Source: Candidatus Brocadiia bacterium (GTDB taxonomy: Bacteria > Planctomycetota > Brocadiia > CAIUPP01). From it: a stretch of 64,000 bases of DNA. The stretch spans positions 32,001 through 96,000 of the forward strand of contig JBEKCB010000003.1 of assembly GCA_050015075.1 (NCBI GenBank), written 5' to 3'. The position numbers and the translations under genes were made by a program. Of this stretch, positions 1 through 64,000 are shown piece by piece (the stretch's first letter is position 1; the number at the start of each line of letters is the position of its first letter). Under the pieces are notes generated by a model. The model saw nothing but the letters and a program-made list of their open reading frames with translations. It was not told where the DNA came from and searched no databases.

Positions 1-854
1 TGCCAGTAATTCCAAATCTCGTACGTCCCGTCGCTCCTGGGCGTCATCCGGCTCTTCTGCACCTTGAACCACCTCTCCGCGCGGTCCTTATATTCCGGCT
101 TGCCGGTCACGTCCCACATCGCGAGCATCCAGCGGGCGACCTCGTTGGCCTGGTTGTCGGGGTGCGAGAATCCGTGGCCGGGGTCGTTCCGGGTATCGAA
201 GCCGATCCATTTCCGGTTGGCCTCGTCCATCCCGAAGGGCAGGACCACGGAGATCATCCCGCCGTCCTCGATCTCCCGCCAGCCGCCGCGCTTCACCCAC
301 TTCTCGTAGAGCTGCTCGGCGAGCTTGAGATAACTCTCGCCTTTCGCGCCGTACTTTTCCTTCAGCGCGGGGTTCGTGGTCATCTCGCGGGCCAGGAGGA
401 CGATCGGGCGGAACACCATCGCGTCGCTGATGAAGCTGTCGGTGTTGTACTCGTTCAGGTTGTCCACTCCGCTGCCCGCGTTGATGATCTTTGTCCGGCC
501 CCACTGTCCGGGCCAGCCGAGGCAGCCGTCGGGCTCCATTACGGCCCGCTTGATCAGGGAGTCCGCCCAGTCCACCGCCATGTCCACGTACCGGGTGTCA
601 TGGGTGGCCCGATAGCCGTTGTAGAAGCCCTCCATGACGGGCGTCACCAGCCAGGCGATTTCGCCGTCCTGGGCGGTGTCGCACGTGCGGTAGTCCTTAT
701 CCACGCCGGAGATGAACTTGTCCCAGCGGGCGAGCCAGTCCTTTTGCTTCGCCTCGTCCATCTTCGTGAGCGTCATGGCCGGCGCGGTCTGCGCCTGGCA
801 GAGAGCCGCCGCCAGCACAGACCCGGCGACGACCAGCGCAATCATCCTCTTCAT
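1..854 (-). CDS. Secreted putative alpha/alpha-barrel protein, paralog of 4422-5705 and 5744-7015 (3' end outside window)
   Basis: Not in the ORF track because it has no stop in the window. Hand translation from ATG 854 (ATGA overlap with the upstream stop) gives MKRMIALVVAGSVLAAALCQAQ...GFYNGYRATHD...DWADSLIKRAVMEPDGCLGWP...RAERWFKVQKSRM...EIWNYW, matching motif blocks of the two paralogs. Confidence 0.85.
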   Translation of the reverse strand, partial: MKRMIALVVAGSVLAAALCQAQTAPAMTLTKMDEAKQKDWLARWDKFISGVDKDYRTCDTAQDGEIAWLVTPVMEGFYNGYRATHDTRYVDMAVDWADSLIKRAVMEPDGCLGWPGQWGRTKIINAGSGVDNLNEYNTDSFISDAMVFRPIVLLAREMTTNPALKEKYGAKGESYLKLAEQLYEKWVKRGGWREIEDGGMISVVLPFGMDEANRKWIGFDTRNDPGHGFSHPDNQANEVARWMLAMWDVTGKPEYKDRAERWFKVQKSRMTPRSDGTYEIWNYW

Positions 855-1963
855 GCTTTTCCTTCTGCGAACACATTTTGCCACGTCCCGATCTCGCGGC
901 CGTGTTTGAAGAAGTAGCAGAGTGTTTCGTAATTCACATCGGGCGGGATCGAATGGTCGGAGTGGAGGATATAGCCGCAGCCCTGGCGGAGGACCGCGGG
1001 GATTTTGCGCTCGAGTTCGGCGGCGACCTGCTTGCGGTCGTTCGAGATGAGCGTGCGCACGTCAATGCCGCCGAAAAAGCTGAGGCGGCCGGCGAATTTT
1101 TCGGCGAGGCGCACCACGTCCATGCCGGCCTTGACCTCCATGGCCTGCAGGCAGTCCATGCCCGCCTTCACGAGCCCCGGCACGAGCGGCTCCACGAAGC
1201 CGCATGAATGGACCATCACCGGCAGCTTGCGCGCGTGCGACCAGTCGAAGAGCAACTGGTGTCCGGGCTGCATGATCTCCTCGTACATCTGCGGCGACAT
1301 GAACGGCCTTTGCTTGAAGCCCATGTCCTCGTAGAAAAACATGCCGTCCGGCAGCCCCTCTTCGGCGAACAGGACTTCCAGGTGCATGAGCGTGAAGCGC
1401 GCATAGGTCATGACCATGTCCTTGACCCAGTCGGGATCGAGGGCCATGCCCATGAGCATGTATTCGTGTCCGCAGAGCGGGTGCATCTGCTCGAAGGGCG
1501 CCACGCCGGACCAGGCGAAGAAGCGCTGCTCGTCCGCGGCCTTCTTGCGTTCGTTGCGGTAGCTCTCGAACGGGATGCGGCGGCGGTCCAGCTTGACGAG
1601 GCGGTGCCTGGTGTGTTCCAGCCAGCCGGCCCGGTCCTTGACGGTGAAGTCCACGTGCTCGGGCGTGCTCTCGTGGAGCTTGTGCCGCCGGAGCTTGGCG
1701 CCGTTGCCGTCGAGCTGGAGGATCGTCTCGTCCGTCTCCTCGAGCGTGACCGGCTTGAAGTCGAGGTCGGCGGTGCTGTTGAGCCATCCGCCGGCGCGGA
1801 TATCGAAGTCGAAATGCCGGATGATGTCCTCGCCTTCCTTCAGGTGGCCCTCTTTGACGTAACGCTGGATCGTGGCGGCCCACGGCTCTTCGGTGCAGGG
1901 GACATGGTCCACGGGCTTGCGCAGAAGCGCGTTCATGAATCGCTCGCGGCTGGTCATGGGCAT
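851..1963 (-). CDS. Uroporphyrinogen decarboxylase / MtaA-CmuA methyltransferase-like TIM-barrel protein
   Basis: MTSRERF N-terminus, EDMG..QRPFMSP, HSCG, FFGGIDV, GYILHSDHSIPPDV are typical of the URO-D-like superfamily. Start trimmed to ATG 1963. Confidence 0.85.
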   Translation of the reverse strand: MPMTSRERFMNALLRKPVDHVPCTEEPWAATIQRYVKEGHLKEGEDIIRHFDFDIRAGGWLNSTADLDFKPVTLEETDETILQLDGNGAKLRRHKLHESTPEHVDFTVKDRAGWLEHTRHRLVKLDRRRIPFESYRNERKKAADEQRFFAWSGVAPFEQMHPLCGHEYMLMGMALDPDWVKDMVMTYARFTLMHLEVLFAEEGLPDGMFFYEDMGFKQRPFMSPQMYEEIMQPGHQLLFDWSHARKLPVMVHSCGFVEPLVPGLVKAGMDCLQAMEVKAGMDVVRLAEKFAGRLSFFGGIDVRTLISNDRKQVAAELERKIPAVLRQGCGYILHSDHSIPPDVNYETLCYFFKHGREIGTWQNVFAEGKA

Positions 1964-2021
1964 GGGATGGTCTTTCCTAATCGGGATTGGCCGCCGCACG
2001 AGAGTCGGGCGTCAAAGTCCA

Positions 2022-3299
2022 TCAGCTCTGGCGCTCGATCTCCTCGCGGGTGATCTGCACCCAGCGCACGACGCGCCGGGGCTCATGGCGGATGGTATTA
2101 TTGTCCTTCATAATCAGCTCCAGGTGGCAGCCGCGGGCCTTGGCGAGCGCGTCGCGCACGTCGCGCCGGACGGCCTCCTCGTCGAACTGTTCAGCCGCCA
2201 GCAGAGACGGAGCGGGCTTCAGCGAGTAGACGTAGCGGTCCTCCAGGTACTCCGCCATCTTCTGCCGATCGCACCAGGGCGAGACGCTGACTCGGCGCAG
2301 GTTGCGAATCTGCTTGATGATCGGCCAGCGCTCGTGCACCGGTTCGCAGCAGCCGTAACAGACCAGACCGAACCGCTCCAGGATCGGCTTCTGGTACCGG
2401 AACACGAACTCCTCGAACATGCGCGGAGACACCGCTACGGTCTCCTGGCTCTCCGACAGGCACCATAGATCTTTGGCGCGCGCGCGGCCGGCATAGTCCT
2501 TCGCCGGCAACTGCGCGGTCCATCCGAACCCGCCGGAGCCGACGTAGTCGCCCTCGTTGTTGAGCGTGTAAAGACCGTTCTTCTCCAGGAAGCTCACCAT
2601 GTCCATCGTCCCGTCGCGCAGGAAGGCCATGAGCCGGCGCAGCCCGTCCGGGTCGTCGCACAAGTCCATCATGAACTGTCCGAGGCCGCGAAGCTTGATC
2701 AATTCCCCCGTCATGCCCAGCGTCCAATACCAGCTCGCGCGCAGCCGCGGCGGAAGGAGGTCCCCGAAAACGTCCCGCGCCAATTCGAGCAGGCGGTCGG
2801 TGGCGGGCTTGTCCACGACGATCTTCTGGAACCGGAGCGCCGAGAGGTCCGCGAGGTCCTTCAGCGGAGCGATCCAGCGGCGCGCGCCGCCGTCCTGCCC
2901 GCCGATATTGATTTCGTGCATGCCCCAGTCGCTGCGGGAGTATATCCAGCCGAGGTCGAACCAGGGTTGGATGACCCGGTCGTCGTTCATCACCTCGCCC
3001 CAGTACACCTCCTTGCGCAGGCGGTGCTCCCAGCGGCGGGCGAGCGCGTGGGTGCAGCGGATCTGGTCGGGCGTGATGATCTCCTGCCAGCCGTTCTCCG
3101 GGTCGCAGAAGATCAGCGGGCGCGTTTTCCGGAGGTCGTTGTGCAGCGTCCAGAGCTTTTTCTTCTCCTGTTCCACGGGGCGCGCGGCGAGCTGCGCGAC
3201 GCGCCCGGCCAACTCGCGCAGAATGTCGCGTTCGGCGCGCGTGAGGGCGCTGTCCTCGACGTGCGTGTCCTCTATGAAAGCGGATGGCGCGTCGGCCAT
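2022..3299 (-). CDS. URO-D-like family protein
   Basis: ESQETVAVSPRMFEEF, YGCCEP, VSVSPW, KPAPS, ELIMKD motifs of a divergent URO-D-like family. Confidence 0.7.
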   Translation of the reverse strand: MADAPSAFIEDTHVEDSALTRAERDILRELAGRVAQLAARPVEQEKKKLWTLHNDLRKTRPLIFCDPENGWQEIITPDQIRCTHALARRWEHRLRKEVYWGEVMNDDRVIQPWFDLGWIYSRSDWGMHEINIGGQDGGARRWIAPLKDLADLSALRFQKIVVDKPATDRLLELARDVFGDLLPPRLRASWYWTLGMTGELIKLRGLGQFMMDLCDDPDGLRRLMAFLRDGTMDMVSFLEKNGLYTLNNEGDYVGSGGFGWTAQLPAKDYAGRARAKDLWCLSESQETVAVSPRMFEEFVFRYQKPILERFGLVCYGCCEPVHERWPIIKQIRNLRRVSVSPWCDRQKMAEYLEDRYVYSLKPAPSLLAAEQFDEEAVRRDVRDALAKARGCHLELIMKDNNTIRHEPRRVVRWVQITREEIERQS

Positions 3300-3326
3300 G
3301 GTCCTGTTCCTTTCCGCATTCGCGCT

Positions 3327-4316
3327 CTACGCCAGGATACGATCAATCTGTTGCAGTTCCTCGGCGGCGAATTTGAGGTTCGCGAGGGCGCCGACGTTTT
3401 GCTCGATCTGGCTGACCTTGCTGGCGCCGACGAGGGCCGAGGTGACTTTGCCCCCGCGCAAGACCCACGCGAGCGCCATCTGCGCCAGGCTCTGCCCGCG
3501 CGCCTTGGCCAGCTTGTTGAGCTTGCGGATCTTCGCCAGCTTGTCTTTCGTGATCGCCGCCGGCTTCAGGAACCCGCTGGGCTTGGCCGCGCGGGAATCG
3601 GCGGGTATGCCGGCGAGATATCGGTCCGTCAACAGCCCCTGCGCCAGCGGACAGAACGCGATGGAGCCGATCCCTTCGCGCTGAAGGACGTCCTGGAGTC
3701 CTTCTTCGATCCATCGGCTGAACATGGAGTAACTGGGCTGATGGATGAGGCAGGGCGTGCCGAGAGACCGCATAATGCGCGCGGCCTCCGCGGTCTGCTC
3801 CGCGCTGTAGGAGGAGATGCCCGCGTAAAGGGCCTTGCCCCGGCGGACCGCGGCGTCGAGCGCGCCCATGGTTTCCTCCAACGGCGTGTTCGGATCGGGC
3901 CGATGCGAGTAGAAGATGTCCACGTACTCCAGCCCCATGCGCTGCAGGCTCTGGTCAAGGCTCGCCAGCAGGTATTTGCGCGAGCCCCACTCGCCGTAAG
4001 GCCCCGGCCACATCAGGTAGCCGGCCTTGGTCGAGACGATCAATTCGTCGCGGTGCGCCGCAAGGTCCTTCCGGAAGATCGCCCCGAAGTTCTCTTCCGC
4101 CGAACCCGGCGGCGGGCCGTAATTGTTGGCGAGGTCGAAGTGCGTGATGCCCAGGTCGAAGGCGCGGCGGACCATCGCGCGCTGGTTCTCGAGGGAGTCA
4201 ATGCCGCCGAAGTTATGCCACAGCCCGAGCGAGATGGCCGGCAGCGACAGGCCGCTCCGTCCGCAGCGGTTGTATTTCATCTTCGAATAACGGGACTCGA
4301 CGGGAGACCAGGTCAT
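3327..4316 (-). CDS. gpr: Aldo/keto reductase, L-glyceraldehyde 3-phosphate reductase (YghZ/Gpr type)
   Basis: GRSGLSLPAISLGLWHNFG, HFDLANNYGPPPGSAE, STKAGY.MWPGPYGEWGSRKY, YSHRPD. Confidence 0.9.
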   Translation of the reverse strand: MTWSPVESRYSKMKYNRCGRSGLSLPAISLGLWHNFGGIDSLENQRAMVRRAFDLGITHFDLANNYGPPPGSAEENFGAIFRKDLAAHRDELIVSTKAGYLMWPGPYGEWGSRKYLLASLDQSLQRMGLEYVDIFYSHRPDPNTPLEETMGALDAAVRRGKALYAGISSYSAEQTAEAARIMRSLGTPCLIHQPSYSMFSRWIEEGLQDVLQREGIGSIAFCPLAQGLLTDRYLAGIPADSRAAKPSGFLKPAAITKDKLAKIRKLNKLAKARGQSLAQMALAWVLRGGKVTSALVGASKVSQIEQNVGALANLKFAAEELQQIDRILA

Positions 4317-4421
4317 GGAGTTCCTTTCTCATCGAAACGGGAATTTCCCGGACGGTGCGGCGCCAATGCCACGGATAGTCTGACGACCGCGGCCGCCTCC
4401 GTCAAGCGCTTTTTCGGCGGC

Positions 4422-5705
4422 TTACCGGCCGGCTTCGGACTTCCGGCTGAGGCGAGTGACCCATTCAGGCGTCCATATGCCCTCCCAGCCGCTCGGATCG
4501 AAGTTGGCTTCAAAAATCTTCAGCAGCGTCGGGTCGTAGGGCGTCAAGGCGACCCAGAGCACCCCGGGCGGCACTTTCGGAGCGGGCTCTCTGTCGTCAA
4601 TCCGCTTGAATTTTGCGTCCTTGATTTGCTTGTTCCACATGAAGTCCCGGTTGGTGGCGATGAGGCGGGCGATGTCCTCTTTCGTGAAGACCAGGCCATG
4701 CTCGTACGCCGCCACGATCCCTTCCAGATCATCCGCGTAGTACCCGCCGTTCGGGTGCACGCCCACCCAGTGCTTGATCGAGCCGTCCGGGTTACGGTCC
4801 CACGGCACGTTCGCGTCCCAGTAGTTCCAGACGAAATACTTGCCGTCCTCCCGGAGTTTCATGTGAGACTTCATCGTCTGGAACCACTTCTCGGCCCGTT
4901 CGCGGTAAATCGGTTTGTGCGTCACGTCGTACATGGCGAGGATCCACTTGGTGATCTGGTTTTCCTTGTTCGCGGGCAGGGAGTTGCCGTCCGTGTTTCT
5001 TCTTTCATATCCGTCGAGTTCGGTCCATTGGCCGGTCTTCGGGTCAAGCCCGAAGGGCGGGACGACCCAGATGCCGCCTTCCTTCGTATCGCGCCAGGCG
5101 CCGCGCGAATTCCATTTATCGAACGTCCGCTCGGAAAGCCGGAGGTATTCCTCGGCCTTGGCGCCGTACTCTTTCTTCAGGGCCGGCGTCCTGAGAATCT
5201 CGCCGGCCATCATCACCAGCGGGCGAAGGAACATCGCATCGCACAGCTCGGTGTCCGTGTAGCGCTCCTTCATGCCGGGAGGAAGATACTCGAGGACGCC
5301 GTCGTCCTCTTCCTTGGGCCAGCCGATGTACCCGTCCGGCTCTTTGACGCCGCGCTTGATGACGGAGTCGGCCCAGTCTATCAGGTGGTCCACCCACTCG
5401 CGGTCGCCCGTGGCCATGTAGCCGTAGTAGAAGCCGTTCAGGAACGGAGTGACGGCCCAGCCGATGGACTCGCCCGTTTCCTTGTCGCAGTAGCGGTTCT
5501 TGCGGATCTCGCCGAGGATGTTCTGCTTCCAACGGCTCATCCATTCTTTTGCGAGCGCCGGATCCATGGTCGCTCTTCCCTGAACGGCCGCTCCTGTCGC
5601 CGCGTCCTTCGGCTGGCCCTGGGCGATGGAAAGGCCCGTCAGCAGTCCCATCCCGATCACCGCGAGCAATCCACGCGTCGCGCCGCCATGCAATCTCTGC
5701 GACAT
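4422..5705 (-). CDS. Secreted putative alpha/alpha-barrel (six-hairpin-like) protein, tandem paralog
   Basis: Signal-like N-terminus (GLLAVIGMGLLTGLSIAQG); long identical blocks with 5744-7015. Fold is inferred. Confidence 0.8.
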   Translation of the reverse strand: MSQRLHGGATRGLLAVIGMGLLTGLSIAQGQPKDAATGAAVQGRATMDPALAKEWMSRWKQNILGEIRKNRYCDKETGESIGWAVTPFLNGFYYGYMATGDREWVDHLIDWADSVIKRGVKEPDGYIGWPKEEDDGVLEYLPPGMKERYTDTELCDAMFLRPLVMMAGEILRTPALKKEYGAKAEEYLRLSERTFDKWNSRGAWRDTKEGGIWVVPPFGLDPKTGQWTELDGYERRNTDGNSLPANKENQITKWILAMYDVTHKPIYRERAEKWFQTMKSHMKLREDGKYFVWNYWDANVPWDRNPDGSIKHWVGVHPNGGYYADDLEGIVAAYEHGLVFTKEDIARLIATNRDFMWNKQIKDAKFKRIDDREPAPKVPPGVLWVALTPYDPTLLKIFEANFDPSGWEGIWTPEWVTRLSRKSEAGR

Positions 5706-5743
5706 ATTGGTCCTTTCAGAAGCGCCGCAAGGGCGACGATAAT

Positions 5744-7015
5744 TCACCGGCCGGCTTCAGCCTTTCGGCCGAAACGGGCGAGCCATTGAGGCGTGATGTT
5801 CAGGCCGCCCCAACTGGCCGGCTCGTGGTTGGCTTCAAAAACCTTTCGCAGCGTCGGGTCATAGGGCGCCAGGGCGACCCAGAGCATGCCCGGAGTCTTT
5901 GCCCATCGCGGGTCGGCCTTTTCGCCGTCAATCCGCTGGAATTTTGCATTCTTGATTTGCTGGTTCCACATGAAGTCCCGGTTCGTGGCGATGAGCCGCG
6001 CGATGTCCTCTTTCGTGAAGACCAGGCCGTGTTCGTATGCCGCGACGATCCCGTCCACGTCAATCGAGTAGTACCCGCCGTTCGGATGCACGCCCACCCA
6101 GTGCCGGGTGGTGCCGTCGGCCTTGTAATCCCACGGCCCGGCCGGGTCCCAGTAATCCCAGACGAAATACTTGCCGTTCTCCCGGAGCTTCATGCGGGAC
6201 TTCTGCACGCGCCACCATTTCTCGGCGCGTTCCCGGTAGATGGGTTTATGCGTCACGTCGTACATGGCGATCAGCCACAGGGCGACGAAGTTCTCCTTGT
6301 TGTCCGGCAGGGAAAAGCCGTCCGTGTTTCTGCGTTCATATCCGGCGGTCCACTTGCCGGTCTTCGGGTCAACCCCGAACGGCGGGACGACCCACAGGCC
6401 GCCTTCCTTCGTCTCGTGCCAGGCGCCGCGCGAATCCCATTTCTCGAACATTTTTTCGGAGAGCCGAAGGTATTCCTCGGCCTTGGCGCCGTACTCTTTC
6501 TTCAGGGCCGGAGTCTTGAGAATCTCGCCGGCCATCATCACGACGGGGCGGAAGAACATCGCCTCGCCCATCTCGCTGTCGGTGGGAGCCTCGGCGCCAT
6601 CGGCCTTCGGCCAGCCGACGTACCCGTCCGGCCCCTTCACGCCGCGCTTGATGACGGAGTCGGCCCAGTCTATCAGGTGGTCCACCCACATGCGGTCGCC
6701 CGTCGCCATGTAGCCATAGTAGAACCCGTTCAGCAACGGCCAGCCGACGAGGTCTCCGATCTGCTCGCCCATTTCCCGATCGCAAGTGCGGTCGCGGGTC
6801 TCGCCGAGGATGTTCTGCTTCCAACGCCGCATCCACTCGCTGGCGAGCGCCGGGTCCATGCTCGGTCCTGCCTGAGCGGCCAGTCCCGTCGTCTCGTCCT
6901 TCGTCTGGCCCTGGGCGATGGAAAGGCACGACGGAAGAATCCACGCGATCAGCAGTCCCATCCCGGCCGCCGCAAGCAATCCGCGCGTCGCGCCGCCATG
7001 CGATCTGTGTGACAT
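5744..7015 (-). CDS. Secreted putative alpha/alpha-barrel protein, tandem paralog
   Basis: Signal-like N-terminus; shares GFYYGYMATGD, DWADSVIKRGVK, HWVGVHPNGGYY, AAYEHGLVFTKEDIARLIATNRDFMWN with its neighbour. Confidence 0.8.
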   Translation of the reverse strand: MSHRSHGGATRGLLAAAGMGLLIAWILPSCLSIAQGQTKDETTGLAAQAGPSMDPALASEWMRRWKQNILGETRDRTCDREMGEQIGDLVGWPLLNGFYYGYMATGDRMWVDHLIDWADSVIKRGVKGPDGYVGWPKADGAEAPTDSEMGEAMFFRPVVMMAGEILKTPALKKEYGAKAEEYLRLSEKMFEKWDSRGAWHETKEGGLWVVPPFGVDPKTGKWTAGYERRNTDGFSLPDNKENFVALWLIAMYDVTHKPIYRERAEKWWRVQKSRMKLRENGKYFVWDYWDPAGPWDYKADGTTRHWVGVHPNGGYYSIDVDGIVAAYEHGLVFTKEDIARLIATNRDFMWNQQIKNAKFQRIDGEKADPRWAKTPGMLWVALAPYDPTLRKVFEANHEPASWGGLNITPQWLARFGRKAEAGR

Positions 7016-7148
7016 ATCGGCCCTTTCAAAAGCGCTGCAAGGACGATGGCCTGCGGTCAGGCGCCCGATGTCATATTCTGACGACCGAAGTCATCCCCGT
7101 CAAGGAACCTTCGCAGATCGGCATGCTAAGACTGTTCCCGCAATTGAT

Positions 7149-7280
7149 ATCGGATGTCAAAGACCGATTTCCGGCCTTGCCGCGGCGTGGAGATTCAGGG
7201 GCAGCTTGGTGTAACCGCTTGATGTCTATGGAGATGTGTATAGCTTGCAGATCCGCCGTCGTCACGGCACACATTTTGCG
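7149..7280 (+). promoter_or_regulatory. Sigma54 promoter 1 with upstream palindromic enhancer and IHF-like site
   Basis: cGGCACacatttTGCg (GG 7266-67, GC 7278-79, N10 spacing); ATCGG-N10-CCGAT at 7149-7168; ATCAAgcggTTA on the - strand at 7212-7223. Confidence 0.75.
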
Positions 7281-7382
7281 ATATCTTATCCGCAAAGGCG
7301 TGCGCGGGAAGCGCGCCAAGGGAACAACGGACGTGGCGATGGCGCCTCGGCGGTTTTGCCGCCGACTTGGGGAGGGGAAGTA

Positions 7383-7475
7383 ATGAGCACTACCGGATGG
7401 GTCATTCTAATCGTAGTGCTGTTAGTTTTGTTCGGCGGCGGCGGCGGTTACTATTACCGCAGAAGAGGAGAATAG
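7383..7475 (+). CDS. 30-aa single-TM micro-protein (MSTTGWVILIVVLLVLFGGGGGYYYRRRGE)
   Basis: GGAGG-containing RBS upstream of ATG 7383; hydrophobic helix, Gly run and basic tail; downstream of sigma54 promoter 1. Confidence 0.7.
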   Translation: MSTTGWVILIVVLLVLFGGGGGYYYRRRGE

Positions 7476-7610
7476 GAAGTTGCCGCTCCCTCTGCGCCGG
7501 ACAGGTTAAACCTCGCCGAGGGGCCGAGCCTCGAAGAGGGAGTATCGGGCGCGGCGTCCGAGAAGTGATGCCACACTGATCGGACTCCGGTTTCTTATAT
7601 CTTCCGCATA

Positions 7611-7742
7611 ATCGGATGTTAAAAACCGATTCGCGATCTTCCGTCGCCGGGGACAGCCGGCGGAAGGTTAGCCTAAGTGCCGGTTGCTCAGGGCGATATG
7701 GACAACTCATGAGTCCATCAGTCCTGCGGCACGATTATTGCG
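7611..7742 (+). promoter_or_regulatory. Sigma54 promoter 2 with upstream palindromic enhancer
   Basis: cGGCACgattatTGCg (GG 7728-29, GC 7740-41); ATCGG-N10-CCGAT at 7611-7630, the same 117-bp offset to GG as in promoter 1. Confidence 0.8.
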
Positions 7743-7789
7743 ATGTGTTTCTCGGGTGCTTAAGGCACACTTTCTAAAGGAGGCCGAAC

Positions 7790-7924
7790 ATGGGGAAAGC
7801 AAGGCCGGTCAAAGTCGCATTGCTGCTGGCTCTGCTGCTTTTGCCGATGCTGCTGTCGCTGTCCGGATGCATCTGGCGCGGTGACCATGACCACGATCAC
7901 CACGACGATCATCATGACAGGTAA
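7790..7924 (+). CDS. 44-aa His/Asp-rich lipopeptide precursor
   Basis: Below the ORF-track cutoff. AAGGAGG RBS, then [44 protein letters not shown] with lipobox LSG-C. Confidence 0.75.
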
Positions 7925-7968
7925 GGAATGGGTTGCCGGCAACCGGGGTTAAGAAAAGGAGTACTCGC

Positions 7969-8133
7969 ATGCTTTACTACGCATTGATTTTCCTGCTCGT
8001 GGCCATCGTGGCTGGCGTCCTGGGGTTCGGCGTTATCGCGGGCACGGCGGCCTCGATCGCGAAAATTCTTTTCATCATATTCGTGGTGCTGTTCGTCATT
8101 TCGCTGATAACGCACACCAGGCGGCGAGGGTAG
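7969..8133 (+). CDS. DUF1328/UPF0391 (YtjA-like) small membrane protein
   Basis: [35 protein letters not shown] is the family pattern; AAGGAG RBS. Confidence 0.9.
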
Positions 8134-8178
8134 CCGCCTGTTGAATTGGGCCTTTACTTCATCATGGGGAGAAAAGCC

Positions 8179-8730
8179 ATGAACAAGACATTGATCGGGT
8201 TCGCAGCAGTGCTGGTGTTGGCTCTTGGGATGACGGCGTGCGAGGAAAAGACCACGTCCGAGAAAGCATCGGAGACGGGGAAGTCGGCCGGACAGTCCGT
8301 TAACAATGCCGCCAATGCCGCCGGCAATGCCGTTGGCGACGCTGCAAAGGCCACGGGCCATGCCGTTGGCGAGGCCGCAAAGGCCACGGGCAACGCCGTT
8401 GGCGACGCTGCAAAGGCCACGGGCGACTGGTTGGCCGGGTCGAAGGACGACGCGGTCAAGGCCGCGCAGGCGAAGGTTGACACGTTGGAGGCCAAGTGGC
8501 AGGCGTTACAGGACAAGGCCGCACCGGCCACCGACGACGCCAAGGCTGACTTGCAGAAGGCCAAGGACCAGATGACCCAGCTCCTCGCCGACGCCAAGGC
8601 AAAGCTTGCCGAGGCCAAGGACGCCACCGACGACGCTTGGCAGAAGGACATCAAGCCCGCGCTCGCCGCCGCCCTGGACAAGGCGCAGAAGCTCTATGAC
8701 GACGCCGCCGCTGAGTTCGGCGGCAAGTAG
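8179..8730 (+). CDS. Ala/Lys/Asp-rich helical lipoprotein with LEA-like 11-mer repeats
   Basis: Lipobox-like MTA-C; three copies of G(N/H)AVG(D/E)AAKAT; coiled-coil-like C-terminal half. Confidence 0.75.
   Translation: MNKTLIGFAAVLVLALGMTACEEKTTSEKASETGKSAGQSVNNAANAAGNAVGDAAKATGHAVGEAAKATGNAVGDAAKATGDWLAGSKDDAVKAAQAKVDTLEAKWQALQDKAAPATDDAKADLQKAKDQMTQLLADAKAKLAEAKDATDDAWQKDIKPALAAALDKAQKLYDDAAAEFGGK
8323..8421 (+). repeat. 3 x 33-bp in-frame tandem repeat
   Basis: ggcaatgccgttggcgacgctgcaaaggccacg and two close variants in tandem. Confidence 0.9.
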
Positions 8731-8805
8731 GCGCGCACGCTGCCGGGGCACACCCCGGCAGCGAGGTGACGATCTCAAAGGAACTTTTACTGAGAAGGAT
8801 CAGCC

Positions 8806-9015
8806 ATGGAACACACTGCAAAGGCCGAAGCTCAAGAGCTTCGCGAGAAGATCGGCGAGCTGAAGGATGACTTCACCGACGCCGCCAGGACGGCGAAGGA
8901 TCGCGCGGTCAAAGGCACGACGGAATGGGTCAAGGAGCACCCCTTTGCCGCGATCGGCATCGCCGCAGGCGTCGGCTTTGTGTTAGGCATCCTCGTCGGG
9001 CGCAAGTCGGCTTAA
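8806..9015 (+). CDS. DUF883 / ElaB-YqjD family membrane-anchored protein
   Basis: C-terminal WVKEHPFAAIGIAAGVGFVLGILVGRK signature. Confidence 0.85.
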   Translation: MEHTAKAEAQELREKIGELKDDFTDAARTAKDRAVKGTTEWVKEHPFAAIGIAAGVGFVLGILVGRKSA

Positions 9016-9058
9016 GAGGAACACCCGAGGGTGCTGTTCAGCAGCGGGAGCCGATAAC

Positions 9059-9391
9059 ATGACCGAGCCCAACGACGGCCCTCAGGCCGGGCTGATGGAG
9101 CACATCCAGCGCATCCTCGTTCACGGCCTGGGCGCTCTGCGCTGCTACATCACCATGCTGGCGGCGGAAGGAGAGCGGCGCGGCCGGCGGCTGCTGGACC
9201 AGGCAATGTGGGTGCTCCTGCTGGCGGCCCTCGGCTTCCTGGGCGTGGGCTTGTTCGCTTTCGGCGCGGCCCAGTGGATCGAGAGCCGCCTGTCGGTGCC
9301 CGGCTCCGGCGCGATGATCGTCGGCATGGCGCTGATGGTGATCTTCCTGTCCATCGCCCTGGCGCGCGCGCTGCGAAAGGAGCGGGACTGA
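9059..9391 (+). CDS. YqjE-like (holin-X superfamily) two-TM protein
   Basis: Two hydrophobic helices; follows an ElaB-like gene as in yqjDEK-type clusters. Confidence 0.6.
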   Translation: MTEPNDGPQAGLMEHIQRILVHGLGALRCYITMLAAEGERRGRRLLDQAMWVLLLAALGFLGVGLFAFGAAQWIESRLSVPGSGAMIVGMALMVIFLSIALARALRKERD

Positions 9392-9750
9392 TGAGCGATC
9401 CCCGCCCGCGCGTGAGCGACCTGACGCCCGAAGAGCTTGAACTCCTGGCGCTGGAGCACGTCGAGAGCATGTTCATCGAACTCCGCGCCACGAGCGCGGC
9501 CGCCCGCGAGCAGTGCCACCCGGTGAAGTTGATCAAGGCCCATCCCTTCATCGCCGCGGGGATCGCGGCGGCGGCGTTCATGCTCGCCCGGCAACTGTCG
9601 CCGAAGCCCGCCGGAAGTTCCGGGAAGAAAGCCGCGGCTGCCGCGCCCGGCTTGTTCGATTCCCTGCTGTCCGGCGTGGCAGGCGCTGCAGGCAACGCGT
9701 TGCCGGAGCTGGTGGCATCCTGGCTGGCCCAGGGAAACAAGCTGGCCTGA
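9391..9750 (+). CDS. YqjK/DUF3618-like small protein
   Basis: ATG overlaps the upstream TGA; IKAHPFIAAGIAAAAF segment; occupies the yqjK position. Confidence 0.55.
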   Translation: MSDPRPRVSDLTPEELELLALEHVESMFIELRATSAAAREQCHPVKLIKAHPFIAAGIAAAAFMLARQLSPKPAGSSGKKAAAAAPGLFDSLLSGVAGAAGNALPELVASWLAQGNKLA

Positions 9751-9800
9751 TTGTCTAACCGGGCTCAGAACAAGTTATCAAAACCTCGTCATCGCACTCC

Positions 9801-9849
9801 TGCTCGTAATCGCTTGCCCGCCGTAGCCTTGGCGAAGGCGGGTAATCGC
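9801..9849. repeat. REP-like palindromic element, family shared with 58738-58774
   Basis: Reverse complement gcgattacccgcct-[tcgccaaggctacg]-gcgggcaagcgattacgagca matches 58738-58774 except for the central segment. Confidence 0.75.
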
Positions 9850-9968
9850 CGATTCCGTCCCAGCAGGCCGAAGCGCTTCTCCCCGGAAGGATTTACAGAA
9901 CCGGCGTTTCGTTGTATGATTGCTCCTTTGACGCGGCCGGTTCCGGCCGGTTCCTTTCGGTTCAATCC

Positions 9969-10844
9969 ATGGCTGATGAGCGTTCGCCCGAGGCGATTGA
10001 CGCGGTGGCTCAGAAACTGCTCGCGCGGTACGGCGAGCACGTGGCCGCGCTGATCGCGTACGGCTCGCGCGTCTTCGGCCAGGCGCGCCGCGGGAGCGCG
10101 TTCGATTTCTGGCTGATCGTCCGCGATGCCGAGGCGTTCCATCGCGCCAACGCGGAGTTCTATCGCACCTGCCTCAACGTGCCGAGCACGCCCGAGGAGC
10201 AGATCCGCCTCAACCGCGCCGGCCCGCTCTTCTACGCGCTCAGGGAGGACGGCGCCGAGGTGAAGCTGGCCGTGCTCGACGAGCGCAGCTTGGCCGAGTT
10301 CTGCGTCCATGACTGGTGGACCGTCAAGGGCCGCATGCAGAAGCCGCTGCGGATGATCCGCTCGACGCCAGCGGTGGACCAGGCGATCCTCTCCGCGCGC
10401 CGCGAGGCGCTCGCCTGCGCGCTCAACCTGGTCCCGCGCGAGTTCACCACCGAAGAACTGCTGCGCGAGATCGTCGGCCTGAGCTACCGCGCCGAGGTGC
10501 GCCCGGAGAACAAGTCGGCCAAGGTCCGCTCGATCCTCGAAGCCGGCCGCGCGGAGCTGGGGCGGATTTACCTGCCGCTCCTCGCAGAGCTGCCGTACGT
10601 CGAGCCGCGCGGCGAAGGCTGGCTGGACCGGCGCGGCGCCGAAGAACGCGCCCGCGCGCGCGCCGCCACTCTGCGCGCGCTCCGCCGGTCCAAGTGGTGC
10701 CGGCAGAGCCTCCGCTTCATCTGGCGCAACTACCGCTCCTACGCCAAGCCGCTGCGGTATATCCTCCTGAAGATGGTCGGTGAGGTCGAGAAGACGTTCA
10801 AACGACGGTCAGTGAGGCCCAATGGCCCTGGTAACGCTGAATGA
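9969..10844 (+). CDS. Tam41/Mmp37-like nucleotidyltransferase (putative phosphatidate cytidylyltransferase)
   Basis: AYGSRVFGQ...FDF, FHRAN, VKLAV, GRMQKPL, EIVGLSYRAEVR..E...KVRSI parallel the Tam41 motifs (AYGSGVF.Q, GRL.KPV, LSY.GD.R, KV.NIV) in the same order. Confidence 0.75.
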   Translation: MADERSPEAIDAVAQKLLARYGEHVAALIAYGSRVFGQARRGSAFDFWLIVRDAEAFHRANAEFYRTCLNVPSTPEEQIRLNRAGPLFYALREDGAEVKLAVLDERSLAEFCVHDWWTVKGRMQKPLRMIRSTPAVDQAILSARREALACALNLVPREFTTEELLREIVGLSYRAEVRPENKSAKVRSILEAGRAELGRIYLPLLAELPYVEPRGEGWLDRRGAEERARARAATLRALRRSKWCRQSLRFIWRNYRSYAKPLRYILLKMVGEVEKTFKRRSVRPNGPGNAE

Positions 10845-12723
10845 AGTCAGCATGATGTTCTCCGGCCGCCGCGTGCTCGATGCGGCCGCGCTCAGCCTGC
10901 ACGAGGGCGAGGCGGTCGGCCTGATCGGGGCGAACGGGTCGGGCAAGACGACGCTGCTGCGGATCATCGCCGGCGCCGCGCAGCCCGACTCCGGCCGCGT
11001 GGACCGCCGCAAGGGCCTGCGCATCGGCTTCATGGAGCAGGAGCCCGACCTGTCCCCGGAGATGAGCCTGCACGACGCCGCGCTGGGCGCCTTCGCCGAG
11101 CTGCTCGAGACGGAGCGGCGGATGCGCGAGCTGGAGCGCGAGATCGCCGAAGCGCAGGCGGACCCGCGCCATCACCTGCTCCGGCAACTCGGCGCGCTGC
11201 AGACGCAGTTCGAGCACGCCGGCGGCTACGAGCACGAAAGCCGAACCGAGGCCGCGCTGATGGGGCTGGGCTTCACGCGCGACGAGTTCGCGCGGCCCGT
11301 CTCCGTCCTCAGCGGCGGCGAGCGCACGCGCCTGGCCCTCGCGCGCCTGCTGCTGCGCGACGCCGAACTGCTGCTCCTCGACGAGCCCACCAACCACCTC
11401 GACCTCGCCGGCATCGAATGGCTCGAGACGTACCTCCAGAAGAAGTTCCGCGGCGCCGCGCTGATCGTCTCCCACGACCGCCTCTTCCTCGACCGCACGG
11501 TGAAGAAGATCCTCGACCTCGACGCCGGCCGCGTGACGGAATATCCGGGCAACTACACGCAGTACGCCGGGCAGAAGGAGCTTCACCGCCTGGAGCAGAC
11601 GCGCAAGTACCAGGAGCAGCGCGCGTTCATCGAGAAGGAGGAGGATTTCATCCGCCGCTACCATGCCGCGCAGCGCGGCCGCGAGGCGCGCGGGCGGCAG
11701 AAGCGGCTCGACCGGGTCGAGCGCATCGCCGCGCCGACGCACCACCGGAAGATCGCCGTCCGGTTCCAGCCGCGGCGCGAGTCCGGCGAGACGTGCGTCC
11801 GCGTCGAGGCGCTCACGAAGCGCTTCGGCGAGCGCACGCTCTTCCGCGGACTCGACCTCGAAGTCGCGCGCGGCGAGCGCGTCGCCATCATCGGCCCGAA
11901 CGGCTCCGGCAAGACCACGCTGCTCAGGATTTTGCTCGGCGAGGCGGAGCCCGACGGCGGCACGCTCTACGTCGGCCACCAGGTCCACTTCGGCTACCTG
12001 CCGCAGGAGCCCACCGGGCTGAATTCCGAACAGACCGTCCTCGAGACGGTGTGGGGGCGCGACCGGAAGCAGGACGAAGTCGCCGTGCGCAGCCTCCTCG
12101 GCCGGTTCCTCTTCAGCGGCGACGACGCGGTCGGCAAACGGCTGTGCGACCTGAGCGGCGGCGAGCGCACCCGCGTGGCGCTGGCCTGCCTGATGGTGGA
12201 CCGCCCCAACGCGCTGGTGCTCGACGAGCCGACGAACCACCTGGACATCGCCTCGCGCGAGGCGCTCGAGGCCGCGCTCGAGACCTACGGCGGCACGCTG
12301 ATCATGGTCTCGCACGACCGCTACTTCATCAACCGGCTCGCGCAGAAACTGCTCGTGCTCGACGGCGCCGGCGGCGCGCCGAAGCTGGTCCTCGGCAACT
12401 ACGAGACGTACGAGAGCGCGCGCCAGGAAGCCGCCGCGCTCGCGCAGTCCGCGGCGCCCAGGCAGAAAAAGTCCGCCGGCTTGCCCTCCGGAGCTTCAGC
12501 CAAGGAGGGCCGCCGGCCGCTCTCGAAGAACCGGCTCGCCGGCCTCGAAGCCGACATCTCGCGGATGGAAGCGGAGAAGAACCGTCTCGAGGAGGACCTC
12601 GCAAAGCCCGAACTCTATTCCGACCCGGTCAAGGCGCGCGAGACGCCGAGGCAGTACGAAAAGGTCTGCCGCGAACTCGAGGCGCTCTACCGCGAGTGGA
12701 CGGAGAACGAAGTAGCGCCCTAG
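10822..12723 (+). CDS. ABC-F family ATPase (Uup/YheS-like)
   Basis: Two ABC domains (GANGSGKT, GPNGSGKT; LSGGE x2; LDEPTNHLD x2), no TM segments, C-terminal coiled coil. Confidence 0.92.
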   Translation: MALVTLNEVSMMFSGRRVLDAAALSLHEGEAVGLIGANGSGKTTLLRIIAGAAQPDSGRVDRRKGLRIGFMEQEPDLSPEMSLHDAALGAFAELLETERRMRELEREIAEAQADPRHHLLRQLGALQTQFEHAGGYEHESRTEAALMGLGFTRDEFARPVSVLSGGERTRLALARLLLRDAELLLLDEPTNHLDLAGIEWLETYLQKKFRGAALIVSHDRLFLDRTVKKILDLDAGRVTEYPGNYTQYAGQKELHRLEQTRKYQEQRAFIEKEEDFIRRYHAAQRGREARGRQKRLDRVERIAAPTHHRKIAVRFQPRRESGETCVRVEALTKRFGERTLFRGLDLEVARGERVAIIGPNGSGKTTLLRILLGEAEPDGGTLYVGHQVHFGYLPQEPTGLNSEQTVLETVWGRDRKQDEVAVRSLLGRFLFSGDDAVGKRLCDLSGGERTRVALACLMVDRPNALVLDEPTNHLDIASREALEAALETYGGTLIMVSHDRYFINRLAQKLLVLDGAGGAPKLVLGNYETYESARQEAAALAQSAAPRQKKSAGLPSGASAKEGRRPLSKNRLAGLEADISRMEAEKNRLEEDLAKPELYSDPVKARETPRQYEKVCRELEALYREWTENEVAP

Positions 12724-12763
12724 AAGGACGAAAGCGGAAATGCGCTGATGCTTCGCGCGTTCA

Positions 12764-13369
12764 TCATCTATCCTGCGCTCTTTGAATCTCCAATCCCGGC
12801 AAGGCTTTCTTGAGGCGATCGAGCCCGCTTTCCGTCACTTTGGGGCATCCTCGCACGTAAAGCTCTTTCAAGGCCGTCTTTTCCCTCAAGCCTTCGAGGC
12901 CCGCATCGGTCAGTTGATCGTCATAAAAGAGGCACAGATTCCACACGTTCTTGGGAATATGCGCAAGTTCGCCGTCGGTAACATTGGTTCTTGTCAGGAA
13001 AAATTGTCCGAGGCCCTTCAAATCGTCCATATGCGCCATTCCCTGTTCGGTGAGATTGGCGCAGTTATCCAGGTCCAGCACAGACACGCCGCCCAAATAT
13101 TGGAGTCCAGAACCGGTGAACTTGGGGCTGCTGATCGTGACCTGCTCATCCCCAATCCATTTGATTCGTGCCAGTGGCGCGAGCCCGGCGTCGGTCACTT
13201 GGGAATCATACAATTGGAGGCAATCAAGCTTACTGCGCCCTTTTAGCGCTGCAGCCAGGTCGGAATCCGTCGCGCCTTTCGGCATCGCCAGGTAGCCGCC
13301 GTCATCATAGTCCTTCCAGTTGCAGCCTGAGAGCGCCAGCAGAACGCAGCAAAGCGCATAATACCGCAT
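12764..13369 (-). CDS. Leucine-rich repeat lipoprotein
   Basis: Lipobox LSG-C; repeated L.L....(V/L)TDAGL..L units; visibly more AT-rich than its flanks. Confidence 0.8.
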   Translation of the reverse strand: MRYYALCCVLLALSGCNWKDYDDGGYLAMPKGATDSDLAAALKGRSKLDCLQLYDSQVTDAGLAPLARIKWIGDEQVTISSPKFTGSGLQYLGGVSVLDLDNCANLTEQGMAHMDDLKGLGQFFLTRTNVTDGELAHIPKNVWNLCLFYDDQLTDAGLEGLREKTALKELYVRGCPKVTESGLDRLKKALPGLEIQRAQDR

Positions 13370-13546
13370 CAGGGCGCCTCCTCTGAACCGCCGAATCCGC
13401 TCGGATTGCGCTCAAGGGGATTCTACTGCACATACGCTCAATGTCAAGATGCGGGCGCTCTGTATTCTGAATTCTGCGGTTCGGGTTCTCTTTGCACTCT
13501 GCTCGCGTGGCTGATAAGATCGCTGCACCCCGGTAAAGGAGGCCGA

Positions 13547-14209
13547 ATGAATCTGATCGAACTCTTCAAGGAATACTTCCTGCACCTCGACAAGCACCTG
13601 CCCGCGTTCGTGGATGCGCACGGGGCCTGGGTGTACGGGCTGATGTTCGTGATCATATTCGCCGAGACCGGGCTGGTGGTGACGCCGTTCCTGCCGGGCG
13701 ACTCGCTGCTGTTCCTCGCGGGTTTCGTCGCCGTTGGCAGCACCGTGGTGAACCCCGCGCTGCTGATCCTGATCCTGGCGGCGGCGGCGATCCTCGGCGA
13801 CACGGTGAACTACTCGGCCGGGCACTTCATCGGGCCGAAGGTGTTCAAGAGGCCCAAGTCGCTGCTCTTCAACCCGGAGCACCTCCAACGCGCGCACCGG
13901 TTCTACGAGAAGTACGGCGGCGAGACGATCATCATCGCGCGGTTCATGCCGATCATCCGCACGTTCGCGCCGTTCGTCGCCGGGATCGGCCGGATGAGCT
14001 ACGCGCGGTTCATCTCCTACAACGTCATCGGCGGCGCCGGCTGGGTGACGCTCCTCGTACTGGCCGGGTATTCGATCGGCCGGCTGCAAATCGTCCGCGA
14101 TCATCTCAGCGTCGTCACCATGGTCATCATCGCGCTCTCCGTCATGCCGGCGGTCATCGAGGCGTATCGGGCCTGGCGCGAAAAACGACAAGGGCAAGGT
14201 GTAAAATGA
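13547..14209 (+). CDS. dedA: DedA family membrane protein
   Basis: FAETGLVVTPFLPGDSLLF, GDTVNY, ARFMPIIRTFAPFVAG; AAGGAGG RBS. Confidence 0.93.
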   Translation: MNLIELFKEYFLHLDKHLPAFVDAHGAWVYGLMFVIIFAETGLVVTPFLPGDSLLFLAGFVAVGSTVVNPALLILILAAAAILGDTVNYSAGHFIGPKVFKRPKSLLFNPEHLQRAHRFYEKYGGETIIIARFMPIIRTFAPFVAGIGRMSYARFISYNVIGGAGWVTLLVLAGYSIGRLQIVRDHLSVVTMVIIALSVMPAVIEAYRAWREKRQGQGVK

Positions 14210-14247
14210 CGTACGCGCCGTTGAGCTTGCGGAAAGGAGAAGCGGAT

Positions 14248-15897
14248 ATGGAACCTGCGAGACGCGGACATTTTCAGCTTGCGCTTTTCGCTCTGCACTT
14301 CGCGCTTTGCGTTTTGCTGTTCGGCTGCGGGCGCAGCGAGCCGATGATGCCGATGCCGAGCGCCACGGCGGCCGCCGCGGAGCCGTCGGCGCCCGACTTG
14401 CCCGCGCCGAAGCTCGCGGTCCGAATGCCGGCGGTGGCCGGCGGGTTCTACCCGGCCGATCCGAAAGCGCTCCGCGCAACGGTGGACGCCTGCCTGGCCG
14501 AGGCGACGGCGGCGGAGTTCAAGGGGCGGATCCTGGCGCTCATCGCGCCGCACGCCGGGTACGAGTACTCCGGCAGGGTCGCCGGCTTCTCGTTCAAGCA
14601 GGTTCGCCCCGGCGCGTTCCAGCGCGTGATCGTGCTCGGGCCGAGCCATTACGGCGCCTTCCGCGGGTTCTCGATCATGGACGTCGGCGCGTACGCCACC
14701 CCGCTGGGCGAGGTGCCGCTCGACCGGCCGGTCTGCGCGAAGCTGGCGGCGCATGAGCTGCACGTCCGCGCCGATGAGTTCCAGATGCGTGAGCATTCCG
14801 TCGAGGTCGAGCTGCCGTTCCTCCAGGCCGCGCTCGGCGAGTTCCGGCTCGTTCCGATCCTCGTCGGCTTCCTTGGGCCCGGCGACGCGGAAAAAATCGC
14901 CGCCGCGCTGCGCGAATACCTGACGCCCTCGACGCTCGTGGTCATCTCCAGCGACTTCACGCACTACGGAGCGTCGTACGAATACGTGCCGTTCACCAAG
15001 GACATCGAGCAGAACCTGCACAAGCTCGACTTCGGCGCGGTGGACTTGATCCTCGCGAAGGATTACGGCGGCTACGTGAAGTACATGCGGGATCCCGCGC
15101 CGACGATCTGCGGGCGGTTCCCCATCGAGGTGCTGCTCAAGCTGCTGCCGGCGGAGGCGGAAGGCCGGCTGCTGAAGTACGACACTTCCGGGCGCGTCAC
15201 GGGCGACTTCTCGCTCTCGGTCAGCTACGTCAGCGCGATGTTCACCGTCCCGGCGGACTGGAAACCGGCGGCAGCGGCCGCCACGACGCCGGCCGCGCCG
15301 ATCGAGGAAAAAGCCCTGACGGCCGAGGAGAAGAAGACGCTGCTGCGGATCGCGCGCGACACGCTGGAGGCGTTCGTCCGCACCGGGCGGCCGCCGGAGA
15401 TCGCCGCGGACCCGTCCGCGCTGACGCCGTCGCTCAAGGCCGAATGCGGCGCGTTCGTGACGCTCAATAAGAAGAACGAGGGGCTCCGCGGCTGCATCGG
15501 GAACATCGGCTACGCGGACCCGCCGCTGCGGCGCGGGCTGATGCCGCTCTACAAGACCGTCGCGAACATGACGGTCGAGGCGTGCTCCCAGGACCCGCGC
15601 TTCGAGCCGGTCCGCGCGGGCGAGCTGAAGGACATCGAGCTGGAAATTTCCGTGCTCTCGCTGGCGCGGCAGGTCCGCGGGCCGGAGGATTTCGAAGTCG
15701 GCAGGCACGGCATCATCATCCGCAAGGAAGGCGGCGGCGCGGTCTTCCTGCCGCAGGTCGCGCCCGAGCAGCATTGGACCCGCGAGGAGACGCTCGACCA
15801 TCTCTGCGTCAAGGCCGGCTGGCCCCCCGATGAATGGCGCAAGCCGGGCATGGCGTTCTATACCTTCACCGCGCAGGTGTTCGCGGAAGGGCAGTGA
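14248..15897 (+). CDS. amrB: AmmeMemoRadiSam protein B (Memo-like) and protein A (AMMECR1) fusion with lipoprotein-like signal
   Basis: Memo motifs: VAGGFYP, APHAGY.YSG, GPSH, EHSVEVELPFLQ, SSDFTHYG, TICG. AMMECR1 motifs: GAFVTL, LRGCIG, DPRF.PV, EISVLS, FLPQVA. N-terminal LLFG-C. Confidence 0.9.
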   Translation: MEPARRGHFQLALFALHFALCVLLFGCGRSEPMMPMPSATAAAAEPSAPDLPAPKLAVRMPAVAGGFYPADPKALRATVDACLAEATAAEFKGRILALIAPHAGYEYSGRVAGFSFKQVRPGAFQRVIVLGPSHYGAFRGFSIMDVGAYATPLGEVPLDRPVCAKLAAHELHVRADEFQMREHSVEVELPFLQAALGEFRLVPILVGFLGPGDAEKIAAALREYLTPSTLVVISSDFTHYGASYEYVPFTKDIEQNLHKLDFGAVDLILAKDYGGYVKYMRDPAPTICGRFPIEVLLKLLPAEAEGRLLKYDTSGRVTGDFSLSVSYVSAMFTVPADWKPAAAAATTPAAPIEEKALTAEEKKTLLRIARDTLEAFVRTGRPPEIAADPSALTPSLKAECGAFVTLNKKNEGLRGCIGNIGYADPPLRRGLMPLYKTVANMTVEACSQDPRFEPVRAGELKDIELEISVLSLARQVRGPEDFEVGRHGIIIRKEGGGAVFLPQVAPEQHWTREETLDHLCVKAGWPPDEWRKPGMAFYTFTAQVFAEGQ

Positions 15898-15956
15898 TCG
15901 GTTTCGGACAGGACTTGCAGGTATACTTGCGGCGAACCGCAGGCGATTCCGACCGG

Positions 15957-17219
15957 CTACTCGCGGACTTGCCCATCGCCATAGACGACATATTTGTAGC
16001 TGGTCAGCTCCGGGAGCGCCATGGGGCCGCGGGCGTGGAGCTTGTCGGTGCTGATGCCGATCTCGGCGCCCATGCCGAACTGCGCGCCGTCGTTGAAGCG
16101 GGTGCTCGTGTTGATGAAGACGGCGGCGGAGTCCACGCGCGCGGCGAACTCGCGCGCGCTCGCCAGGTCGCGCGTGAGGATCGCGTCGCTGTGCTGCGTG
16201 CCGTAGCGCGCGATGTGGCGGACCGCCTCGTCGAGCGAATCCACGACGCGGATCGAGAGGATCAGGTCGTTGTACTCGGTCGCCCAGTCCTCCTCGGTCG
16301 CGGGCTTCATCGCCTTGACGATGGCGCGCGAGCGCGCGTCGCCGCGCATCTCGCAGCCGGCCTTTTTCAGCTTCGCCGCGATGCGCGGCAGGAACTCCTT
16401 CGCGACGGCGGCGTGGACGAGCATCGTCTCCATCGCATTGCAGACCGACGGCCGCTGCAGTTTCGCGTTCAGGCAGACCTTTTCCGCCATTGCCAGGTCC
16501 GCGGAGGCGTCCACGTAGGTATGGCAGACGCCCTTGTAATGCTTGAGGACGGGGATGCGCGACTTCTCGGCCACGGCGCGGATGAGCCCTTCGCCGCCGC
16601 GCGGGATGACGACGTCAATCTTCCCCTCGGCGCGGAGCAGCAGGTCGAGCGCGGCGCGGTCGGGCGTGTTCACCATTTGAACGGAATGCGGGTCGAGGCC
16701 GGCCTCGGAGATCGCCCCGGCGAGCGCCGCGTGGATCGCCAGGTTGCTCCGGAGAGCCTCCTTGCCGCCGCGCAGGATGACGGCGTTGCCGCTCTTGAGG
16801 CAGAGGGCGGCGGCGTCGGCGGTGACGTTCGGGCGCGCCTCGTAGATCATCAGGATGATGCCGAGCGGCACGCGGATTTTCTCGATGCGCAGCCCGTTGG
16901 GCCGGGTCCAGCCGGCGATCAGCTCGCCGACGGGGTCGCGCAGCGCGGCGACCTGGCGCAGCCCGCCGGCCATCTCGGCGATGCGTTCGCGGGTCAGCCG
17001 GAGCCGGTCCAGCATGGCGGGCTTGATCCGGTCGTCACGGCGGGCGGCATCGAGATCCTTCCTGTTTGCGGCAATGATCGCGGGGGTTCGGCGGACCAGC
17101 GCTTCCGCGGCATTCAGCAGCACGGCGTCCTTCGCCGCGGTGGAGGCCACGGCCAGCGAAGCGGCCGCCTCGCGCGCCTGCGAGACCAACTGCCAGACGT
17201 ATTTTTCAAGTTCGGCCAT
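15957..17219 (-). CDS. proA: Gamma-glutamyl phosphate reductase
   Basis: IYEARPNVT, LKSGNAVILRGG, IPRGGEGLI, CNAMET, GAEIGISTDKLHARGP. Confidence 0.96.
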   Translation of the reverse strand: MAELEKYVWQLVSQAREAAASLAVASTAAKDAVLLNAAEALVRRTPAIIAANRKDLDAARRDDRIKPAMLDRLRLTRERIAEMAGGLRQVAALRDPVGELIAGWTRPNGLRIEKIRVPLGIILMIYEARPNVTADAAALCLKSGNAVILRGGKEALRSNLAIHAALAGAISEAGLDPHSVQMVNTPDRAALDLLLRAEGKIDVVIPRGGEGLIRAVAEKSRIPVLKHYKGVCHTYVDASADLAMAEKVCLNAKLQRPSVCNAMETMLVHAAVAKEFLPRIAAKLKKAGCEMRGDARSRAIVKAMKPATEEDWATEYNDLILSIRVVDSLDEAVRHIARYGTQHSDAILTRDLASAREFAARVDSAAVFINTSTRFNDGAQFGMGAEIGISTDKLHARGPMALPELTSYKYVVYGDGQVRE

Positions 17220-17259
17220 CGCTCTTCCGCCCATCCATGCTTCGTGGTTCGCAAATGAC

Positions 17260-17291
17260 ACAGCATGACGAGCTTGCGCCCGTCATGCTGT
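17260..17291. terminator. Perfect 11-bp intergenic hairpin (possible terminator or processing stem)
   Basis: acagcatgacg-N10-cgtcatgctgt between the oxidoreductase gene and proA; no clear U-tract. Confidence 0.4.
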
Positions 17292-17331
17292 ATCAACGTC
17301 TGCGAGCCTGATCAAGCTGCAAGACTAACTT

Positions 17332-18435
17332 TCAAATGCGGCAAACGGCGGCTTTCGATTTCACGCTCTTGTAAATCTGCGGATTCTGCCGCTGGCATTC
17401 CTCGATCACGGCAATCTGGCGCCGGACCTGCTGGGGCGTGATCTCCAGCGGCTTACCCGCGCTGAGCGTGCGGTACAGCCCGGCATAGAACTCGCCGGCC
17501 ATGCCGCCGTACAAGTCCGCCTGGGCCGGCGGCACTTCCCATTTGTCGGTGTGCCACTTGAGCGCCTCCGAGACGTAGGCGGGCAGGCCTTCCGCGTTGA
17601 CGATCGGCGTGCGAATGAGCTTCTGCTTCGGCGCCTCGCTGAGCTTGAAGTACCGCCACTCGGCCGCGCCGGTCGTCGCCTTCATGCCGCCGCGCGTGCC
17701 CTGGACGACGTACGCCGGGCCCGGATACGCCTGGCACGAGGAGATCTCGAGGTCCACCACCGGGTTCTTCGGCCCGCTGAGGATGAGCTTGACGTAGTCC
17801 TCCGCGTCGCCGAACGTGTTCGCGCGGTCCATGAAGCAGGTGACGCGCGGCATGCCCTCGCCGAACAGCACCAGCGCCTGGTCGAGCGGGTGCGGGCCGG
17901 TGTTGAGGAGGTTGCCGCCGTTGTTCTCCTGCAGCGTCTGCCAGTCCCACCGCCGCGCGAAGCCGCTCATGGCCGTGGAGATCTGCACGATCCGCCCGAG
18001 CACGCCGGACTTGATGACTTTCTGGACCTGGCGGAAATACGGGGCGTAGCGCGACTGCTGGAAGATCGCGAGCAGCTTGCCGGACTTCTTGGATGCCGCG
18101 ATCAATTTGTCCACGTCGGCCGCGGTCCGCGCGAGCGGCTTCTCGCAGAGGACGTTGAAGCCGGCCTTGAGGAACTCCAGCGACACCAGCACGTGCAGGT
18201 GGCTGGGCGTGGTGTTGATGACCAGGTCGAGGTCCTTGCGCTTGAGCAGTTCGCGGTAATCGGCGTATACGTCGCAGCCGTACTCCTGCGCCGCGCGCTG
18301 CCGCCGCTCCTCCAGCGGGTCGGAGACCGCGACGATGCGGTAATGCTGCTCGTCCTTGACCTTAAGCAGGTGCGCGCCGTGAATGCCGCGCCCGCTGCGG
18401 CCCTGACCGATGATGGCGACACGGATCGTCTTCAT
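17332..18435 (-). CDS. Gfo/Idh/MocA family oxidoreductase
   Basis: IIGQGRSG Rossmann motif, TPSHLH, VLCEKP, GGNLLNTGPH.LDQ. Confidence 0.9.
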   Translation of the reverse strand: MKTIRVAIIGQGRSGRGIHGAHLLKVKDEQHYRIVAVSDPLEERRQRAAQEYGCDVYADYRELLKRKDLDLVINTTPSHLHVLVSLEFLKAGFNVLCEKPLARTAADVDKLIAASKKSGKLLAIFQQSRYAPYFRQVQKVIKSGVLGRIVQISTAMSGFARRWDWQTLQENNGGNLLNTGPHPLDQALVLFGEGMPRVTCFMDRANTFGDAEDYVKLILSGPKNPVVDLEISSCQAYPGPAYVVQGTRGGMKATTGAAEWRYFKLSEAPKQKLIRTPIVNAEGLPAYVSEALKWHTDKWEVPPAQADLYGGMAGEFYAGLYRTLSAGKPLEITPQQVRRQIAVIEECQRQNPQIYKSVKSKAAVCRI

Positions 18436-18514
18436 TCTCTCTCCTTTGCCTCGATGGTCCTGCACCCTTGAGCACTCACGTCCGGCCGGCGGGAAAGTTC
18501 GTGCCAGCGGCGAT

Positions 18515-19789
18515 TCACTTCGGACTCTGCGGCGGCGGCGCCCGCGGACCGGCATCGGCCTCCTCTTCCTTGACGATCGCAGGGATCGCCTTCCAGCCCA
18601 GCCGCTCGCAGGCGAGCAGCCGGAACCGGCCCGCGACGAGGGTGAACCGGCCGTCCGCCGCCCGCTGCACGAGCACCGGCTGCAAGAGCCCCATCTGCTT
18701 GATCCGCTCGGCCAGCTCGGCGATGTAGTTCGGGTCCGCCGGCCTCAGCGGCACGTTGGCCTCCGGGTCGTCAATGCTTTCCATCGCGACCTCAGTCGCC
18801 GCGTCCGGCCCGGCGGCGCGCGCGCTGGCCTGCATGCTCTTGCGATAGGAGTAAACGTAGGGAATGGCGAAGTCCACGCGCGGGTCGCGCTGGAAATCGC
18901 GGAAGACCTGCTTGAGGATCTCGTGCGCGATGCGCGGGCGGTCCCACGCCGGCGTCATGTACCGCAGCCGCATGTACACGCCGTAGTCGTAGATGTCGGA
19001 GCGGATGTACGGTTCCTTGCCGGTCTGCCGGATGATGTCGCTGGTGACGCTCCGCGCCGCGTCGAGCAGGATCTTCTCGGCGATGTCCCAGTCCGAATCG
19101 AACGTCAGCCGGATGATCACCTCGTCGAGGAAGTACGGCGCCAGTTGCTTGGGCGTATAGTTGATCGCCGCCTGGCTGAAAAGCATCGCATTCGGGATGA
19201 GGATGCTCCGCCCGATCGCTTCCTCCGAGCCGATCGAGCCGCCGACCTGGTTGAGCCGGGTGTACATGAAGCCGACGTCGAGCACGTCGCCGAGGAGGCC
19301 GAGCGACGGGAAAAGGACGCGGTCGCCGATGCGGAACGGCCGCGTGATCGCCACGAGCGCCCAGGCTGCGACGCCGCTGACCGGCGACTGCAGCGACCAG
19401 CCGAGGATCGAGCCGCCGAACAGCGCGGCCAGCCCGCCGAGTTTCCCGAGTTCGCCAGTGGTGTAGATCACGGTGAAGATGACGCCGAGGACCACCAGGA
19501 CGCGGACGAGGCCGGTGAGCATCATGACTTCGCCGGGCGAGCCGTCTCGAGCGCGGATGAGGAACTGAATCGCGAGCGCGACGACCTCGTAGCCGACCGC
19601 GACCAGGAACACGATGTGGAGGAAGGCGGCGCCGCTGGTCCCGGCCGAGATGTGGCCGAGCGGCATGTCGTGGTTGTCCATCCAGTACGCCGTCGAGGCG
19701 AGCACCGCGAAGATCGCCAGCAGCCCGGCGTGGACCCAGGGTTTGAGTTTGACTTCGCCGGTGGTGGTGATCGGCGTGCGTTCGCTCAT
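18515..19789 (-). CDS. MscS-family mechanosensitive channel with C-terminal ParB/Srx-like domain
   Basis: TM helices followed by PFRIGDRV, GDVLDVGFMYTRL, IPNAMLF (MscS). C-terminal IAELAERIKQMGLLQPVLV...FTLVAGRFRLLACERLGWKAIPAIV (ParB N-terminal domain). Confidence 0.88.
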   Translation of the reverse strand: MSERTPITTTGEVKLKPWVHAGLLAIFAVLASTAYWMDNHDMPLGHISAGTSGAAFLHIVFLVAVGYEVVALAIQFLIRARDGSPGEVMMLTGLVRVLVVLGVIFTVIYTTGELGKLGGLAALFGGSILGWSLQSPVSGVAAWALVAITRPFRIGDRVLFPSLGLLGDVLDVGFMYTRLNQVGGSIGSEEAIGRSILIPNAMLFSQAAINYTPKQLAPYFLDEVIIRLTFDSDWDIAEKILLDAARSVTSDIIRQTGKEPYIRSDIYDYGVYMRLRYMTPAWDRPRIAHEILKQVFRDFQRDPRVDFAIPYVYSYRKSMQASARAAGPDAATEVAMESIDDPEANVPLRPADPNYIAELAERIKQMGLLQPVLVQRAADGRFTLVAGRFRLLACERLGWKAIPAIVKEEEADAGPRAPPPQSPK

Positions 19790-19921
19790 TTCCCCGAATC
19801 CTCAGGAGATGCGCCGTGCGCCCCTGTCCCGCCGTCGGCGGGGCGGTTCGGTGACATTGTACATAAGCACATGGGCGCTTGCAACATCCTGACGCCGCGA
19901 GCGCCGCTCCTCGCAGGGGCG

Positions 19922-21178
19922 TCAGCTCGGAGTCGCGCGAACCGGTCCGCGCGGCTGCAGGGCGGCCGTTGCGGGCGCCGCCAACTGTATTCCGTTTTCA
20001 TCGTAGCTCAACGTGCGATACGGTCCTTCGGCGGCGGGCATCCGGCCCATCGCCAGGCGGAACGTGCGGCGCTCCGGCGCGGCGATCAGGGCTTGCAGGC
20101 TGTTCGGCAAATGGATGCGCGGGTCGGCGAGAATATTCGTCCGCAGCCCGATCGTGCCGGGGCGCTCGCGCAGCCGGGCCATCAACGTCGCGTAGCGGCC
20201 CGAGCCGCGAGGAGCCTGAAGCTCGGCCGGCCGGCCGAGCTTGCGGAAGTGGTTCGTCGCGGCGATGAAGTCGTCGCCGGGCGCCGCCTCGCGTACGACG
20301 ACCTCGTCGGCGGTGTACTCGGCCACGACTGAGCGGCGCGCCGGCGCGGTTTGCGCGAGGAGGATATTGTTGGAGTACGTCCGCCGCGTAGCGCGGAGCA
20401 GCGCGACCGCCTCGTCGCAGGTCGCCGCCTCCTGCGCCATCTGGCGGAAGCTGATGACGTACGGCATTCCTTCGAGGTTCGCGGAGATGCGCTTCACGTT
20501 CAGCGGGCCGATGCAGAGACCGGCCAGGTTCACCGCCGTAATCGCGCCGCACCAGCCCGGCCAGGCGATGGAGACGAACGGGATGCCGCCGTCCGGCTTG
20601 CAGAAGATGATCAGCCCGCACCGCTGCGCGATGCCCATGCTGACGAAGTCCAGGTTCCGGCCGAAGATCAACTCGCCGCCCGTTCGATCATGCTCAGGGC
20701 GAACGCGCGTGGCGGCCCCATGCGCGGCGAAGCAGGAGCACTGCACCGCCTGGACGCTTTCAAGAAACGTGTGCGCGATGAGGATATCGTCGTACGTCAT
20801 GGCGGCGCCGTCGGCCAGGCCGCGCATCTCCTCGAGGTACGGCGCGGGCATGTGCGGCTCGAGCCGCCGCCCGCGCCGGAGCAGTTCGGCCCGGCTCAGC
20901 GCGCGGAACAGGCGGATCATCCGGATGTATTCCTCGAAGACCCGCTGCACCACCGGCCGCAGCAGCCGCCCGTGCTGCAGGCCCATCTCGCGCGGCGAGC
21001 CTTCGATGTGCAGGAATCGCCAGCCGCCGCGCACCGCCAGCCGCCCGCGCCCTTCCGTCCAGTCGCCATCCGCCGGAGTCGGGAACTGCGACCGCGCGCA
21101 GGTGAGGCCCGCCGTCAGCGCGAACGCGCTCTCCATCGCGCCGATCACCAGGCGATGCCAGCTAGATCTGTTCAGCAT
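19922..21178 (-). CDS. C45 family Ntn-hydrolase (autoproteolytic acyltransferase/peptidase)
   Basis: GSPREMGLQHG, EEMRGLADG, Q-CSCFA nucleophile, FGRNLDF, ATNHF. Confidence 0.85.
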   Translation of the reverse strand: MLNRSSWHRLVIGAMESAFALTAGLTCARSQFPTPADGDWTEGRGRLAVRGGWRFLHIEGSPREMGLQHGRLLRPVVQRVFEEYIRMIRLFRALSRAELLRRGRRLEPHMPAPYLEEMRGLADGAAMTYDDILIAHTFLESVQAVQCSCFAAHGAATRVRPEHDRTGGELIFGRNLDFVSMGIAQRCGLIIFCKPDGGIPFVSIAWPGWCGAITAVNLAGLCIGPLNVKRISANLEGMPYVISFRQMAQEAATCDEAVALLRATRRTYSNNILLAQTAPARRSVVAEYTADEVVVREAAPGDDFIAATNHFRKLGRPAELQAPRGSGRYATLMARLRERPGTIGLRTNILADPRIHLPNSLQALIAAPERRTFRLAMGRMPAAEGPYRTLSYDENGIQLAAPATAALQPRGPVRATPS

Positions 21179-21304
21179 GACGTCGAAAAATTCCTTGGAT
21201 GCGACAATAGACCGTGAACGATCTTGTTATTCTACCTTCGCGTCATTGCAGTTGTCACCCGCCGCGACGTAGAATGCCGCGGTCAGGAAACAGGGGGCTG
21301 GGTT

Positions 21305-22330
21305 ATGCCCAAAATCCGGTGCACGTGCAAACGCGTTATCTCTTATGGGCCCGGACTGGCCGGCAAGCTTGTGAAATGTCCGGGATGCTCCGCAAAAATC
21401 CGTCTGCCGGAGATCGAGCCGGCCGCGCCGCCGGCGCGCGCCGCGCCCAGTCAAGAGCAGGATCTGCAACTCGAGAGGGAAGAGACGGACGTCCCGCTCG
21501 CGTCGAGTTTGCAAACTTCGGACGCCACGGGGCCGTCCGGCAATTCGCTTCCGCCGTATGAGCCGCCGTCCTGGGCCGCAGCCCGCCGCTCCGCTCCTGC
21601 GACTTCAGATCGGGGCGCAGCGGCCGAGGATTACTGGAGCGCGCTGCCCGGCGCGTTCGAGTTCCCGCTTAAGGGCGACGGGCTCATCGCGCTGATCGTG
21701 GGCGTCATCTTCCTCACCGCGGAGCATTACCTCATGTTCATGGCGGCGCTTTTTCCATTGCTGGGCCTCGTCCTCGCGGGCGGCATCGGCATCATCGGCA
21801 CCGGCTATTTCGCCGGATACCTGATGACGATCATGGAGCGCACCGCGCACGGCGAGAAGGACGCGCCCGGTTGGCCGGACCTGAACGACTGGCAGGAGAA
21901 TGCGCTGCAGCCGTTCGTCTTCCTTCTCGCGCTCAGCATCCTCTGCATCGGCCCGTGGGTCGCGTACGCGCGCTTCGCGCACGAACCGAACGTGGCGATC
22001 ACCTACGCGCTCCTCGCCGCGGGCCTGTTCTACATGCCGATGGGCATGCTGTGCGTTGCCCTGGTGAACAACTACGCCGGTCTCAACCCGGTCCTGGTCA
22101 TCCGCGCCATCCGCAGCGTGCCCGGCCGGTACTCCGTCGTCTGGGCGCTCGTTATATTTTGCATCGCCGCGCAGACGATGGGTGCCGGATTGATCGCCGC
22201 GCTACCGATTCCCATCGTCGGAACGATCCTGGAGGAGGCCGTCAGTTGCTACTTCCTGTTCGTCGCCGCGCGGGTCCTGGGGCTGCTCTATCACAAATCG
22301 AGCCGGCAGTTGGACTGGCTGGCGGGATAG
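21305..22330 (+). CDS. Zinc-ribbon plus DUF4013-like multi-TM membrane protein
   Basis: N-terminal C.C...CPGC; AFEFPL, GYL..IM...AHGE..APGWPD; several TM helices. Confidence 0.65.
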   Translation: MPKIRCTCKRVISYGPGLAGKLVKCPGCSAKIRLPEIEPAAPPARAAPSQEQDLQLEREETDVPLASSLQTSDATGPSGNSLPPYEPPSWAAARRSAPATSDRGAAAEDYWSALPGAFEFPLKGDGLIALIVGVIFLTAEHYLMFMAALFPLLGLVLAGGIGIIGTGYFAGYLMTIMERTAHGEKDAPGWPDLNDWQENALQPFVFLLALSILCIGPWVAYARFAHEPNVAITYALLAAGLFYMPMGMLCVALVNNYAGLNPVLVIRAIRSVPGRYSVVWALVIFCIAAQTMGAGLIAALPIPIVGTILEEAVSCYFLFVAARVLGLLYHKSSRQLDWLAG

Positions 22331-22387
22331 GGCAAGTGGGACAGGATTTACGGGACGGACAGGATTGATGCGAAGGGAGGCTGCGCC

Positions 22388-23218
22388 ATGAGGCTCGGGG
22401 GTCCTGTTGCGTACGCCGGCGATCCGGAAGCATGGGCGGCCGAAGCGCGCCGGCGCGGTTACTCCGCGGTCTATTTCCCGTCGGCAGACGCGGACGACTC
22501 CGCGGTCGCGGCCATCGTGAAATCCGCCGAGGCGGCCGGGCTGGTCATCGCCGAAGTCGGCGCGTGGGGCAATCCGCTCAGCCCGGACGAGGCCGTGCGC
22601 AGCGCCGCGCTGGAGAAGTGCCGCGCGCAACTCGCCCTGGCCGACCGCGCCGGCGCGCGCTGCTGCGTCAACATCGCCGGCTCGCGCGGCGTGAAATGGG
22701 ACGGCCCGCACGCGGACGACCTGACCGAGGCGACGTTCGACCTGGTCGTGGAATCCGTGCGCTCGATCCTTGACGCCGTCAAACCGACGCGCACGTTCTA
22801 CACGCTCGAGCCGATGCCGTGGATGTACCCGGATTCCGCCGAGAGTTACCTGCGCCTCCTCCGCGCGGTCGGCCGCAAACAATTCGGCGTCCACCTCGAC
22901 CTGGTTAACCTCGTCTGCAGCCCGCAGCTTTACTTCGGCAATGCGGCGCTCATCCGCGACTGCTTCGCGAAGCTCGGCCCCCACGTCCGCAGTTGCCACG
23001 CGAAGGACATCCTGCTCGGCGGGGAGCTGACCGTGCACTTGAGCGAGGTGCGGCCGGGCCTCGGCGCGCTCGATTACGCCGTCCTGCTCCAGGAACTGGA
23101 CCGACTCGAGCCTGATATGCCGCTGATGCTCGAGCATCTGAAAACCGACGAGGAGTATCGCCTCGCCGCGGACTACGTCCGGTCAGTGGCGCGGCGGACG
23201 GGAGTCCAGTTCCGATAA
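22388..23218 (+). CDS. Sugar phosphate isomerase/epimerase (xylose-isomerase-like TIM barrel)
   Basis: LEPMP, VHLD.VN, CHAKD, PG.G.LDY, MLEH metal-binding pattern. Confidence 0.88.
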   Translation: MRLGGPVAYAGDPEAWAAEARRRGYSAVYFPSADADDSAVAAIVKSAEAAGLVIAEVGAWGNPLSPDEAVRSAALEKCRAQLALADRAGARCCVNIAGSRGVKWDGPHADDLTEATFDLVVESVRSILDAVKPTRTFYTLEPMPWMYPDSAESYLRLLRAVGRKQFGVHLDLVNLVCSPQLYFGNAALIRDCFAKLGPHVRSCHAKDILLGGELTVHLSEVRPGLGALDYAVLLQELDRLEPDMPLMLEHLKTDEEYRLAADYVRSVARRTGVQFR

Positions 23219-23231
23219 GATAAGCCGGCCT

Positions 23232-23633
23232 CTATTTCAGGGACGCCTGCTGCTTGCTCTGCTCGGTGTAGCCGTGCAGCTCGATCCGATTGCCCTCCGG
23301 ATCGGCGAGCCAGGCCTGCCAGCTTCGGTCGTTGCCCCGCTTGACCGGTGAGACTTCGACGCCCTGCGCGCGAAGCGCTGCGGACGTCTTCTCGATGTCG
23401 TCCACCTCCAGGCAGAAGTGCTTGTACGCCGGCTTCTCAGGCGGCGCGCCGACCTCGCCCTGGAAAAGCTCGATGAAGCACCGGCCGCCGATGTGCAGGT
23501 AGACGCCGAACCGCTTGCCCTGGTCGTTGATGAAGTCGAACGCGTGGCGGAAGCCGAGCTTGTCCTGGTAGAAAGCGATCGCGGAGTCCAGGTCGTTCAC
23601 GGTGAAGCAGATGTGCGCAAATCCCTTGATCAT
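23232..23633 (-). CDS. VOC/glyoxalase family protein
   Basis: HICFTV.DL....FY...LG, IELF, HFCLEVDD, DPEGNRIEL. Confidence 0.9.
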   Translation of the reverse strand: MIKGFAHICFTVNDLDSAIAFYQDKLGFRHAFDFINDQGKRFGVYLHIGGRCFIELFQGEVGAPPEKPAYKHFCLEVDDIEKTSAALRAQGVEVSPVKRGNDRSWQAWLADPEGNRIELHGYTEQSKQQASLK

Positions 23634-23906
23634 GCGGGCTCCTTTGCCGAGGTGAAAATAAGGAATGGGCGCGCCGGTTCAGCCCGGCGCCGACAGCAGG
23701 ATGCCACGAACGCGAGCGGCGCGCAAGTGGAAAATTCGAGCGCGGCTTCATGCCGCGCGTGAGAGCGCGCCGCCCGCCCGATTGACACGCCCCTGAACGT
23801 CTGATAGGCTCGATATGCTTGCAGGCTCGCGGTGGGCCGGCGCCTGTGATGACGCATGGGGCGCGCGAGCACGGCGTTTACATTTCATTACAGAAGGAGG
23901 CCTTCC

Positions 23907-25424
23907 ATGGCCGTGTCCTGGCTGCTTATGCTGCTGGTCTTGAACCCGTTGAACAGCCTGCTGAACCATCCGCCGCGCGATTTCGCCTCGCTGCTCGATC
24001 CGGCGGATGTCCTGCAGGCGATGAATGTCCAGACATCGGACGAAGCGCTCGCCGCCGTCCTCACCGCGCCCGCCGATCCGGCCGCCGGCGATCCCTACGT
24101 GAAGAAGCTGATGGCCATCCGCCTGCTCGAGCAGAACAAGTCGGCGAAGGGGCTGCCCGCGCTCGCGGCCATGGCGAAAGACGCCGACGTCACGCTGCGC
24201 GATGCGGCCCTCGACGCGATCGCGGCGATCAACAATAAACCCGGCCTCCGCCCGAACGGCGCGACGCTCCTGAAGGAACTCGCCCGGTCGGTCCCGGCCG
24301 ACGCCGGCTTCGTCGTCGCGCTCGACTTCGAGCGCGATTCGAAGGGCACGACCGCGCGCGCATTGCTGGAGAATGCCCTGAAGGAGATGGCGGCGAAGGC
24401 CGCGGCCAATCCCCCGGCGAACGCCAACGCGCCGGGCGACACCTCCGCCACGATGATGCAGCAGGTTCAGGCAGGCGTCACCGCAATGATCCCGCAAGCC
24501 GAGCAAGGGCTCGCCCAGGCGCTCGCCGCGACCGGCAACCTGCGCGTGGACGCGGCGATACTGATCCTGCCTCCCGAAATGGGCACGCATCCGAACGAGA
24601 ACTACCTGCGCTGCGTGGTCAAGGGCCTGTACGACCCCGCGCGCATCGCCAAGTTGCTGGAGAGCACCGGCGATTTCGAGAAGCGCGAAACCGCCGGACA
24701 CGCCGTCTATGCCAACAAGCAAGGCGAGATACAGTTCTGCATGCTCGACGGGAACACGTTCCTGATCGCCATCATGAACAAGTCCGACAAGGCCGGCGTC
24801 ATGGAGAATTTCATCGATGCGCTGACCGCCGCCCAGAAGGCGCCGCCGCAAAAGGCGCTGGCGGAGGCGTTCGACATGGTCACGGAGCGCCAGGCGCGGC
24901 TGGCGGTGGCCGGGACGTTCTCGCCGGCGCAGAAGAAAAGCTTCGCGGCCAGCCTCGTGCAGAATTTGAAGCCGACCAATCTCCAGCTCGGGCCGGGAGA
25001 GGAAATCGCGTTCACCGGCAGCCAGATGCTGCTGGGCATCGTCCAGGCCCAGGCCTACGCCGCCTCGCTCGACACGCAGGGAAAGCTCGCCATCCACGTC
25101 GTTTGCCCGGACGCGGCCGCCGCGACGGCGCTGAACGACTCGGCGGACAAGCTCCAGAAAACGCTCTTCGGCGTCGTCTCCAAGGAAGCCGCCGATGTGC
25201 CGCCGCCGTTCGCCATGGTCCTCCGCGACGTGACCAAGGAGGGCTCTCTGTGGAAGACCGAGATTACGGACACCACGGTGACGATCAAAGTGGATAACCT
25301 GTTGATACCCATCATGGGCATGACATTGAGCGGCGGCTTCCAGGCCCATCCGCCTGCGCCGCCGGAGAACGTGCCGCCGGCGGCCCCGGCCGCGCCCGTC
25401 ACGCCGGCCGAGCCGAAGAAGTGA
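23907..25424 (+). CDS. Exported hypothetical protein with HEAT-like N-terminal region and Pro/Ala tail
   Basis: AAGGAGG RBS; hydrophobic N-terminus; LPALAAMAKDADVTLRDAALDAI HEAT-like segment; TTGACA-N17-TAGGCT upstream. Confidence 0.6.
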   Translation: MAVSWLLMLLVLNPLNSLLNHPPRDFASLLDPADVLQAMNVQTSDEALAAVLTAPADPAAGDPYVKKLMAIRLLEQNKSAKGLPALAAMAKDADVTLRDAALDAIAAINNKPGLRPNGATLLKELARSVPADAGFVVALDFERDSKGTTARALLENALKEMAAKAAANPPANANAPGDTSATMMQQVQAGVTAMIPQAEQGLAQALAATGNLRVDAAILILPPEMGTHPNENYLRCVVKGLYDPARIAKLLESTGDFEKRETAGHAVYANKQGEIQFCMLDGNTFLIAIMNKSDKAGVMENFIDALTAAQKAPPQKALAEAFDMVTERQARLAVAGTFSPAQKKSFAASLVQNLKPTNLQLGPGEEIAFTGSQMLLGIVQAQAYAASLDTQGKLAIHVVCPDAAAATALNDSADKLQKTLFGVVSKEAADVPPPFAMVLRDVTKEGSLWKTEITDTTVTIKVDNLLIPIMGMTLSGGFQAHPPAPPENVPPAAPAAPVTPAEPKK

Positions 25425-25460
25425 CGCGCATCGCCGGACTGGAACGGTATCGGATTTTTC

Positions 25461-25489
25461 TTGACTGCGCCGGGAGCGTGGTGCATAAT
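25461..25489 (+). promoter_or_regulatory. Sigma70-type promoter with no credible downstream CDS
   Basis: TTGACT-N17-CATAAT. Confidence 0.7.
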
Positions 25490-25495
25490 TGATTC

Positions 25496-25612
25496 GACGG
25501 TAAAGGGGCGGCCGGCACTTCGGGCGTCGGGCCTTGTCGAGCGTGTTCTGCGGCGGAGTCGGGCTTCGTGTCCGAGACACGGCAGGAACATGTCCGATGA
25601 GGCCCTTTTTTT
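25496..25612 (+). ncRNA. Candidate orphan structured small RNA (~115 nt)
   Basis: Lies between the promoter and a T7 run. A ~23-bp stem (25529-25551 with 25582-25605) contains several G-U pairs; there is also an apical hairpin and a 5' hairpin. Confidence 0.55.
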
Positions 25613-25629
25613 CGGCGGGGCGTTCCTGA

Positions 25630-27150
25630 TCAGATTCCGGCGGCGGTCTTGGCGGCCCGCTCCATCTCCGCAGGCGTCAGGAACTGTGCCAGGAACAGGC
25701 TCGCGAGCGCCATCTGCCAGGGACCGAGCAGGAAAACCGCGACGGCGCCGAGCACCAGCGCGGCCCACGCGACGAACCGGCTTTTCTCGAGCCGCACGGC
25801 GCGGCCGGCGTTCCGCCTCCACCGCCGTACCGAACGCCACGCGCCGAAGATCAGGAGGGCCGCAACCGCCAGGTACGCGCAGAGGATGACGCAGACGTAG
25901 CCGATCAGCCGGCCGCCCTTCACCTCGGCGAAGCCGGGCAGCGGCTGGCGCGTGAAGATGAAGATCATCCCCGCCTCGCCCAGATACGGCGCGTCCGTGG
26001 CGTTCGAGAGGATGCGCGCGCCGGCGAGCGTGCCGTTCGGCAGCGGCCAACTCATGGCCAGCGCCTCCGCCGAAAGCGACCAGGCGTGGTCGAACCGCCC
26101 GTTCGTCCGCGCCGCGCCGATTCCGAACGCGCACGCCGCCGTGCCGTGGCCGGCGATCACCGGACCGGAATCCACGTCGAAGTACCAGTCGCCGTGCAGA
26201 TCTCCGCGCGGCCATTCGCGGAAGCCCACCGCCCACAGGCGATGCTGCCAGAAATGCTTCTCGTAGAGCGCGTACCATCCGCGCGCGACGTCGGGCCAGA
26301 CTTCCGCCCCGAACGTCGTCATGTACGAGTTGCTGCATCCGCGCGCCGGGCTGAGAGGCTGCCCGTCGTAAGAGAAGGCGAGATAGACCGGAAGCCCGGT
26401 CGCGGGGTCGAGCCGGTCGCCGCTGAACCCGCGCAGCGCGCGACTGCAGAACGCCGAATGGTCCGTGCCCAGGACGGCATCGGCGCGCTTGATCGCGGCG
26501 ATTGCGCCCACGACATCCGTCGGATAGCACTGGGCCGGGTAATCCTCCAGTAAGCCGGCGCGAGAGCGGTCAATCTCGGCGGAGAGCGTCTCGACCTGGT
26601 CGCGCAGCAGCGCCAGATGGCTCGTGCTGCCGGTCAGCTTCGCCTGGCTGGTGGCGGCGCAGATGACGAGCATGCGATAGAAGCAGTCCTCCTCGTGGAG
26701 ATATTTCGCTCCGTACTTCTTCTTGACCCAGCCGGCCTGTCCGGGATCCGTGACGAGGTCGGCGGCGGCGTCAATCGCCTCGCGCGCGTACACCTTCGGC
26801 GCGACGCCGGCGGGATGTTCTTCCCATTCTTTCTGTAGCGCCTCCGTGCCTAGGAGATAGAAGACCGAGCCGAACAGCGGCCATTCGGTGCCGGAGACGT
26901 CGGCCGAGCCGAGGCTTTCCGCGCGGCCGGAACTCATGCGTTCGCGCGCCCAGCGCGCATATTTCGGAGTCAGCGCGCGATGCCAGCGCCAGGCGCATTG
27001 CGGAATGCCCGGCCCGCGCAGCGCCGGATCGGCGAAGTCGAACAACAGCATGGCCACCGGCGCGGCGAAAAAGTACAGCGCCAGCGCCGCGATGATCGCG
27101 GCGTTGCCGTAAACGCACACGGTCGCCGGCCGAATCCGCGTCCCGCTCAC
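25630..27150 (-). CDS. Membrane-anchored linalool dehydratase/isomerase-like barrel protein
   Basis: GGAGG RBS and GTG start; N-terminal TM; EWPLFGSVFY, LLEDYPAQCYPTDV, FREW, DVDSGP; C-terminal TMs. The family call is from remembered motif similarity. Confidence 0.6.
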   Translation of the reverse strand: MSGTRIRPATVCVYGNAAIIAALALYFFAAPVAMLLFDFADPALRGPGIPQCAWRWHRALTPKYARWARERMSSGRAESLGSADVSGTEWPLFGSVFYLLGTEALQKEWEEHPAGVAPKVYAREAIDAAADLVTDPGQAGWVKKKYGAKYLHEEDCFYRMLVICAATSQAKLTGSTSHLALLRDQVETLSAEIDRSRAGLLEDYPAQCYPTDVVGAIAAIKRADAVLGTDHSAFCSRALRGFSGDRLDPATGLPVYLAFSYDGQPLSPARGCSNSYMTTFGAEVWPDVARGWYALYEKHFWQHRLWAVGFREWPRGDLHGDWYFDVDSGPVIAGHGTAACAFGIGAARTNGRFDHAWSLSAEALAMSWPLPNGTLAGARILSNATDAPYLGEAGMIFIFTRQPLPGFAEVKGGRLIGYVCVILCAYLAVAALLIFGAWRSVRRWRRNAGRAVRLEKSRFVAWAALVLGAVAVFLLGPWQMALASLFLAQFLTPAEMERAAKTAAGI

Positions 27151-27177
27151 AGCGTCCTCCGTCCGGTCACCCGGCTT

Positions 27178-28737
27178 TCATCGCGCGACATGAGACGCAG
27201 CCTTTCTACTCCGCGACCGAACTGGAGTCAAGGCGGCCTCGTCAGGCGTCGCGGCCATCGCTTCCTCCTCGGTATCCTGCGGCGGGCCCCAGAACTCGGA
27301 GAGCGTCGGGCCGTCCTTTCGGCGGCGGTCGCGGAAGAAGAAGTTCCGGACCTCGTAAGGCCACACCTTGCGCCCGATCCGATAGTACCAGCGGTGCGCG
27401 GCGCGGACCTCGCGGTCCGGATACGTCAGCAGCCTCCAGAGCGCGCGCGGGCGCAGTTGGGCGGCCGCCTCGATGAACTTCATCCACAGCATCACACGCC
27501 AAGGCGCCATGTGCCGCGTGGCGAGCACCTGGTGCTTGTAGTCCCAGAGGCGCGCGTCGGTCTGGATTACGCGCCGCGAGGACTCCAGCCGGTAATACGG
27601 CGTCCAGCGGTGCGGCGTCGCGAAGACCACTTGGATCTGGTCCGGATCGTACGAAATCAGCCGCCGCAGTCCGCGCAGGTAATCGCGGTCGGTCTCCTGC
27701 TCGAATCCGATCACCCAGGTGGCCAGCGAGAGAATCCCATGGCGACGGAGCAGTTGAATCGCCAGGCGGTCGGTCTCGGGCGAGGCCCCTTTGCGGATCA
27801 GGCGAAGAGTGTGCTCGTCGGTGTTCTCGATGCCGAGCAGCCAGCGCGCGACGCCGGCCTGCTTGTAGAGGTGGAGGATGTCCGCGTCGCGCACGATATC
27901 GCCGGCGCGCGTGGAGCCGACGAGCGTCACGCGGACCTTCTGGGCGATCAGCGCCTCGAGGAACGCGCGCCAGGCGGCGCGGTCGGCCGTCGGGTTCTCG
28001 TCGGCGAGATTGAAAACCTCCACTCCGTGTGCGCGATGGAGCCAGGCGATCTCGGCGGCGAACCGGCGCGGATCGCGATGCCGGTAGCGCGTCCAGAACC
28101 CGCGCTGGCCACAGTAGTTACAGCGATGCGGGCAGCCGCGCGAGAATTGTACGACCACGGCGCGGCGGTCGCCCCAATAGCTGTAACGGGCCGGGTCAAT
28201 CAGTTCCCATCCGATGCGGAATGCGTCGAGGTCGCAAATGACCGGCGCCGGCCGCGTGGCGCGCGGGACGCCGCCGATCCGGAACGCAATGCCGGGAATT
28301 CCATCGAGCGGCGCGCCGGTCTCGAGGGCGCGGATCACGCGCAGGACCGTCGCTTCGCCTTCGCCGCGGACGATGAGGTCAATCTGCGGCTCTCCGGCCA
28401 GCACTTCGCGCCAGTGGTAAGTCGGGAAGACTCCGCCATAGATGATGCGTGTCGCGGGCAGCACGCGGCGCAGCGCACGAGTGATCTCCGCCACCACCGG
28501 ATGCCCCGAGGTCGAGCCGGAGTGCCCCATAAGAATCGCCGACGGCGCGCAGGCGACGCATTGCGCCACGATCTCCGCCGTCGCCATCGGCCCGAACTCC
28601 GCGTCGAGCAGGCGCACGTCATGGCCTGCGTCAATCAACGGCCCGCCGATCGCGAGCAATCCCAGCGGCGGCAGATGCTCGTGAGGGATGCGGCTGCCGA
28701 TGGCCGGGTGCGGCGCGTTGATGAGCAGGATTCTCAT
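27178..28737 (-). CDS. Cobalamin-dependent radical SAM enzyme (BchE-like)
   Basis: B12-binding N-domain (PPLGL, YGGVFPT, VRGEGE); SRGCPHRCNYC CxxxCxxC motif; LADEN; WDYKHQVL. Confidence 0.9.
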   Translation of the reverse strand: MRILLINAPHPAIGSRIPHEHLPPLGLLAIGGPLIDAGHDVRLLDAEFGPMATAEIVAQCVACAPSAILMGHSGSTSGHPVVAEITRALRRVLPATRIIYGGVFPTYHWREVLAGEPQIDLIVRGEGEATVLRVIRALETGAPLDGIPGIAFRIGGVPRATRPAPVICDLDAFRIGWELIDPARYSYWGDRRAVVVQFSRGCPHRCNYCGQRGFWTRYRHRDPRRFAAEIAWLHRAHGVEVFNLADENPTADRAAWRAFLEALIAQKVRVTLVGSTRAGDIVRDADILHLYKQAGVARWLLGIENTDEHTLRLIRKGASPETDRLAIQLLRRHGILSLATWVIGFEQETDRDYLRGLRRLISYDPDQIQVVFATPHRWTPYYRLESSRRVIQTDARLWDYKHQVLATRHMAPWRVMLWMKFIEAAAQLRPRALWRLLTYPDREVRAAHRWYYRIGRKVWPYEVRNFFFRDRRRKDGPTLSEFWGPPQDTEEEAMAATPDEAALTPVRSRSRKAASHVAR

Positions 28738-28753
28738 GGTCGTACCCTCCTTT

Positions 28754-29566
28754 CTAAAAAGCGACGGAGAGAACCGACTGCATATCCGCTGCGGCGCGCA
28801 TCGCCGCCTCGTCGTCGGGCTGAGGCAGTCCGCCGAACCGGCGATTGCGTCGAAGGAAATCGGAGATGGCCTCGCGCAGATGTTCGCCGCCGAAGTCGGG
28901 CCATGCGACCGGCGTCACCCACAGTTCCGCATACGCCGCCTGCCAGAGCAGGAAGTTGCTCAGCCGCATCTCGCCGCCGGTCCGGATGATCAGGTCGAGC
29001 GGCGGCATGTCCGGCTGATACAGGCATGCGCCGAGCGTTTCCTCCTTGATCTCGTCGGCGGAAATGTGCCCCGCAACCGCGCGCCGGACGAGGTGTCGGC
29101 AGGCGTCCACGATTTCCGCCCGGCCGCCGTAATTCACTGCGAGACAGAGCGTTAGCGCATCGCCGCCGCACGTGGCCGCGATGGCCTGGCGCAGTTCGCT
29201 GCGGACCTCTTCGGGCAATCCGTCGAGCCGGCCGACCGCGCGGAGGCGGATGCCGTTGTCGCGCAGCTCCTTGCACTCGGCGCGGAGGAACCGGCGGATC
29301 AGCCGCCAGAGGAACCGCACCTCCGCCGCAGGCCTGCGCCAATTCTCCGTCGAGAAAGCGAACAGCGTCAGTTGCTCGATCCCGAGCCGCGCCGCCTCGC
29401 GGACTGTCCGCTTCACCGCCATGGCGCCCATATGGTGACCGATCAGCCGAGACCGCCCGCGTTCCTGCGCCCAGCGACCGTTGCCGTCCATGATGATCCC
29501 GACGTGGCGCGGCATCGGCGGAGCCGATACCGTCACTTCATCGAATGACTCGCAGTTGGGTTTCAT
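28754..29566 (-). CDS. uppS: cis-prenyltransferase (UppS family)
   Basis: HVGIIMDGNGRWA, FAFSTENWRRP, NYGGR.EI, DLIIRTGGEMRLSNFLLWQAAYAE, RRFGG. Confidence 0.93.
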   Translation of the reverse strand: MKPNCESFDEVTVSAPPMPRHVGIIMDGNGRWAQERGRSRLIGHHMGAMAVKRTVREAARLGIEQLTLFAFSTENWRRPAAEVRFLWRLIRRFLRAECKELRDNGIRLRAVGRLDGLPEEVRSELRQAIAATCGGDALTLCLAVNYGGRAEIVDACRHLVRRAVAGHISADEIKEETLGACLYQPDMPPLDLIIRTGGEMRLSNFLLWQAAYAELWVTPVAWPDFGGEHLREAISDFLRRNRRFGGLPQPDDEAAMRAAADMQSVLSVAF

Positions 29567-29829
29567 GAATGCCGCTCCGCGTCCTGCTCAGCCGGCCGCG
29601 CCGTGGCGAACGGGCAGGGCGATTGAGCAAAGGACTTTATCTGGCAAAGCCTGTGGGCAATAAAAAAAGTTCCCGCCGCCAGGAGCCCGCATCCGAGGCG
29701 CATCGGCAGCGCCATCAGCGCCAGGGGCGCCTTCGCGCACGAGCATGCTTCCTCCGCGTTCTGCGCCTTCATGAACTCCCTGGCGCCGTTCCGCAACCGG
29801 CACAGCGGGCATTCCACGTTCTCCGACAT
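29563..29829 (-). CDS. Small Cys-rich hypothetical protein (88 aa)
   Basis: AAGGAG RBS; CPLC, CSC and a hydrophobic stretch; its stop overlaps the uppS start (ATGA). Confidence 0.5.
   Translation of the reverse strand: MSENVECPLCRLRNGAREFMKAQNAEEACSCAKAPLALMALPMRLGCGLLAAGTFFIAHRLCQIKSFAQSPCPFATARPAEQDAERHS
29635..29649. promoter_or_regulatory. Putative operator CTTT-N7-AAAG upstream of uppS
   Basis: ctttatctggcaaag, similar to the palindrome at 31034-31048. Confidence 0.45.
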
Positions 29830-29900
29830 CGTGCGCTCCTTTCGATCCTAAGAAACGGGACACTCACCTGAGCTACGCTGCGCGTCTGAGTCCGCCACAT

Positions 29901-29978
29901 CGTCCTCGTCCTCGTCGTCGTCCTCGTCGTCGAACCGCCGTTACGCAGGCCGAGGACAAGGACGACGACGAGGACGAG
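29901..29978. repeat. REP-like hairpin built from ctcgtc/gacgag units
   Basis: Left arm cgtcctcgtcctcgtcgtcgtcctcgtcgtcg and right arm cgaggacaaggacgacgacgaggacgag. Confidence 0.75.
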
Positions 29979-30032
29979 TACGGAACGAGAGCATTCTTCT
30001 TTGATGCTGCACGGACGCTCGACATTCGAAGT

Positions 30033-30350
30033 TCATCCGTTCTTCCCTCTCTTCGGCGCCACGATGCTCTCCAGGTACGCGACATAGGCTTTAAACGCCG
30101 CCGTCCCCTTCGCGGTCAACGACATGGTCGTCTGCGGCTTGCGGCCGACGAACTGCTTTTCGATCCGGATATAGCCGGCCTCCTCGAGGACGCGCGCGTG
30201 CACGCTCAGGTTGCCGTCGGTCATGCCCAGAGTTCCCTTCAACTCGGAGAAGGTCATCGGTCCGGCCGCGGCGAGGCTCGACATGATGCCGAGCCGGGCG
30301 CGTTCGTGGATGAGATTGTCAATGCCTTCCGGTGACGGAATGGCGCTCAT
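30033..30350 (-). CDS. Winged-helix transcriptional regulator (HTH_34, ArsR/MarR-like)
   Basis: IHERARLGIMS.L, FSELK..L.MTDGNLSVHARVLEEAGYI, K.FVGRKPQT. Confidence 0.92.
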   Translation of the reverse strand: MSAIPSPEGIDNLIHERARLGIMSSLAAAGPMTFSELKGTLGMTDGNLSVHARVLEEAGYIRIEKQFVGRKPQTTMSLTAKGTAAFKAYVAYLESIVAPKRGKNG

Positions 30351-30353
30351 CGC

Positions 30354-30965
30354 TCATTCCCCGAACCGCAGGATCAGGACGATTCCGAAGACCACGTGCG
30401 CCAGCCCGAACGTCAGCGCGACCATGGCCAGGGCCGCCGGCGCCGCCCAGAAGAGCGTCACAACGCCGGCCGCGAAGAACACGCCGCCGAGCATCCACGG
30501 CGCCCGGACGGAAAGAATGCCGGCCATCCAGAGAGCGACGCCGTAGAGCATCATCCAGGTCGGCGCGACCAGGCGCCACTGCGCGTTCTCGATCATCGTC
30601 ACGCTCAGGGCGGTCGCCGCCAGGAGCGCCGGGGCCATCGCATAGGCAGCCAGTTGCGCCAGCCGCGACCACGCGTCCACGCCGCGCTTGCGGGCCAGGC
30701 GCAGCGTCAGGAGGATGTTGACCCCGATCCCGGCGATGGCGATCAGCGCCCACATCGCGATCAGCGCGCGGCAGTCCTCGGGCAGCAGGTTCGCCATCTC
30801 GGCGAAGTCGAGCGAGCGCATTTTCCAGTAAGTCACGACGCATCCGATCAGCGCGAAGACGCCGCCGCAGACCGCCGCCCTGCCTGGGAGCGTCGTCATC
30901 CGCGTGGCGCTCTCCATGATGCGCCGGATCGTCGCCAGTTGTTCCACCGCCTCGTTCTCGTTCAT
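30354..30965 (-). CDS. Multi-TM membrane protein adjacent to the winged-helix regulator
   Basis: AAGGAGGT RBS; EAVEQLATIRRIME N-terminus; about 6 TMs; C-terminal FGLAHVVFG. Confidence 0.8.
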   Translation of the reverse strand: MNENEAVEQLATIRRIMESATRMTTLPGRAAVCGGVFALIGCVVTYWKMRSLDFAEMANLLPEDCRALIAMWALIAIAGIGVNILLTLRLARKRGVDAWSRLAQLAAYAMAPALLAATALSVTMIENAQWRLVAPTWMMLYGVALWMAGILSVRAPWMLGGVFFAAGVVTLFWAAPAALAMVALTFGLAHVVFGIVLILRFGE

Positions 30966-31033
30966 TTCTACCTCCTTCGCGAGCGCCGGCAACCGGTCCA
31001 TTCCCTGAACACCCGCAGCCGGGCGGCCATGTC

Positions 31034-31078
31034 CTTTGCGCCGCAAAGAACTTTACACCATCGTCTCCCCGTTGTCAA
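31034..31078 (-). promoter_or_regulatory. Sigma70 promoter with adjacent palindromic operator
   Basis: On the - strand, TTGACA(31078-73)-N17-TAAAGT(31055-50), immediately followed by CTTTG-N5-CAAAG (31034-31048). Confidence 0.75.
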
Positions 31079-31250
31079 GTGCTTTGACGAACTTTTTTCG
31101 GGGGGCTGCCCGCACACCAAACCTCGCAAGGGTTTGAACGAACCTCCGCCGGGCTTGCACGGTTCCCGCCGGCTCGGTAGCATGCTTGTCGCCGGGTGCC
31201 GAAGCATCAGGCCGAAGCGGATGGAGCTGGATGAAAGCAAGGAGTTCGTC

Positions 31251-31871
31251 ATGCGCCTGTTCATCGCCGCGGTATGGCTGACCTTGAGCGTCGGTTCACT
31301 TGCCGCCGAGATGGCGCCGGGATGGACCGGCGAGAAGCGCGACCTCAGTTCCGGCTCGTCGCGAGGTTCTGCGACGATCTCGGTGGACACGCAGAGCGTG
31401 ACGCTGGGCGAGCCGTTTTCGGCGGACATCCGCTTCCTCAACAGCGGCGGCGGCGAAGAGTTCTACAACCCGTTCTTCGGCGTCCAGACGCCGCTGCCGG
31501 CCCGGCTGGCGATCTTCAGCAGCGACCACAAGTACCTCGGCGACCTGATCGAGCGCGACGAGGCCTCGAGAAAAATGCTGAGCGTCGAGGACTGGACGTT
31601 CCTCCCGTCGCTCTGCTACGTCGGCTGCGTGCAGAGGCTCACGGCCGGCTACATCCCCGCCACGGCGGAGAGCGCCTCCCGAACGCTGCCGCCGGGCGAA
31701 TACTACGTGCAGGTGATCTATCTCAAGGGCTTCCTCGCGAAGAACCCGGCGCGGCTGGAGCGCCGGCCGCTGGAGGACGATGAGAAGCTGCTCCTGCGGT
31801 TCGAGAAGGAGTTCGACCGCGCGGAGCTGTTCCGGTCGAACGTGGTGAAGGTCCGGTTCACCGAGAAGTAG
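31251..31871 (+). CDS. Secreted hypothetical protein (beta-rich)
   Basis: AAGGAG RBS; signal peptide MRLFIAAVWLTLSVGSLA; LPPGEYYVQV and SNVVKVRF are Ig-like patterns. Confidence 0.7.
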   Translation: MRLFIAAVWLTLSVGSLAAEMAPGWTGEKRDLSSGSSRGSATISVDTQSVTLGEPFSADIRFLNSGGGEEFYNPFFGVQTPLPARLAIFSSDHKYLGDLIERDEASRKMLSVEDWTFLPSLCYVGCVQRLTAGYIPATAESASRTLPPGEYYVQVIYLKGFLAKNPARLERRPLEDDEKLLLRFEKEFDRAELFRSNVVKVRFTEK

Positions 31872-31877
31872 CGCCGC

Positions 31878-31917
31878 TTGACGTCTTCGCCTGCGTAATG
31901 TACACTCCATGTGTGCA
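31878..31917 (+). promoter_or_regulatory. TA operon promoter with palindromic operator
   Basis: TTGACG-N17-TACACT, overlapped by the imperfect palindrome tgtacac-tccat-gtgtgca. Confidence 0.65.
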
Positions 31918-31940
31918 GTTCACCGGGAAGGAGACCGGCC

Positions 31941-32192
31941 ATGAAAGCCACGATTCTGGACCTCCGGCGGCGCATGGGCGAGATACTCAAGGCGCTCGAC
32001 CGCAACGAGACCGTCACGATCCTCCACCGCGGCCGGCGGAAGGGCATCCTGTATCCCGCAGGAAACGCGGAGCGGAAGAAACTTCGCATCGCCGAGAGCG
32101 CAGCCTTCGGCATGTGGAAGAACCGCAAGGACCTGAAGGACGTTTACGCGGCCGTACGCCGGGTCAGGAAAGGGCGCGTCCATGATCTTTGA
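31941..32192 (+). CDS. Type II antitoxin, Phd/YefM-like
   Basis: MKATILDLRRRMGEILKALDRNETVTILHRG Phd-like N-terminus; AFGMWK; overlaps the PIN gene. Confidence 0.85.
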   Translation: MKATILDLRRRMGEILKALDRNETVTILHRGRRKGILYPAGNAERKKLRIAESAAFGMWKNRKDLKDVYAAVRRVRKGRVHDL

Positions 32193-32559
32193 CACGGACG
32201 TGCTCATCTGGGTGTTCCGAGGGAACCCCAGGTCCGCCGCGCTCGTGGAGGAGACGGAGGAACGATTCCTGTCCGTCGTCAGTTACCTGGAGCTTCTCCA
32301 GGGCGCGCGCGACAAAGTCGAGGTGCGGGCGATCAAGGCATTCCTGGCGGATGCCGGCTTCCAGATGACGCCGCTCTCCGAGAACATCGGCCATCGGGCC
32401 TCGATCTACATGGAGGAGTTCGGCCTCAAGACGGGCATGAAGCTGGGCGATGCGCTGCTGGCGGCCACAGCCGTGGAAAACCACTTGACGCTCTGCACCG
32501 CCAACCGCCGGCACTACCGGCCCATCTCCGAACTGGAATTGATGATTTTTCAGCCGTGA
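32182..32559 (+). CDS. vapC: VapC/PIN-domain toxin
   Basis: MIFDTDVLI, S.VSYLELLQG, DALLAATA, TANRRHY. Confidence 0.92.
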   Translation: MIFDTDVLIWVFRGNPRSAALVEETEERFLSVVSYLELLQGARDKVEVRAIKAFLADAGFQMTPLSENIGHRASIYMEEFGLKTGMKLGDALLAATAVENHLTLCTANRRHYRPISELELMIFQP

Positions 32560-32591
32560 GACGCTCGGACTGCCTCGCGCCGCAAAGAACG

Positions 32592-33863
32592 TCACTCCGT
32601 GATCTTCATCCGGGCGCCGCAGCGGGTCATCAGGTCCACGAAGCTCGGGAAGGTGATGCTGACGGCCTCGGCGGTGTCCACCTCGACGGGCTTTTCCGAC
32701 GCAAGCCCCGCGATGGCGCAGGCCATGACGACGCGATGGTCGGCGTGACCGGGCGCTTTTCCGCCGCGCAGTCCCACGCCGTGGACCACCAGCCCATCCG
32801 GCAGTTCCTCCGCCTTTCCGCCGAGCGCGTTGACGACCTCGCGCATGACGCGGATGCGGTCAGTCTCCTTGATGCGCGCCTGCGGGACGTTGAGCAGCTT
32901 CGTCGTCCCTTTGGCGAAGCAGGCGGTGATCGCAAGCGCCGGCAGCGCGTCGGGCGTGGCGTTGAGGTCCAGCTCGACGCCCTTCAAGCCGCGGCCGCAA
33001 ATCCGGACGGCGCCGGGCAGCGCCTGCGTCTCCGCACCCATCTTGCGGAGCATGTTCACCACCTCCTTGTCGCCCTGGGCGTCGTCCATGTCCAGGCCGC
33101 GCAGAGTGATCTCCGACCCGGTGAGCGCGGCGGCGCAGAGGAAGAAAGTCGCCGAGGAGAAGTCGCCCTGGATGCGCCCCTCGAACGCGGAGTATTCCTG
33201 CCCGCCGGGGATGGTGAACTCGCGCAGGTTCCGGTGCGTAACCTGCACGTTGAGTTTGCGCAGCCAGTCGAGCGTCATGAGGACATACGGCTCCTCGTTG
33301 AGCTGCGTCGCGACGATCGTCGAATCCAGCCGGGCGAGCGGCGCGGCGATGAGCAGGCTCGTGAGGTACTGCGAAGTGGGGCACGCGAGGCTGGCCTGCC
33401 CGCCCTGCAGCGGGCCGTGGACGAGGATCGGCGCGCAGCCGTTGCTAAGCATACTCTCGACGCGCGCGCCAAGCGCGTTCAGGGCCGCGATCAGGTTCTG
33501 CGCGGTGCGGCGGCGGGTCTGGTGGTCGCCGGTGAGCACGTTCCACCCGTCCACCAGCGCGGCCATCCCGAGCGCGATGTAGAGCGTGGTGCCGGAGTTC
33601 TGGACGTCAATGACGTTTTCGGCGACGCGAAGCCGTCCGGCGGCGCCTTGGACGGTCCAGGTTTCTCCATCGGCGTGGATTTCCGCGCCGAGCGCGCGAC
33701 AGGCGCCCACGCAGGAGCGCGTGTCGGCGGAATCGAGCGGATTGGAGATAACGCTTTTCCCGCGGGCGAGCGTCGCCAGGGTCAGCGCGCGGATCGTGTG
33801 CGACTTGGAGGCCGGGACGGCGACTTCGCCGGAGAGGACGGATTTTTCAGCAGAGAGGATCAC
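32592..33863 (-). CDS. aroA: 3-phosphoshikimate 1-carboxyvinyltransferase
   Basis: PASKSHTIR, NSGTT, SQYLTSLL, GDFSSA, RIKETDRI, DHRVVMA. Confidence 0.95.
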   Translation of the reverse strand: MILSAEKSVLSGEVAVPASKSHTIRALTLATLARGKSVISNPLDSADTRSCVGACRALGAEIHADGETWTVQGAAGRLRVAENVIDVQNSGTTLYIALGMAALVDGWNVLTGDHQTRRRTAQNLIAALNALGARVESMLSNGCAPILVHGPLQGGQASLACPTSQYLTSLLIAAPLARLDSTIVATQLNEEPYVLMTLDWLRKLNVQVTHRNLREFTIPGGQEYSAFEGRIQGDFSSATFFLCAAALTGSEITLRGLDMDDAQGDKEVVNMLRKMGAETQALPGAVRICGRGLKGVELDLNATPDALPALAITACFAKGTTKLLNVPQARIKETDRIRVMREVVNALGGKAEELPDGLVVHGVGLRGGKAPGHADHRVVMACAIAGLASEKPVEVDTAEAVSITFPSFVDLMTRCGARMKITE

Positions 33864-33866
33864 GGT

Positions 33867-34316
33867 TCAGCCTCGCTTGACCAGCCGGTTCAGGGCGGAT
33901 TCAACCTGGCGCACGTCCACGTCGGTGTCCTTGCAGGGGCCGTGAGGCCAGGAATTCAGGATGCCGATCACGCGTTTCGGGAACGCGGCGCGGATTCCCT
34001 CGGAGAGTTCCTTGCTGCACGCGATCGCGAGGATGACGCGGACCTCCGGCGCTCGGGCGCGTTCGAGCGCTTCGCGTCCGCCGGAGGCGACGTGCACCCG
34101 CACGCCGATGCGTTCCGCCAAGGCGCGCAGGTCCTTCATCTTGCATCGGCCGCAGCCCTTGCAGTTGCGGATCGCCTCTCGCACCGGCTCCTTGCAGGCC
34201 TGGTGCTGAAGGCAGTGGGGCAGCAGAACCAGCACGTTCTCCGGCGGATACCGCCGCGAGGAGGTGCGGTTGCGAAGGCGATTGATCCAGATGACGGCAT
34301 TCTGCAGCGCGGGCAT
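33867..34316 (-). CDS. DUF116 family protein
   Basis: LLPHCLQ, CKGCGRC, GG..A, AIACSKEL, GPCKDT. Confidence 0.85.
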   Translation of the reverse strand: MPALQNAVIWINRLRNRTSSRRYPPENVLVLLPHCLQHQACKEPVREAIRNCKGCGRCKMKDLRALAERIGVRVHVASGGREALERARAPEVRVILAIACSKELSEGIRAAFPKRVIGILNSWPHGPCKDTDVDVRQVESALNRLVKRG

Positions 34317-34405
34317 GAGACCTGCTCCGGTTCAGGAATTTAAATAAGTTACCAGCTTTTCGGGAAGATTCCAAGAGTGCCGCGCGCGGCGCGCCGTCTG
34401 CCCGG

Positions 34406-37400
34406 CTACTTCGCCGTCGTTCCGGCCGCCTGAGGCGGGATGACCGGCTCCGCCGCGCCGAAGACGTAGGCGCAGAAATCATCCCAGGAGAACCGCAGGT
34501 CCTCCTCGGCGCTTGAGGGGCTGCCGTGCACCAGTTTCTCGAGGCTTTCGATGAGCCCGGAAGCCTGGCCCGTGAAGTTCGCCTCGCCGGTAGCCGCGTG
34601 CAGGTCGCGCAGCAGGCCGATCGAGCGGAGATCCTGCGCCGGGGCGGCTTTCAGCCTTGCGCCGAGGTCGTGCAGATACGCGGCTACGCGCGCGTCGCCG
34701 GTGGCGCGCAGATAGTCGCGCAATCCCGGAATCCACTGGCCGGTCTCCTGGGGATCCTCGGGCATGCGGAACAGGTAATCGGCACACTCGCCCGCGCGCT
34801 CGACCAGCACGGGGTCGTACCTCAGCGAAAGGAGTTCCACGAGGTTGTCCAGATACGCCATACCGTCGGCGCCGCAGGTGGCGGGCCCGTAGCTCTTCGC
34901 CGCCTCCGCCCAGAGGAGCGCGGCGTCGCGGGCGACGAGGTCGCCGCTGAGGTAGTATGCCAGCAGCGGCCCGAGAAGGCGCGCGTGGCGGTCGCTGACG
35001 CAGCAGGTGCTCTGCCAGTGCACGGGAGTCTTGTAATCCCCGAAGGCGCCGGCGATCTTGCGCCGGCGCGGATCGGCCAGCGCGGCGAGCGACGGCGTGG
35101 AATCATTGCACAGGTCCGTCGCGAGCACGTGCCGGAGGTTCCTCTGGGCGGCGATGAAGATGTCCGGCCGGCCGGTCTGCAGATAAAGCAGCCAGAGCGC
35201 GCCGGGCAGGTCTTCGCTGGCGCCCATCCAGTAGTTGCGCAGGCCCCAGCGTTGCTCCTCCGGCAGCCAATGGCGGCGCACGTCCATGAAGTTGAAGTCG
35301 CCGTCGGCGGGCGAGCGGTTCTCCATGGCGAGCAGGCGCGTGAGCATCGTGGCGGCGCGCTCGGTGCGCGACGGAGACAACATTTCCTGCAGCACGCCCG
35401 ACACGGCCAGGCTTTGGGCGTCCTGCACGGCGCAGGGGCACAGCTCGAAGGCGCGGGCGATCCCGCTGACCTCAAGCGGGTCCAGCGGACCCTTCACGAA
35501 CGTGTAGAGCATGTCGTAGGTCAACGCGATGCCGGCGGGATCGGAAACATCCATATTGCGGACCGCGTCGAAATCAAAAAGCCCGTTGCGGTCTTTCAAG
35601 CCGGAGGCGTAGGCGGCCGGCACACTCAGGTCCAGCAGGCACCCCGTCGTGGCGAAGCCGAGCTCGCCGACCGTCCTGCGGTCCACGTCCACCTTCAGGC
35701 CGCGCAGTCTTTCGTCTCCGTGGGGCGGCCAGAAATGGACGATGACGCGGCTTTCCGGCGTCACCTCGATTTCCTTCGGGTGGAGTTCGTCCATATCGCG
35801 CAGGTCCAAGGCGAAGCCGCGGTCCGGCGCGACTCCGGCGGCCCAGTTCTGCGCGTGGGCCGGATGGAGGTCCACCGTCGGCGGCTGCGTGAGGTTCCGA
35901 AGGAGAATGGTGTCCGGCGTGAGCTTCTGCAGATAGACCGCGCCGGTCTCCCGGATGGACTTGCGGAAAATCTCCGGGGTTCCGAAGACGGCATCGAAGC
36001 CGGTGTGGAAGTCCATGCGCTCCGTGATGCCGATGTCGCTCGGCTGACTGTGCCAGGTGCGCTCATTGAAGATGAAACTGCACTGCACGCGAAGAAACGG
36101 CTGTCCCAGGTACGCCGTAATGCGCAGCGAGCAGCGCCCGACGTCCTTCGTCCCGGGCCGGTCGGCGGCCAGGAGCCGGCCTTCCACGCGCAGCACCAGG
36201 CGCAGCTCGTTGTACTCTTCCAGTTCCACCCGTACCTTCGGATCATTGGCCAGGCGGTACACGGTGCCGTACGAATCCACCAGGTACGGGCCGGAGCCGC
36301 CGACCTCGGAGTTCAGAATCTGCCCGTTCGAGCCATAGTGGCCGTTGCCCGTCACGTCCACCCAGGTGTTTTCGATGCCGGAGAAGTGCTTATAGTTGAC
36401 GTTGAAGTACAGCGCGCCGGTGTTCACCCACCAGGCGTCGCCCGTGTCCGTGACCCAGGCGTCGGCGACCGCGTCGGAGCGCATGCCTTCGATGCTCCGG
36501 GTGAAGCCCCTGATGGCCGCGGTGGTCACCTCCGGCCCGTACTCGAGCGTGTAACGCTCGCCGCCCTTGCGCGCGATGTTGGCGCGGAAATCCAGCCCCA
36601 GCCAGCGGATGCTGCCGTCGGTCGGCCAGCGGGCGCGCACCTGCGCGCAACAGGGGACTTCATCGCCGTCCGGTCCGAGCAACCGGACGTTGCCCGGCGA
36701 ATAGATCGCTCCCATGGGAAGCGCCACGCCCGCGGTCATGGGCCATGAAGCGGCGGCTTTTGCTTTGACCGGAAGAGGCTGGACGAGGACGTTGAGCTTG
36801 CCGGCCCGTCGCGGATTCGCCGGAGCCGCAGGCTTCTTCACGGCGGCTTCCGCGCGTTCCAGGACTGTCCCTTCCTTGTCCAGCAGGTCCGCATGGAGCG
36901 CGAAATCGCCCGGCGGGAGACCGGCGACGTTCAGGACGAGGCTGACGCGCTCTCCACGGACGGGGAAGACCGCCGGAGTCGGGACGAATTTTTCCTGCGC
37001 CTCGTCGTTCGCCTCCAGGCGGACCCGCAGGTTGGTTTTGGCCAGGTCCGTGGAGCCCGGCTCGATGCGCACGACGGCGCGGAGCGTCTTATCGGGCGCG
37101 CCGACGGCCGCGTCCAGCACATAGAGCGTCAGGCGCGGAGCGACGACCTTCTGGTCGTACGCGGCGCGCTCCCCGAAAAATAACGTGCCCCAGACGGCGG
37201 GATTCGCGCGGTTGCCCATCGTGCTCGCCCAGGAGCAGCGCTCGCCGGTGACGGCGATATCGCGGCAGAAATTGACCCTCCACGACGCGCCCCGCGGCAG
37301 CTCCTTCACGCCGAGGCTCGCGAGCGGAATCGCCAGTTCGGCGTTCCAGCCTTCCGCCGTGCGCGAAGTCTGCACATCCCAGTCCGGCGACCATTGGACG

Positions 37401-37918
37401 CCCTCGCGCAGGCTCTTCTGGTATCGCGAGCCGTTCGGATCCACCGCAAAAAGGAAGAAATCATTCTCCCGCGCCGGGATCGAGATCCACACCTGCACGT
37501 TCTCCTCGCTCCAGACGCCTTTCAGCGGCTGCTTGAGCAGCGGCACTTGCGCGATGGCTGGCTCATGGCAGTCGAAAGCGATGTAAAGGTTCTTCTCGTC
37601 GCGGCAGACGCGCACACTGGTCGCGCGCGAGGGAATTCCGTCGGGCATGTCGGACTCGATGGCCTCCGCCGCGCAGCGGGTCCAGCACTCGTCGGTCAAC
37701 GTCCCGTCCACTGTCGGCGGCTTCACGATCGGGGCGACGGCGACTCGATGCTGCGCAGTCGGGATATGGGAGAATTTACGGTCGAGGACGAACAGCGAGG
37801 CGGTTTGCGCCGGAGCAACGGGAATGTGCAGGATCGCGGACACGGCCAGCGCAGCGCAGATCAGGATGGGCGTGCTGCTGCGCCCCATGCGCGCACGCTT
37901 GGTTTCCCCCACCCGCAT
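34406..37918 (-). CDS. Large secreted carbohydrate-active-like protein (CBM9/DOMON-type N-domain plus RIFT/exo-rhamnogalacturonan-lyase-like region)
   Basis: Signal peptide; PTVDGTL.D.CW, D..NLYIAF.C, W.AELAIP...LG, WRVNFCR (CBM9-like); P.T.GV.LP.G, WPTDGSIRW (RIFT-like); helical C-terminus. Confidence 0.7.
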   Translation of the reverse strand: MRVGETKRARMGRSSTPILICAALAVSAILHIPVAPAQTASLFVLDRKFSHIPTAQHRVAVAPIVKPPTVDGTLTDECWTRCAAEAIESDMPDGIPSRATSVRVCRDEKNLYIAFDCHEPAIAQVPLLKQPLKGVWSEENVQVWISIPARENDFFLFAVDPNGSRYQKSLREGVQWSPDWDVQTSRTAEGWNAELAIPLASLGVKELPRGASWRVNFCRDIAVTGERCSWASTMGNRANPAVWGTLFFGERAAYDQKVVAPRLTLYVLDAAVGAPDKTLRAVVRIEPGSTDLAKTNLRVRLEANDEAQEKFVPTPAVFPVRGERVSLVLNVAGLPPGDFALHADLLDKEGTVLERAEAAVKKPAAPANPRRAGKLNVLVQPLPVKAKAAASWPMTAGVALPMGAIYSPGNVRLLGPDGDEVPCCAQVRARWPTDGSIRWLGLDFRANIARKGGERYTLEYGPEVTTAAIRGFTRSIEGMRSDAVADAWVTDTGDAWWVNTGALYFNVNYKHFSGIENTWVDVTGNGHYGSNGQILNSEVGGSGPYLVDSYGTVYRLANDPKVRVELEEYNELRLVLRVEGRLLAADRPGTKDVGRCSLRITAYLGQPFLRVQCSFIFNERTWHSQPSDIGITERMDFHTGFDAVFGTPEIFRKSIRETGAVYLQKLTPDTILLRNLTQPPTVDLHPAHAQNWAAGVAPDRGFALDLRDMDELHPKEIEVTPESRVIVHFWPPHGDERLRGLKVDVDRRTVGELGFATTGCLLDLSVPAAYASGLKDRNGLFDFDAVRNMDVSDPAGIALTYDMLYTFVKGPLDPLEVSGIARAFELCPCAVQDAQSLAVSGVLQEMLSPSRTERAATMLTRLLAMENRSPADGDFNFMDVRRHWLPEEQRWGLRNYWMGASEDLPGALWLLYLQTGRPDIFIAAQRNLRHVLATDLCNDSTPSLAALADPRRRKIAGAFGDYKTPVHWQSTCCVSDRHARLLGPLLAYYLSGDLVARDAALLWAEAAKSYGPATCGADGMAYLDNLVELLSLRYDPVLVERAGECADYLFRMPEDPQETGQWIPGLRDYLRATGDARVAAYLHDLGARLKAAPAQDLRSIGLLRDLHAATGEANFTGQASGLIESLEKLVHGSPSSAEEDLRFSWDDFCAYVFGAAEPVIPPQAAGTTAK

Positions 37919-38029
37919 GGCCGGTCGCTCCTCCTGCAAGCACATCAACTAATACAGCTTGCGACGGCCGGTGTCAAGCATTTTATCGCGTCGCCATACG
38001 GCCCAGTTCCGCAGGCGCGCGGCGGACCG

Positions 38030-39334
38030 TCAGGGATTCTCGGCGGGAAGGGTTTGCGGAACGCGCCGGATGACGCCGCCCATTTTCCGGATGGCGCCGA
38101 AGTGCCTCGGGGCGATCCGCACGGACATCCGCACCACCTCTTCGCCGTAATGGCGCGAAAGCACCTCCGCGTGCTCGGCGAGGAACGCCTGCAGCTTGCC
38201 CGCGCCTGGCGGCATCGTCAGGGCGACCTGGACCGCGTTCCGATCGAGGATGGCGCGGATGCGCACGCAGAGAGCCTCGATGCCCGCTCCGGTGGCCGCG
38301 GAGATCATCACCGCGCCGTCGAATCGGCGCCGCAGCACCGGCAGGTGGGCCTCTTCCTCGATCAGGTCCACCTTGTTGCCGACGCAGAGGATCGCATGGT
38401 CTGCGCAGCCGATCTGGCGCAGCACGTCCATTACCGCATCCATCTGCTGTTCCGCCTGGGGCGAGCTGACATCCACCACGTGCAGCAGCAGGTCGGCCTG
38501 GCGCGCCTCCTCGAGCGTGGCATGGAACGAGGCGACCAGTTGGTGCGGCAGGTGGCGGATGAAGCCGACGGTGTCGCTCAGCAGGATCTTGCGGCCCTCG
38601 CCGAGGTCGCACGCGCGGGTGCGCGTGTCGAGCGTGGAGAAAAGTTTGTCGTCGGCGAGGACGCCGGCGCCGGTGAGGGCGTTCATCAGGGTGGACTTGC
38701 CGGCGTTCGTGTAGCCGACGAGGCAGGCGGTGATCTCGTCGTTGCGCGAGGCCGCCTCGAGCGCGCGCCGCCGGCCGGTGTGCTCGATGCGGCGCTTCAG
38801 GTCCTCGATGCGCCGGCGGACCAGGCGGCGGTCGGTCTCGATCTGGCGCTCGCCGGGCCCGCGCATGCCGATGCCGCCCTCGACGCGTTCGAGATGCGTC
38901 CACATGCGCCGCAGCCGCGGGAAGGCGTACTCGAGCTGCGCCAGTTCCACCTGGTCGCACGCCTCGGCGGTGCGCGCGCCGCGCGCGAAGATATCGAGGA
39001 TCAGCTCCGTGCGGTCAATGACCTTCCGGTCGGTGATCTCTTCCAGGTTGCGGACCTGGGCCGCGCTGAGGTCCACGTCCATGATGACGACGTCGACGTT
39101 CTGGACGCGGCAGAGTTCGGCCAGCTCCTCGACCTTGCCCTTGCCGAGGTACGTGGCGCCGTCGGGCAGGCGGCGATGCTGGACCATTTCGGCGACGATG
39201 ACCGCGTGGGCCGTCGCGGCGAGGCGGCGTATTTCTTCGAGCGATTCCCGCGCGACCGTGGCGCTCTCGGTCGAAGCGCCCACCAGCACGGCCCGCTCGG
39301 CCGCCACGGCCAGTTCGGTGCGTTTCAGTTCCAC
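38030..39334 (-). CDS. hflX: GTPase HflX
   Basis: DRTELILDIFA, GPGE.QIETDRR, GYTNAGKSTL, LFSTLD, DTVGFI, NKVD. Confidence 0.96.
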   Translation of the reverse strand: MELKRTELAVAAERAVLVGASTESATVARESLEEIRRLAATAHAVIVAEMVQHRRLPDGATYLGKGKVEELAELCRVQNVDVVIMDVDLSAAQVRNLEEITDRKVIDRTELILDIFARGARTAEACDQVELAQLEYAFPRLRRMWTHLERVEGGIGMRGPGERQIETDRRLVRRRIEDLKRRIEHTGRRRALEAASRNDEITACLVGYTNAGKSTLMNALTGAGVLADDKLFSTLDTRTRACDLGEGRKILLSDTVGFIRHLPHQLVASFHATLEEARQADLLLHVVDVSSPQAEQQMDAVMDVLRQIGCADHAILCVGNKVDLIEEEAHLPVLRRRFDGAVMISAATGAGIEALCVRIRAILDRNAVQVALTMPPGAGKLQAFLAEHAEVLSRHYGEEVVRMSVRIAPRHFGAIRKMGGVIRRVPQTLPAENP

Positions 39335-39496
39335 GTCGCTTGCGGGCGAACCTCCATGTCTTGCTTCAACGCGTTGTGGCGCTGCGTCTTACGACGACAT
39401 GACGACGCGTCCCCTCGGCGCCGTCTTTCCGCTGCGCTTGCACATTTCACTATAACAAGCGCAGGCTCCGCGCGTCAACCGCCTGAAGCCGGACAC

Positions 39497-40972
39497 TCAC
39501 GACTGTGGCTTCACTTCCCACCCGCCGCCGAGCGCCTTGTAGAGGGAGATCAGGTCCGTGGCGATGGCCAGGTTGCTCTGCGCGAGCGCGTCCTGAGAGG
39601 ACAGCAGCGCCTGTTCCGCCACGATCACGTTGAGAAAATCGGTCAGCCCCTGCTTGTAAAGTTGCGTGGCCAGGTCCACCGACTTGGTGTTGGCTTTGAC
39701 GGCCTGGTCGAGCAACTGACGATGCTGCTGCTCCAGCGCAAACGCCACCAGCGAGTTTTCCACATCCTGCAGCGCACCCAACACGGCCTTCTGGTAAGCC
39801 AGGAACGCCTGTTCCTGCAGGGCCTTCTGCACCTCGACGTTCGCCTCGATGCGGCCGGCGGTGAAGATCGGCCACGTGACCGATGGCCCCAGCGACCAGA
39901 GCGAGTTGCCGGAGCGGAGCAGCGAGCGGGCCCGGTCGCTTTCGTAGCCGAACGCGCCGGTCAGCGAGAACTGCGGGTACCACGCGGAGACGGCGACGCC
40001 GATCTGCGCGGTGGCGGCGTGGACCAACTCCTCGCTCTGGCGGACGTCCGGCCGGCGCTCGAGCAGGGCCGAGGGCAGCCCGACGGGCACTTGCGCCGGC
40101 GCCTGCGGGATCGGCCCGGGCACGGAGAGTTCCTCCTTGAGCGCCGCCGGCGGCCGCGCGAGGAGCACGCTCAATGCGTAGATGGTCTGCCGCTCGCTGG
40201 TCTCCAGGGGCGGAATCGTCGCCTCGGTGGTGGCCACGAGCGCGTCGGCATTGGCCACGTCGAGGTTGGTGGCCAGCCCGCCCTGGAACTTCTGGTGGGT
40301 CAACTCGGCGGTGTTCTTTTGCGCCTTGAGATTGTCGTTGGCGATCTGGATGCGCTGCTGGAAGGCGCGCAGGTCCGCGTAGTCGGTCGCCACCTCCGCG
40401 ATCACAGTGATCTGCACGTCGCGCAGGTTCCAGACGGCGGCGTCAATGTTGGCGTCGGCGGACTCGATATTGCGGCGGACGCCGCCGAAAATATCCAGTT
40501 CCCACGTGGCGTCGAGGCCGGCCTGGAACAAGTCCCCCGCGCGGCCGGTGCCGCCGGCGCCGCGGCCGGTGGCGCTGCGCGTGTACGATCCGGTGCCGTT
40601 CACCGTCGGCCAGAAGGCCGACGCCGTCACGTTGCGCGTCGCCCGCGCCTGCCACAGCGCCGCTACGGCCGTGCGCAGGTCCAGGTTCGCCTTGAGCGCG
40701 TCACCCACCAGTTGAGTCAGCTTCGGATCTTTCAGGACGGCCCACCATTCGATGAGCTGGGGCGTCTCGGTCGTCGCGATGCTCGTCTGGGCGGGCGCGG
40801 CCACGGTGGTGCCGTCCCAGCCGGCGGGGAGTTCCGTCTCCGTCTTCGTCGGGTGAAAGTCCGGCCCGACCGTGCAGCCGGCGATGAGCAGCGCCGGCGC
40901 GCCGAGGAGGCCCGCGGAGAGCCAGGTGCAGCGGCGCAGTTTGTGCAGAATTCGCGCGGCCATGATTCCCAT
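39497..40972 (-). CDS. Outer-membrane efflux lipoprotein (NodT/OprM/TolC family)
   Basis: IAG-CTVGPDF lipobox, WELDIFGG, PSALLERRPDV, LYKALGGGW. Start approximate. Confidence 0.92.
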   Translation of the reverse strand: MGIMAARILHKLRRCTWLSAGLLGAPALLIAGCTVGPDFHPTKTETELPAGWDGTTVAAPAQTSIATTETPQLIEWWAVLKDPKLTQLVGDALKANLDLRTAVAALWQARATRNVTASAFWPTVNGTGSYTRSATGRGAGGTGRAGDLFQAGLDATWELDIFGGVRRNIESADANIDAAVWNLRDVQITVIAEVATDYADLRAFQQRIQIANDNLKAQKNTAELTHQKFQGGLATNLDVANADALVATTEATIPPLETSERQTIYALSVLLARPPAALKEELSVPGPIPQAPAQVPVGLPSALLERRPDVRQSEELVHAATAQIGVAVSAWYPQFSLTGAFGYESDRARSLLRSGNSLWSLGPSVTWPIFTAGRIEANVEVQKALQEQAFLAYQKAVLGALQDVENSLVAFALEQQHRQLLDQAVKANTKSVDLATQLYKQGLTDFLNVIVAEQALLSSQDALAQSNLAIATDLISLYKALGGGWEVKPQS

Positions 40973-41000
40973 AACTTCCATTCCTCTCAGTCCAGGTTGC

Positions 41001-42377
41001 TCACTCGTAGCGCAGCGCGTCAATCGGATCGAGGCGCGAGGCTCTCCACGCCGGGTAGAACCCGAAGGAGACGCCGACGCTGACGGACACGAAAACCGCC
41101 GCGATGATTGCGGCGACGGAGAGTTCGGTCGGCCAGTGCAGGAGCTTGGTCACCATGTACGAACTGCCCAATCCCATCCCGATGCCGACCAGGCCGCCGC
41201 TGAAGCACAGGAGGATCGCCTCGGTGAGGAACTGCCAGAGGATATCGCGCGGGCGGGCGCCGACGGCCATGCGCAGGCCGATCTCGCGGGTTCGCTCGGT
41301 GACGGAGACCAGCATGATATTCATGATCCCCACGCCGCCCACGACGAGCGAAATCAGCGCCACGCACAACAGCAGCGTGCCCATCAGCGTGGTCGTGGAG
41401 CTCAGTGCCTTGGTGATCTCGGTCATGTCGCGGATTCGGAAATCGTCCGGGTCGTCCATCTTGACGCGGTGCCGCTCGCGCAGGAGGCCGGTGATCTGGC
41501 TGATCGCCTGCGGTATGGCGTCCGAGCTCTGGGCCGCGACCAGGATCTGGCTCAGATTGATGAAGCGCACGGACAGGGGCGTGTCGGCGGCCTCCGAGGC
41601 CGAGGGCGCCGGGTACAGCGCGTCGGTCTCCACGCCGGCCGAGGTCGGGTAGATCTGGTCGAGCGTGCTGGTGGTGGTGATCGTGGTCGTCACGGTCGGG
41701 GCGTGGCTGGCGTTCGCGCCGGTCACGCGGAACTTGATCGAGGTCCAGGGCGCCAGCAGGATGTCGTCCTGGTCCCAGCCCATCATGTTGGCGCCCTTTT
41801 TCGAGAGGACGCCGACGACTTTGAACAAGACCGGTCCCACGCGGATCTCTTTGCCCACGGGCGACTGGTCCTGGAAGAGTTCGTGCACGAGCGTCTGCCC
41901 GACCAGGCAGACCTCGGCGGCGTTGCGGACGTCGGCGTCAGTGAAGCATTCGCCCTCGGACAGGTGCGACCAGTTGCGCACTTGGAGGAATTCGGGCGTA
42001 GTGCCGTACATCTGCTGCGGCTGCCAGTTCTGGTTGCCGTAAATGATCTGCGCGCCGGCCCAGACGATCGGCGCGGCGACGGTGATCGCGGGACACTCGC
42101 GGGCGATGGCATCGCAGTCGCCGGGCGTGAGGTTCATCGAGCTGCCGGCGCCCTGCCGGATGCCGGCGACGTTGGGCTGGCCGGGCATAACCAGCAGCGT
42201 GTTGGCGCCCATGTTCTCGATGATCTTCTTCATGGAGCTCGAGGAGCCCTTGCCGATCTCGACCATCGTGATCACCGCGGCGATGCCGATGACGATGCCG
42301 AGCGTCGTCAGCGCCGCGCGCATGATATTGCGGCTCAGGGCCTTGGTGGCCGTCCGGAAGGTATGTTGATGCCTCAT
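41001..42377 (-). CDS. MacB-like ABC transporter permease
   Basis: LTTLGIVIGIAAVI, VGGVGIMNIMLVSVTERTREIGLRMAVGA, LDPIDALRYE. Confidence 0.93.
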   Translation of the reverse strand: MRHQHTFRTATKALSRNIMRAALTTLGIVIGIAAVITMVEIGKGSSSSMKKIIENMGANTLLVMPGQPNVAGIRQGAGSSMNLTPGDCDAIARECPAITVAAPIVWAGAQIIYGNQNWQPQQMYGTTPEFLQVRNWSHLSEGECFTDADVRNAAEVCLVGQTLVHELFQDQSPVGKEIRVGPVLFKVVGVLSKKGANMMGWDQDDILLAPWTSIKFRVTGANASHAPTVTTTITTTSTLDQIYPTSAGVETDALYPAPSASEAADTPLSVRFINLSQILVAAQSSDAIPQAISQITGLLRERHRVKMDDPDDFRIRDMTEITKALSSTTTLMGTLLLCVALISLVVGGVGIMNIMLVSVTERTREIGLRMAVGARPRDILWQFLTEAILLCFSGGLVGIGMGLGSSYMVTKLLHWPTELSVAAIIAAVFVSVSVGVSFGFYPAWRASRLDPIDALRYE

Positions 42378-43120
42378 GTCGGAACTCCTTTTTCCGTCTC
42401 AGCGCCGTCGCCGGCGGCGGCCGACGCGGCGGAAGCGATCCCGTCGCTGCCGATGACGCCGTCGCGGATACGAATGATGCGCTTCGCGTGCGCCGCCACG
42501 CCCGGGTCGTGCGTGACCAGCAGGATCGTAATGCCCTGGTCGCGGTTCAGCTCTTCGAACATGCGCAGGATCTCCACGCTGCTCTTGGAGTCCAGGTTGC
42601 CGGTCGGCTCGTCGGCGAGGAGGAACTGCGGGCGGTTGATCAGCGACCGCGCGATGGCCACGCGCTGCTGTTGCCCGCCGGAGAGCTGCGAGGGTTCATG
42701 GTCCATGCGGTCGCCGAGGCCCACGCGTTTGAGCATCTCCGCCGCGCGCTCGCGCCGCTCGTGTTCCGTGCCGGTGTCGGCCGAGTAGCCGATCGGCATC
42801 ATCACGTTCTCCAGCGCGCTGGTTCGCGAGAGCAGGTTGAAAGTCTGGAAGACGAAGCCGATCATGCGGTTGCGCAAGTCCGCGCGCTCGTTGGCGGAGG
42901 CCCCGGAGATCTCGTTGCCGTCCAGCCAGTAGTTGCCGGAGGTCGGGTGGTCCAGGCAGCCGATGATGTTCATCAAGGTACTCTTCCCCGAGCCGCTGAC
43001 GCCCATGAGGGCGACCAGCTCGCCGCGCTCGATGGACAGCGAAATCCCCTTCAGCACCGGCAGGTCAATCTCGCCGAGGTGATAGGTCTTGTAGACGTCC
43101 TTGAGTCTGAGCAATTCCAT
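42374..43120 (-). CDS. MacB/LolD-type ABC ATP-binding subunit
   Basis: GVSGSGKST, LSGGQQQRVAIAR, ADEPTGNLD, VTHD. Confidence 0.94.
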   Translation of the reverse strand: MELLRLKDVYKTYHLGEIDLPVLKGISLSIERGELVALMGVSGSGKSTLMNIIGCLDHPTSGNYWLDGNEISGASANERADLRNRMIGFVFQTFNLLSRTSALENVMMPIGYSADTGTEHERRERAAEMLKRVGLGDRMDHEPSQLSGGQQQRVAIARSLINRPQFLLADEPTGNLDSKSSVEILRMFEELNRDQGITILLVTHDPGVAAHAKRIIRIRDGVIGSDGIASAASAAAGDGAETEKGVPT

Positions 43121-43170
43121 GCTGCGATCCTTTGCTGGACGCTCCAGCCGGCTTGCGACGGCCCGCGAGA

Positions 43171-44553
43171 CTACCTCTTGCGCGCCGGCAACTGCGGCGT
43201 GAACGGGTTGGTGTTTGCGTTCGTGGCCTGCTGGACGGCCCCCGGCGTGATGTCGCCGGTGATGACCTCGAGGCCTTCATCGATCCCGTCGCCGGTGACC
43301 TCTGTGTTGAGGCCGTCGGTCATGCCCACCTTCACCGAGATCGACTTCACGTACGCGCCGTCAACCACCCAGACCCTCGCGCGCGTCCGGCGCGTGCCGG
43401 ACGCCTTGGCCTGCTGGCCGCTGTCGGCGCCGTCCTTCGACGTCTGCGCCTGCGCGTCGCCGCTGGAGGCGTCCGTCTGGCCCTTGCCGCCAGTGGCGCC
43501 GCGGGCGAACGGGCCCCGCTGCGCGGGCGTCGGCGTCCAGCGCAACGCGGCGTTGGGAACCAACAGGATTTTATCCTTCCGGCCCGTCTCGAACCACGCG
43601 TTGGCGGTGAGATAAGGCAGCAGCTTGCCGTTGCTGTTGTCGGTGGTGACCTCAACGGTATAAGTCACCACGTTCGAGGTCATCGTGGCGTTAAGCCGCA
43701 CCCGGTTCACGGTCCCGTCGAAGGTCTGGTTCGGGAAGGCGTCCACCGTGAACTTGACCGGCTGATTCTCGTAGATGCCGCCGACGTCCGCCTCGTTCAC
43801 CGCCGCCCAGATCTCCAGTTTCGTGAGGTCCTTGGCGATCAGGAACAGGCTCGGCGAACTTAAGCTGGAGACCACCGTCTCGCCGATATTGACGCGCCGG
43901 TCAATGATGGTGCCTTTGACCGGCGAGGTGATCGTGCAGTAGGCCAGGTTGGTCTTGCATTGGTCCACGGCGGCCTTGTCCTGAGCCACGACGGCTTCGG
44001 CCACCTTGATATTGGCGACGTCCTCTTCCACGTTGGCCTTCGCCGTTTCGAAGGTGGCCTTATACTGGTCGTAAGTCGTATCGGCGAGCGCCCCGGTCTT
44101 GGTGTTCCAGAGGGTCTGCGCCCGGTTCCAATCGTTCGTGGCCTGTTCGAGCACCGCCTTCTTCATCTCCAGGTCCGCCTGCGCTTTCGGCACGGCCGCC
44201 TCGGCCTGCTCCAGAATCGCCTGCGCCGAGTCCAGGGCGGCTTGATAGATCTGAGGGTCTATCCTCGCCAGGACCGTGTCCTCCGACACCACCGAATCGT
44301 AGTCCACCGGCTTGCCGTTCACGTCCGTGCCGAAGGAGCGGATGACGCCGGCGACCTGCGCGCCGACGTCCACGACCTCGATCGGCTCGATCGTCCCGGT
44401 CGCCGAGACCGTGGAGACAATGTCGCCGCGCGTGACCGCCGCGAGCCTGAATTTCGCGGTGGTTTCGGCCTCGCGATGGGCATACCAGTACACTCCGGCT
44501 CCAATGCCGCCCAGCACGATTACGACCAGGACGATTATGATCGCGTTTCGCAT
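43171..44553 (-). CDS. MacA-like periplasmic adaptor (MFP)
   Basis: N-terminal TM, VSATGTIEP, VGAQVAG, ITSPVKG, VNEADVG, VPNAALR. Confidence 0.92.
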   Translation of the reverse strand: MRNAIIIVLVVIVLGGIGAGVYWYAHREAETTAKFRLAAVTRGDIVSTVSATGTIEPIEVVDVGAQVAGVIRSFGTDVNGKPVDYDSVVSEDTVLARIDPQIYQAALDSAQAILEQAEAAVPKAQADLEMKKAVLEQATNDWNRAQTLWNTKTGALADTTYDQYKATFETAKANVEEDVANIKVAEAVVAQDKAAVDQCKTNLAYCTITSPVKGTIIDRRVNIGETVVSSLSSPSLFLIAKDLTKLEIWAAVNEADVGGIYENQPVKFTVDAFPNQTFDGTVNRVRLNATMTSNVVTYTVEVTTDNSNGKLLPYLTANAWFETGRKDKILLVPNAALRWTPTPAQRGPFARGATGGKGQTDASSGDAQAQTSKDGADSGQQAKASGTRRTRARVWVVDGAYVKSISVKVGMTDGLNTEVTGDGIDEGLEVITGDITPGAVQQATNANTNPFTPQLPARKR

Positions 44554-44561
44554 GGTTTCAC

Positions 44562-45074
44562 CTATCGCTCCAAAGTTTGGGCGCTTTGCAGGCGGCGCGC
44601 GCCGCCGGCGTCGGCGTTATAGGCCTTCAGGTGGTCATCCAGTTGATCCAGCAGCCGGGCGAGCGTGGCCTGTTGCCGCAGGGTCAGGCCTCGCATGAGC
44701 GCCTGGATCTCCCCGGCGTGCACGGCGAGCACGCGCTCGATCACCGCGCGGCCTTCGTCCGTCAGCCGGACGCGCCGCACGCGCAAATCCTCCTCCTCCT
44801 TGCTCCGCGCGACCAGGCCTTCGCGCTCGAGACGGTCCACCACGCCGGTGACGCTGGGCGGCTGGATAAAGAGCCGCTCGCCCAGGTCGCGCAGCCGCAT
44901 CCCGCCTGCGGCGCCTTCCTGCTCGGACCGGTGCAGCACGATCAGCACCGCCCACTGCGGCCGGCTGATGCCGAAACGGGCGAAATACGGCTCCATCGCC
45001 TTCTTCAGCGACCCGAAGGCGCGCAGCAGGGACCGATGGGCATGCTCGGCGGGCAGCATTTTTATCGCACCCAT
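44562..45074 (-). CDS. MarR family regulator
   Basis: GIS.PQWAVL, PSVTGVVDRLEREGLV.R, DLRVRRVRLT..G. Confidence 0.92.
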   Translation of the reverse strand: MGAIKMLPAEHAHRSLLRAFGSLKKAMEPYFARFGISRPQWAVLIVLHRSEQEGAAGGMRLRDLGERLFIQPPSVTGVVDRLEREGLVARSKEEEDLRVRRVRLTDEGRAVIERVLAVHAGEIQALMRGLTLRQQATLARLLDQLDDHLKAYNADAGGARRLQSAQTLER

Positions 45075-45111
45075 GGCAACTCCATCCTCTGGTTTGGCAC
45101 TGCTGACCGGA

Positions 45112-45162
45112 TAGTTCGTTTGCTAACTAACCAATATTACACCTTCCGCCGCGCCCTGTCAA
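45112..45162 (-). promoter_or_regulatory. Sigma70 promoter and probable MarR operator
   Basis: - strand TTGACA-N17-TAATAT; palindrome TAGTT-N8-AACTA at 45112-45129. Confidence 0.7.
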
Positions 45163-45194
45163 GTCAATGCGGTAAGGAGTCTGCCGCCGGGCGG

Positions 45195-46649
45195 TTACAC
45201 GTGGAACACTTTCCCGGAATCGGGCGGTTCGTGGAGGTATCGGTCCAGCAGCGCCAGCGTGCCCTCGAGGCCGCCGGCCAGGTCCACGTCCAGCGCGTTG
45301 ACCCGGTCGGCGTTGTGGTCGAGCCAGCTCCGCACGATCTGCAATTCCTCGCGCTCCGGCTCGGCCACCGGCTGGCCCGCCGGCTTTTTCGGCCCGAAGA
45401 AGAATTCCGCGAGCAGCGGTCGGAGGCGCTCGCGCGCCTCGGCGCGCGGGAGCTTCACCCGGCGCATCGCGCGGTTGCCGTCGAGCAGAAAGATCTCCAC
45501 CTCGCCGGCATCCGGCGCGGGCAGCATCAGCAGGACTCGGCGCGCGGGTCCTTTCGACGCTTCGGGGCGGTCATGCACGTCGAACTGGATATTGATCGCC
45601 GGCTGGAGCGCGCGGAGCGCGCGCTGTTCCGCAAGCCGCGCGGCGAGCTCGGAGCCGGTTTCCTCGATCTCGACGCGCGAGAGCGCCTCGAGGATGCGCT
45701 CGGTCTTCTCGTCGCGCTCGATCCGCGGGCGAAAGTAGCTCTGCACGCGCGCGCGGAGGTTCGAAGCCTTCCCGACGTAGATCGCCGTGCCGTTCGCGTC
45801 GCGCATGATGTAGATGCCCGGAGACTCCGGCAGGCCGGCGATGAAGCCGTGGTCGAACTCGAAGCGGGAGAAGTCCGCCTCAATCTTCTTCGGGTGCTGC
45901 AGCTCCGTCCAGCCCTCCGGCTCGCCGAGGCCGAAGCTCTCCTTGCGGGCCAGCATGGCCGAAAGCATCTCCGCCGTCGCGCGGGCCGTGGCGGCGGCGC
46001 CGGCGACCTCGCGCGCCGGCAGGCCCAGCCGCGCGGCGAGCGCCTCGCGCGAATCCGTCTTCAGCCCCGGCGCACGTTTCCCCAGCCGCTCGAGCGACAG
46101 CGGCTGCGGCGTCTCGTCCGGCTCCGCGATCGCGCGCGCCACGGCGGACTGGAATCCGCCGATGCGGTACGCGACCACGACGGACCCGCGAGCGAAGTCG
46201 GCGGCCTGCAGCACGGCCGCCGTCAGCGGCGGCCCTGCGAGGACCGCCTTCTTGATCTGCGGCGGAAGAATCAGGTCCGGCGGCCACGGGTCGTCCGGCC
46301 GAATGGCCGAACTGACCGTCTGTCCCGCGCGGCCGGCCGCGTCCACACGCAACGCGGCCCAGGCGATGAAGTAATGCCGCGCGCCGGCGGCGACTTCCGT
46401 CGCCTCGATGACCGTGTAGTCCGAACCGGCGGCCGTGGCCGGCCCGGAGCGGTTCACGCGCCACCTTCCATCGGGGCCGAGGACCAGGCGCGGGTCGCCG
46501 GAGAGCACGTTGCCGATCAGCCGCGCGCAGAGCTGCGGCGGCGCCGACATGGGTGAGAGAAAGACGGTCGCCAGTTCCTGAGCATCAACGCCGTCCGGCC
46601 CCCGGGCGGCGACGTAAGCGGCGATCTTGTCCACGATGGAGCGGTTCAC
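45195..46649 (-). CDS. GIY-YIG (UvrC/Cho-like) nuclease with degenerate DnaQ-like N-terminal domain
   Basis: LPESPGIYIMRD.NG.AIYVGKASNLRARVQSYF; GTG start overlaps the RluA-family gene stop. Confidence 0.8.
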   Translation of the reverse strand: MNRSIVDKIAAYVAARGPDGVDAQELATVFLSPMSAPPQLCARLIGNVLSGDPRLVLGPDGRWRVNRSGPATAAGSDYTVIEATEVAAGARHYFIAWAALRVDAAGRAGQTVSSAIRPDDPWPPDLILPPQIKKAVLAGPPLTAAVLQAADFARGSVVVAYRIGGFQSAVARAIAEPDETPQPLSLERLGKRAPGLKTDSREALAARLGLPAREVAGAAATARATAEMLSAMLARKESFGLGEPEGWTELQHPKKIEADFSRFEFDHGFIAGLPESPGIYIMRDANGTAIYVGKASNLRARVQSYFRPRIERDEKTERILEALSRVEIEETGSELAARLAEQRALRALQPAINIQFDVHDRPEASKGPARRVLLMLPAPDAGEVEIFLLDGNRAMRRVKLPRAEARERLRPLLAEFFFGPKKPAGQPVAEPEREELQIVRSWLDHNADRVNALDVDLAGGLEGTLALLDRYLHEPPDSGKVFHV

Positions 46650-47758
46650 GTTGCGCGCAAAGCCTCCAACAGGCACTGCAGGTCCGGCGGCAGCGGCGCC
46701 TCAATCGTCACCGGGCTGCCGGTGACCGGGTGGTTGAACCGGATCCGATGGGCGTGGAGCGCCTGCCGGCTCAGCAGCAGGCGGTCCTCCTCGCCCGGCG
46801 CGAGCGGCCCGAGGTCCGAGCGGCGCAGCTCGGCGCGCAGGCCGTAGCGCTTGTCGCAGACGACCGGGTGGCCGATGGCCTGCAGGTGCACGCGGATTTG
46901 GTGCATGCGGCCGGTGAACAGGCGGCAGCGCAGGCAGGTGAAGCCGCGGAACCGCTCGAGCACCTGGTAGCCGGTGCGGCTGGTCTGGCCGCCGGGATGC
47001 ACGGTGACTTGCGCCTGGTCGTGCGGCGTGTCCGGCCGCCGCCCGATGGGCAGGTCAATCACCCCGGAATCCTGCTCCACCGCGCCCTCGGCGATCGTGA
47101 AATACTCCTTGACGACCTGCGTCCGCTCGAAGACCAGCGGCGAGGCGCGCTCATGGCGGCGCATCTTGTACGCGATGAGCACGCCGCTCGTCTCGCGGTC
47201 TATGCGGTGCGCCAGCCGCGGGATGATGTCCTTCTTCGGGTCGTGCAGGTCGCGGTAACGCAGGTGGAGCGCGTTGATGAGCGTGTCGTAGCGGTGGCGG
47301 CCGGCGGGATGGACGACGAGGTGCGGCGGCTTGTTGAGGATGATGAGCAGGTCGTCCTCGTAGAGGATCTCCAGCGGGATCTCGGCGATGCGGTACGCGG
47401 CCTCCGGCGGCGGCGGGAGCGGCAGGCGGATTTCCTCGCCGAGCTTGACGCGGTACGAGCAATCGAGGCGGATTCCGCCGGCGGTGACCTCGCGCTCGGC
47501 GATCAATTCCTGCACCTTCGTCCTCGAGCGCCAGTGCAGGCGCATCTTCAGGAACTGGTCGAGGCGCATGCGGGCCTGGTCGGGATAGACGTGGAAGATC
47601 TCCGCCTCCTGCGGCACGATCAGCTTGTCGGGCGTCTTGCGGGCGACGCGGCGCGGCCCCTTGCGACGCTTCGACGAATGCGCGGGGCCGACCTGAGCCG
47701 CGTCGAGCGGGCGGCGCTTCGGTTCCACGGAGGCATTGTCGCGCGCGGACTTTTCCAT
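46646..47758 (-). CDS. RluA/RluD family pseudouridine synthase with S4 domain
   Basis: RLDQFL, ILYED..LIILNKP, HRIDRETSGV, TGRMHQIRVH, RQALHA. Confidence 0.93.
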   Translation of the reverse strand: MEKSARDNASVEPKRRPLDAAQVGPAHSSKRRKGPRRVARKTPDKLIVPQEAEIFHVYPDQARMRLDQFLKMRLHWRSRTKVQELIAEREVTAGGIRLDCSYRVKLGEEIRLPLPPPPEAAYRIAEIPLEILYEDDLLIILNKPPHLVVHPAGRHRYDTLINALHLRYRDLHDPKKDIIPRLAHRIDRETSGVLIAYKMRRHERASPLVFERTQVVKEYFTIAEGAVEQDSGVIDLPIGRRPDTPHDQAQVTVHPGGQTSRTGYQVLERFRGFTCLRCRLFTGRMHQIRVHLQAIGHPVVCDKRYGLRAELRRSDLGPLAPGEEDRLLLSRQALHAHRIRFNHPVTGSPVTIEAPLPPDLQCLLEALRAT

Positions 47759-47950
47759 GAGGACGGAGCATACCGGCGCGCGGCGCCAGCGTCAAGATGA
47801 CTCAAGAAAACGCCGGAAACGCCGATGATCCTACAGGAGCCGCCGAGCCCGCGCCCGGAGGGCGGGAATATTGACACTTGCCGGCGACCGTGCTACGTTG
47901 AACCCGGCATTCGAGATGCCGGGAAGCGACGCCGGTGAAAGACGGAGGAG

Positions 47951-49231
47951 ATGATGACCGGGGAGCAACATCGCGATCCGCCCTGTGCTGAAAGTTACGC
48001 GCTCGAGAGAATCCTCAAGGAAGTCAGCGACATCGTCAGCCTGCTCGAAGACGCCGAGAAGGTGATGAACGAGCTGGTCCGGCTGACGACGCGCCTCCTG
48101 AAGGTGGGCAATTGCTCGCTGGTGCTGGTGGAGCCGGGGACGGACGTGCTGCGCATTCACGCCTCATATGGGATGGACCCGGAAATCCAGCGGACGTGGC
48201 GCGCGCGCATCGGTGAGGGCATCACCGGCTGGGTCGCGCAGACCGGCAAGCCGCTGCTGATCGAGAACGTCGAGACGCACCCGCTCTTCCAGCGCAAGAG
48301 CCGCCGGCGGTACAGCACCAAGTCGCTGCTCTCGGTGCCGCTGATTTACCAGAAGCGCGTGCTCGGCGTGCTGAACGTCAACAACCGGAACGACGCCGGC
48401 ATCTTCACGCAATCGGACGAGCTGCTCCTCTCGACGCTGGCGAACTTCATCGTGATCGCGATCCAGAAGTCCTGGATGCGCGCGAAGATCCTCCAAGGCG
48501 AGCGGCACGAGGCGGACCTGCGCGTAGCGCGCGAGATCCAGGAGCAGGTCCTGCCCGCGCAACTGCCGAGCCGCGAACGCTGGGAATTTTCGGCGCGGAA
48601 TCTCCCCGCGCGGTGGATCGCCGGCGACTTCTTCGACGCGATCCCCGTCGCGGACGACCGGACCTGCGTGGTGATCGGCGATGTCTGCGGCAAAGGCGTA
48701 CCCGCCGCGCTGTACATGGCCCGCGTCATGGCGTACTGCCGCGTGGTCAGCCAGGTGCGCCGCACCGCCGGCGGCATCCTCGCGTTCGTCAACGACCTGC
48801 TCGCCTCGGAGTGGACCGATCTCACATTCGTGACCGCGCTGGCGTGCGTCTTCGACAACCGCAGCGGCCGGATCACCTTCTGCTCGGCCGGCCATCCGAT
48901 GCCGTACCGGGTGCGCGAATCCACCGGCGAGGTCAGCGTCGTCGAGGCCGGCCATGGGCTGCCGCTGGGCGTCGAGAGCGGCTCGTCCTTCGAGGACGTG
49001 GGCATCGAGGCGCAGCCCGGCGACGCGTTCGTCCTCTACACCGACGGCATCACCGAGGCAAAGAATACCGACGGCGAGATCTTCCACGAAAAACGCCTCC
49101 AGGACGTGTTGCGGGGCCACCGCGGCCGGCCGGAGACTCTGACCCAGAGCATCTTGACGGCCGTGCAGACTTTCACCGGCCGCGAGCCGCAGTCCGATGA
49201 TTTGACGCTCGTCACGATCAAACACACGTGA
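47951..49231 (+). CDS. GAF plus SpoIIE/PP2C phosphatase (RsbU-like)
   Basis: GEGITGWVA, SLLSVPL (GAF); AREIQ, GDFFD, GDVCGKGVPAA, SAGH, YTDGITEA, DDLTL. Confidence 0.92.
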   Translation: MMTGEQHRDPPCAESYALERILKEVSDIVSLLEDAEKVMNELVRLTTRLLKVGNCSLVLVEPGTDVLRIHASYGMDPEIQRTWRARIGEGITGWVAQTGKPLLIENVETHPLFQRKSRRRYSTKSLLSVPLIYQKRVLGVLNVNNRNDAGIFTQSDELLLSTLANFIVIAIQKSWMRAKILQGERHEADLRVAREIQEQVLPAQLPSRERWEFSARNLPARWIAGDFFDAIPVADDRTCVVIGDVCGKGVPAALYMARVMAYCRVVSQVRRTAGGILAFVNDLLASEWTDLTFVTALACVFDNRSGRITFCSAGHPMPYRVRESTGEVSVVEAGHGLPLGVESGSSFEDVGIEAQPGDAFVLYTDGITEAKNTDGEIFHEKRLQDVLRGHRGRPETLTQSILTAVQTFTGREPQSDDLTLVTIKHT

Positions 49232-49238
49232 ACGCCGG

Positions 49239-49904
49239 ATGCCGACCGCGCATGGGCGAATGAGAGGCGGGGTGGACTTGGCCGGAGCGGCGCGCGCCAC
49301 CGCGCGCTGCGCGGGGATCCTCTGTCTTCTGGCCGGCCTGGCCGGCTGCGGCGGCGCCTCGCAGGTCCAGGTAGACCGCCAGATTGAGCTGCCGGCGCAA
49401 CCCGCGCAATGGGTGGTCGCGGTCTTTCCGCTGGACGAGTCGGGCACGAAAAAGACGACCGAGGAGTACACCATCTACGGGCGCACGGGCGCGCAGGGCA
49501 GCGGGGCGATGCTCGCGCGCTCCATTTCGCGGGCGGTCGGCGCGAGCGGCCGGTTCCGCAGCATTGATGAAACGGCGATCCGTAACCTGATGCTGGATGA
49601 GAAGCTCACCTCGGCGGAATTCTCCGCCTTGGACGATGAGCGCGCCGGCGAACTGGGGCGCAAGCTCGGCGCAAACCTGGTCGTGCGCGGCAAGGTCGCC
49701 GCGTTCGAGCGGTCCTGGCTCCTCTTCATGCCCAAGACGACGGTGCGCCTGGAATTGCGCGGCCTCGACCCGGCCACAGGCGAGACGCTCTGGAGCGCCA
49801 CCGTCGGCGTCTCTTCCACGTCGCGCTCCCAGGCGACCTGGATTTCCACCCTCTCCGCCGACGCCCTCAGCGCCATCACCGAAGGGATCGGCGCGCCTCG
49901 GTAA
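49239..49904 (+). CDS. CsgG/LpoB-like fold lipoprotein
   Basis: Lipobox LAG-C; VAVFPL, LGRKLGANLVVRG.V, D..TGETLWS. Start uncertain. Confidence 0.65.
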   Translation: MPTAHGRMRGGVDLAGAARATARCAGILCLLAGLAGCGGASQVQVDRQIELPAQPAQWVVAVFPLDESGTKKTTEEYTIYGRTGAQGSGAMLARSISRAVGASGRFRSIDETAIRNLMLDEKLTSAEFSALDDERAGELGRKLGANLVVRGKVAAFERSWLLFMPKTTVRLELRGLDPATGETLWSATVGVSSTSRSQATWISTLSADALSAITEGIGAPR

Positions 49905-49930
49905 GCCGGCCGGCGCCCCTCATTTTTTTC

Positions 49931-49959
49931 TTGACACGCGCCCCCGGCCGTCCTATTAT
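49931..49959 (+). promoter_or_regulatory. Sigma70 promoter of spoVG
   Basis: TTGACA-N17-TATTAT. Confidence 0.7.
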
Positions 49960-50054
49960 TGACTCAAGAGCCGCAGGCGGGGAAAAAGGGCAGAACTGCC
50001 GCCGGCGGGCGGGCGAACGACATCCGAGGGCTTGGCGATCAGGAGGGGAGCCCG

Positions 50055-50543
50055 ATGGAGATCACGGACGTTCGAATCCGGCTCATCGAGGATAAAACGG
50101 AACGTCTCCGCGCCTTCTGCACCATGACGCTCGACCGGGAGTTCGTCGTACGCGACATCAAGATCATTGACGGGGCGAAAGGCTTGTTTGTCGCGATGCC
50201 CAGCCGCAAGCTGGCGGACCACTGCTTGAAGTGCCACAGCAAAAACCACCTGCGCGCGAAGTTCTGCAACGAGTGCGGAGCCCGGCTGCCGGGAAAGCGC
50301 GCGCCGGACCCGGCCGAGGCGAGCGGCAAACTCCACGTGGACGTCGCCCACCCGATCAACAGCGAGTGCCGCGCGCGGTTTCAGAAGGTGCTCCTCGACG
50401 CGTTTCACACCGAGGTGGAAAAGGCGAAGACCCCAGGTTACGTCCCGCCGGACCTGCATGAGCCGGAAGAGGAAGCCCATCATCCGAAGCCGGGTCCCGG
50501 GCAGCCGCCCGCCGCCGAAGTCAGCGTCGAGCCGCAGACTTAG
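50055..50543 (+). CDS. spoVG: SpoVG family protein with zinc-ribbon insertion
   Basis: MEITDVRIR, FVVRDIKIIDG..GLFVAMPSRK, CLKC...FCNECG insert, DVAHPINS.CR. Confidence 0.92.
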   Translation: MEITDVRIRLIEDKTERLRAFCTMTLDREFVVRDIKIIDGAKGLFVAMPSRKLADHCLKCHSKNHLRAKFCNECGARLPGKRAPDPAEASGKLHVDVAHPINSECRARFQKVLLDAFHTEVEKAKTPGYVPPDLHEPEEEAHHPKPGPGQPPAAEVSVEPQT

Positions 50544-51061
50544 AACTCGTCCTTGCCCGTCAGCTCCTTCTCCATCTCGTCGGCCGCTTCCACCGTCAGC
50601 CGCAGCGCGCTGATGAACGATTCGTCGCTGCTGTCCGCCGGGATCTTCGTGACGAACATTGCGTAGTAGCCGTCCTTATCCTTCTGCATCACCCACGCGC
50701 CGAGCTTCTTGTCATTGTTGTCCGACAGCAGCCGGTCGGCCACCTCCGCGGTGAACGGCGCGGCGGACCGGTACGCCGGCGACAGGATTTCTCGAATTTC
50801 CAGGTTCATGTACCGATAGGTCGCCGAGCTGATGATCACGACCTGGCTGCGGCCGTTCTTGAAGGTGAAGGTCACTTTGAAGTTGCCGGACCGGGTGAGT
50901 TCGTACCCAATCTTGCGCGCCTCGAGTATCTGCTTGATGCGCGGGTCCGGCGCGCTCTTCTGGTCCGGCGGCGCGGTCGTCTCCGGCGCAGGCGCCGTCT
51001 GCGCGTTCGCCGCCTGCCAGAGGAACGCCAGCCCCGCGAGCGTCAGGATAAGCTTTCGCAT
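50540..51061 (-). CDS. Secreted YbjN-like domain protein
   Basis: Signal peptide ending ANA; RSQVVII, LL..N...KLGAW, ADEMEKELTGKDEF. Confidence 0.65.
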   Translation of the reverse strand: MRKLILTLAGLAFLWQAANAQTAPAPETTAPPDQKSAPDPRIKQILEARKIGYELTRSGNFKVTFTFKNGRSQVVIISSATYRYMNLEIREILSPAYRSAAPFTAEVADRLLSDNNDKKLGAWVMQKDKDGYYAMFVTKIPADSSDESFISALRLTVEAADEMEKELTGKDEF

Positions 51062-51249
51062 CGTTTTCCTCCCGGGCGAACCGGGGTCCGGGTCGCCCAC
51101 CGTTCATCGTCCTTGCGCGATCGCATCCGCAAAATCGCAGTTTCCAGGTGAAAAGTCAAGGTGGAAAAATCCCGCGGCATGAAGTAACATCTCGCCGGTC
51201 GGATGTAATCCAAAAAGACGGCCGAGGCCGAATTATCGGAGAAACGATC

Positions 51250-52728
51250 ATGTCCAATGCCAAGCAGTTCCTGGCGGTTGATCTGGGCGCCGAGAGCGGC
51301 CGCGTGATGCGCGGATCGCTCGCCGGCGGGCGGCTGCAGATCGCGGAAGCGCACCGTTTCGCCAACGGCCCGCTGCAACAGGGCGAGTCGCTCCGGTGGG
51401 ACTTCGCGAAGATCCTGGCGGGCGTCAAGCGCGGCATCGCGCTCGGCGTGGAGCAGAGCGGAAAGGAGATCGCGGGAATCTCCGTGGACAGTTGGGGCGT
51501 GGATTTCGGCCTGCTCGACGCGCGCGGCGAACTCGTGGAGAACCCGTATCACTACCGCGACGCCCAGACCGAAGGGATGCTCGAGGAGGCGTTCCGGCGC
51601 GTGCCGAAACGCGAAGTGTACGCGCGGACGGGCATCGAGATCCGGCGGATCAACTCGCTCTTCCAGCTCCTGGCCATGCGCCTGCGCAAGGACCCGGCGC
51701 TCGCGCGGGCGCGCCGGCTGATGTTCATGGCCGACCTCGTGGCGCACGCGCTCTGCGACGAAATCTTCGCGGAGTACACGCTGGCGAGCACCTCGCAGAT
51801 GGCGGACATGCACACGGGCGAGTGGTCGGCGGAGCTGCTCGCGCGGCTCGACCTCCCGGCGGAGCTTCTGCCGCAGATCGTCAAACCAGGCACGGTCGTC
51901 GGCCGGCTGACCGCCGCGGTCGCCGCCGAGTGCGACTGCGGGCGCGTGCCGGTCATCGCCTCCGGCTCACACGACACCGGCTGCGCGGTGGCCGCCGTGC
52001 CGGCCGAAGGAGAAGGCTGGGCCTATCTCTCCAGCGGCACGTGGTCGCTGGCCGGCGTCGAGCTGAAACAGGCCGTGATCACCGACGCGAGTTTCGCGGA
52101 CAATATCACCAACGAGGGCGGCGTGGAAGGCACAATCCGTTTCCTCACGAGCCTGGCCGGCCTGTGGCTGGTGCAGGAGTGCCGGCGCCAGTGGCAGCGC
52201 GAGGGAAGCGATTTTTCGTACGCGAAGCTGACGGAGATGGCGCGCGCGGCGCGGCCGTTCGCGGCGCGGATCGAGCCGAACGACGACTGTTTCACCGCGG
52301 CCGGAGACATGCCGGCGCGGATTAACCGTTATCTGGAGCAGACCGGCCAGCCGCCGCTGTCGGACAAGGGCGAGATCGTCCGCAGCATTCTCGAGTCGCT
52401 GGCTTTCACGTACCGGCGGACGCTCGACAAGGTCGAGGCGATGACCGGCCGGCCCAGCCGCGTGCTGCACATCGTGGGCGGCGGCGCGCAGAATGTGCTG
52501 CTCAACCAGTTCGCCGCCGACGCGACGGGGCGCGAGGTGATCGCCGGCCCGATCGAGGCGACCTCAATCGGCAATATGCTGATGCAGGCGAAGGCCGTCG
52601 GCGCGATCGGCTCGCTGGCGGAACTCCGCACCGTCGTGCGCGACTCGTTCCCGACGCAGCGCTACGTCCCCGGCCAGGTCGAGGCGTGGGAAAGCGAGCG
52701 CCAATCCAGAGCAGTGTCCGGGAAGTAA
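51250..52728 (+). CDS. rhaB: Rhamnulokinase (FGGY family)
   Basis: AVDLGAESGR, DSWGVDFGL, YRD, HDTGCAV, SSGTWSL, TNEGG, GLWLVQE, GPIEAT.IGN. Confidence 0.92.
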   Translation: MSNAKQFLAVDLGAESGRVMRGSLAGGRLQIAEAHRFANGPLQQGESLRWDFAKILAGVKRGIALGVEQSGKEIAGISVDSWGVDFGLLDARGELVENPYHYRDAQTEGMLEEAFRRVPKREVYARTGIEIRRINSLFQLLAMRLRKDPALARARRLMFMADLVAHALCDEIFAEYTLASTSQMADMHTGEWSAELLARLDLPAELLPQIVKPGTVVGRLTAAVAAECDCGRVPVIASGSHDTGCAVAAVPAEGEGWAYLSSGTWSLAGVELKQAVITDASFADNITNEGGVEGTIRFLTSLAGLWLVQECRRQWQREGSDFSYAKLTEMARAARPFAARIEPNDDCFTAAGDMPARINRYLEQTGQPPLSDKGEIVRSILESLAFTYRRTLDKVEAMTGRPSRVLHIVGGGAQNVLLNQFAADATGREVIAGPIEATSIGNMLMQAKAVGAIGSLAELRTVVRDSFPTQRYVPGQVEAWESERQSRAVSGK

Positions 52729-52783
52729 TATACATAAGTCCAGCCTGCGTCATGTCGCGCGCAGTACTCTGCGCGCTCTGGCT

Positions 52784-52840
52784 GCTCGTAGTGTGCCCGT
52801 AAGGGCATACTAAATAGCGCCTTACGGCGCCACTACAAGC
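52784..52840. repeat. GTAG-type REP-like cloverleaf element, copy 1
   Basis: gctcgtagtg-tgccc(gtaa)gggca-...-gcgcc(ttac)ggcgc-cactacaagc; near-identical to 58646-58702. Confidence 0.85.
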
Positions 52841-52881
52841 CGCTTATGAGATTCCTCTTTCCGGGACGCCGGTCTCGATAA

Positions 52882-53580
52882 TCAGCGCCCTTTTATCCGC
52901 AGCCGCGCGGCCAGGGCCAGGCTTTCCCCCATCGCCCGCAGGTTGAACTTGCTCCGGCCCTTCTCGCGGTCCTGGAAAAGGATCGGGATTTCCTTGATCC
53001 GGAACCCGCGGCAGCGGTACAGAATTTCCGTGACGATGCCGGGGCCGGGTGAAGTCAGCGTCTCCAGGTGAATGCTCTCCAGCACGCTCCGGCGGAAGCA
53101 GCGATAGCCGGAAGTCGGGTCCCGGACGCCTTTCAGGCCGAGCATCGTGCGCAGGTAAAAGGCGGCGCCGGCGGTGATGAGCCTTCGGCCAAAGCCGCGG
53201 TCGCGCGCCCCGCCGCCGGGGACCGAGCGCGAGCCGATGACGACATCCCACTCGCGCGAGGCCGCCAGGAACTCGGGCAGATAGAACGGGTCGTGCGAGA
53301 GGTCCGCGTCCATCTCGAGGATCGGGTCGAATCCCTGGGCCACGCAGTAACGGAATCCCTCGGCGCCGGCATAGCCGCGGCCGCGCTGCGTGCGCCGATG
53401 GATCACGCGGACTCGGTCCGAGGCGCGGGCGAGTTCGTCGGCGAGCCGGCCGGTGCCGTCGGGCGACTCATCGTCCACGATGACGACGGTCATCTCCGGC
53501 GCCGCGCGCAGGACGGCCTCGGTGATCTTGCGGAGGTTCTCCGCCTCGTTGTAAGTGGGCAGCATCACCGCCGGCTTCAT
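52882..53580 (-). CDS. GT2 polyprenol-monophosphomannose synthase-like
   Basis: PTYNEAENL, VDDESPDGT, MDADLSHDP, VIGSR, DPTSGYR, SKFN. Confidence 0.92.
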   Translation of the reverse strand: MKPAVMLPTYNEAENLRKITEAVLRAAPEMTVVIVDDESPDGTGRLADELARASDRVRVIHRRTQRGRGYAGAEGFRYCVAQGFDPILEMDADLSHDPFYLPEFLAASREWDVVIGSRSVPGGGARDRGFGRRLITAGAAFYLRTMLGLKGVRDPTSGYRCFRRSVLESIHLETLTSPGPGIVTEILYRCRGFRIKEIPILFQDREKGRSKFNLRAMGESLALAARLRIKGR

Positions 53581-55646
53581 GGCCCTCGCCGCCTTTCGGT
53601 CAACTTCTGTTCCAGGGCGCGGACGCGCTCTTCGCCGTGGGGCAGGTCCGGTTCCAACTGGAGCGCCTGGCGCGCCGACGCGAGCGCGCTTTCGATGTCC
53701 CCTTTCTCCCCGTAGATTATCGAGAGGTTCCAGAGGATTTTCCAGTCGCCGGGCGAAAGTTCCTGCGCCTGCAGCCCGTGGCTGAGCGCGGCGTCCGTCT
53801 GGCCGGCTTGCAGGTAAAGCGCGCTCAGCGCCAGGTGCGCGTCGGGAATGTGCTGGCGGAGACCGAGCGCGATGGCTTTCTCGAGCAGAGGTATCGCCTC
53901 GGCCTGCCGGCCGCGCGCGATGAGGCACCGGCCGAGGCTGTATGCCGCCAGGGCGCAATTCGGGTCTTCCTGCAGCTTAGCGCGGTAGTCCTGTTCGGCG
54001 CTCGCCAGAAGTGAAGGCGATTCCAGGACGGCGAAGTCGAAATCGTCCGGCCGGACCGAGTAGATGTGTTCGCGGCCGAGGAAGGCCGCGCGGTCCGGAG
54101 TTCGCTGGACGTAAATCGCCGAGCGATCGTCCCAGTCCACGAGCGCCCACTCCGGCGAACGGTGGAGCGCGTCCAGGAGCCGCGCTTCGGTGGGACTATG
54201 CGTCGGCATAACGCAGATCTCCACCGAGTAACCCGCGAGGACCCGCGGCCAGTCCGGTTCGGCGTGGGCGACGGCGGCATAAGTGCGCAACAGCGCCGCC
54301 CCATAAACATCCACGCGCCCGTCAATGAACACGCGGTTCTGCGGGTACCGCGCGAACAGGAGATAGTTGCCGTCCTGGTAGGAGTTGAAAAGGTTCCCGT
54401 CCAGTCGGCGCTCGGCGAGATATCGTGCGGCGCCTTCGGGAAACATACTGTGGTCAATGCCGATGCCTGCGCGCTTCAGGCGGAAGCCGCCCAGCGCCGC
54501 GATCGCCAGCGCGACGCAGACCAGGGCGACGGCCGCGGGCTTGATGAATGGGAATAATGGGAGAGATGGGAGGAATGGGCACGGCCATTTACGCTTCGTT
54601 CGTCCCCATTCTTCCCATCGCTCCCATATTTCCCATTTCGCCCATTTTTCCCAAAGCGCGCTGAACTGGCCGGCCGCGATGGGCGCAATGGCGATCATCG
54701 CCAGGGCCGTGTGGCGCTTGGCTCTCAGGGCGAGCGCGCCGAAGGCGAGCACGATCAGCGCATCGGTCAGCCGCGCCCGGCGCGGCGCCGCCAGGATCGC
54801 CAGCAGGAAAATCCCCGCGCCGACGAGCCGGATGTCCAGCCAGTACGCCAGGTCCGGGCGCTGCCACTCGGCGATGACGGCGCTCAGTTCCGGCGAGCTC
54901 GTTAGTTTCAGCGGCACCTCCCAGATGCGAAAGCCATATGGATTGACCAGCGTCGCGGCCGCTGCCAGCCCCAGCGCCGCCCAAAGCCGCAGCACGGCCG
55001 GTTTCGGCAGAGCCGAGGCCGCGCCGAAGAGCCGCAGCGCGGTCTCGCCGGCGCAGATCAGTCCCAGCCACGCCAGCCCGGCGGGCCAGGCGCCGTGCAT
55101 GTTGACCCACGGCGCCATCAGGATCGCCGGCAGCACGAAGTACGCGCCGCGCCCCGAGCGGACCTTCTCCACCGCGAGCAGCCAGCCGGCGAAGAAAATC
55201 CAGGTGAACGCCTCGGGCCGCGAGAAGAATCGAGGCGAGACCGCGCAGAGCGCCAGCGCCGTCGCGAGGGCCGCCGCCGGCCACCCGGCGCGCGGCTGGA
55301 TGCGGATCGCCGCCATCAGCAGCAGCGCCAGGAGCGCCGCCGCCGCAGCCTGGAACAGCACCAGCCCCGCGCCGCCGCCGGCCTGGTAAACCCCGTAGAT
55401 GGAGAGCTGCGCCAGCCACTCGTACTGGATCCACGGCTTTCCCTGCGCTGTGCAACTGAAGACATCCACCGTGGCCGGCCCGCCGTTCTGTACCACGAAC
55501 CAGCCGGACTTGATGTGATGCCAAACGTCGGGGCTGCGCACCGGCTTGAGCGCCATCGCGAACGCGCAGAGCGCCACGACGACGATGAGGGCGATCCGTG
55601 TGGAAGCGGGCGGGCGGTCGCTCAATGAGCCATGGTCAATCGGCAC
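53577..55646 (-). CDS. Multi-TM GT-C-like membrane protein with C-terminal TPRs
   Basis: DVWHHIKSG, EWL, RPE, WVNMHG, NPYG, IAEW, VFIDGR.DVYG; TPR-like helices; stop overlaps the GT2 start. Confidence 0.75.
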   Translation of the reverse strand: MPIDHGSLSDRPPASTRIALIVVVALCAFAMALKPVRSPDVWHHIKSGWFVVQNGGPATVDVFSCTAQGKPWIQYEWLAQLSIYGVYQAGGGAGLVLFQAAAAALLALLLMAAIRIQPRAGWPAAALATALALCAVSPRFFSRPEAFTWIFFAGWLLAVEKVRSGRGAYFVLPAILMAPWVNMHGAWPAGLAWLGLICAGETALRLFGAASALPKPAVLRLWAALGLAAAATLVNPYGFRIWEVPLKLTSSPELSAVIAEWQRPDLAYWLDIRLVGAGIFLLAILAAPRRARLTDALIVLAFGALALRAKRHTALAMIAIAPIAAGQFSALWEKWAKWEIWERWEEWGRTKRKWPCPFLPSLPLFPFIKPAAVALVCVALAIAALGGFRLKRAGIGIDHSMFPEGAARYLAERRLDGNLFNSYQDGNYLLFARYPQNRVFIDGRVDVYGAALLRTYAAVAHAEPDWPRVLAGYSVEICVMPTHSPTEARLLDALHRSPEWALVDWDDRSAIYVQRTPDRAAFLGREHIYSVRPDDFDFAVLESPSLLASAEQDYRAKLQEDPNCALAAYSLGRCLIARGRQAEAIPLLEKAIALGLRQHIPDAHLALSALYLQAGQTDAALSHGLQAQELSPGDWKILWNLSIIYGEKGDIESALASARQALQLEPDLPHGEERVRALEQKLTERRRGP
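54547..54654. repeat. Palindromic 9-bp-period repeat inside the CDS
   Basis: About four ATGGG-containing units followed by about six CCCAT-containing units; translates as WEKWAKWEIWERWEEW...PFLPSLPLFPF. Confidence 0.75.
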
Positions 55647-55824
55647 GGATCGGTCCTCGGTGCAACCCGGCGAAAGTGCGCGGGCCTTCGCAAGGTTCGC
55701 TCGCGGGAGTATAGGAAAACCGGCCGTCGGCGCGCAAGGGGCCGCGCCTTCGCGGCGGATTTGACTTGACGCAGCGAGCGCCTTATGATGGATTCGACCC
55801 GGAATAATTGGAGGAGGACGACGG

Positions 55825-56022
55825 ATGGCGGACAAACCGAAAGAGGAAGAGGGCGGCAAGCATGAGTGCCCGTTCTGCGCGTTCTGGGCCGCGGCCAAAG
55901 ACTCGGAGGCGGCCGGGCATGCGCGCGGGATCGAGCGCGAATCGCTGCTCCTGGTGCGGAGCCTGCTGACGAGCTGCATCTCCGCGCTGGAAGGCCGGCA
56001 GAGCGGAAAATCGGGAAGCTGA
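55825..56022 (+). CDS. Small hypothetical protein with CPFC motif
   Basis: GGAGGAGG RBS; TTGACT-N17-TATGAT promoter at 55761-55789. Confidence 0.7.
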   Translation: MADKPKEEEGGKHECPFCAFWAAAKDSEAAGHARGIERESLLLVRSLLTSCISALEGRQSGKSGS

Positions 56023-56073
56023 CTCCGCGGCCCAGAGCAAGGTCGAAGAGGCCCGCGCCTCCCGGTTGTCGCG

Positions 56074-56265
56074 TCACGCTTTCTGGCGCTTGAAGAAGTA
56101 GTGCACCTTGTGCTGCGTCTCCTGGCGGCCGACCACGGTCGCCGTCTCCGTGACGACGAAGGCGTTGATGAGTTCGAACCCGTGCGCTCCGAGTTCGTTG
56201 AGCTGGGCTTCGGTCAGGAGTTCGTGGTACGGTTTCACCGCCGCCTTGTATTCCCAGGCTGCCAT
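56074..56265 (-). CDS. DUF4177-like small protein
   Basis: AAGGAGG RBS; WEYK...LNELGAHGFEL...YFFKR. Confidence 0.8.
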   Translation of the reverse strand: MAAWEYKAAVKPYHELLTEAQLNELGAHGFELINAFVVTETATVVGRQETQHKVHYFFKRQKA

Positions 56266-56424
56266 AGCGCCTCCTTTTCTGTAGCTGCATTCTCGACTGA
56301 TCGAAGTATAGTGGCGATTTTCAGCCGTGTCAATGAGCGGCCGTTGTGTTTGACGAGTCCCGGCCGCGAAGGTATATTCCCCTCTTGCGGCCGGACGGAC
56401 TCGCGTTAAAGGAGACGAGCGGAC

Positions 56425-57423
56425 ATGAAACGCGGTTTTTCCATGATGTTGCTCCTGGCGGCGACCGTGAGCGCCTGGAGCCTGTCGCCCGCGTTCGCGG
56501 ACGAGCCTGTCGCCGCCGCGCCGGCGGTCACCGCATCGCCGGCGGCCACAGTCGAGCCGGCGCGCACGGTTGCGCCGGGGCACGAGCCGGGCATGGCCGA
56601 CATCGCGCCCGAGATCGTGGCCACCGTCAACGGCAAGCCGATCAGCCGCGACCAGCTTGCGGCCCTTTGCATTCATTTCGAGGGCAAGGCAGGGCTCGAG
56701 ACGCTCATCCAGTACGAGTTGATCCGGCAGGAGGCGGCGAAAGAGGGCGTAACGGTCACTCCGGAAGAGGTCGCGGCCCACACCCGGAAAGCGGCGGAAG
56801 ATCGGCTCGACGCGCGCGCCCGGATGAACGGGGCGAAGGACTTCGCGGACTGGGCGGCGAAGAACGGTCTGAAGCCGGAGGATGTCGCGCGCCGCGTGCA
56901 CGACGAGGCGGACTGGCTGCGGCCGTTCGCCGAGCCGGAACTGCTCGCGAAAAAGATACTGCTCAAGTCGGTCAAGGTGACCGACGCCGACGTGCGCGCG
57001 GAGTTCGACCGCCGCTACGGGCCCAAGGCCAGAGTCCTGCAGATCGTGGTCCGCTCGGAGGCCGATGCGGAGGATGTGATCAAGAAGCTGAGTCTCGGGG
57101 CCGATTTCGCCGAGATGGCGCGCGACGTGTCGGTGGACAACGTCTCCCGGCGCAAGGGCGGCGAGATCCCGCCGATCGGCCCCGGATCGCCGCTCGGCGA
57201 CGCGGCCTTCAAGCTCAAGCCCGGCCAGTTCAGCGACCCGGTCAAGACGCCCGACGGCTTCCACGTCATCAAGCTGCTGGAAATGATGCCGGCCGTGGAC
57301 AAACGTCTTGAGGACGTGAAGGGGGATATCCAGGAAAGCCTGACCGCGCTCCAGTTGAGCGAGCGGCGCGAGAAATGGCTTGACGGGCTCTTCGACACGG
57401 CCGCGATCAAGCGGAATCTGTGA
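56425..57423 (+). CDS. Parvulin-type peptidyl-prolyl isomerase (PrsA/SurA-like)
   Basis: Signal peptide; VATVNG.PI, FAEMARDVS.D, KGG, S.PVKT..GFHVIK. Confidence 0.9.
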   Translation: MKRGFSMMLLLAATVSAWSLSPAFADEPVAAAPAVTASPAATVEPARTVAPGHEPGMADIAPEIVATVNGKPISRDQLAALCIHFEGKAGLETLIQYELIRQEAAKEGVTVTPEEVAAHTRKAAEDRLDARARMNGAKDFADWAAKNGLKPEDVARRVHDEADWLRPFAEPELLAKKILLKSVKVTDADVRAEFDRRYGPKARVLQIVVRSEADAEDVIKKLSLGADFAEMARDVSVDNVSRRKGGEIPPIGPGSPLGDAAFKLKPGQFSDPVKTPDGFHVIKLLEMMPAVDKRLEDVKGDIQESLTALQLSERREKWLDGLFDTAAIKRNL

Positions 57424-57462
57424 TCCGGCGCAAGGAAAACCGGGCGTCCAGCCGAGGGTGAC

Positions 57463-58653
57463 ATGAGAGTGAACGTCGCCGCGCGCGTGAAAGAGCTGCC
57501 GGTCTATCTCTTCGGCAAGCTCAACGCGCTCAAGTACGAGAAGCGGCGCAAGGGGCTCGACATCATTGACCTGGGCATGGGCAATCCGCTCGACCCGACG
57601 CCCAAGGCGATCGTGGACAAGCTCTGCCAGGCCGTCCAGGACCCGCGCAACCATCGCTACTCGACGGCGACGGGCATCTTCAGCCTCAAGCGCGAGGTTG
57701 GGCTGCTCTACGAGCGCCGCTACGGCGTGAAGATTGACCCCGCCAACGAGATCATCTGCACGATCGGGTCGAAGGAGGCGTTCTCGCACCTGTGCCTGGC
57801 GCTGCTCGGGCCGGGCGACACGGCCATCGTGCCGCAGCCGGCGTTCCCGATCCACTCGTACGCGATCCGCCTCGCCGGGGCCTCCGTCCTGCAAATCGGC
57901 CTGCACAGCGAGGAGCAGATGCTGCGCGACGTGGACGGCCTCATGCGCTCGCTGCGGCCGAAGCCCAAGCTGCTGGTGCTCAACTTCCCGCATAACCCGA
58001 CGACGGTCTCCGTCTCGCTGGAGTTTTTCGAGGACATGGCGCGGCTCGCCCGCAGGCACCGGCTGTTCGTGGTCAGCGACCTGGCGTACGGCGCCACGGC
58101 GTTCGACGGCTACCGGCCGCCGAGTTTCCTCCAGGCGAAGTACGGCAAGGACGTGGCCGTCGAGCTGACGACGATGTCGAAGGAATTCAATATGGCCGGC
58201 TGGCGCGTCGGCTACTGCGTGGGCAACCGCGACGCGGTCGAGGCGCTCGGGCGCGTGAAGGCGTATTACGATTACGGGCTGTTCCAGCCGCTGCAGATCG
58301 CCTCGATCATCGCGCTGCGGCACTGCATCCCCGACGGCGCGGAGCAGGCGCTGGTGTACCAGCAGCGGCGCGACGTGCTCTGCGAGGGCCTCGAGCGCGC
58401 CGGGTGGGACATCACGAAGCCGAAGGCCACGATGTTCGTCTGGGCGCCGATCCCGGAGCCGTATCGCCGCAGAGGCTCGGTCCGGTTCGCGTACGACCTG
58501 ATGGACAAGGCGCTGGTCGCCGTGGCGCCCGGCGCCGGTTTCGGCGAGGCGGGCGAAGGCTATCTGCGATTGGCGGTGGTTGAGAACGAAAAGCGCCTGC
58601 GCCAGGCCGTGGCGCAGATCCGCCGCGCGTTCCCCGCGGCGAATCGCTCGTAG
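57463..58653 (+). CDS. PLP-dependent aminotransferase class I/II (AlaC/DapL-like)
   Basis: DLGMGNP, GSKE, NFPHNPT, SDLAY, SKEFNMAGWRVG, PGAGFG. Confidence 0.92.
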   Translation: MRVNVAARVKELPVYLFGKLNALKYEKRRKGLDIIDLGMGNPLDPTPKAIVDKLCQAVQDPRNHRYSTATGIFSLKREVGLLYERRYGVKIDPANEIICTIGSKEAFSHLCLALLGPGDTAIVPQPAFPIHSYAIRLAGASVLQIGLHSEEQMLRDVDGLMRSLRPKPKLLVLNFPHNPTTVSVSLEFFEDMARLARRHRLFVVSDLAYGATAFDGYRPPSFLQAKYGKDVAVELTTMSKEFNMAGWRVGYCVGNRDAVEALGRVKAYYDYGLFQPLQIASIIALRHCIPDGAEQALVYQQRRDVLCEGLERAGWDITKPKATMFVWAPIPEPYRRRGSVRFAYDLMDKALVAVAPGAGFGEAGEGYLRLAVVENEKRLRQAVAQIRRAFPAANRS

Positions 58654-58702
58654 TGTGCCCGTAAGGGCATACGAAGTAGCGCCTGACGGCGCCACTGCGA
58701 GC
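58646..58702. repeat. GTAG-type REP-like cloverleaf element, copy 2
   Basis: Near-identical to 52784-52840; its TAG (58651-53) is the aminotransferase stop codon. Confidence 0.85.
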
Positions 58703-58737
58703 AACGCACTCGTACAGGCCGGACCCGGACGAAAAAT

Positions 58738-58790
58738 GCGATTACCCGCCTAAGCGGGCAAGCGATTACGAGCAAGATTACGATTACGAT
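58738..58790. repeat. REP-like element with gattac units
   Basis: Shares 14-bp and 21-bp flanks with the reverse complement of 9801-9849. Confidence 0.7.
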
Positions 58791-58811
58791 GGCGATGAAC
58801 GGAAAGGAACC

Positions 58812-59354
58812 ATGGCCCGAGAAACGCTCACGCCGGAGAGGATGAAGCCGGTCGCCGAGGCGCTGCTGTTCGCGAGCGACGAGCCGGTGCCCGCGGCGCG
58901 CCTGGCGCAGCTCCTCGGCAAGGGCGCGGACGCGAAGACGGTGCGGAAGCTGGTGGACGAGCTCAACGCCGAGTACGCCGGCCAAGGCCGCGCGTTCGAA
59001 GTCGTCGAGATCGCCGGCGGCTTCCAGTTGCTCACGCGGCCGGAGTTCAAGGACTGGGTCGCCGAGCTGCACCGGCACCGGCGGCAGGACAAGCTGACGC
59101 CGTCGGCGGTGGAGACGCTGGCCATCGTGGCGTACAAGCAGCCGATCCAGCGCGCGACGGTGGACGACATCCGCGGCGTGCAGACCGGTCCGCTGCTGCG
59201 CAGCCTGCTCGAACGCGGCCTCATCAAGGTCGTCGGCCGCCAGAACGTGCCCGGCCGCCCGATCCTCTACGGGACGTCCCGGATTTTCCTGCAGCACTTC
59301 GGGCTCAAGTCGCTCAAGGATCTGCCCCGTGTCGCGGAGCTGGCGCCGCCGTAA
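58812..59354 (+). CDS. scpB: SMC-Scp complex subunit ScpB
   Basis: EALLFAS.EP, AGGFQL.T, ETLAIVAYKQPI, IRGV, GRPILYGT...FL.HFGL.SL.DLP. Confidence 0.95.
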   Translation: MARETLTPERMKPVAEALLFASDEPVPAARLAQLLGKGADAKTVRKLVDELNAEYAGQGRAFEVVEIAGGFQLLTRPEFKDWVAELHRHRRQDKLTPSAVETLAIVAYKQPIQRATVDDIRGVQTGPLLRSLLERGLIKVVGRQNVPGRPILYGTSRIFLQHFGLKSLKDLPRVAELAPP

Positions 59355-59459
59355 TAAAACGGGGAAGAAGTATAAATGATGAGTGATAAACGGGAGCGCT
59401 TGCGCGCCCCTCTTGCACTTCATCATTCATCACTCCTGCCTCTTCGTTCAAAGGATCCC

Positions 59460-60614
59460 ATGCTGATCGTCGCCGACCAGAATATCGTTTTCGTGCAGGA
59501 GGCGTTCCGGGCGCTGGGCGAGGTGCGGCTGATGCGCGGGCGGGAGATGACACCGGCCGCCGTCCGCGACGCCACGCTGCTGCTCGTGCGCTCGGTCACG
59601 CCGGTCAACCGAGCGCTGCTCGAAGGGAGCGCCGTGCGGTTCGTCGCGACGGCGACGATCGGGTTTGACCACGTGGACACGGAGTACCTGCGCGAGGCTG
59701 ATGTGGCTTTCGCCGCCGCACCGGGGTCGAACGCGAACTCGGTCTCGGAGTACATCACCGCGGCGCTGCTGGTCCTGGCGCGGCGGCAGGGCAAGCCGCT
59801 CGAGGGCCGGACGATCGGCATTGTGGGCGCGGGCAACGTCGGCTCGCGCGTCGCCGCGAAGGTCCGCGCGCTGGGGATGCGCGAGCGGCTGAACGATCCG
59901 CCGCTCCGGCGCTCCACGGGCGATGCGAAGTACCGGCCGCTCGACGAGCTGATGGACTGCGATTTCATCACGCTGCACGTGCCGCTGGAGAAGAGCGGAC
60001 CGGACCCGACCTGGCACCTGGCGGGCGCGGATTTTCTGGCGCGGATGCGGCCCGGGACCGTGCTGCTGAACAGCTCGCGCGGGGCGGTGGCGGACAACGG
60101 CGCGCTGCTCCAGGCGCTGCACGCGGGCCGGCCCGGCGCGGCGGTGCTGGATGTCTGGGAAGGCGAGCCGCGCATCCGGCCGCCGCTCCTGGCGGAGGCG
60201 GCGCTGGCGACGCCGCACGTGGCCGGATACTCGTTCGACGGCAAGGTCAACGGGACGGAGATGATCTACCGCGCGGCGTGCGCGTTCCTGGGGCGAAAAC
60301 CGGACTGGGCTCCCGCGAGCTGCATGCCGCCGCCGCTGATCCCCGAGATCGAGCTTCGGCCGCGCCCGGCCGAACCGGAGGAAGCGCTTCGCGAGGCGGT
60401 GCTGAGGGTCTGCCCGGTCGAGCGCGACGATGCAGCGCTGCGCCGGCTCGGCGGGCTGCCGCCGGCGGACCAGGGGCCTTATTTCGATCGGCTGAGGGCG
60501 GAGTATCCGGTCCGGCGCGAGTTCCAGAATACGGCCGTGCGGCTGCGGGGCACTGACTCGGCGGCGAGCGCGCTCGCCGACAAGCTCAAGGGGATCGGGT
60601 TCAACGTCGCCTGA
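59460..60614 (+). CDS. pdxB: 4-phosphoerythronate dehydrogenase
   Basis: IVADQNI, LLVRSVT, TATIGFDH, APGSNANSV.EY, G.GNVG, LDVWEGEP, TPHVAGYS.DGK, YPVRRE. Confidence 0.93.
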   Translation: MLIVADQNIVFVQEAFRALGEVRLMRGREMTPAAVRDATLLLVRSVTPVNRALLEGSAVRFVATATIGFDHVDTEYLREADVAFAAAPGSNANSVSEYITAALLVLARRQGKPLEGRTIGIVGAGNVGSRVAAKVRALGMRERLNDPPLRRSTGDAKYRPLDELMDCDFITLHVPLEKSGPDPTWHLAGADFLARMRPGTVLLNSSRGAVADNGALLQALHAGRPGAAVLDVWEGEPRIRPPLLAEAALATPHVAGYSFDGKVNGTEMIYRAACAFLGRKPDWAPASCMPPPLIPEIELRPRPAEPEEALREAVLRVCPVERDDAALRRLGGLPPADQGPYFDRLRAEYPVRREFQNTAVRLRGTDSAASALADKLKGIGFNVA

Positions 60615-60622
60615 CGGCCCGA

Positions 60623-60779
60623 GTGTCGTATCCCGCAAATAACGTACATAAGTTCAGGCTATGTCATGCTGAGCGTAGCGAAGCATCTCACACTACAAAC
60701 TGTTGCCAAAGCTCAGCGTATGAGATTCTTCGCTTCGCTCAGAATGACCGCGCATTAACTTATTACTGGGACACCACAC
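60623..60779. mobile_element. MITE-like element with imperfect terminal inverted repeats and a nested REP hairpin
   Basis: Ends gtgtcgtatcccgcaaataa and ttattactgggacaccacac; inner tgtcatgctgagcgtagcgaagcatctc ... gagattcttcgcttcgctcagaatgac; AT-rich. Confidence 0.65.
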
Positions 60780-60791
60780 CAGGGCGCGCGG

Positions 60792-61811
60792 TCACTGCAA
60801 TTGCACGGTCCGGCTGTCCACGCCGTCCCACAGGTACGAGTCAATGTCCGGGTCCCACTGGACGCCGCCGGTGCTGTTCGGGCAGAAGATGTTGTCGGCC
60901 GGGTCGTGGCTGACGTTGACGGTATCGGTCCACTTCACGTGCCCGTCGAGGTACATCACATTCTGGCCGTTGTTGTGGTTGGGCCTGGGAGGCTGCGCGG
61001 TTGCGACGGGCTTGCCGGGCGTCTTCCCTGCTCCCTCCTGCTTGAATGCCTGCACGCCCTCAAAGCGCCACCAGTTGGCTGGGGAGGACTGGGCGCCGAG
61101 CCACCACGGTGGTGCAGGGTAGGCCGGCGACTGGCCGCCGGGCAGGAACCAGGTCTGCCCGTCGGCGTCGGCGGCCATGGCCTGGTCCACGCTGAGGTTG
61201 CGCGGCTGGGTCAACTCGTCATACAGGTAGCTGCATTTGTTCGCGGTGCTGACTTCGTTGCCGGTGTACGCCGCCGGGTCCACGGTGCTGATGAGTTGAC
61301 CGCCTGCATTGTACGAGGCGAACCCGAAGCAGGTATGCAGCGCGCTCCCATAATACTGCCAGGCGATCTGCGGGGTGTCGGTGGTCGAAGGGCAGGCGAA
61401 GACTTTGACGTCGGGGCAGTACGTCGGATACAGGCTGGCGAGCGAGGGCATCGGCTGGAACGTGCCGTCCAGGCTCTGGCCGCCCGTGGTGCTGACCATT
61501 CCTCCCGGGCCGCCGTCGTTAGTCCACCACGGGCCTCCGTTCGATGGACTGATAGTCCACGGGGCTCCATTCAACGTGCCTCCGGTCGGACTGGTGGCCT
61601 GCTGCATGAAGGCGGGGAAGTAATCGCCGTTGGGCTCCTGATACGAGATGCAGGCCTTGCCGATCTGCGCCAGGTTGTTGGAGCAACTCTTCCGGCGGGT
61701 CTGTTCTCGACCGGCCATGAGGGCCGGCAGAAGGATTCCGACGAGGATGCCGATGATGGCCATGACGATCAGGAGTTCGATGAGCGTGAAGGTCGAGGAT
61801 CGCCGCTTCAT
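60792..61811 (-). CDS. Prepilin-type N-terminal cleavage/methylation plus H-X9-DG (DUF1559-type) protein
   Basis: [24 protein letters not shown]...CSNNL.QIG; [15 protein letters not shown]. Confidence 0.92.
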
Positions 61812-61971
61812 GTTTTCTCTCCTCCGTCCGGCGCCGGCTGTCGCCCACCTCATCAGCGTATCAACTTCCGCGGCGCGGCGCCAGCGAAAAGCGCGCGATG
61901 CGGCCGGAAAACACGAGAGGCGATCCCGAACGGGGATCGCCTCTCGGCACGATTCGCGTACGAGCGAAACG

Positions 61972-63003
61972 TTACTGGCCCGGCCAAGAGCTGTCGCCTA
62001 GAGTACCGTCCCACAGGTACGAATCTGTGTCGGCGCCCCATGCAGCGGTAGAGATACCCCAAGTACTCGCAAACCAACTTCCCTGCGGATTGTAAATGTT
62101 ATCCACGGGGTCGCGGCTGGCGTAGTTGGTGTTGCTCCACTTCACGTGGCCGTCGAAGTACATCACGTTCTCGCCGTCGGTGTGGTTGGAAATCGTCGGA
62201 CGCTGCCACCCGTACGGGATGCCGGAACCTGCTCCGAAGGCCCAGTTCGAGCCAGTCAGTCCCGGAGCGTAGTACGGCGGATGCTTACCGGTTGCGGTGA
62301 GCCAGGAATAACCGTCGGCATCGGACGCGATAGCCTGTCCCGGACCGATAACACGGAAGTTGGTCAGCTCATCGTAGAAGTAACTGCACTTGACGTTGGT
62401 GCTGACTTCGTTGCCGGTGAAAATCGCCGGATCGACGGTGTACGGATCACCACTAGGTCCCGGTATGAGCGCCTTCGAGATCGTCCCTGTCTCACCCTGG
62501 TCGGGCGAGAAACCGAAGCACGTGTGCTTGGCTCCGTTGTAATACCGGCAAGCGATCTGCGGCTTATCAGGCGTAGACGGGCACCCGAAGACCTTCACGT
62601 TGTCAATGTACGCAGGATACAGGCATGCCAGTGAGGGCATCGGCTGGAAACTGCCGTCGCTGCCTTGGGCGCCACTGTTCGTGGAGCCGCCCGGCGTCCA
62701 CAGAGAGTTCGCAGCCCACGTAATGGCGTTCGGATACCAATACGCGCTCTGGAAACCATCGTTCTGTGCGTACGGCGGATCACCGTAAAATGCCTGTTCA
62801 AACGCGGGGAAGAAGTCGCCGTTAGGCTCCTGGTACGTAACGCAAGCCTTAACGATCTGTGAAAGGTTGCTATCGCAGGACTTGCGGCGGCTCTCCTCTC
62901 GAGCTCTGGTCAATGCCGGCAGAAGCAGCCCGGCGAGAATTGCGATAATAGCGATGACGACCAGCATCTCGATCAACGTGAAGGAAGATATCCACTTTCT
63001 CAT
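61972..63003 (-). CDS. Prepilin-type plus H-X9-DG (DUF1559-type) protein, paralog
   Basis: [24 protein letters not shown]; [15 protein letters not shown]; AAGGAGGT RBS; TTGACT-N16-TATAAT at 63075-63102 (- strand). Confidence 0.92.
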
Positions 63004-63177
63004 GTGTTTTCACCTCCTTTCCATTTTTGTCCCAAAGAATCCCCTGCCAAACTCACCATACCCCAAGCGAATGTATTATAGCCACGGGTGCGGCCAAGTC
63101 AATAGGAAATTTACAAGAATTTAAGGTATTTCTTTCATCCGCCGCCCGCGCTGCGCGTAAGGCTGCGGCCACGGCCT

Positions 63178-64000
63178 TTACTGTGTGTAGCCGAGGCTTT
63201 TCAGGCGCCTGATGAGGTCCGCATCCGGCTCCTTCGATTTCGTCGCCTTGACCTCGGCGATCGGGGCCGGGCCCTCCGTCAAGGCTCGGAGCGCAGTCTC
63301 CGGACAGTCTTTCTTCAGGTCCGCATCGGCGATGACCTTCTCGCGGCCGCCGGCCACTTCTTCCAGTTGGGCGCCGTCGAGCGTTCCCTTCATCGAGCCC
63401 AGAAGTTTACGATTGTCCCAGCGAACCGCTCTCAAGTAAAACCCGTTGTACGCCAGCTCGCTGTAGATCAGGCGATCGGGGATCGGCTGATCGCTCAGAA
63501 TCACCGGCGACAGATCAATCCCTTGAATCTGCGACGGGCCTGCCAGATGGAGAAGCCCCAGCGCCGTCGGCATCAAGTCAACGTGGCTCACGTTTCCGGC
63601 CACGCGCTTGCCGGCGGGGATCACGCCCGGCAGCCGCATGATCAGCGGCACATGAAGCGCCTCTTCGTACAGGCTGTTGCCATGGGCGAACCGCCCATGC
63701 TCAAGAAATGCCTCGCCATGATCGGACAACACGATCACCAGCGTCTTCTCGGAAAGCCGCAAGTCCTGAAGAAGTTGAAGGACCTTGCCGACATGCTCGT
63801 CCGTGAAGGCGATTCCCCCGTCGTAGAGGGCCACCAGATGCGCCAGGTCCATGACCGAGATATGCGCAATCTTGTCGGCCGGCCAGGAGGCGATGGTCTG
63901 GCCGTTCTCTTTGCCCTTGTAGCCGGGGTCGAATTTCTCGTTGAACGGCGCGGGCGCAATATAGTCGCCGTGGCAGTCAAAATAGTGCAGGAAGAGGAAG
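63178..64000 (-). CDS. Sulfatase-family protein (5' part outside window)
   Basis: FLFLHYFDCHGDY, LYDGGI.FTD, SDHGEAF.EHG...HG.SLYEE.LHVPLI, LKSLGY; the frame is open to the window edge. Confidence 0.88.
   Translation of the reverse strand, partial: FLFLHYFDCHGDYIAPAPFNEKFDPGYKGKENGQTIASWPADKIAHISVMDLAHLVALYDGGIAFTDEHVGKVLQLLQDLRLSEKTLVIVLSDHGEAFLEHGRFAHGNSLYEEALHVPLIMRLPGVIPAGKRVAGNVSHVDLMPTALGLLHLAGPSQIQGIDLSPVILSDQPIPDRLIYSELAYNGFYLRAVRWDNRKLLGSMKGTLDGAQLEEVAGGREKVIADADLKKDCPETALRALTEGPAPIAEVKATKSKEPDADLIRRLKSLGYTQ

Follow-up and report, generated by a model that had tools for sequence, protein, structure and literature searches.

We find that an MscS mechanosensitive channel and a ParB-fold tail are encoded on one polypeptide, the product of a real and conserved gene in the window (the whole stretch of 64,000 nucleotides analyzed here), and the best reading of the tail, as far as its sequence goes, is that of a putative ligand- or partner-binding regulatory element. 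The open reading frame is intact, begins with ATG, and encodes 424 residues in four parts: an MscS core, a linker, a minimal ParB/Srx fold, and a short disordered end (Table 1). A first-pass annotation, made from the DNA letters alone, had proposed an MscS channel joined in frame to a ParB/Srx-type nucleotide-binding domain; both domain identities are borne out by Pfam and NCBIfam matches far beyond chance, and the three strings that it quoted (IAELAERIKQMGLLQPVLV, LVAGRFRLLA, and IPAIV) are all present in the translation. A homologue of equal length (L006/P0001; 424 residues, 94% identity) comes from another metagenome-assembled genome (MAG). A sigma-70-like sequence, a pattern match only, lies 67 nt upstream of the ATG (one occurrence, where shuffled sequences would give 0.2).

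Table 1. Features of the MscS–ParB-fold gene, with positions in the window
Feature	Residues	Position	Strand	Basis
Whole gene, MscS core and ParB-fold tail	424 aa	18515..19789	(-)	ORF list, Pfam; stop codon 18515-18517
Membrane part	17-149	19343..19741	(-)	AlphaFold2 model, HMMER alignment to E. coli MscS
MscS beta-domain	136-212	19154..19384	(-)	PF00924
Alpha/beta cage domain and last conserved strand, ending ...VDFAIPYVYSYRK	234-309	18863..19090	(-)	Model, MscS alignment
Linker	310-331 (~22 aa)	18797..18862	(-)	pLDDT, conservation, dN/dS
Minimal ParB/Srx-fold tail, beta-alpha-beta-beta-alpha-beta	332-408 (~77 aa)	18566..18796	(-)	PF02195, models
Box I / C-motif, GLLQP	367-371	18677..18691	(-)	Counts in 72 tails
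Box II remnant, GRFRLLAC	387-394	18608..18631	(-)	Counts in 72 tails
Disordered Pro/Glu-rich C-terminal end	409-424	18518..18565	(-)	pLDDT, dN/dS
Sigma-70-like promoter match, TTGCAA-17-TACAAT		19856..19884	(-)	Consensus scan

The core consists of four transmembrane helices, the pore-lining one included, followed by the beta and alpha/beta domains of the cytoplasmic cage. In the full-length AlphaFold2 model the membrane helices span residues 17-39, 53-80, and 85-110 and the pore-lining helix pair residues 114-132 and 137-149, with pLDDT values of 80-93 over residues 21-80 and lower ones in the pore helices; the modeled cage domain is made of helix 234-256, strand region 261-280, helix 281-301, and strand 307-309. 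The beta-domain matches MS_channel_2nd (E 3.5e-8; 33.9 bits against a cut-off of 20.2), and its block QVGGxxGSE...LIPNAMLF is invariant across 25 aligned homologues. A phmmer alignment runs colinearly from residues 57-310 to residues 35-271 of the 286 in E. coli MscS (E 2e-10), an NCBIfam MscS subfamily model matches residues 56-300 with a score below its full-length cut-off, and Pfam family PF21082 is matched in archaeal relatives. The protein thus shares the pore helix, beta-domain, and cage domain of E. coli MscS (2vv5, 2oau, and others) and MscS-like channels, but identity is low, the model has one additional N-terminal helix, and, where MscS reaches its C terminus, the chain instead continues into the linker and the ParB-fold domain.

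The linker is flexible and fast-evolving: pLDDT falls below 50 at residues 310-328, no column is conserved, length varies, and dN/dS against L006 is about 1.3 (a single pair, with 2 synonymous and 8 non-synonymous changes). The C-terminal end, which occupies the place where ParB would run on into Box III, is likewise predicted with pLDDT below 50 (residues 411-424), is variable or missing in homologues, and has a dN/dS of about 1.3 in the same comparison (one pair, small counts). The tail between them has a dN/dS of 0.14 (again one pair and small counts) and, on this sequence comparison, is kept under purifying selection. It matches ParB_N over residues 343-410 (model positions 14-81 of 95; 48.3 bits against 26.3, E 1e-12), and NCBIfam noc and parB models match residues 342-410 with scores under their full-length cut-offs, because the domain alone is matched. 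Searching the PDB with the tail profile retrieves Noc (E 3e-23), ParB (E 1.5e-17), and plant sulfiredoxin (E 1e-7), and the AlphaFold2 model of the tail domain (pLDDT 88.3) gives 58 Foldseek matches at E<=1e-3; the top matches listed are all of the ParB/Srx fold, the best being Noc (7nfu, E 2e-8), ParB, PadC, KorB, and plant sulfiredoxin. The doubt, raised with the original proposal, that the C terminus might not fold as a ParB N-domain finds no support in these predictions, which give a ParB-N/Srx fold. Modeling the tail as a pair gave a score of 0.00 (mark 0.42), which speaks neither for nor against tail-tail pairing.

The fusion is almost certainly not an artefact of chimeric assembly or of a frameshifted join between two genes. 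The 120 best homologues come from many sources, and 112 of them have both Pfam domains; a closed fused frame is found at 71 of 80 genome loci, in different MAGs, the loci being spread over 9 phyla of bacteria and 2 MAGs of archaea; and the architecture recurs across hundreds of independent sequences. Contigs from two other peat metagenome runs (X5 and X6), neither of them flagged as the source of the window, span 18731-18861 with no difference and no joints reported, bridging the junction exactly, and the near-identical copy in another MAG and the purifying selection on the tail argue in the same direction. Chimeric assembly and a want of independent fused homologues, both named beforehand as grounds for abandoning the idea, are thereby disposed of. 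Natural relatives without the tail stop inside the linker, and none of the frames holds a remnant of it; they show that the channel core does not need the tail, which on sequence grounds is a separable module; archaeal relatives carry a different C-terminal extension with a zinc ribbon at its end.

Among 74 loci we found no conserved neighbor gene. An ABC-exporter-like gene (named by eye; 13/74 loci) and a GFO/IDH/MocA gene (10/74) were rejected as partners, since their side, strand, and distance are mixed. Comparing the tail region with proteins shorter than 233 residues gave 4 matches, three of which are likely fragments, as they lie on contigs of about 1 kb, the fourth being a 103-residue protein on a 16.7-kb contig; the tail profile matched 42 of 821 candidate proteins of 47-184 residues at E<=1e-5, the best of them on short contigs; and a few stand-alone proteins of 82-154 residues on long contigs are 40-45% identical over part of the tail. 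The nearest ESM Atlas clusters are ParB_N-only proteins of 81-84 residues (scores 0.91-0.92), which we note as a lead. No MscS gene (core HMM, E<=0.01) lies within about 4 kb of six third-paralogue small ParB loci in a Bacillota-type sample. In one RNA run a single contig of 201 nt fell on the tail, and it showed 8 differences, too little to claim expression.

Counts over 72 tails separate the pocket motifs that are kept from those that are lost. The GxxQP feature of Box I is retained, with G, L, and Q370 each in 69 tails and P371 in all of them. Of Box II a remnant persists: G387 is present in 72/72, A393 in 69/72, the near-invariant C394 in 70/72, and the GxxR arginine, R390, in 68/72, with Q in three of the other four and K in one. 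The neighbors of this arginine vary freely, giving 40 different octamers among the 72; GHxR is the commonest form of the GxxR motif, and the protein studied here has GRFR. GERR itself occurs in 0/72, in keeping with the earlier remark that Box II deviates from GERRxRA, and Cys at position 2 of GxxR, the sulfiredoxin type, is also found in 0/72. Box III is missing from all 72 tails because the protein ends (14 residues past IPAIVKEE in the window), the tails of all 71 fused loci likewise end before it, and the ParB of the same genome carries it as ENLQREDL. The QPR column is not conserved in tail alignments, and the Pfam scan at E<=0.1 matches no HTH or C-terminal dimerization family, for which the sequence has no room.

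In canonical ParB, triphosphate and Mg are bound with the help of Box III, the QPR stretch, and the complete GERRxRA motif, and hydrolysis and N-engagement depend on Box III, GERR, and QPR; in sulfiredoxin the catalytic Cys lies inside the GxxR motif, as G-C-H-R. The lack of Box III, GERR, an HTH, a dimerization domain, and the sulfiredoxin Cys makes it appear unlikely that the tail forms a canonical CTP-hydrolysing clamp. The first-pass annotation was therefore right about the domains, the missing HTH, and the altered Box II, but the NTP switch that it derived from them lacks the features of a canonical CTP clamp; its suggestion that the domain may bind without hydrolysing is probably the better half of its idea.

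With the N-terminal CTPase domains of Noc and chromosomal ParB (7ol9, 7nfu, 7bnk, 6sdk, 7bm8), its best sequence matches (E 3e-23 to 1e-14) and also its best fold matches, the tail has GxLQP, GxxR, and LGW..IPAI in common, but not Box III, GERR, QPR, the HTH, or the C-terminal dimerization domain. With sulfiredoxin (A. thaliana 6ky4; human 3cyi, 1xw3) it shares the minimal fold size, and this is the best target-normalized match (TM 0.78 on the target, rmsd 1.8 Å for 6ky4); the sulfiredoxin fold of about 90 residues holds nucleotide without Box III (ATP complexes 3cyi and 3hy2). Diverse ParB-fold fusions no longer bound NTP once their GxxR arginine had been replaced by alanine (Kaljevic et al. 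2025, PMC12704722); the same article describes CTP, ATP, or GTP as ligands of the fold, notes single-domain forms of about 100 residues, and finds that NTP specificity is not predictable from sequence or AlphaFold3.

We tentatively propose that the tail may be a regulatory appendage that binds a nucleotide or phosphorylated ligand without turnover and so biases gating, desensitization, or partner recruitment. MscS channels are heptamers, and by that architecture seven tails would hang on tethers under the base of the cage. With Box III, the QPR stretch, and all that follows them gone, the tail would not act as a CTP-hydrolysing DNA clamp; having kept both pocket elements required by the fold for holding a nucleotide, the GxLQP of Box I and the GxxR arginine of Box II, it would be expected to behave like members of the fold that are the size of sulfiredoxin and to bind a nucleotide or other phosphorylated ligand but not turn it over. 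Ligand binding would then shift the position of the tail beneath the cage, and with it gating, desensitization, or the recruitment of a partner.

Three other accounts of the tail compete with this proposal. The strongest of them, though on balance unlikely, is that the fold is degenerate and ligand-free and serves as a protein-protein or self-association module that clusters channels, plugs or caps the base of the cage, or docks a partner. Most of the canonical phosphate-binding residues are indeed gone, the conserved GLLQP, G..R..AC, LGW, and IPA are largely fold-core elements found also in canonical ParB and Noc, and many ParB-fold proteins (17 of the 28 purified, as reported in PMC12704722) bound no NTP in vitro. 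Against it stand the missing conserved partner gene and R390, whose retention amid variable neighbors is the pattern expected from a functional pocket residue. A genuine NTP (CTP) switch, in which tails that dimerize like ParB N-domains would take up nucleotide and hydrolyse it, so that the channel is opened, closed, or relocated cyclically, seems improbable: the nearest relatives in sequence and fold are the CTP-dependent Noc and ParB, and Box I and GxxR are retained, but every tail stops short of Box III, GERR is missing, the QPR column is not conserved, and nothing is left to clamp with.

Still less credible, and very improbable in our view, is the idea that the tail acts through Cys394 as a channel-tethered redox enzyme or thiol sensor of the sulfiredoxin kind. 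The sulfiredoxin-sized tail superposes well on the A. thaliana enzyme and this Cys is near-invariant, but it lies in a helix four residues past the arginine rather than inside GxxR, where the catalytic Cys of sulfiredoxin is placed; in canonical ParB and Noc the position of Cys394 is taken by a small residue, which fits a packing role.

The binding tail that we favor has partial parallels among known systems. The bCNG channels likewise join an MscS core to a cytoplasmic C-terminal nucleotide-type binding domain; the likeness is in design only, since the window protein has a ParB/Srx fold, another ligand if any, and another taxonomic range, and its Pfam scan matches no cNMP-binding family. According to a 2026 review (PMC13591265), the physiological role of bCNG channels is unknown and no structure of them exists, specialized roles of MscS-like channels are poorly explored, and, in the parts of its treatment of gating considered here, bCNG channels are the only MscS-like channels named that carry a nucleotide-binding domain at the C terminus. 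A functional tie between a ParB-like protein and an MscS channel is described in S. aureus, where parBL and mscS (SAUSA300_0361/0362) are co-regulated in one locus; inducing either alone had a minor effect, whereas co-induction lowered the oxacillin MIC 4- to 32-fold and reduced K+ and c-di-AMP (10.64898/2026.05.29.728642). There two distinct genes are involved, and ParBL, which carries the annotation of a putative regulator, is likened to the tail by description, not sequence; the pair may be a two-gene form of the same coupling.

The first-pass annotation had known of no described example, and our literature search likewise turned up no description of an MscS–ParB fusion. The main text of the ParB-fold survey contains no mention of "mechanosensitive", "MscS", "MS_channel", "channel", or "transmembrane", although its figures or datasets could still list the architecture, and among the matches listed for mechanosensitive channels together with ParB the S. 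aureus preprint alone was relevant by title. A bolder version of our proposal, which we consider unlikely at present, is that the tail is a nucleotide sensor setting the gating threshold or inactivation of MscS; this would then be the first case of an ion channel under the control of a ParB-CTPase fold, and S. aureus ParBL/MscS would be its split form. These ideas lend themselves to testing, because the tail is small and separable, R390A is an obvious point mutant, and the tail-less relatives are natural controls.

Many fusions have recently been found to reuse the ParB-CTPase fold, with specificity for CTP, ATP, or GTP (PMC12704722), and a fusion to an ion channel would connect the fold with membrane transport for the first time. 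Through the tail, a nucleotide or a partner protein may control the channel. If ParBL/MscS of S. aureus is a split form, the finding would bear on the way in which K+ and c-di-AMP levels respond to envelope stress; and if the tail does act as a nucleotide sensor, ParB-fold proteins would be widespread and unrecognized regulators coupling nucleotide state to the release of K+ and osmolytes.

We find the MscS core of this gene joined in one intact frame to a minimal C-terminal domain of the ParB/Srx fold. The first-pass annotation had described an MscS channel fused to a ParB N-domain and lacking a helix-turn-helix (HTH); all the strings it quoted are present in the 424-aa translation, both identities are borne out by Pfam and NCBIfam matches, and no Pfam HTH family matches the protein. 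Base composition is even along the gene. The full-length AlphaFold2 model (mean pLDDT 71.3, pTM 0.38) is a monomer, so its membrane part is only indicative; the tail modeled alone, from a 47-row alignment cut from related loci, gives pLDDT 88.3, pTM 0.72, and a beta-alpha-beta-beta-alpha-beta order. Foldseek returns 58 PDB matches to the tail at E<=1e-3, led by Noc (7nfu, E 2e-8), ParB-CTPgammaS (7bm8, 7bnr), PadC, KorB, and A. thaliana sulfiredoxin. Target coverage is best for the sulfiredoxin (TM 0.78, rmsd 1.8 A; 79 columns, chain length 89). A sequence-profile search of solved proteins ranks Noc closest (E 3e-23), then M. xanthus ParB (1.5e-17) and B. subtilis ParB (2.7e-16), with further matches to plant Srx (1e-7), SbnI, KorB, and SerK. 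Model and matches agree with the proposed ParB-N fold.

Coordinates of the fusion gene, its predicted parts, neighboring genes, and genes noted in other loci
Feature	Position	Strand	Basis or remark
Fusion gene, intact ORF, ATG start, 424 aa	window 18515..19789	-	
MS_channel_2nd (PF00924)	aa 136-212	-	Pfam, 33.9 bits (cut-off 20.2)
ParB_N (PF02195), model positions 14-81 of 95	aa 343-410	-	Pfam, 48.3 bits (cut-off 26.3)
MscS subfamily model	aa 56-300	-	NCBIfam, agrees with Pfam
noc/parB models	aa 342-410	-	NCBIfam, agrees with Pfam
Alignment to E. coli MscS residues 35-271 of 286	aa 57-310		phmmer
Helices	aa 17-39, 53-80, 85-110, 114-132, 137-149		AlphaFold2 monomer model
Beta-domain, preceding the alpha/beta domain			AlphaFold2 model
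Alpha/beta domain	aa 234-301		AlphaFold2 model
Last strand	aa 307-309		AlphaFold2 model
Low-confidence stretch	aa 310-328		AlphaFold2 model
Compact C-terminal domain	aa 332-407		AlphaFold2 model
Disordered end	aa 411-424		AlphaFold2 model
Core-to-tail junction piece, 131 nt	window 18731-18861		X5 and X6 contigs
Aldehyde-dehydrogenase-family protein	window 15957..17261	-	resembles gamma-glutamyl phosphate reductase by eye
GFO/IDH/MocA oxidoreductase	window 17332..18555	-	directly downstream
AAT/peptidase-C45-like protein, 418 aa	window 19922..21178	-	directly upstream; PF03417, E 3e-9
Membrane protein, 368 aa	window 21224..22330	+	sub-threshold DUF4013, 22.9 bits (cut-off 26.9)
Xylose-isomerase-like TIM-barrel protein	window 22388..23218	+	
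Long fused ORF, 1234 aa	L038 3415..7119		ORF caller
Long fused ORF, 661 aa	L041 5134..7119		ORF caller
MscS-like ORF, 301 aa (Anaerolineae MAG)	L019 4712..5617	+	89 bits to core HMM
Class-level relative with one in-frame TAG	G114:C14:122416-123621		
Non-canonical ParB_N genes of the same genome	C63:1877-2134, C2:241521-241748, C17:33303-33548		open frames of 559, 478, 477 aa

A chimeric assembly, to which we assign next to no probability, is excluded by contigs of other runs and by homologs. The stretch is present in at least 24 sequencing runs from peat metagenomes, 14 of which hold at least half of the sampled words and four of which are possible sources of the assembly. Contigs from two runs not flagged as sources (X5 and X6) cover all 30 bins, report no joints over the stretch, and both span the core-to-tail junction with zero differences. 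Fused homologs are likewise abundant: 770 proteins match at E<=1e-3 among 8,000 candidates scored, and both PF00924 and PF02195 occur in 112 of the best 120. The other eight have a single domain: PF00924 in seven (six proteins of 490-527 aa and one fragment of 349 aa from a 1.1-kb contig) and PF02195 in one, a 251-aa fragment. Automatic annotation names members either "ParB N-terminal domain-containing protein" or "small-conductance mechanosensitive channel". Relatives are encoded in 183 stretches of a species-level genome collection; ORF calling and an HMM script applied to the best 80 found a closed frame with core and tail in 71, a gene cut by a contig end in six, and a core alone in three. 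The ORF caller also gave unusually long fused frames in five loci (L038, L041, and, at 608, 545, and 519 aa, L083, L014, and L034), which may be true N-terminal extensions or merely open upstream frame in GC-rich DNA. The TAG in the class-level relative may mark a pseudogene or a sequencing error.

Record titles and tree labels place the fusion in Planctomycetota, Chloroflexota, Verrucomicrobiota, Lentisphaerota, Bacillota, Armatimonadota, Latescibacterota, Gemmatimonadota, and Handelsmanbacteria, and in two archaeal MAGs. Of the 61 genomes in a class-level sample, 13 match the fused gene at E<=1e-60 (eight through the tail, five in the core only), with no match in the 22 genomes of one well-assembled family. 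A 50%-identity library holds 97 representatives at E<=1e-30; the best stretch reaches into the tail (profile position 396 or beyond) in 22 of 150 listed representatives, and many core-only matches are proteins of 290-350 aa. In the three tail-less loci the protein stops 15-20 residues past the last conserved strand, and a six-frame HMM search found no remains of a tail (every hit at E>3). Six archaeal-type relatives, which their sources name Thermoproteota or Bathyarchaeia (P0047, P0055, P0063, P0069, P0081, and P0086; 490-527 aa, 46-53% identity to the core), carry an extension of about 200 aa in place of the tail, ending in four of them, by sub-threshold Pfam matches, in a zinc ribbon (none in P0055 and P0086); five have a second partial beta-domain stretch. 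In a quick maximum-likelihood core tree (81 rows, careful search unfinished, midpoint root only), two clades, one of tail-less rows (SH-aLRT 96) and one of zinc-ribbon rows (SH-aLRT 100), lie in the midst of the fused ones; phyla are intermixed, and both archaeal fused loci nest among bacterial ones. This topology, whose root is not established, is consistent with a modular tail that was lost or replaced, and with lateral spread. The MscS-like ORF in L019 follows the fused gene after a gap of 27 nt.

Compared with the 94%-identical copy in another MAG (Nei-Gojobori script; one pair, small counts), dN/dS is 0.056 in the core (28 synonymous to 5 non-synonymous), 0.14 in the tail (13 to 6), and about 1.3 in both the linker (2 to 8) and the C-terminal end (2 to 7). 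Across 72 tails (the window and 71 loci), P371, G387, and L397 are invariant, W399 is kept in 71, C394 in 70, G367, L368, Q370, and A393 in 69 each, and R390 in 68 (Q in three, K in one). The two residues inside GxxR vary freely, giving 40 different octamers with GHxR commonest. All tails stop a few residues past IPAIV. Canonical ParB of the same genome (290 aa), which aligns only over residues 55-103 with tail residues 37-86 (40% identity, BLASTP), has QPR before Box I, GERRLRAA, ENLQREDL, and HTH and C-terminal regions, all of which the tail lacks. From the motif counts and these missing elements it follows that the tail, judged by its sequence, retains the C-motif and the key arginine of the P-motif but lacks both Box III and a clamp.

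No neighboring gene is conserved across 74 loci, the commonest families occurring in 13 and 10 with mixed side, strand, and distance. The AAT/peptidase-C45-like gene is not conserved beside the fusion in other loci, and 10 of the 74 have a GFO/IDH/MocA member no more than 5 kb away, on either side; the one downstream here overlaps the channel gene only via an upstream in-frame ATG, and its true start is likely near 18435. A sigma-70-like pattern match sits 67 nt ahead of the fusion ATG, with no terminator-like site after the gene on its strand. Farther upstream, the 368-aa membrane protein has an N-terminal CxC...CxxC zinc-ribbon-like stretch. The genome holds one further PF00924 gene (contig C21) and four further ParB_N genes, including canonical ParB (C1).

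We tentatively favor, at somewhat less than even confidence, a tail that acts as a non-hydrolyzing ligand-binding regulatory module, biasing gating or recruiting a partner. Reasoning from heptameric MscS structures, seven tails would hang on flexible tethers below the cage. Such regulation would be in the manner of bCNG channels, which a 2026 review (PMC13591265) singles out among MscS-like channels for their C-terminal nucleotide-binding domain, describing their role and structure as unknown. Kaljevic et al. 2025 (PMC12704722) report that diverse ParB-fold fusions need the GxxR arginine for NTP binding, that CTP, ATP, or GTP can be bound by the fold, and that genuine single-domain forms of ~100 aa exist. 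The same study found 11 NTP binders and 17 non-binders among 28 purified proteins; a ligand-free interaction or capping module is rather unlikely here, given how widely the arginine is kept.

A true CTPase switch would suit the kinship to Noc and ParB and is improbable, GERR occurring in none of the 72 tails. Sulfiredoxin-like thiol chemistry through Cys394 would draw on the fold match and the near-invariance of that residue; with no Cys at position 2 of GxxR in any of the 72, we consider it very improbable. The domain reading of the first-pass annotation is supported, and its oligomeric channel gated or localized by an "NTP switch" is supported only in part.

We regard the fusion as a new variant among MscS-like channels, and we found no description of it in the literature searched: mechanosensitive or MscS channels go unmentioned in the main text and six text-format supplementary files of Kaljevic et al., "channel" and "transmembrane" are likewise absent from that main text, and the 2026 review, whose subject is MscS-like gating, does not mention ParB. 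Co-regulated S. aureus genes are reported in a preprint of May 2026 (10.64898/2026.05.29.728642) for a ParB-like protein, ParBL (SAUSA300_0361), whose biochemical function it gives as unknown, and mscS (SAUSA300_0362). Induced singly, either has a minor effect; co-induction lowers the oxacillin MIC 4- to 32-fold, along with K+ and c-di-AMP. One indirect check of such pairing, at six small ParB paralog loci, found no MscS gene within about 4 kb, and we treat the S. aureus link as a lead, not evidence. If ParBL is related to the tail, the fusion and the S. aureus operon would back each other.

What the first reader, a model, noticed from the sequence alone, without database searches (positions are those of the whole stretch)
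25630..31078. Candidate undescribed isoprenoid-lipid modification operon: cis-prenyltransferase, B12-radical SAM enzyme and membrane-anchored linalool-dehydratase-like protein under a winged-helix regulator
Seen: six co-oriented genes (membrane protein, winged-helix regulator, Cys-rich ORF, UppS-family enzyme, B12/rSAM, barrel protein with N- and C-terminal TMs) behind one TTGACA-N17-TAAAGT promoter. The last four are overlapping or under 30 bp apart. Known: housekeeping uppS commonly sits with frr/cdsA/dxr, which are absent here. B12-rSAM enzymes often methylate unactivated carbons, and linalool dehydratase/isomerase acts on allylic terpene alcohols. There are no photosynthesis genes here, so a BchE annotation would not fit. 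Inference: the operon makes a cis-polyprenyl chain, methylates or cyclises it, then dehydrates or isomerises it at the membrane. The product could be a novel terpenoid or an altered lipid carrier for envelope stress or antibiotic defence. I know of no characterised pathway with this combination.
Basis: partly seen in the sequence, partly recalled or inferred. Interest (0 to 1): 0.85.

Follow-up and report, generated by a model that had tools for sequence, protein, structure and literature searches.

The report
Regulated polyprenyl-lipid tailoring operon
Six co-oriented genes form a real operon that belongs to a previously undescribed, cross-phylum gene circuit linking isoprenoid-lipid supply to a vitamin-B12 radical enzyme (wrongly auto-named a chlorophyll enzyme) and to membrane-anchored relatives of a terpene-alcohol dehydratase; its chemical product is still unknown.

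Summary
In detail: six minus-strand genes (25630-31046) lie behind a conserved TTGACA-17-TAAAGT promoter. The full six-gene order occurs only in near kin. The core, membrane protein - HTH_34 regulator - UppS paralog - BchE-like B12 radical SAM, recurs widely: a UppS gene sits directly upstream in 30 of 58 metagenome loci of the rSAM that have enough upstream sequence.

The rSAM forms a clade separate from genuine BchE (33-35% identity), and the genome lacks BchH/BchM. The 506-aa protein is a remote member of the linalool dehydratase (Ldi) superfamily (Z 32, plus transitive sequence homology). Ldi's two catalytic cysteines are replaced by invariant aspartates, and the barrel probably faces the periplasm.

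New here: a 15-bp palindrome, CTTTG(C/T)-N3-(G/A)CAAAG, marks the starts of the regulator pair, uppS, ispH, the rSAM and some X506 genes. There are 104 sites in 1.7 Mb against about 1 expected, also at unlinked loci, so it defines one regulon.

Best reading (about 0.55): a repressor-controlled module that raises polyprenyl supply and tailors the lipid. The exact chemistry is inferred only. I found no paper describing it.

The parts
31050..31078 (-). Sigma-70-like promoter, TTGACA-17-TAAAGT
   Evidence: 10 of 12 matches. Both hexamers are invariant in the aligned upstream regions of window, L011, L117 and L138.
31034..31048 (.). Operator site 1, the palindrome CTTTGCGGCGCAAAG (read on the minus strand), directly after the -10 hexamer
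   Evidence: The same palindrome lies upstream of the membrane-protein gene in 16 of 18 (X506 loci) and 19 of 20 (rSAM loci) cases.
30354..30965 (-). Membrane protein (memb230; the longest ORF runs to 31046). It has an N-terminal amphipathic helix plus about 6 helices, belongs to no known family, and is the proposed sensor partner of the regulator
   Evidence: It is homologous to the ~213-aa protein at the head of the general cassette (hhalign 98.8%, E 9e-17). AF2 pLDDT is 84, and there is no PDB fold match (best E 0.31). The genome holds one copy.
30033..30350 (-). Winged-helix regulator (PF13601 HTH_34), the proposed repressor that binds the palindrome
   Evidence: 1e-27. It is co-located with the membrane protein in 18 of 80 X506 loci, and occurs in 29 of 80 rSAM loci.
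29901..29979 (-). Long GAC/GAG-rich hairpin between the regulator gene and the small ORF. Its role is unknown
   Evidence: the 216-nt stretch folds at -101.7 kcal/mol, z -4.5, and 0 of 200 shuffles fold as well. The left arm is shorter in L011.
29563..29829 (-). 88-aa Cys-rich small protein (CPLC...CSC, one hydrophobic stretch). Lineage-specific
   Evidence: GC3 0.80, RBS, synonymous changes. Homologs were found only in L011, L133 and L135.
29635..29649 (.). Operator site 2 (CTTTATCTGGCAAAG on the plus strand), about 70 nt upstream of the uppS start, inside the small ORF
   Evidence: It is one of only 3 matches in the 4.64-Mb genome. The equivalent site lies upstream of uppS in 27 of 29 cassette loci.
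28754..29566 (-). cis-Prenyltransferase (UppS paralog), long-chain type
   Evidence: It aligns without gaps to E. coli UPPS 1jp3 (E 2e-67), with the catalytic and tunnel-floor residues kept. It is the second of two uppS genes in the genome.
27178..28737 (-). B12-binding radical SAM enzyme of a BchE-like sister family
   Evidence: It is 33-35% identical to BchE of BchH-bearing genomes and falls in a separate clade. A CPHRCNYC motif is present in the translation.
25630..27150 (-). X506: a membrane-anchored (alpha/alpha)6 barrel of the Ldi superfamily, with Asp203/Asp212 in place of Ldi's catalytic cysteines

Best explanation
The operon is one local form of a widespread, operator-defined regulon for isoprenoid (polyprenyl) lipid supply and tailoring.

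Inferred control: the HTH_34 protein binds the palindrome CTTTG(C/T)-N3-(G/A)CAAAG at two promoters, as a repressor. One promoter is its own, shared with the membrane protein, which probably acts as the membrane-side sensor. The other lies in front of the effector genes.

Inferred pathway: on derepression, the extra UppS makes a long-chain cis-polyprenyl diphosphate at the inner face of the membrane. The BchE-like B12 radical SAM enzyme then alters an unactivated or allylic carbon of that lipid, by methylation or by BchE-style hydroxylation/oxidation. X506, an Ldi-superfamily barrel held at the outer face by three or four helices, carries out an acid-catalysed step (Asp203/Asp212) on the allylic end or on the modified position. 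That step could be hydration, dehydration, allylic shift or cyclisation.

Shown here: gene identities, the conserved gene linkage, the operator and its positions, the separation from BchE, and the Ldi-superfamily membership.

Inferred only: repression, the sensor role, the lipid substrate, every chemical step and the physiological trigger.
For: Linkage of the rSAM with uppS:
- In 80 metagenome loci of rSAM orthologs (64-100% identity), a UppS gene lies directly upstream on the same strand in 30 of the 58 with at least 800 nt upstream. The wHTH is present in 25 of the 46 with at least 1500 nt upstream.
- By HMM, uppS occurs in 33, wHTH in 29 and the membrane protein in 25 of the 80 loci.
- A second planctomycete genome (G402) keeps memb-wHTH-uppS-(319-aa membrane protein)-rSAM while X506 sits on another contig.

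Linkage of the rSAM with Ldi-family genes, in several architectures:
- rSAM-X506 in the window's clade (L011, L133-L136) and in L035, L041, L049, L068.
- rSAM-X400-...-X506 in L072.
- rSAM followed by a 790-aa TM+Ldi protein in L139.
- 10 of 50 X506-bearing genomes hold a match at E <= 1e-60 (9 of them at 52-93% identity), against 3 of 401 genomes sampled from the phylum.
- A non-orthologous B12-rSAM takes the same place in L015, L016, L021 and L034.

Operator:
- 50 sites in 1.10 Mb of X506 loci (shuffles: mean 0.9, max 3) and 54 sites in 0.62 Mb of rSAM loci (shuffles: 0).
- Sites lie near the starts of the membrane-protein gene (16/18, 19/20), uppS (1/1, 27/29), ispH (13/13), the rSAM (5/6 in X506 loci) and some X506 genes (7/78).
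- Five of 5 verrucomicrobial genomes whose rSAM-X506 or X506-X400 locus has an operator but no local regulator carry one membrane-protein homolog elsewhere. Four of these show wHTH and ispH beside it with two operators; the fifth locus ends at a contig end and shows one operator.
- In the own genome, 2 of 3 sites are in this operon.

Isoprenoid theme:
- UppS is a canonical long-chain type.
- IspH (PF02401) is the regulated supply gene in Verrucomicrobia.
- The own genome lacks IspG and IspH but has HMG-CoA reductase.
- X506's nearest solved relative acts on allylic terpene alcohols.

Regulator pair: complex prediction for the membrane protein with a wHTH dimer gave weak support. The score was 0.38 and the best control 0.00. 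The mark was reached by 58 of 80 solved complexes and 2 of 110 mismatched pairs, but at 0.60 or under by only 7 of those 80 and by both mismatches that passed. The runs agree in at least 60% of contacts, and the partner's pLDDT is at least 77.
Against: - No experiment, expression data or product exists.
- The rSAM often stands without uppS. In 28 of the 58 loci none is upstream, and it stands alone on Sphingobium megaplasmids and on a 38-kb cyanobacterial plasmid.
- Most X506 genes occur without this rSAM: it was not found in 40 of 50 genomes. Most also lack a recognisable operator (71 of 78).
- The cassette UppS of the planctomycetes groups with PVC housekeeping UppS rather than with the other 26 cassette UppS. 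The uppS may therefore have been recruited more than once, or the tree may simply track phylum.
- The rSAM's nearest characterised relative acts on a tetrapyrrole, not on a lipid.
- Ldi's catalytic Cys171/Cys180 are not kept in X506.
- The rSAM is cytoplasmic and the X506 barrel is predicted to be outside, so a shared substrate would have to be flipped.
- Verrucomicrobial genomes with the rSAM-X506 pair have only one uppS.
- Search caveat: in the phylum scan only 3 of about 26 candidates per genome were scored.
Confidence: 0.55

Rival explanations
1. The genes share a regulator but not a substrate. On this reading the regulon is a general envelope- or membrane-stress response that raises lipid-carrier supply (UppS, IspH). 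The rSAM and the Ldi-like proteins act on other, unrelated molecules.
For: The operator sits in front of varied gene sets. X506 and the rSAM each occur mostly without the other. Small membrane proteins of unknown function ride along.
Against: The rSAM and Ldi-family genes are immediate neighbours in several different architectures. A second B12-rSAM family occupies the same slot. This is more than co-regulation would require.
Confidence: 0.15
2. The BchE-like enzyme modifies a tetrapyrrole (haem or a porphyrin precursor), as BchE does, and its nearness to uppS is incidental.
For: It passes the BchE model's cut-off (537.8 against 481 bits) and is sister to BchE among the rows compared. Earlier notes of this scan place other BchE-like families beside cytochrome-c maturation genes (unchecked AI notes, and different families).
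Against: UppS is upstream in 30 of 58 loci and shares an operator. BchH and BchM were not found in the genome. By my reading, none of the 22 commonest neighbour clusters looked like haem or cytochrome-maturation genes; only a few of them were scanned against Pfam.
Confidence: 0.12
3. The Ldi-like proteins, with the rSAM, detoxify or degrade outside terpenoids such as plant monoterpene alcohols, as Ldi and Lis do. The regulator would then sense such compounds in the membrane.
For: Ldi and Lis act on linalool and geraniol. Ldi is periplasmic and has been read as a defence enzyme, and Lis is membrane-anchored (passages of PMC4791888; PMC6600392). The carriers are soil, peat and water bacteria going by record titles.
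Against: The regulon holds biosynthetic genes (uppS, ispH). I saw no geraniol or geranial dehydrogenase-like genes in the maps I read. Ldi's catalytic cysteines are replaced in X506.
Confidence: 0.1
4. X506 works on a sugar or a lipid-linked glycan, like most other (alpha/alpha)6 barrels (epimerases, GH88/GH105/GH76), rather than on the isoprenoid itself.
For: These folds are the second tier of structural matches, at Z 18-21. Polyprenyl phosphates carry glycans on the outer face of the membrane (established knowledge).
Against: Ldi stands 11 Z units above them (32 against 21), with 333 of 363 residues aligned. X400 paralogs pass Pfam's Ldi cut-off, and their profile finds Ldi chains at E 3.5e-10 with the next hit at E 1.1.
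Confidence: 0.06
5. The 88-aa Cys-rich ORF is a peptide precursor that is prenylated and methylated, making this a RiPP-like cluster.
For: B12-rSAM enzymes often mature peptides: NCBIfam lists ApyD and RiPP C-methyltransferases among the weak matches. The small ORF overlaps the uppS start.
Against: The ORF was found only in near kin. In the general cassette the wHTH-uppS gap holds the operator and has no room for such an ORF. UppS is a chain-elongating enzyme, not a peptide prenyltransferase.
Confidence: 0.02

Closest known systems
Linalool dehydratase/isomerase (Ldi) of Castellaniella defragrans (PDB 5g1u, 5hlr, 5i3t; Pfam PF18566)
   Same: Same (alpha/alpha)6 barrel: VIA-align Z 31-32.5, rmsd 2.9-3.2 A over 333-337 residues; Foldseek E 3e-7. 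Sequence homology is shown in two steps. The X506 profile finds X400 paralogs at E 1e-12 to 1e-20. X400 paralogs pass Pfam's Ldi cut-off, and their profile finds Ldi chains at E 3.5e-10. Ldi's P173, D192 and G196-T197-D198 are kept. Both proteins are exported or outward-facing (Ldi: passages; X506: inferred).
   Different: Identity is 13-16%. X506 does not hit PF18566 directly. Ldi's Cys171 and Cys180 align with Asp203 and Asp212, and Ldi's Tyr176 aligns with the invariant Cys208. His129 (its role recalled, not read) aligns with a Leu. X506 is anchored by one N-terminal and 2-3 C-terminal helices, whereas Ldi is a soluble pentamer whose active site lies between subunits. The substrate is unknown.
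Linalool isomerase (Lis) of Thauera linaloolentis
   Same: A membrane-anchored relative of Ldi. This shows the fold can work at a membrane on a hydrophobic allylic alcohol (passages of PMC4791888). The 790-aa protein of L139, with an N-terminal membrane part and a C-terminal Ldi domain next to the rSAM, has a comparable layout.
   Different: Lis has four N-terminal helices and a domain predicted to be cytosolic. It is catabolic and its gene stands alone. X506 has a different helix layout and a predicted outward-facing domain, and it sits in a regulon with biosynthetic genes. I did not compare sequences with Lis because I had no sequence for it.
[quoted passage not shown]
   Same: A B12-binding domain plus a radical SAM core with CxxxCxxC. 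BchE is the nearest characterised family and the NCBIfam score is above its cut-off. BchE oxidises a carbon next to a pi system without O2 (abstract and passages of PMC13598231), a type of chemistry that would also fit an allylic carbon.
   Different: Identity to BchE of BchH-bearing genomes is 33-35%, and those proteins score 813-938 bits against 538 here. The clades are separate (99 and 100 SH-aLRT). BchH and BchM were not found in the genome. The neighbours are uppS and Ldi-like genes, not bch genes.
B12-radical SAM enzymes that tailor isoprenoid lipids (hopanoid methylases HpnP/HpnR; 'lipid biosynthesis B12-binding/radical SAM protein' TIGR04072)
   Same: The same enzyme class acting on an isoprenoid lipid is the working model here. 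HpnR, HpnJ and TIGR04072 appear among the weaker NCBIfam matches (140.6, 77.4 and 59.4 bits).
   Different: All these scores are far below the families' cut-offs (650, 578, 360). No hopanoid genes were seen in the operon. The presumed substrate is a linear cis-polyprenyl chain. The HpnP/HpnR functions are recalled, apart from the names NCBIfam gives.
Housekeeping undecaprenyl diphosphate synthase (E. coli UPPS, PDB 1jp3)
   Same: An ungapped alignment over 235 residues at E 2e-67. Kept are the Asp of the MDGNGRW motif, the His43 equivalent, FSxENW, Leu137 and Ala69 equivalents, Arg194/Arg200 equivalents and the C-terminal RFGG. The roles of these residues are recalled.
   Different: It is a second copy under a dedicated operator, fused into an operon with the rSAM. 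The other copy lies next to a PhoH-like gene.

Membership tests
cis-Prenyltransferase / UppS (PF01255, TIGR00055) | Profile match above the curated cut-off | tested here: met
   PF01255 gives 266.3 bits (cut-off 27). TIGR00055 gives 267.4 bits (cut-off 109.55).
cis-Prenyltransferase / UppS (PF01255, TIGR00055) | Catalytic and substrate-binding residues, and the C-terminal RxG | tested here: met
   The alignment to 1jp3 is ungapped. The D26, H43, S71, N74, W75, R194, R200 and E213 equivalents and RFGG are present, in 33 of 33 cassette copies for most of them. Residue roles are recalled.
cis-Prenyltransferase / UppS (PF01255, TIGR00055) | Product chain length about C55 | not testable with these tools
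   The Leu137 and Ala69 equivalents are kept. This suggests a long chain but does not measure it.
BchE (TIGR02026 equivalog) | Profile match above the curated cut-off | tested here: met
   537.8 bits against a cut-off of 481.35.
BchE (TIGR02026 equivalog) | Groups with BchE of organisms that make bacteriochlorophyll | tested here: not met
   Twenty proteins scoring 813-938 bits form their own clade (100 SH-aLRT). Three of 3 of their genomes that I tested have BchH. The window's family is a separate clade (99), at 33-35% identity.
BchE (TIGR02026 equivalog) | Substrate pathway present (Mg-chelatase BchH, methyltransferase BchM) | tested here: not met
   TIGR02025 gives 0 matches. For TIGR02021 the best hit is 49 bits against a cut-off of 159. 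The genome is 93.6% complete.
Class B (cobalamin-binding) radical SAM | N-terminal B12-binding domain plus a radical SAM core with CxxxCxxC | tested here: met
   PF02310 at 3.3e-16 (residues 22-133) and PF04055 at 1e-19 (residues 197-353). CPHRCNYC is present in the translation.
Linalool dehydratase/isomerase family (PF18566) | Direct profile match | tested here: not met
   X506 has no PF18566 hit at E <= 10, and the genome has none at E <= 1. The A1 profile finds no Ldi chain in the PDB at E <= 10.
Linalool dehydratase/isomerase family (PF18566) | Fold and transitive homology | tested here: met
   Z 32 over 333 residues, with the next family at Z 21. The chain of evidence is A1 profile -> X400 paralogs -> PF18566 at 28.4 and 29.6 bits (cut-off 26.1) and Ldi chains at E 3.5e-10.
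Linalool dehydratase/isomerase family (PF18566) | Catalytic cysteines Cys171 and Cys180 (numbering of the PDB chains; 170/179 in PMC6600392) | tested here: not met
   By the HMMER alignment of A2 to 6t9h and the ungapped MAFFT block joining X400 and X506, these positions are Asp203 and Asp212 in X506. Both are invariant in 24 of 24 sequences. The Cys180 position is Cys in the L136 and L139 copies. The mapping goes through two alignments.
Linalool dehydratase/isomerase family (PF18566) | Capping disulfide Cys48-Cys101, pentamer, and an active site between subunits | not tested
   The N-terminal part was not in the HMMER alignment, and I made no oligomer model.
HTH_34 winged-helix regulators (PF13601) | Profile match above the cut-off | tested here: met
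   96.6 bits against a cut-off of 27, covering 79 of 80 profile positions.

The most novel reading that the evidence does not exclude
A regulon spread across phyla senses the state of the bactoprenol (C55-P) lipid-carrier pool through a dedicated membrane protein and repressor pair. It answers by making more carrier and chemically re-tailoring it. The 'BchE-like' enzyme installs a methyl or oxygen function on the polyprenyl chain without O2, and the outward-facing Ldi-like barrels rework the allylic end. The result would be a modified carrier lipid, for example one that escapes antibiotics or enzymes that recognise C55-P or C55-PP, or that copes with carrier shortage. Thousands of 'BchE' annotations in non-phototrophs would then stand for a lipid-carrier tailoring enzyme.
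Probability: 0.2. Interest if true: 0.9.

Novelty: new variant of a known kind. Interest (0 to 1): 0.74.

Why it matters
First, it corrects a systematic misannotation. The 120 best homologs of the rSAM are 68-95% identical to it. Those that carry a name are called the anaerobic Mg-protoporphyrin cyclase, and many of the NCBI names place them in lineages not known as phototrophs (Armatimonadota, Solirubrobacterales, Planctomycetota and others).

Second, it defines a compact and testable circuit: a 15-bp operator, a ~100-aa regulator and a partner membrane protein. This circuit appears to control isoprenoid supply genes (ispH or uppS) in several phyla. I found no paper on it.

Third, it extends the Ldi family, known from two catabolic enzymes, to a large group of membrane-anchored proteins. 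That group has at least 1414 database relatives and occurs in 325 reference genomes, and it has an Asp-based site.

Fourth, if the substrate is the universal cell-wall lipid carrier, the system bears on envelope biology and on antibiotics that target that carrier.

Tried and rejected
- Direct family searches for X506, the membrane protein and the small ORF found nothing useful (Pfam and NCBIfam, also at E <= 10).
- The A1 profile against PDB sequences did not find Ldi. The link came only through the X400 paralogs.
- The protein atlas gave one cluster in which 22% of members carry PF18566, at score 0.88. That is a lead only.
- Rfam found nothing in 25000-31500 at E <= 1, so no cobalamin riboswitch was seen.
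- Expression: no RNA holder was listed for 25630-31078.
- Fold search of the membrane-protein model found no match at E <= 0.001, with SatP-like channels best at E 0.3. I did not run pdb_via_wide.
- I looked for residues special to cassette UppS. The few discriminating columns also match E. coli UPPS, so they mark the PVC housekeeping copies and not the cassette.
- The third operator match in the genome (C1:43070) lies inside a long coding frame. I take it as chance, since 0.9 is expected.
- No operator was found upstream of X506 in L012 with the strict pattern, and the relaxed search printed nothing.
- One rSAM row (L122) was mis-extracted, with an end branch of 9.1, and should be ignored in the tree.
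- Earlier notes of this scan gave no look-alike of this rSAM. A word search returned notes on other BchE-like families.
- Nine literature searches found no paper that joins an Ldi-like protein, a B12-rSAM and a cis-prenyltransferase. 'Linalool dehydratase' plus 'cobalamin' gave 0 papers. Subscription journals and supplements were not searched.
- The RiPP reading was rejected because the small ORF is not conserved.

Full report
WHAT IS THERE

Six ORFs lie head to tail on the minus strand between 25630 and 31046.
- A membrane protein of no known family, 30354-31046. Homologs begin at the Met encoded at 30965.
- A 105-aa winged-helix protein, 30033-30350 (PF13601 HTH_34, 1e-27).
- An 88-aa ORF with seven cysteines, 29563-29829.
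- A cis-prenyltransferase, 28754-29566 (PF01255 2.6e-79; TIGR00055 267 bits against a cut-off of 110).
- A B12-binding radical SAM protein, 27178-28737.
- A 506-aa protein without any Pfam or NCBIfam hit, 25630-27150.

The gaps are 3, 203, -4, 16 and 27 nt. A TTGACA-17-TAAAGT site sits at 31078-31050. Its hexamers are invariant in the four aligned upstream regions: window, L011, and L117/L138, which are identical to each other in the block shown. The small ORF has the codon-position GC of a real gene (GC3 0.80), a ribosome-binding site, and synonymous differences from its two nearest relatives. I found it only in near kin.

HOW FAR THE GENE ORDER IS CONSERVED

The X506 family is large. There are 1414 relatives at E <= 0.001 among 8000 candidates scored. 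Those that carry a name are called 'hypothetical'. In the reference genomes, 325 stretches encode a relative, and 80 were fetched. Their record titles name Planctomycetota, Verrucomicrobiota, Chloroflexota, Hydrogenedentes, Lentisphaerota and others.

Of these 80 loci, only L011 (87% identical, a MAG labelled Brocadiia) has all six genes. UppS is adjacent in 1 of 80. The orthologous rSAM is present in 6 of 80 (L011, L035, L041, L049, L068, L072). A wHTH and the membrane protein are present in 18 of 80 each.

Searching from the rSAM side gives a different picture. In 80 metagenome loci (263 relatives found, best 80 kept, 64-100% identity):
- a UppS gene lies directly upstream on the same strand in 30 of the 58 loci with at least 800 nt upstream;
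- the wHTH is present in 25 of the 46 with at least 1500 nt upstream;
- X506 is downstream in only 4 of the 48 with at least 1600 nt downstream, all near kin.

The membrane protein at the head of these cassettes is a distant homolog of the window's (hhalign 98.8%, E 9e-17). Nothing is conserved downstream of the rSAM.

A second planctomycete genome (G402, rSAM 78% identical) has memb-wHTH-uppS-(319-aa membrane protein)-rSAM on one contig and X506 (57%) next to a different gene on another contig.

The conserved core is therefore memb-wHTH-uppS-rSAM. X506 is an addition in the window's lineage.

THE RADICAL SAM ENZYME IS NOT BchE

It passes the BchE equivalog cut-off (537.8 against 481 bits). 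Of the 120 best database relatives (68-95% identical), those that are named carry the cyclase name, and many sit in lineages not known as phototrophs.

In a 301-genome sample of another phylum, 20 genomes hold proteins scoring 813-938 bits. Three of 3 of those genomes that I tested have BchH. These proteins are only 33-35% identical to the window's protein and form their own clade (100 SH-aLRT). The window's family is a separate clade (99) (row L122 was mis-extracted and should be ignored).

The window's genome (93.6% complete) has no BchH match and no BchM above cut-off. It has 15 B12-rSAM-like matches, and only this one is above the BchE cut-off.

The family also occurs alone, on four Sphingobium megaplasmids and on a 38-kb cyanobacterial plasmid. 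It is rare in the window's phylum: 3 of 401 genomes at E <= 1e-60, though only 3 candidates per genome were scored.

THE 506-aa PROTEIN IS A REMOTE, MEMBRANE-ANCHORED MEMBER OF THE Ldi SUPERFAMILY

Fold. An AF2 model built on 24 homologs has pLDDT 88.9. Foldseek's 27 matches at E <= 0.001 begin with Ldi chains (all 14 rows shown up to rank 23 are Ldi), with the best at E 3e-7. The next hits are at E 0.02. VIA-align gives Z 31-32.5, rmsd about 3.0 A over 333-337 residues. Sugar epimerases, GH105/GH88/GH76 and drimenyl diphosphate synthase follow at Z 18-21.

Sequence link. X506 does not hit Pfam Ldi directly. However, its profile finds a second, shorter paralog ('X400', about 395 aa, N-terminal anchor only). 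X400 occurs in 13 of the 80 genome loci and in L136. The profile also finds the C-terminal part of a 790-aa membrane protein in L139. The two of these proteins that I scanned pass Pfam's Ldi cut-off (28.4 and 29.6 against 26.1 bits). A profile of the X400 group finds the Ldi chains of the PDB at E 3.5e-10, with the next hit at E 1.1.

Active-site mapping. Reading that alignment together with the ungapped X400/X506 block gives the following:
- Ldi Cys171 corresponds to X400 Ser196 and to X506 Asp203.
- Ldi Cys180 corresponds to X400 Asp (Cys in the L136 and L139 copies) and to X506 Asp212.
- Ldi Tyr176 corresponds to the conserved Cys208.
- Ldi Pro173, Asp192 and Gly196-Thr197-Asp198 are kept.

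Asp203, Cys208 and Asp212 are invariant in 24 of 24 X506 sequences. The PDB titles (C171S, C171A and C180A mutants) and a figure legend of PMC6600392 name these cysteines as catalytic. X506 therefore shares the fold and part of the pocket but not the Cys-based chemistry. A pair of carboxylates could play the acid/base role; this is inference.

Topology. This is inferred from charge. The N-terminus is Arg-rich, and the loop between the C-terminal helices reads RSVRRWRRNAGRAVRLEKSR. That places the barrel outside the cytoplasmic membrane. X400's Lys-rich N-terminus followed by one hydrophobic helix points the same way. Ldi itself is periplasmic.

THE rSAM AND Ldi-FAMILY GENES KEEP MEETING

Besides the window's clade, the pair rSAM-X506 stands alone between unrelated genes in L035, L041, L049 and L068. 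L072 has rSAM-X400-...-X506. L139 has memb-wHTH-rSAM followed by the 790-aa TM+Ldi protein. L136 has uppS-rSAM-X506-X412.

On the X506 tree, adjacency falls in two separate clades, and starred branches force at least 4 changes.

Of 50 X506-bearing genomes, 10 hold a match to the rSAM at E <= 1e-60: 9 at 52-93% identity and one at 37% that belongs to another family. Most of these lie in the same two X506 clades.

In four further loci (L015, L016, L021, L034), a different B12-rSAM takes the place between the operator and X506. It has B12-binding, Radical_SAM and DUF4070 domains, and all its NCBIfam scores are far below the cut-offs.

ONE OPERATOR TIES THE PIECES TOGETHER

This is the main new result. 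Directly after the -10 hexamer of the operon promoter lies CTTTGCGGCGCAAAG. The pattern CTTT[GA][CT]N3[GA][CT]AAAG occurs three times in the 4.64-Mb genome, with 0.9 expected from composition. One site is at the promoter. One is about 70 nt upstream of uppS, inside the small ORF. One is inside an unrelated coding frame.

- In the 80 rSAM loci (0.62 Mb) there are 54 sites in 34 loci, against 0 in 10 shuffles. They lie near the start of uppS (27 of 29 genes with upstream sequence), of the membrane-protein gene (19 of 20), and of the rSAM where uppS is missing (3 of 66).
- In the 80 X506 loci (1.10 Mb) there are 50 sites in 30 loci, against a shuffle mean of 0.9 and a maximum of 3. They lie near the membrane-protein gene (16 of 18), ispH (13 of 13; IspH by PF02401, 4.6e-79), the BchE-like rSAM (5 of 6), uppS (1 of 1) and X506 itself (7 of 78, plus 2 shared with a divergent membrane-protein gene). 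Seven sites are unassigned.
- Where a -35 TTGACA is visible in the wHTH-uppS spacer, the palindrome starts 5 nt after it. That is the place of a repressor site; this reading is inference.

Five verrucomicrobial genomes have an rSAM-X506 or X506-X400 locus with an operator but no regulator nearby. Each holds exactly one membrane-protein homolog elsewhere. Four of these show wHTH and ispH beside it and two operators. The fifth sits at a contig end.

Complex prediction for the membrane protein with a wHTH dimer gave weak support only. The score was 0.38 and the best control 0.00. The mark was reached by 58 of 80 solved complexes and 2 of 110 mismatches, but at 0.60 or under by only 7 of the 80 and by both passing mismatches. 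The runs agree in at least 60% of contacts, and the partner's pLDDT is at least 77.

ISOPRENOID SUPPLY

The genome has two uppS genes. The other lies on contig C30, directly before a PhoH-like gene (PF02562, 2.3e-89). G401 and G402, which have the cassette, also have two copies. Two verrucomicrobial genomes with only the rSAM-X506 pair (G425, G439) have one.

The cassette UppS aligns without gaps to E. coli UPPS and keeps the catalytic and tunnel residues. A long-chain product is therefore likely.

The window's genome has no IspG or IspH match but has HMG-CoA reductase (366 bits), so it probably uses the mevalonate route. That fits uppS, rather than ispH, being the regulated supply gene here.

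On the UppS tree, the planctomycete cassette copies group with PVC housekeeping copies rather than with the other 26 cassette copies. That tree has only five non-cassette rows, all from PVC bacteria.

HOW IT MOST LIKELY WORKS

Shown: the linkage and the regulon.

Inferred: the wHTH represses both promoters, and the membrane protein relays a membrane signal. Derepression raises polyprenyl diphosphate synthesis. The B12-rSAM changes a carbon of the chain, either by methyl transfer, as most class B enzymes do, or by O2-independent oxidation next to a double bond, as BchE does next to a pyrrole (abstract and passages of PMC13598231). The outward-facing Ldi-like barrels then do acid/base chemistry on an allylic position.

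An allylic hydroxylation followed by an Ldi-type dehydration or 1,3-shift would be chemically coherent, but nothing here tests it. I put 0.55 on the general reading (an isoprenoid-lipid supply-and-tailoring regulon) and about 0.2 on the specific idea that the universal carrier C55-P is the molecule being re-tailored.

RIVALS
- Co-regulation without a shared substrate: 0.15.
- A tetrapyrrole substrate for the rSAM: 0.12. Notes of earlier agents on other BchE-like families beside cytochrome maturation genes keep this alive, but no such genes were seen here.
- Breakdown or detoxification of outside terpene alcohols: 0.10.
- A glycan substrate for X506: 0.06.
- A RiPP role for the small ORF: 0.02.

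WHAT IS KNOWN

Nine full-text searches found no paper on this gene combination, on the operator, or on membrane-anchored Ldi relatives outside Thauera. Subscription journals and supplements were not covered.

CAVEATS
- All carriers but a few are metagenome bins, and some record titles are plainly mis-binned.
- Kin are not independent, so the counts overstate the number of independent events.
- ORF calls in my scripts are heuristic.
- The residue mapping to Ldi goes through two alignments and no coordinates.
- Thirty of the 80 X506 genomes were not searched for the rSAM.
- No RNA data could be had.

Noticed in passing
window 29901-29979 (minus strand): A long, nearly perfect hairpin of GTC/CTC...GAG/GAC repeats lies between the regulator gene and the small ORF. 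The 216-nt stretch folds at -101.7 kcal/mol (z -4.5), and no T-run follows. The left arm is shorter in L011, so the structure is not strictly conserved.
   Followed up: partly
G000 whole genome; HMG-CoA reductase at C15:24059-25168: The genome has no IspG or IspH match but has a strong HMG-CoA reductase match. This planctomycete therefore probably makes isoprenoids by the mevalonate route.
   Followed up: partly
G000: There are fifteen matches to the BchE profile, which are B12-radical-SAM-like genes, spread over nine contigs. That is a large set for a 4.6-Mb genome. Only the operon's copy passes the cut-off.
   Followed up: no
L222 (Allocoleopsis franciscana PCC 7113 plasmid pMIC7113.05) 6001-7569; L221 (Sphingobium megaplasmid): Orthologs of the rSAM (64-65% identical) sit alone on plasmids. 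The cyanobacterial one lies just after a DUF4184 / Zn-phospholipase-C-like membrane protein and an integrase gene. This suggests horizontal spread of the single gene.
   Followed up: partly
L016:4242-5831, L021:6195-7694, L034:6526-7932, L015:762-2093: A second, unnamed B12-radical SAM family (with DUF4070) lies between the operator and X506 in other lineages. It may be a functional stand-in for the BchE-like enzyme.
   Followed up: partly
L018:7419-7952, L072:7306-7935, L168:8556-9119; L024:7616-7975: Two families of small membrane proteins without Pfam or NCBIfam hits travel with X506 and sometimes with the rSAM. One is about 180 aa with an SGxTAxPL motif (9 of 80 X506 loci, 3 of 80 rSAM loci). 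The other is about 120 aa (15 of 80).
   Followed up: no
window 31911-32559 (plus strand): Two overlapping small ORFs just upstream of the operon read like an antitoxin/PIN-toxin (VapBC-type) pair. I judged this by eye from the translations and did not scan them.
   Followed up: no
L149, L155, L157, L169 (upstream of the rSAM): In a set of high-GC loci the rSAM follows a sortase-like gene and a phosphodiester glycosidase (NAGPA) gene, and is followed by a GNAT acetyltransferase. There is no uppS and no operator. This is a third, unexplained context.
   Followed up: partly
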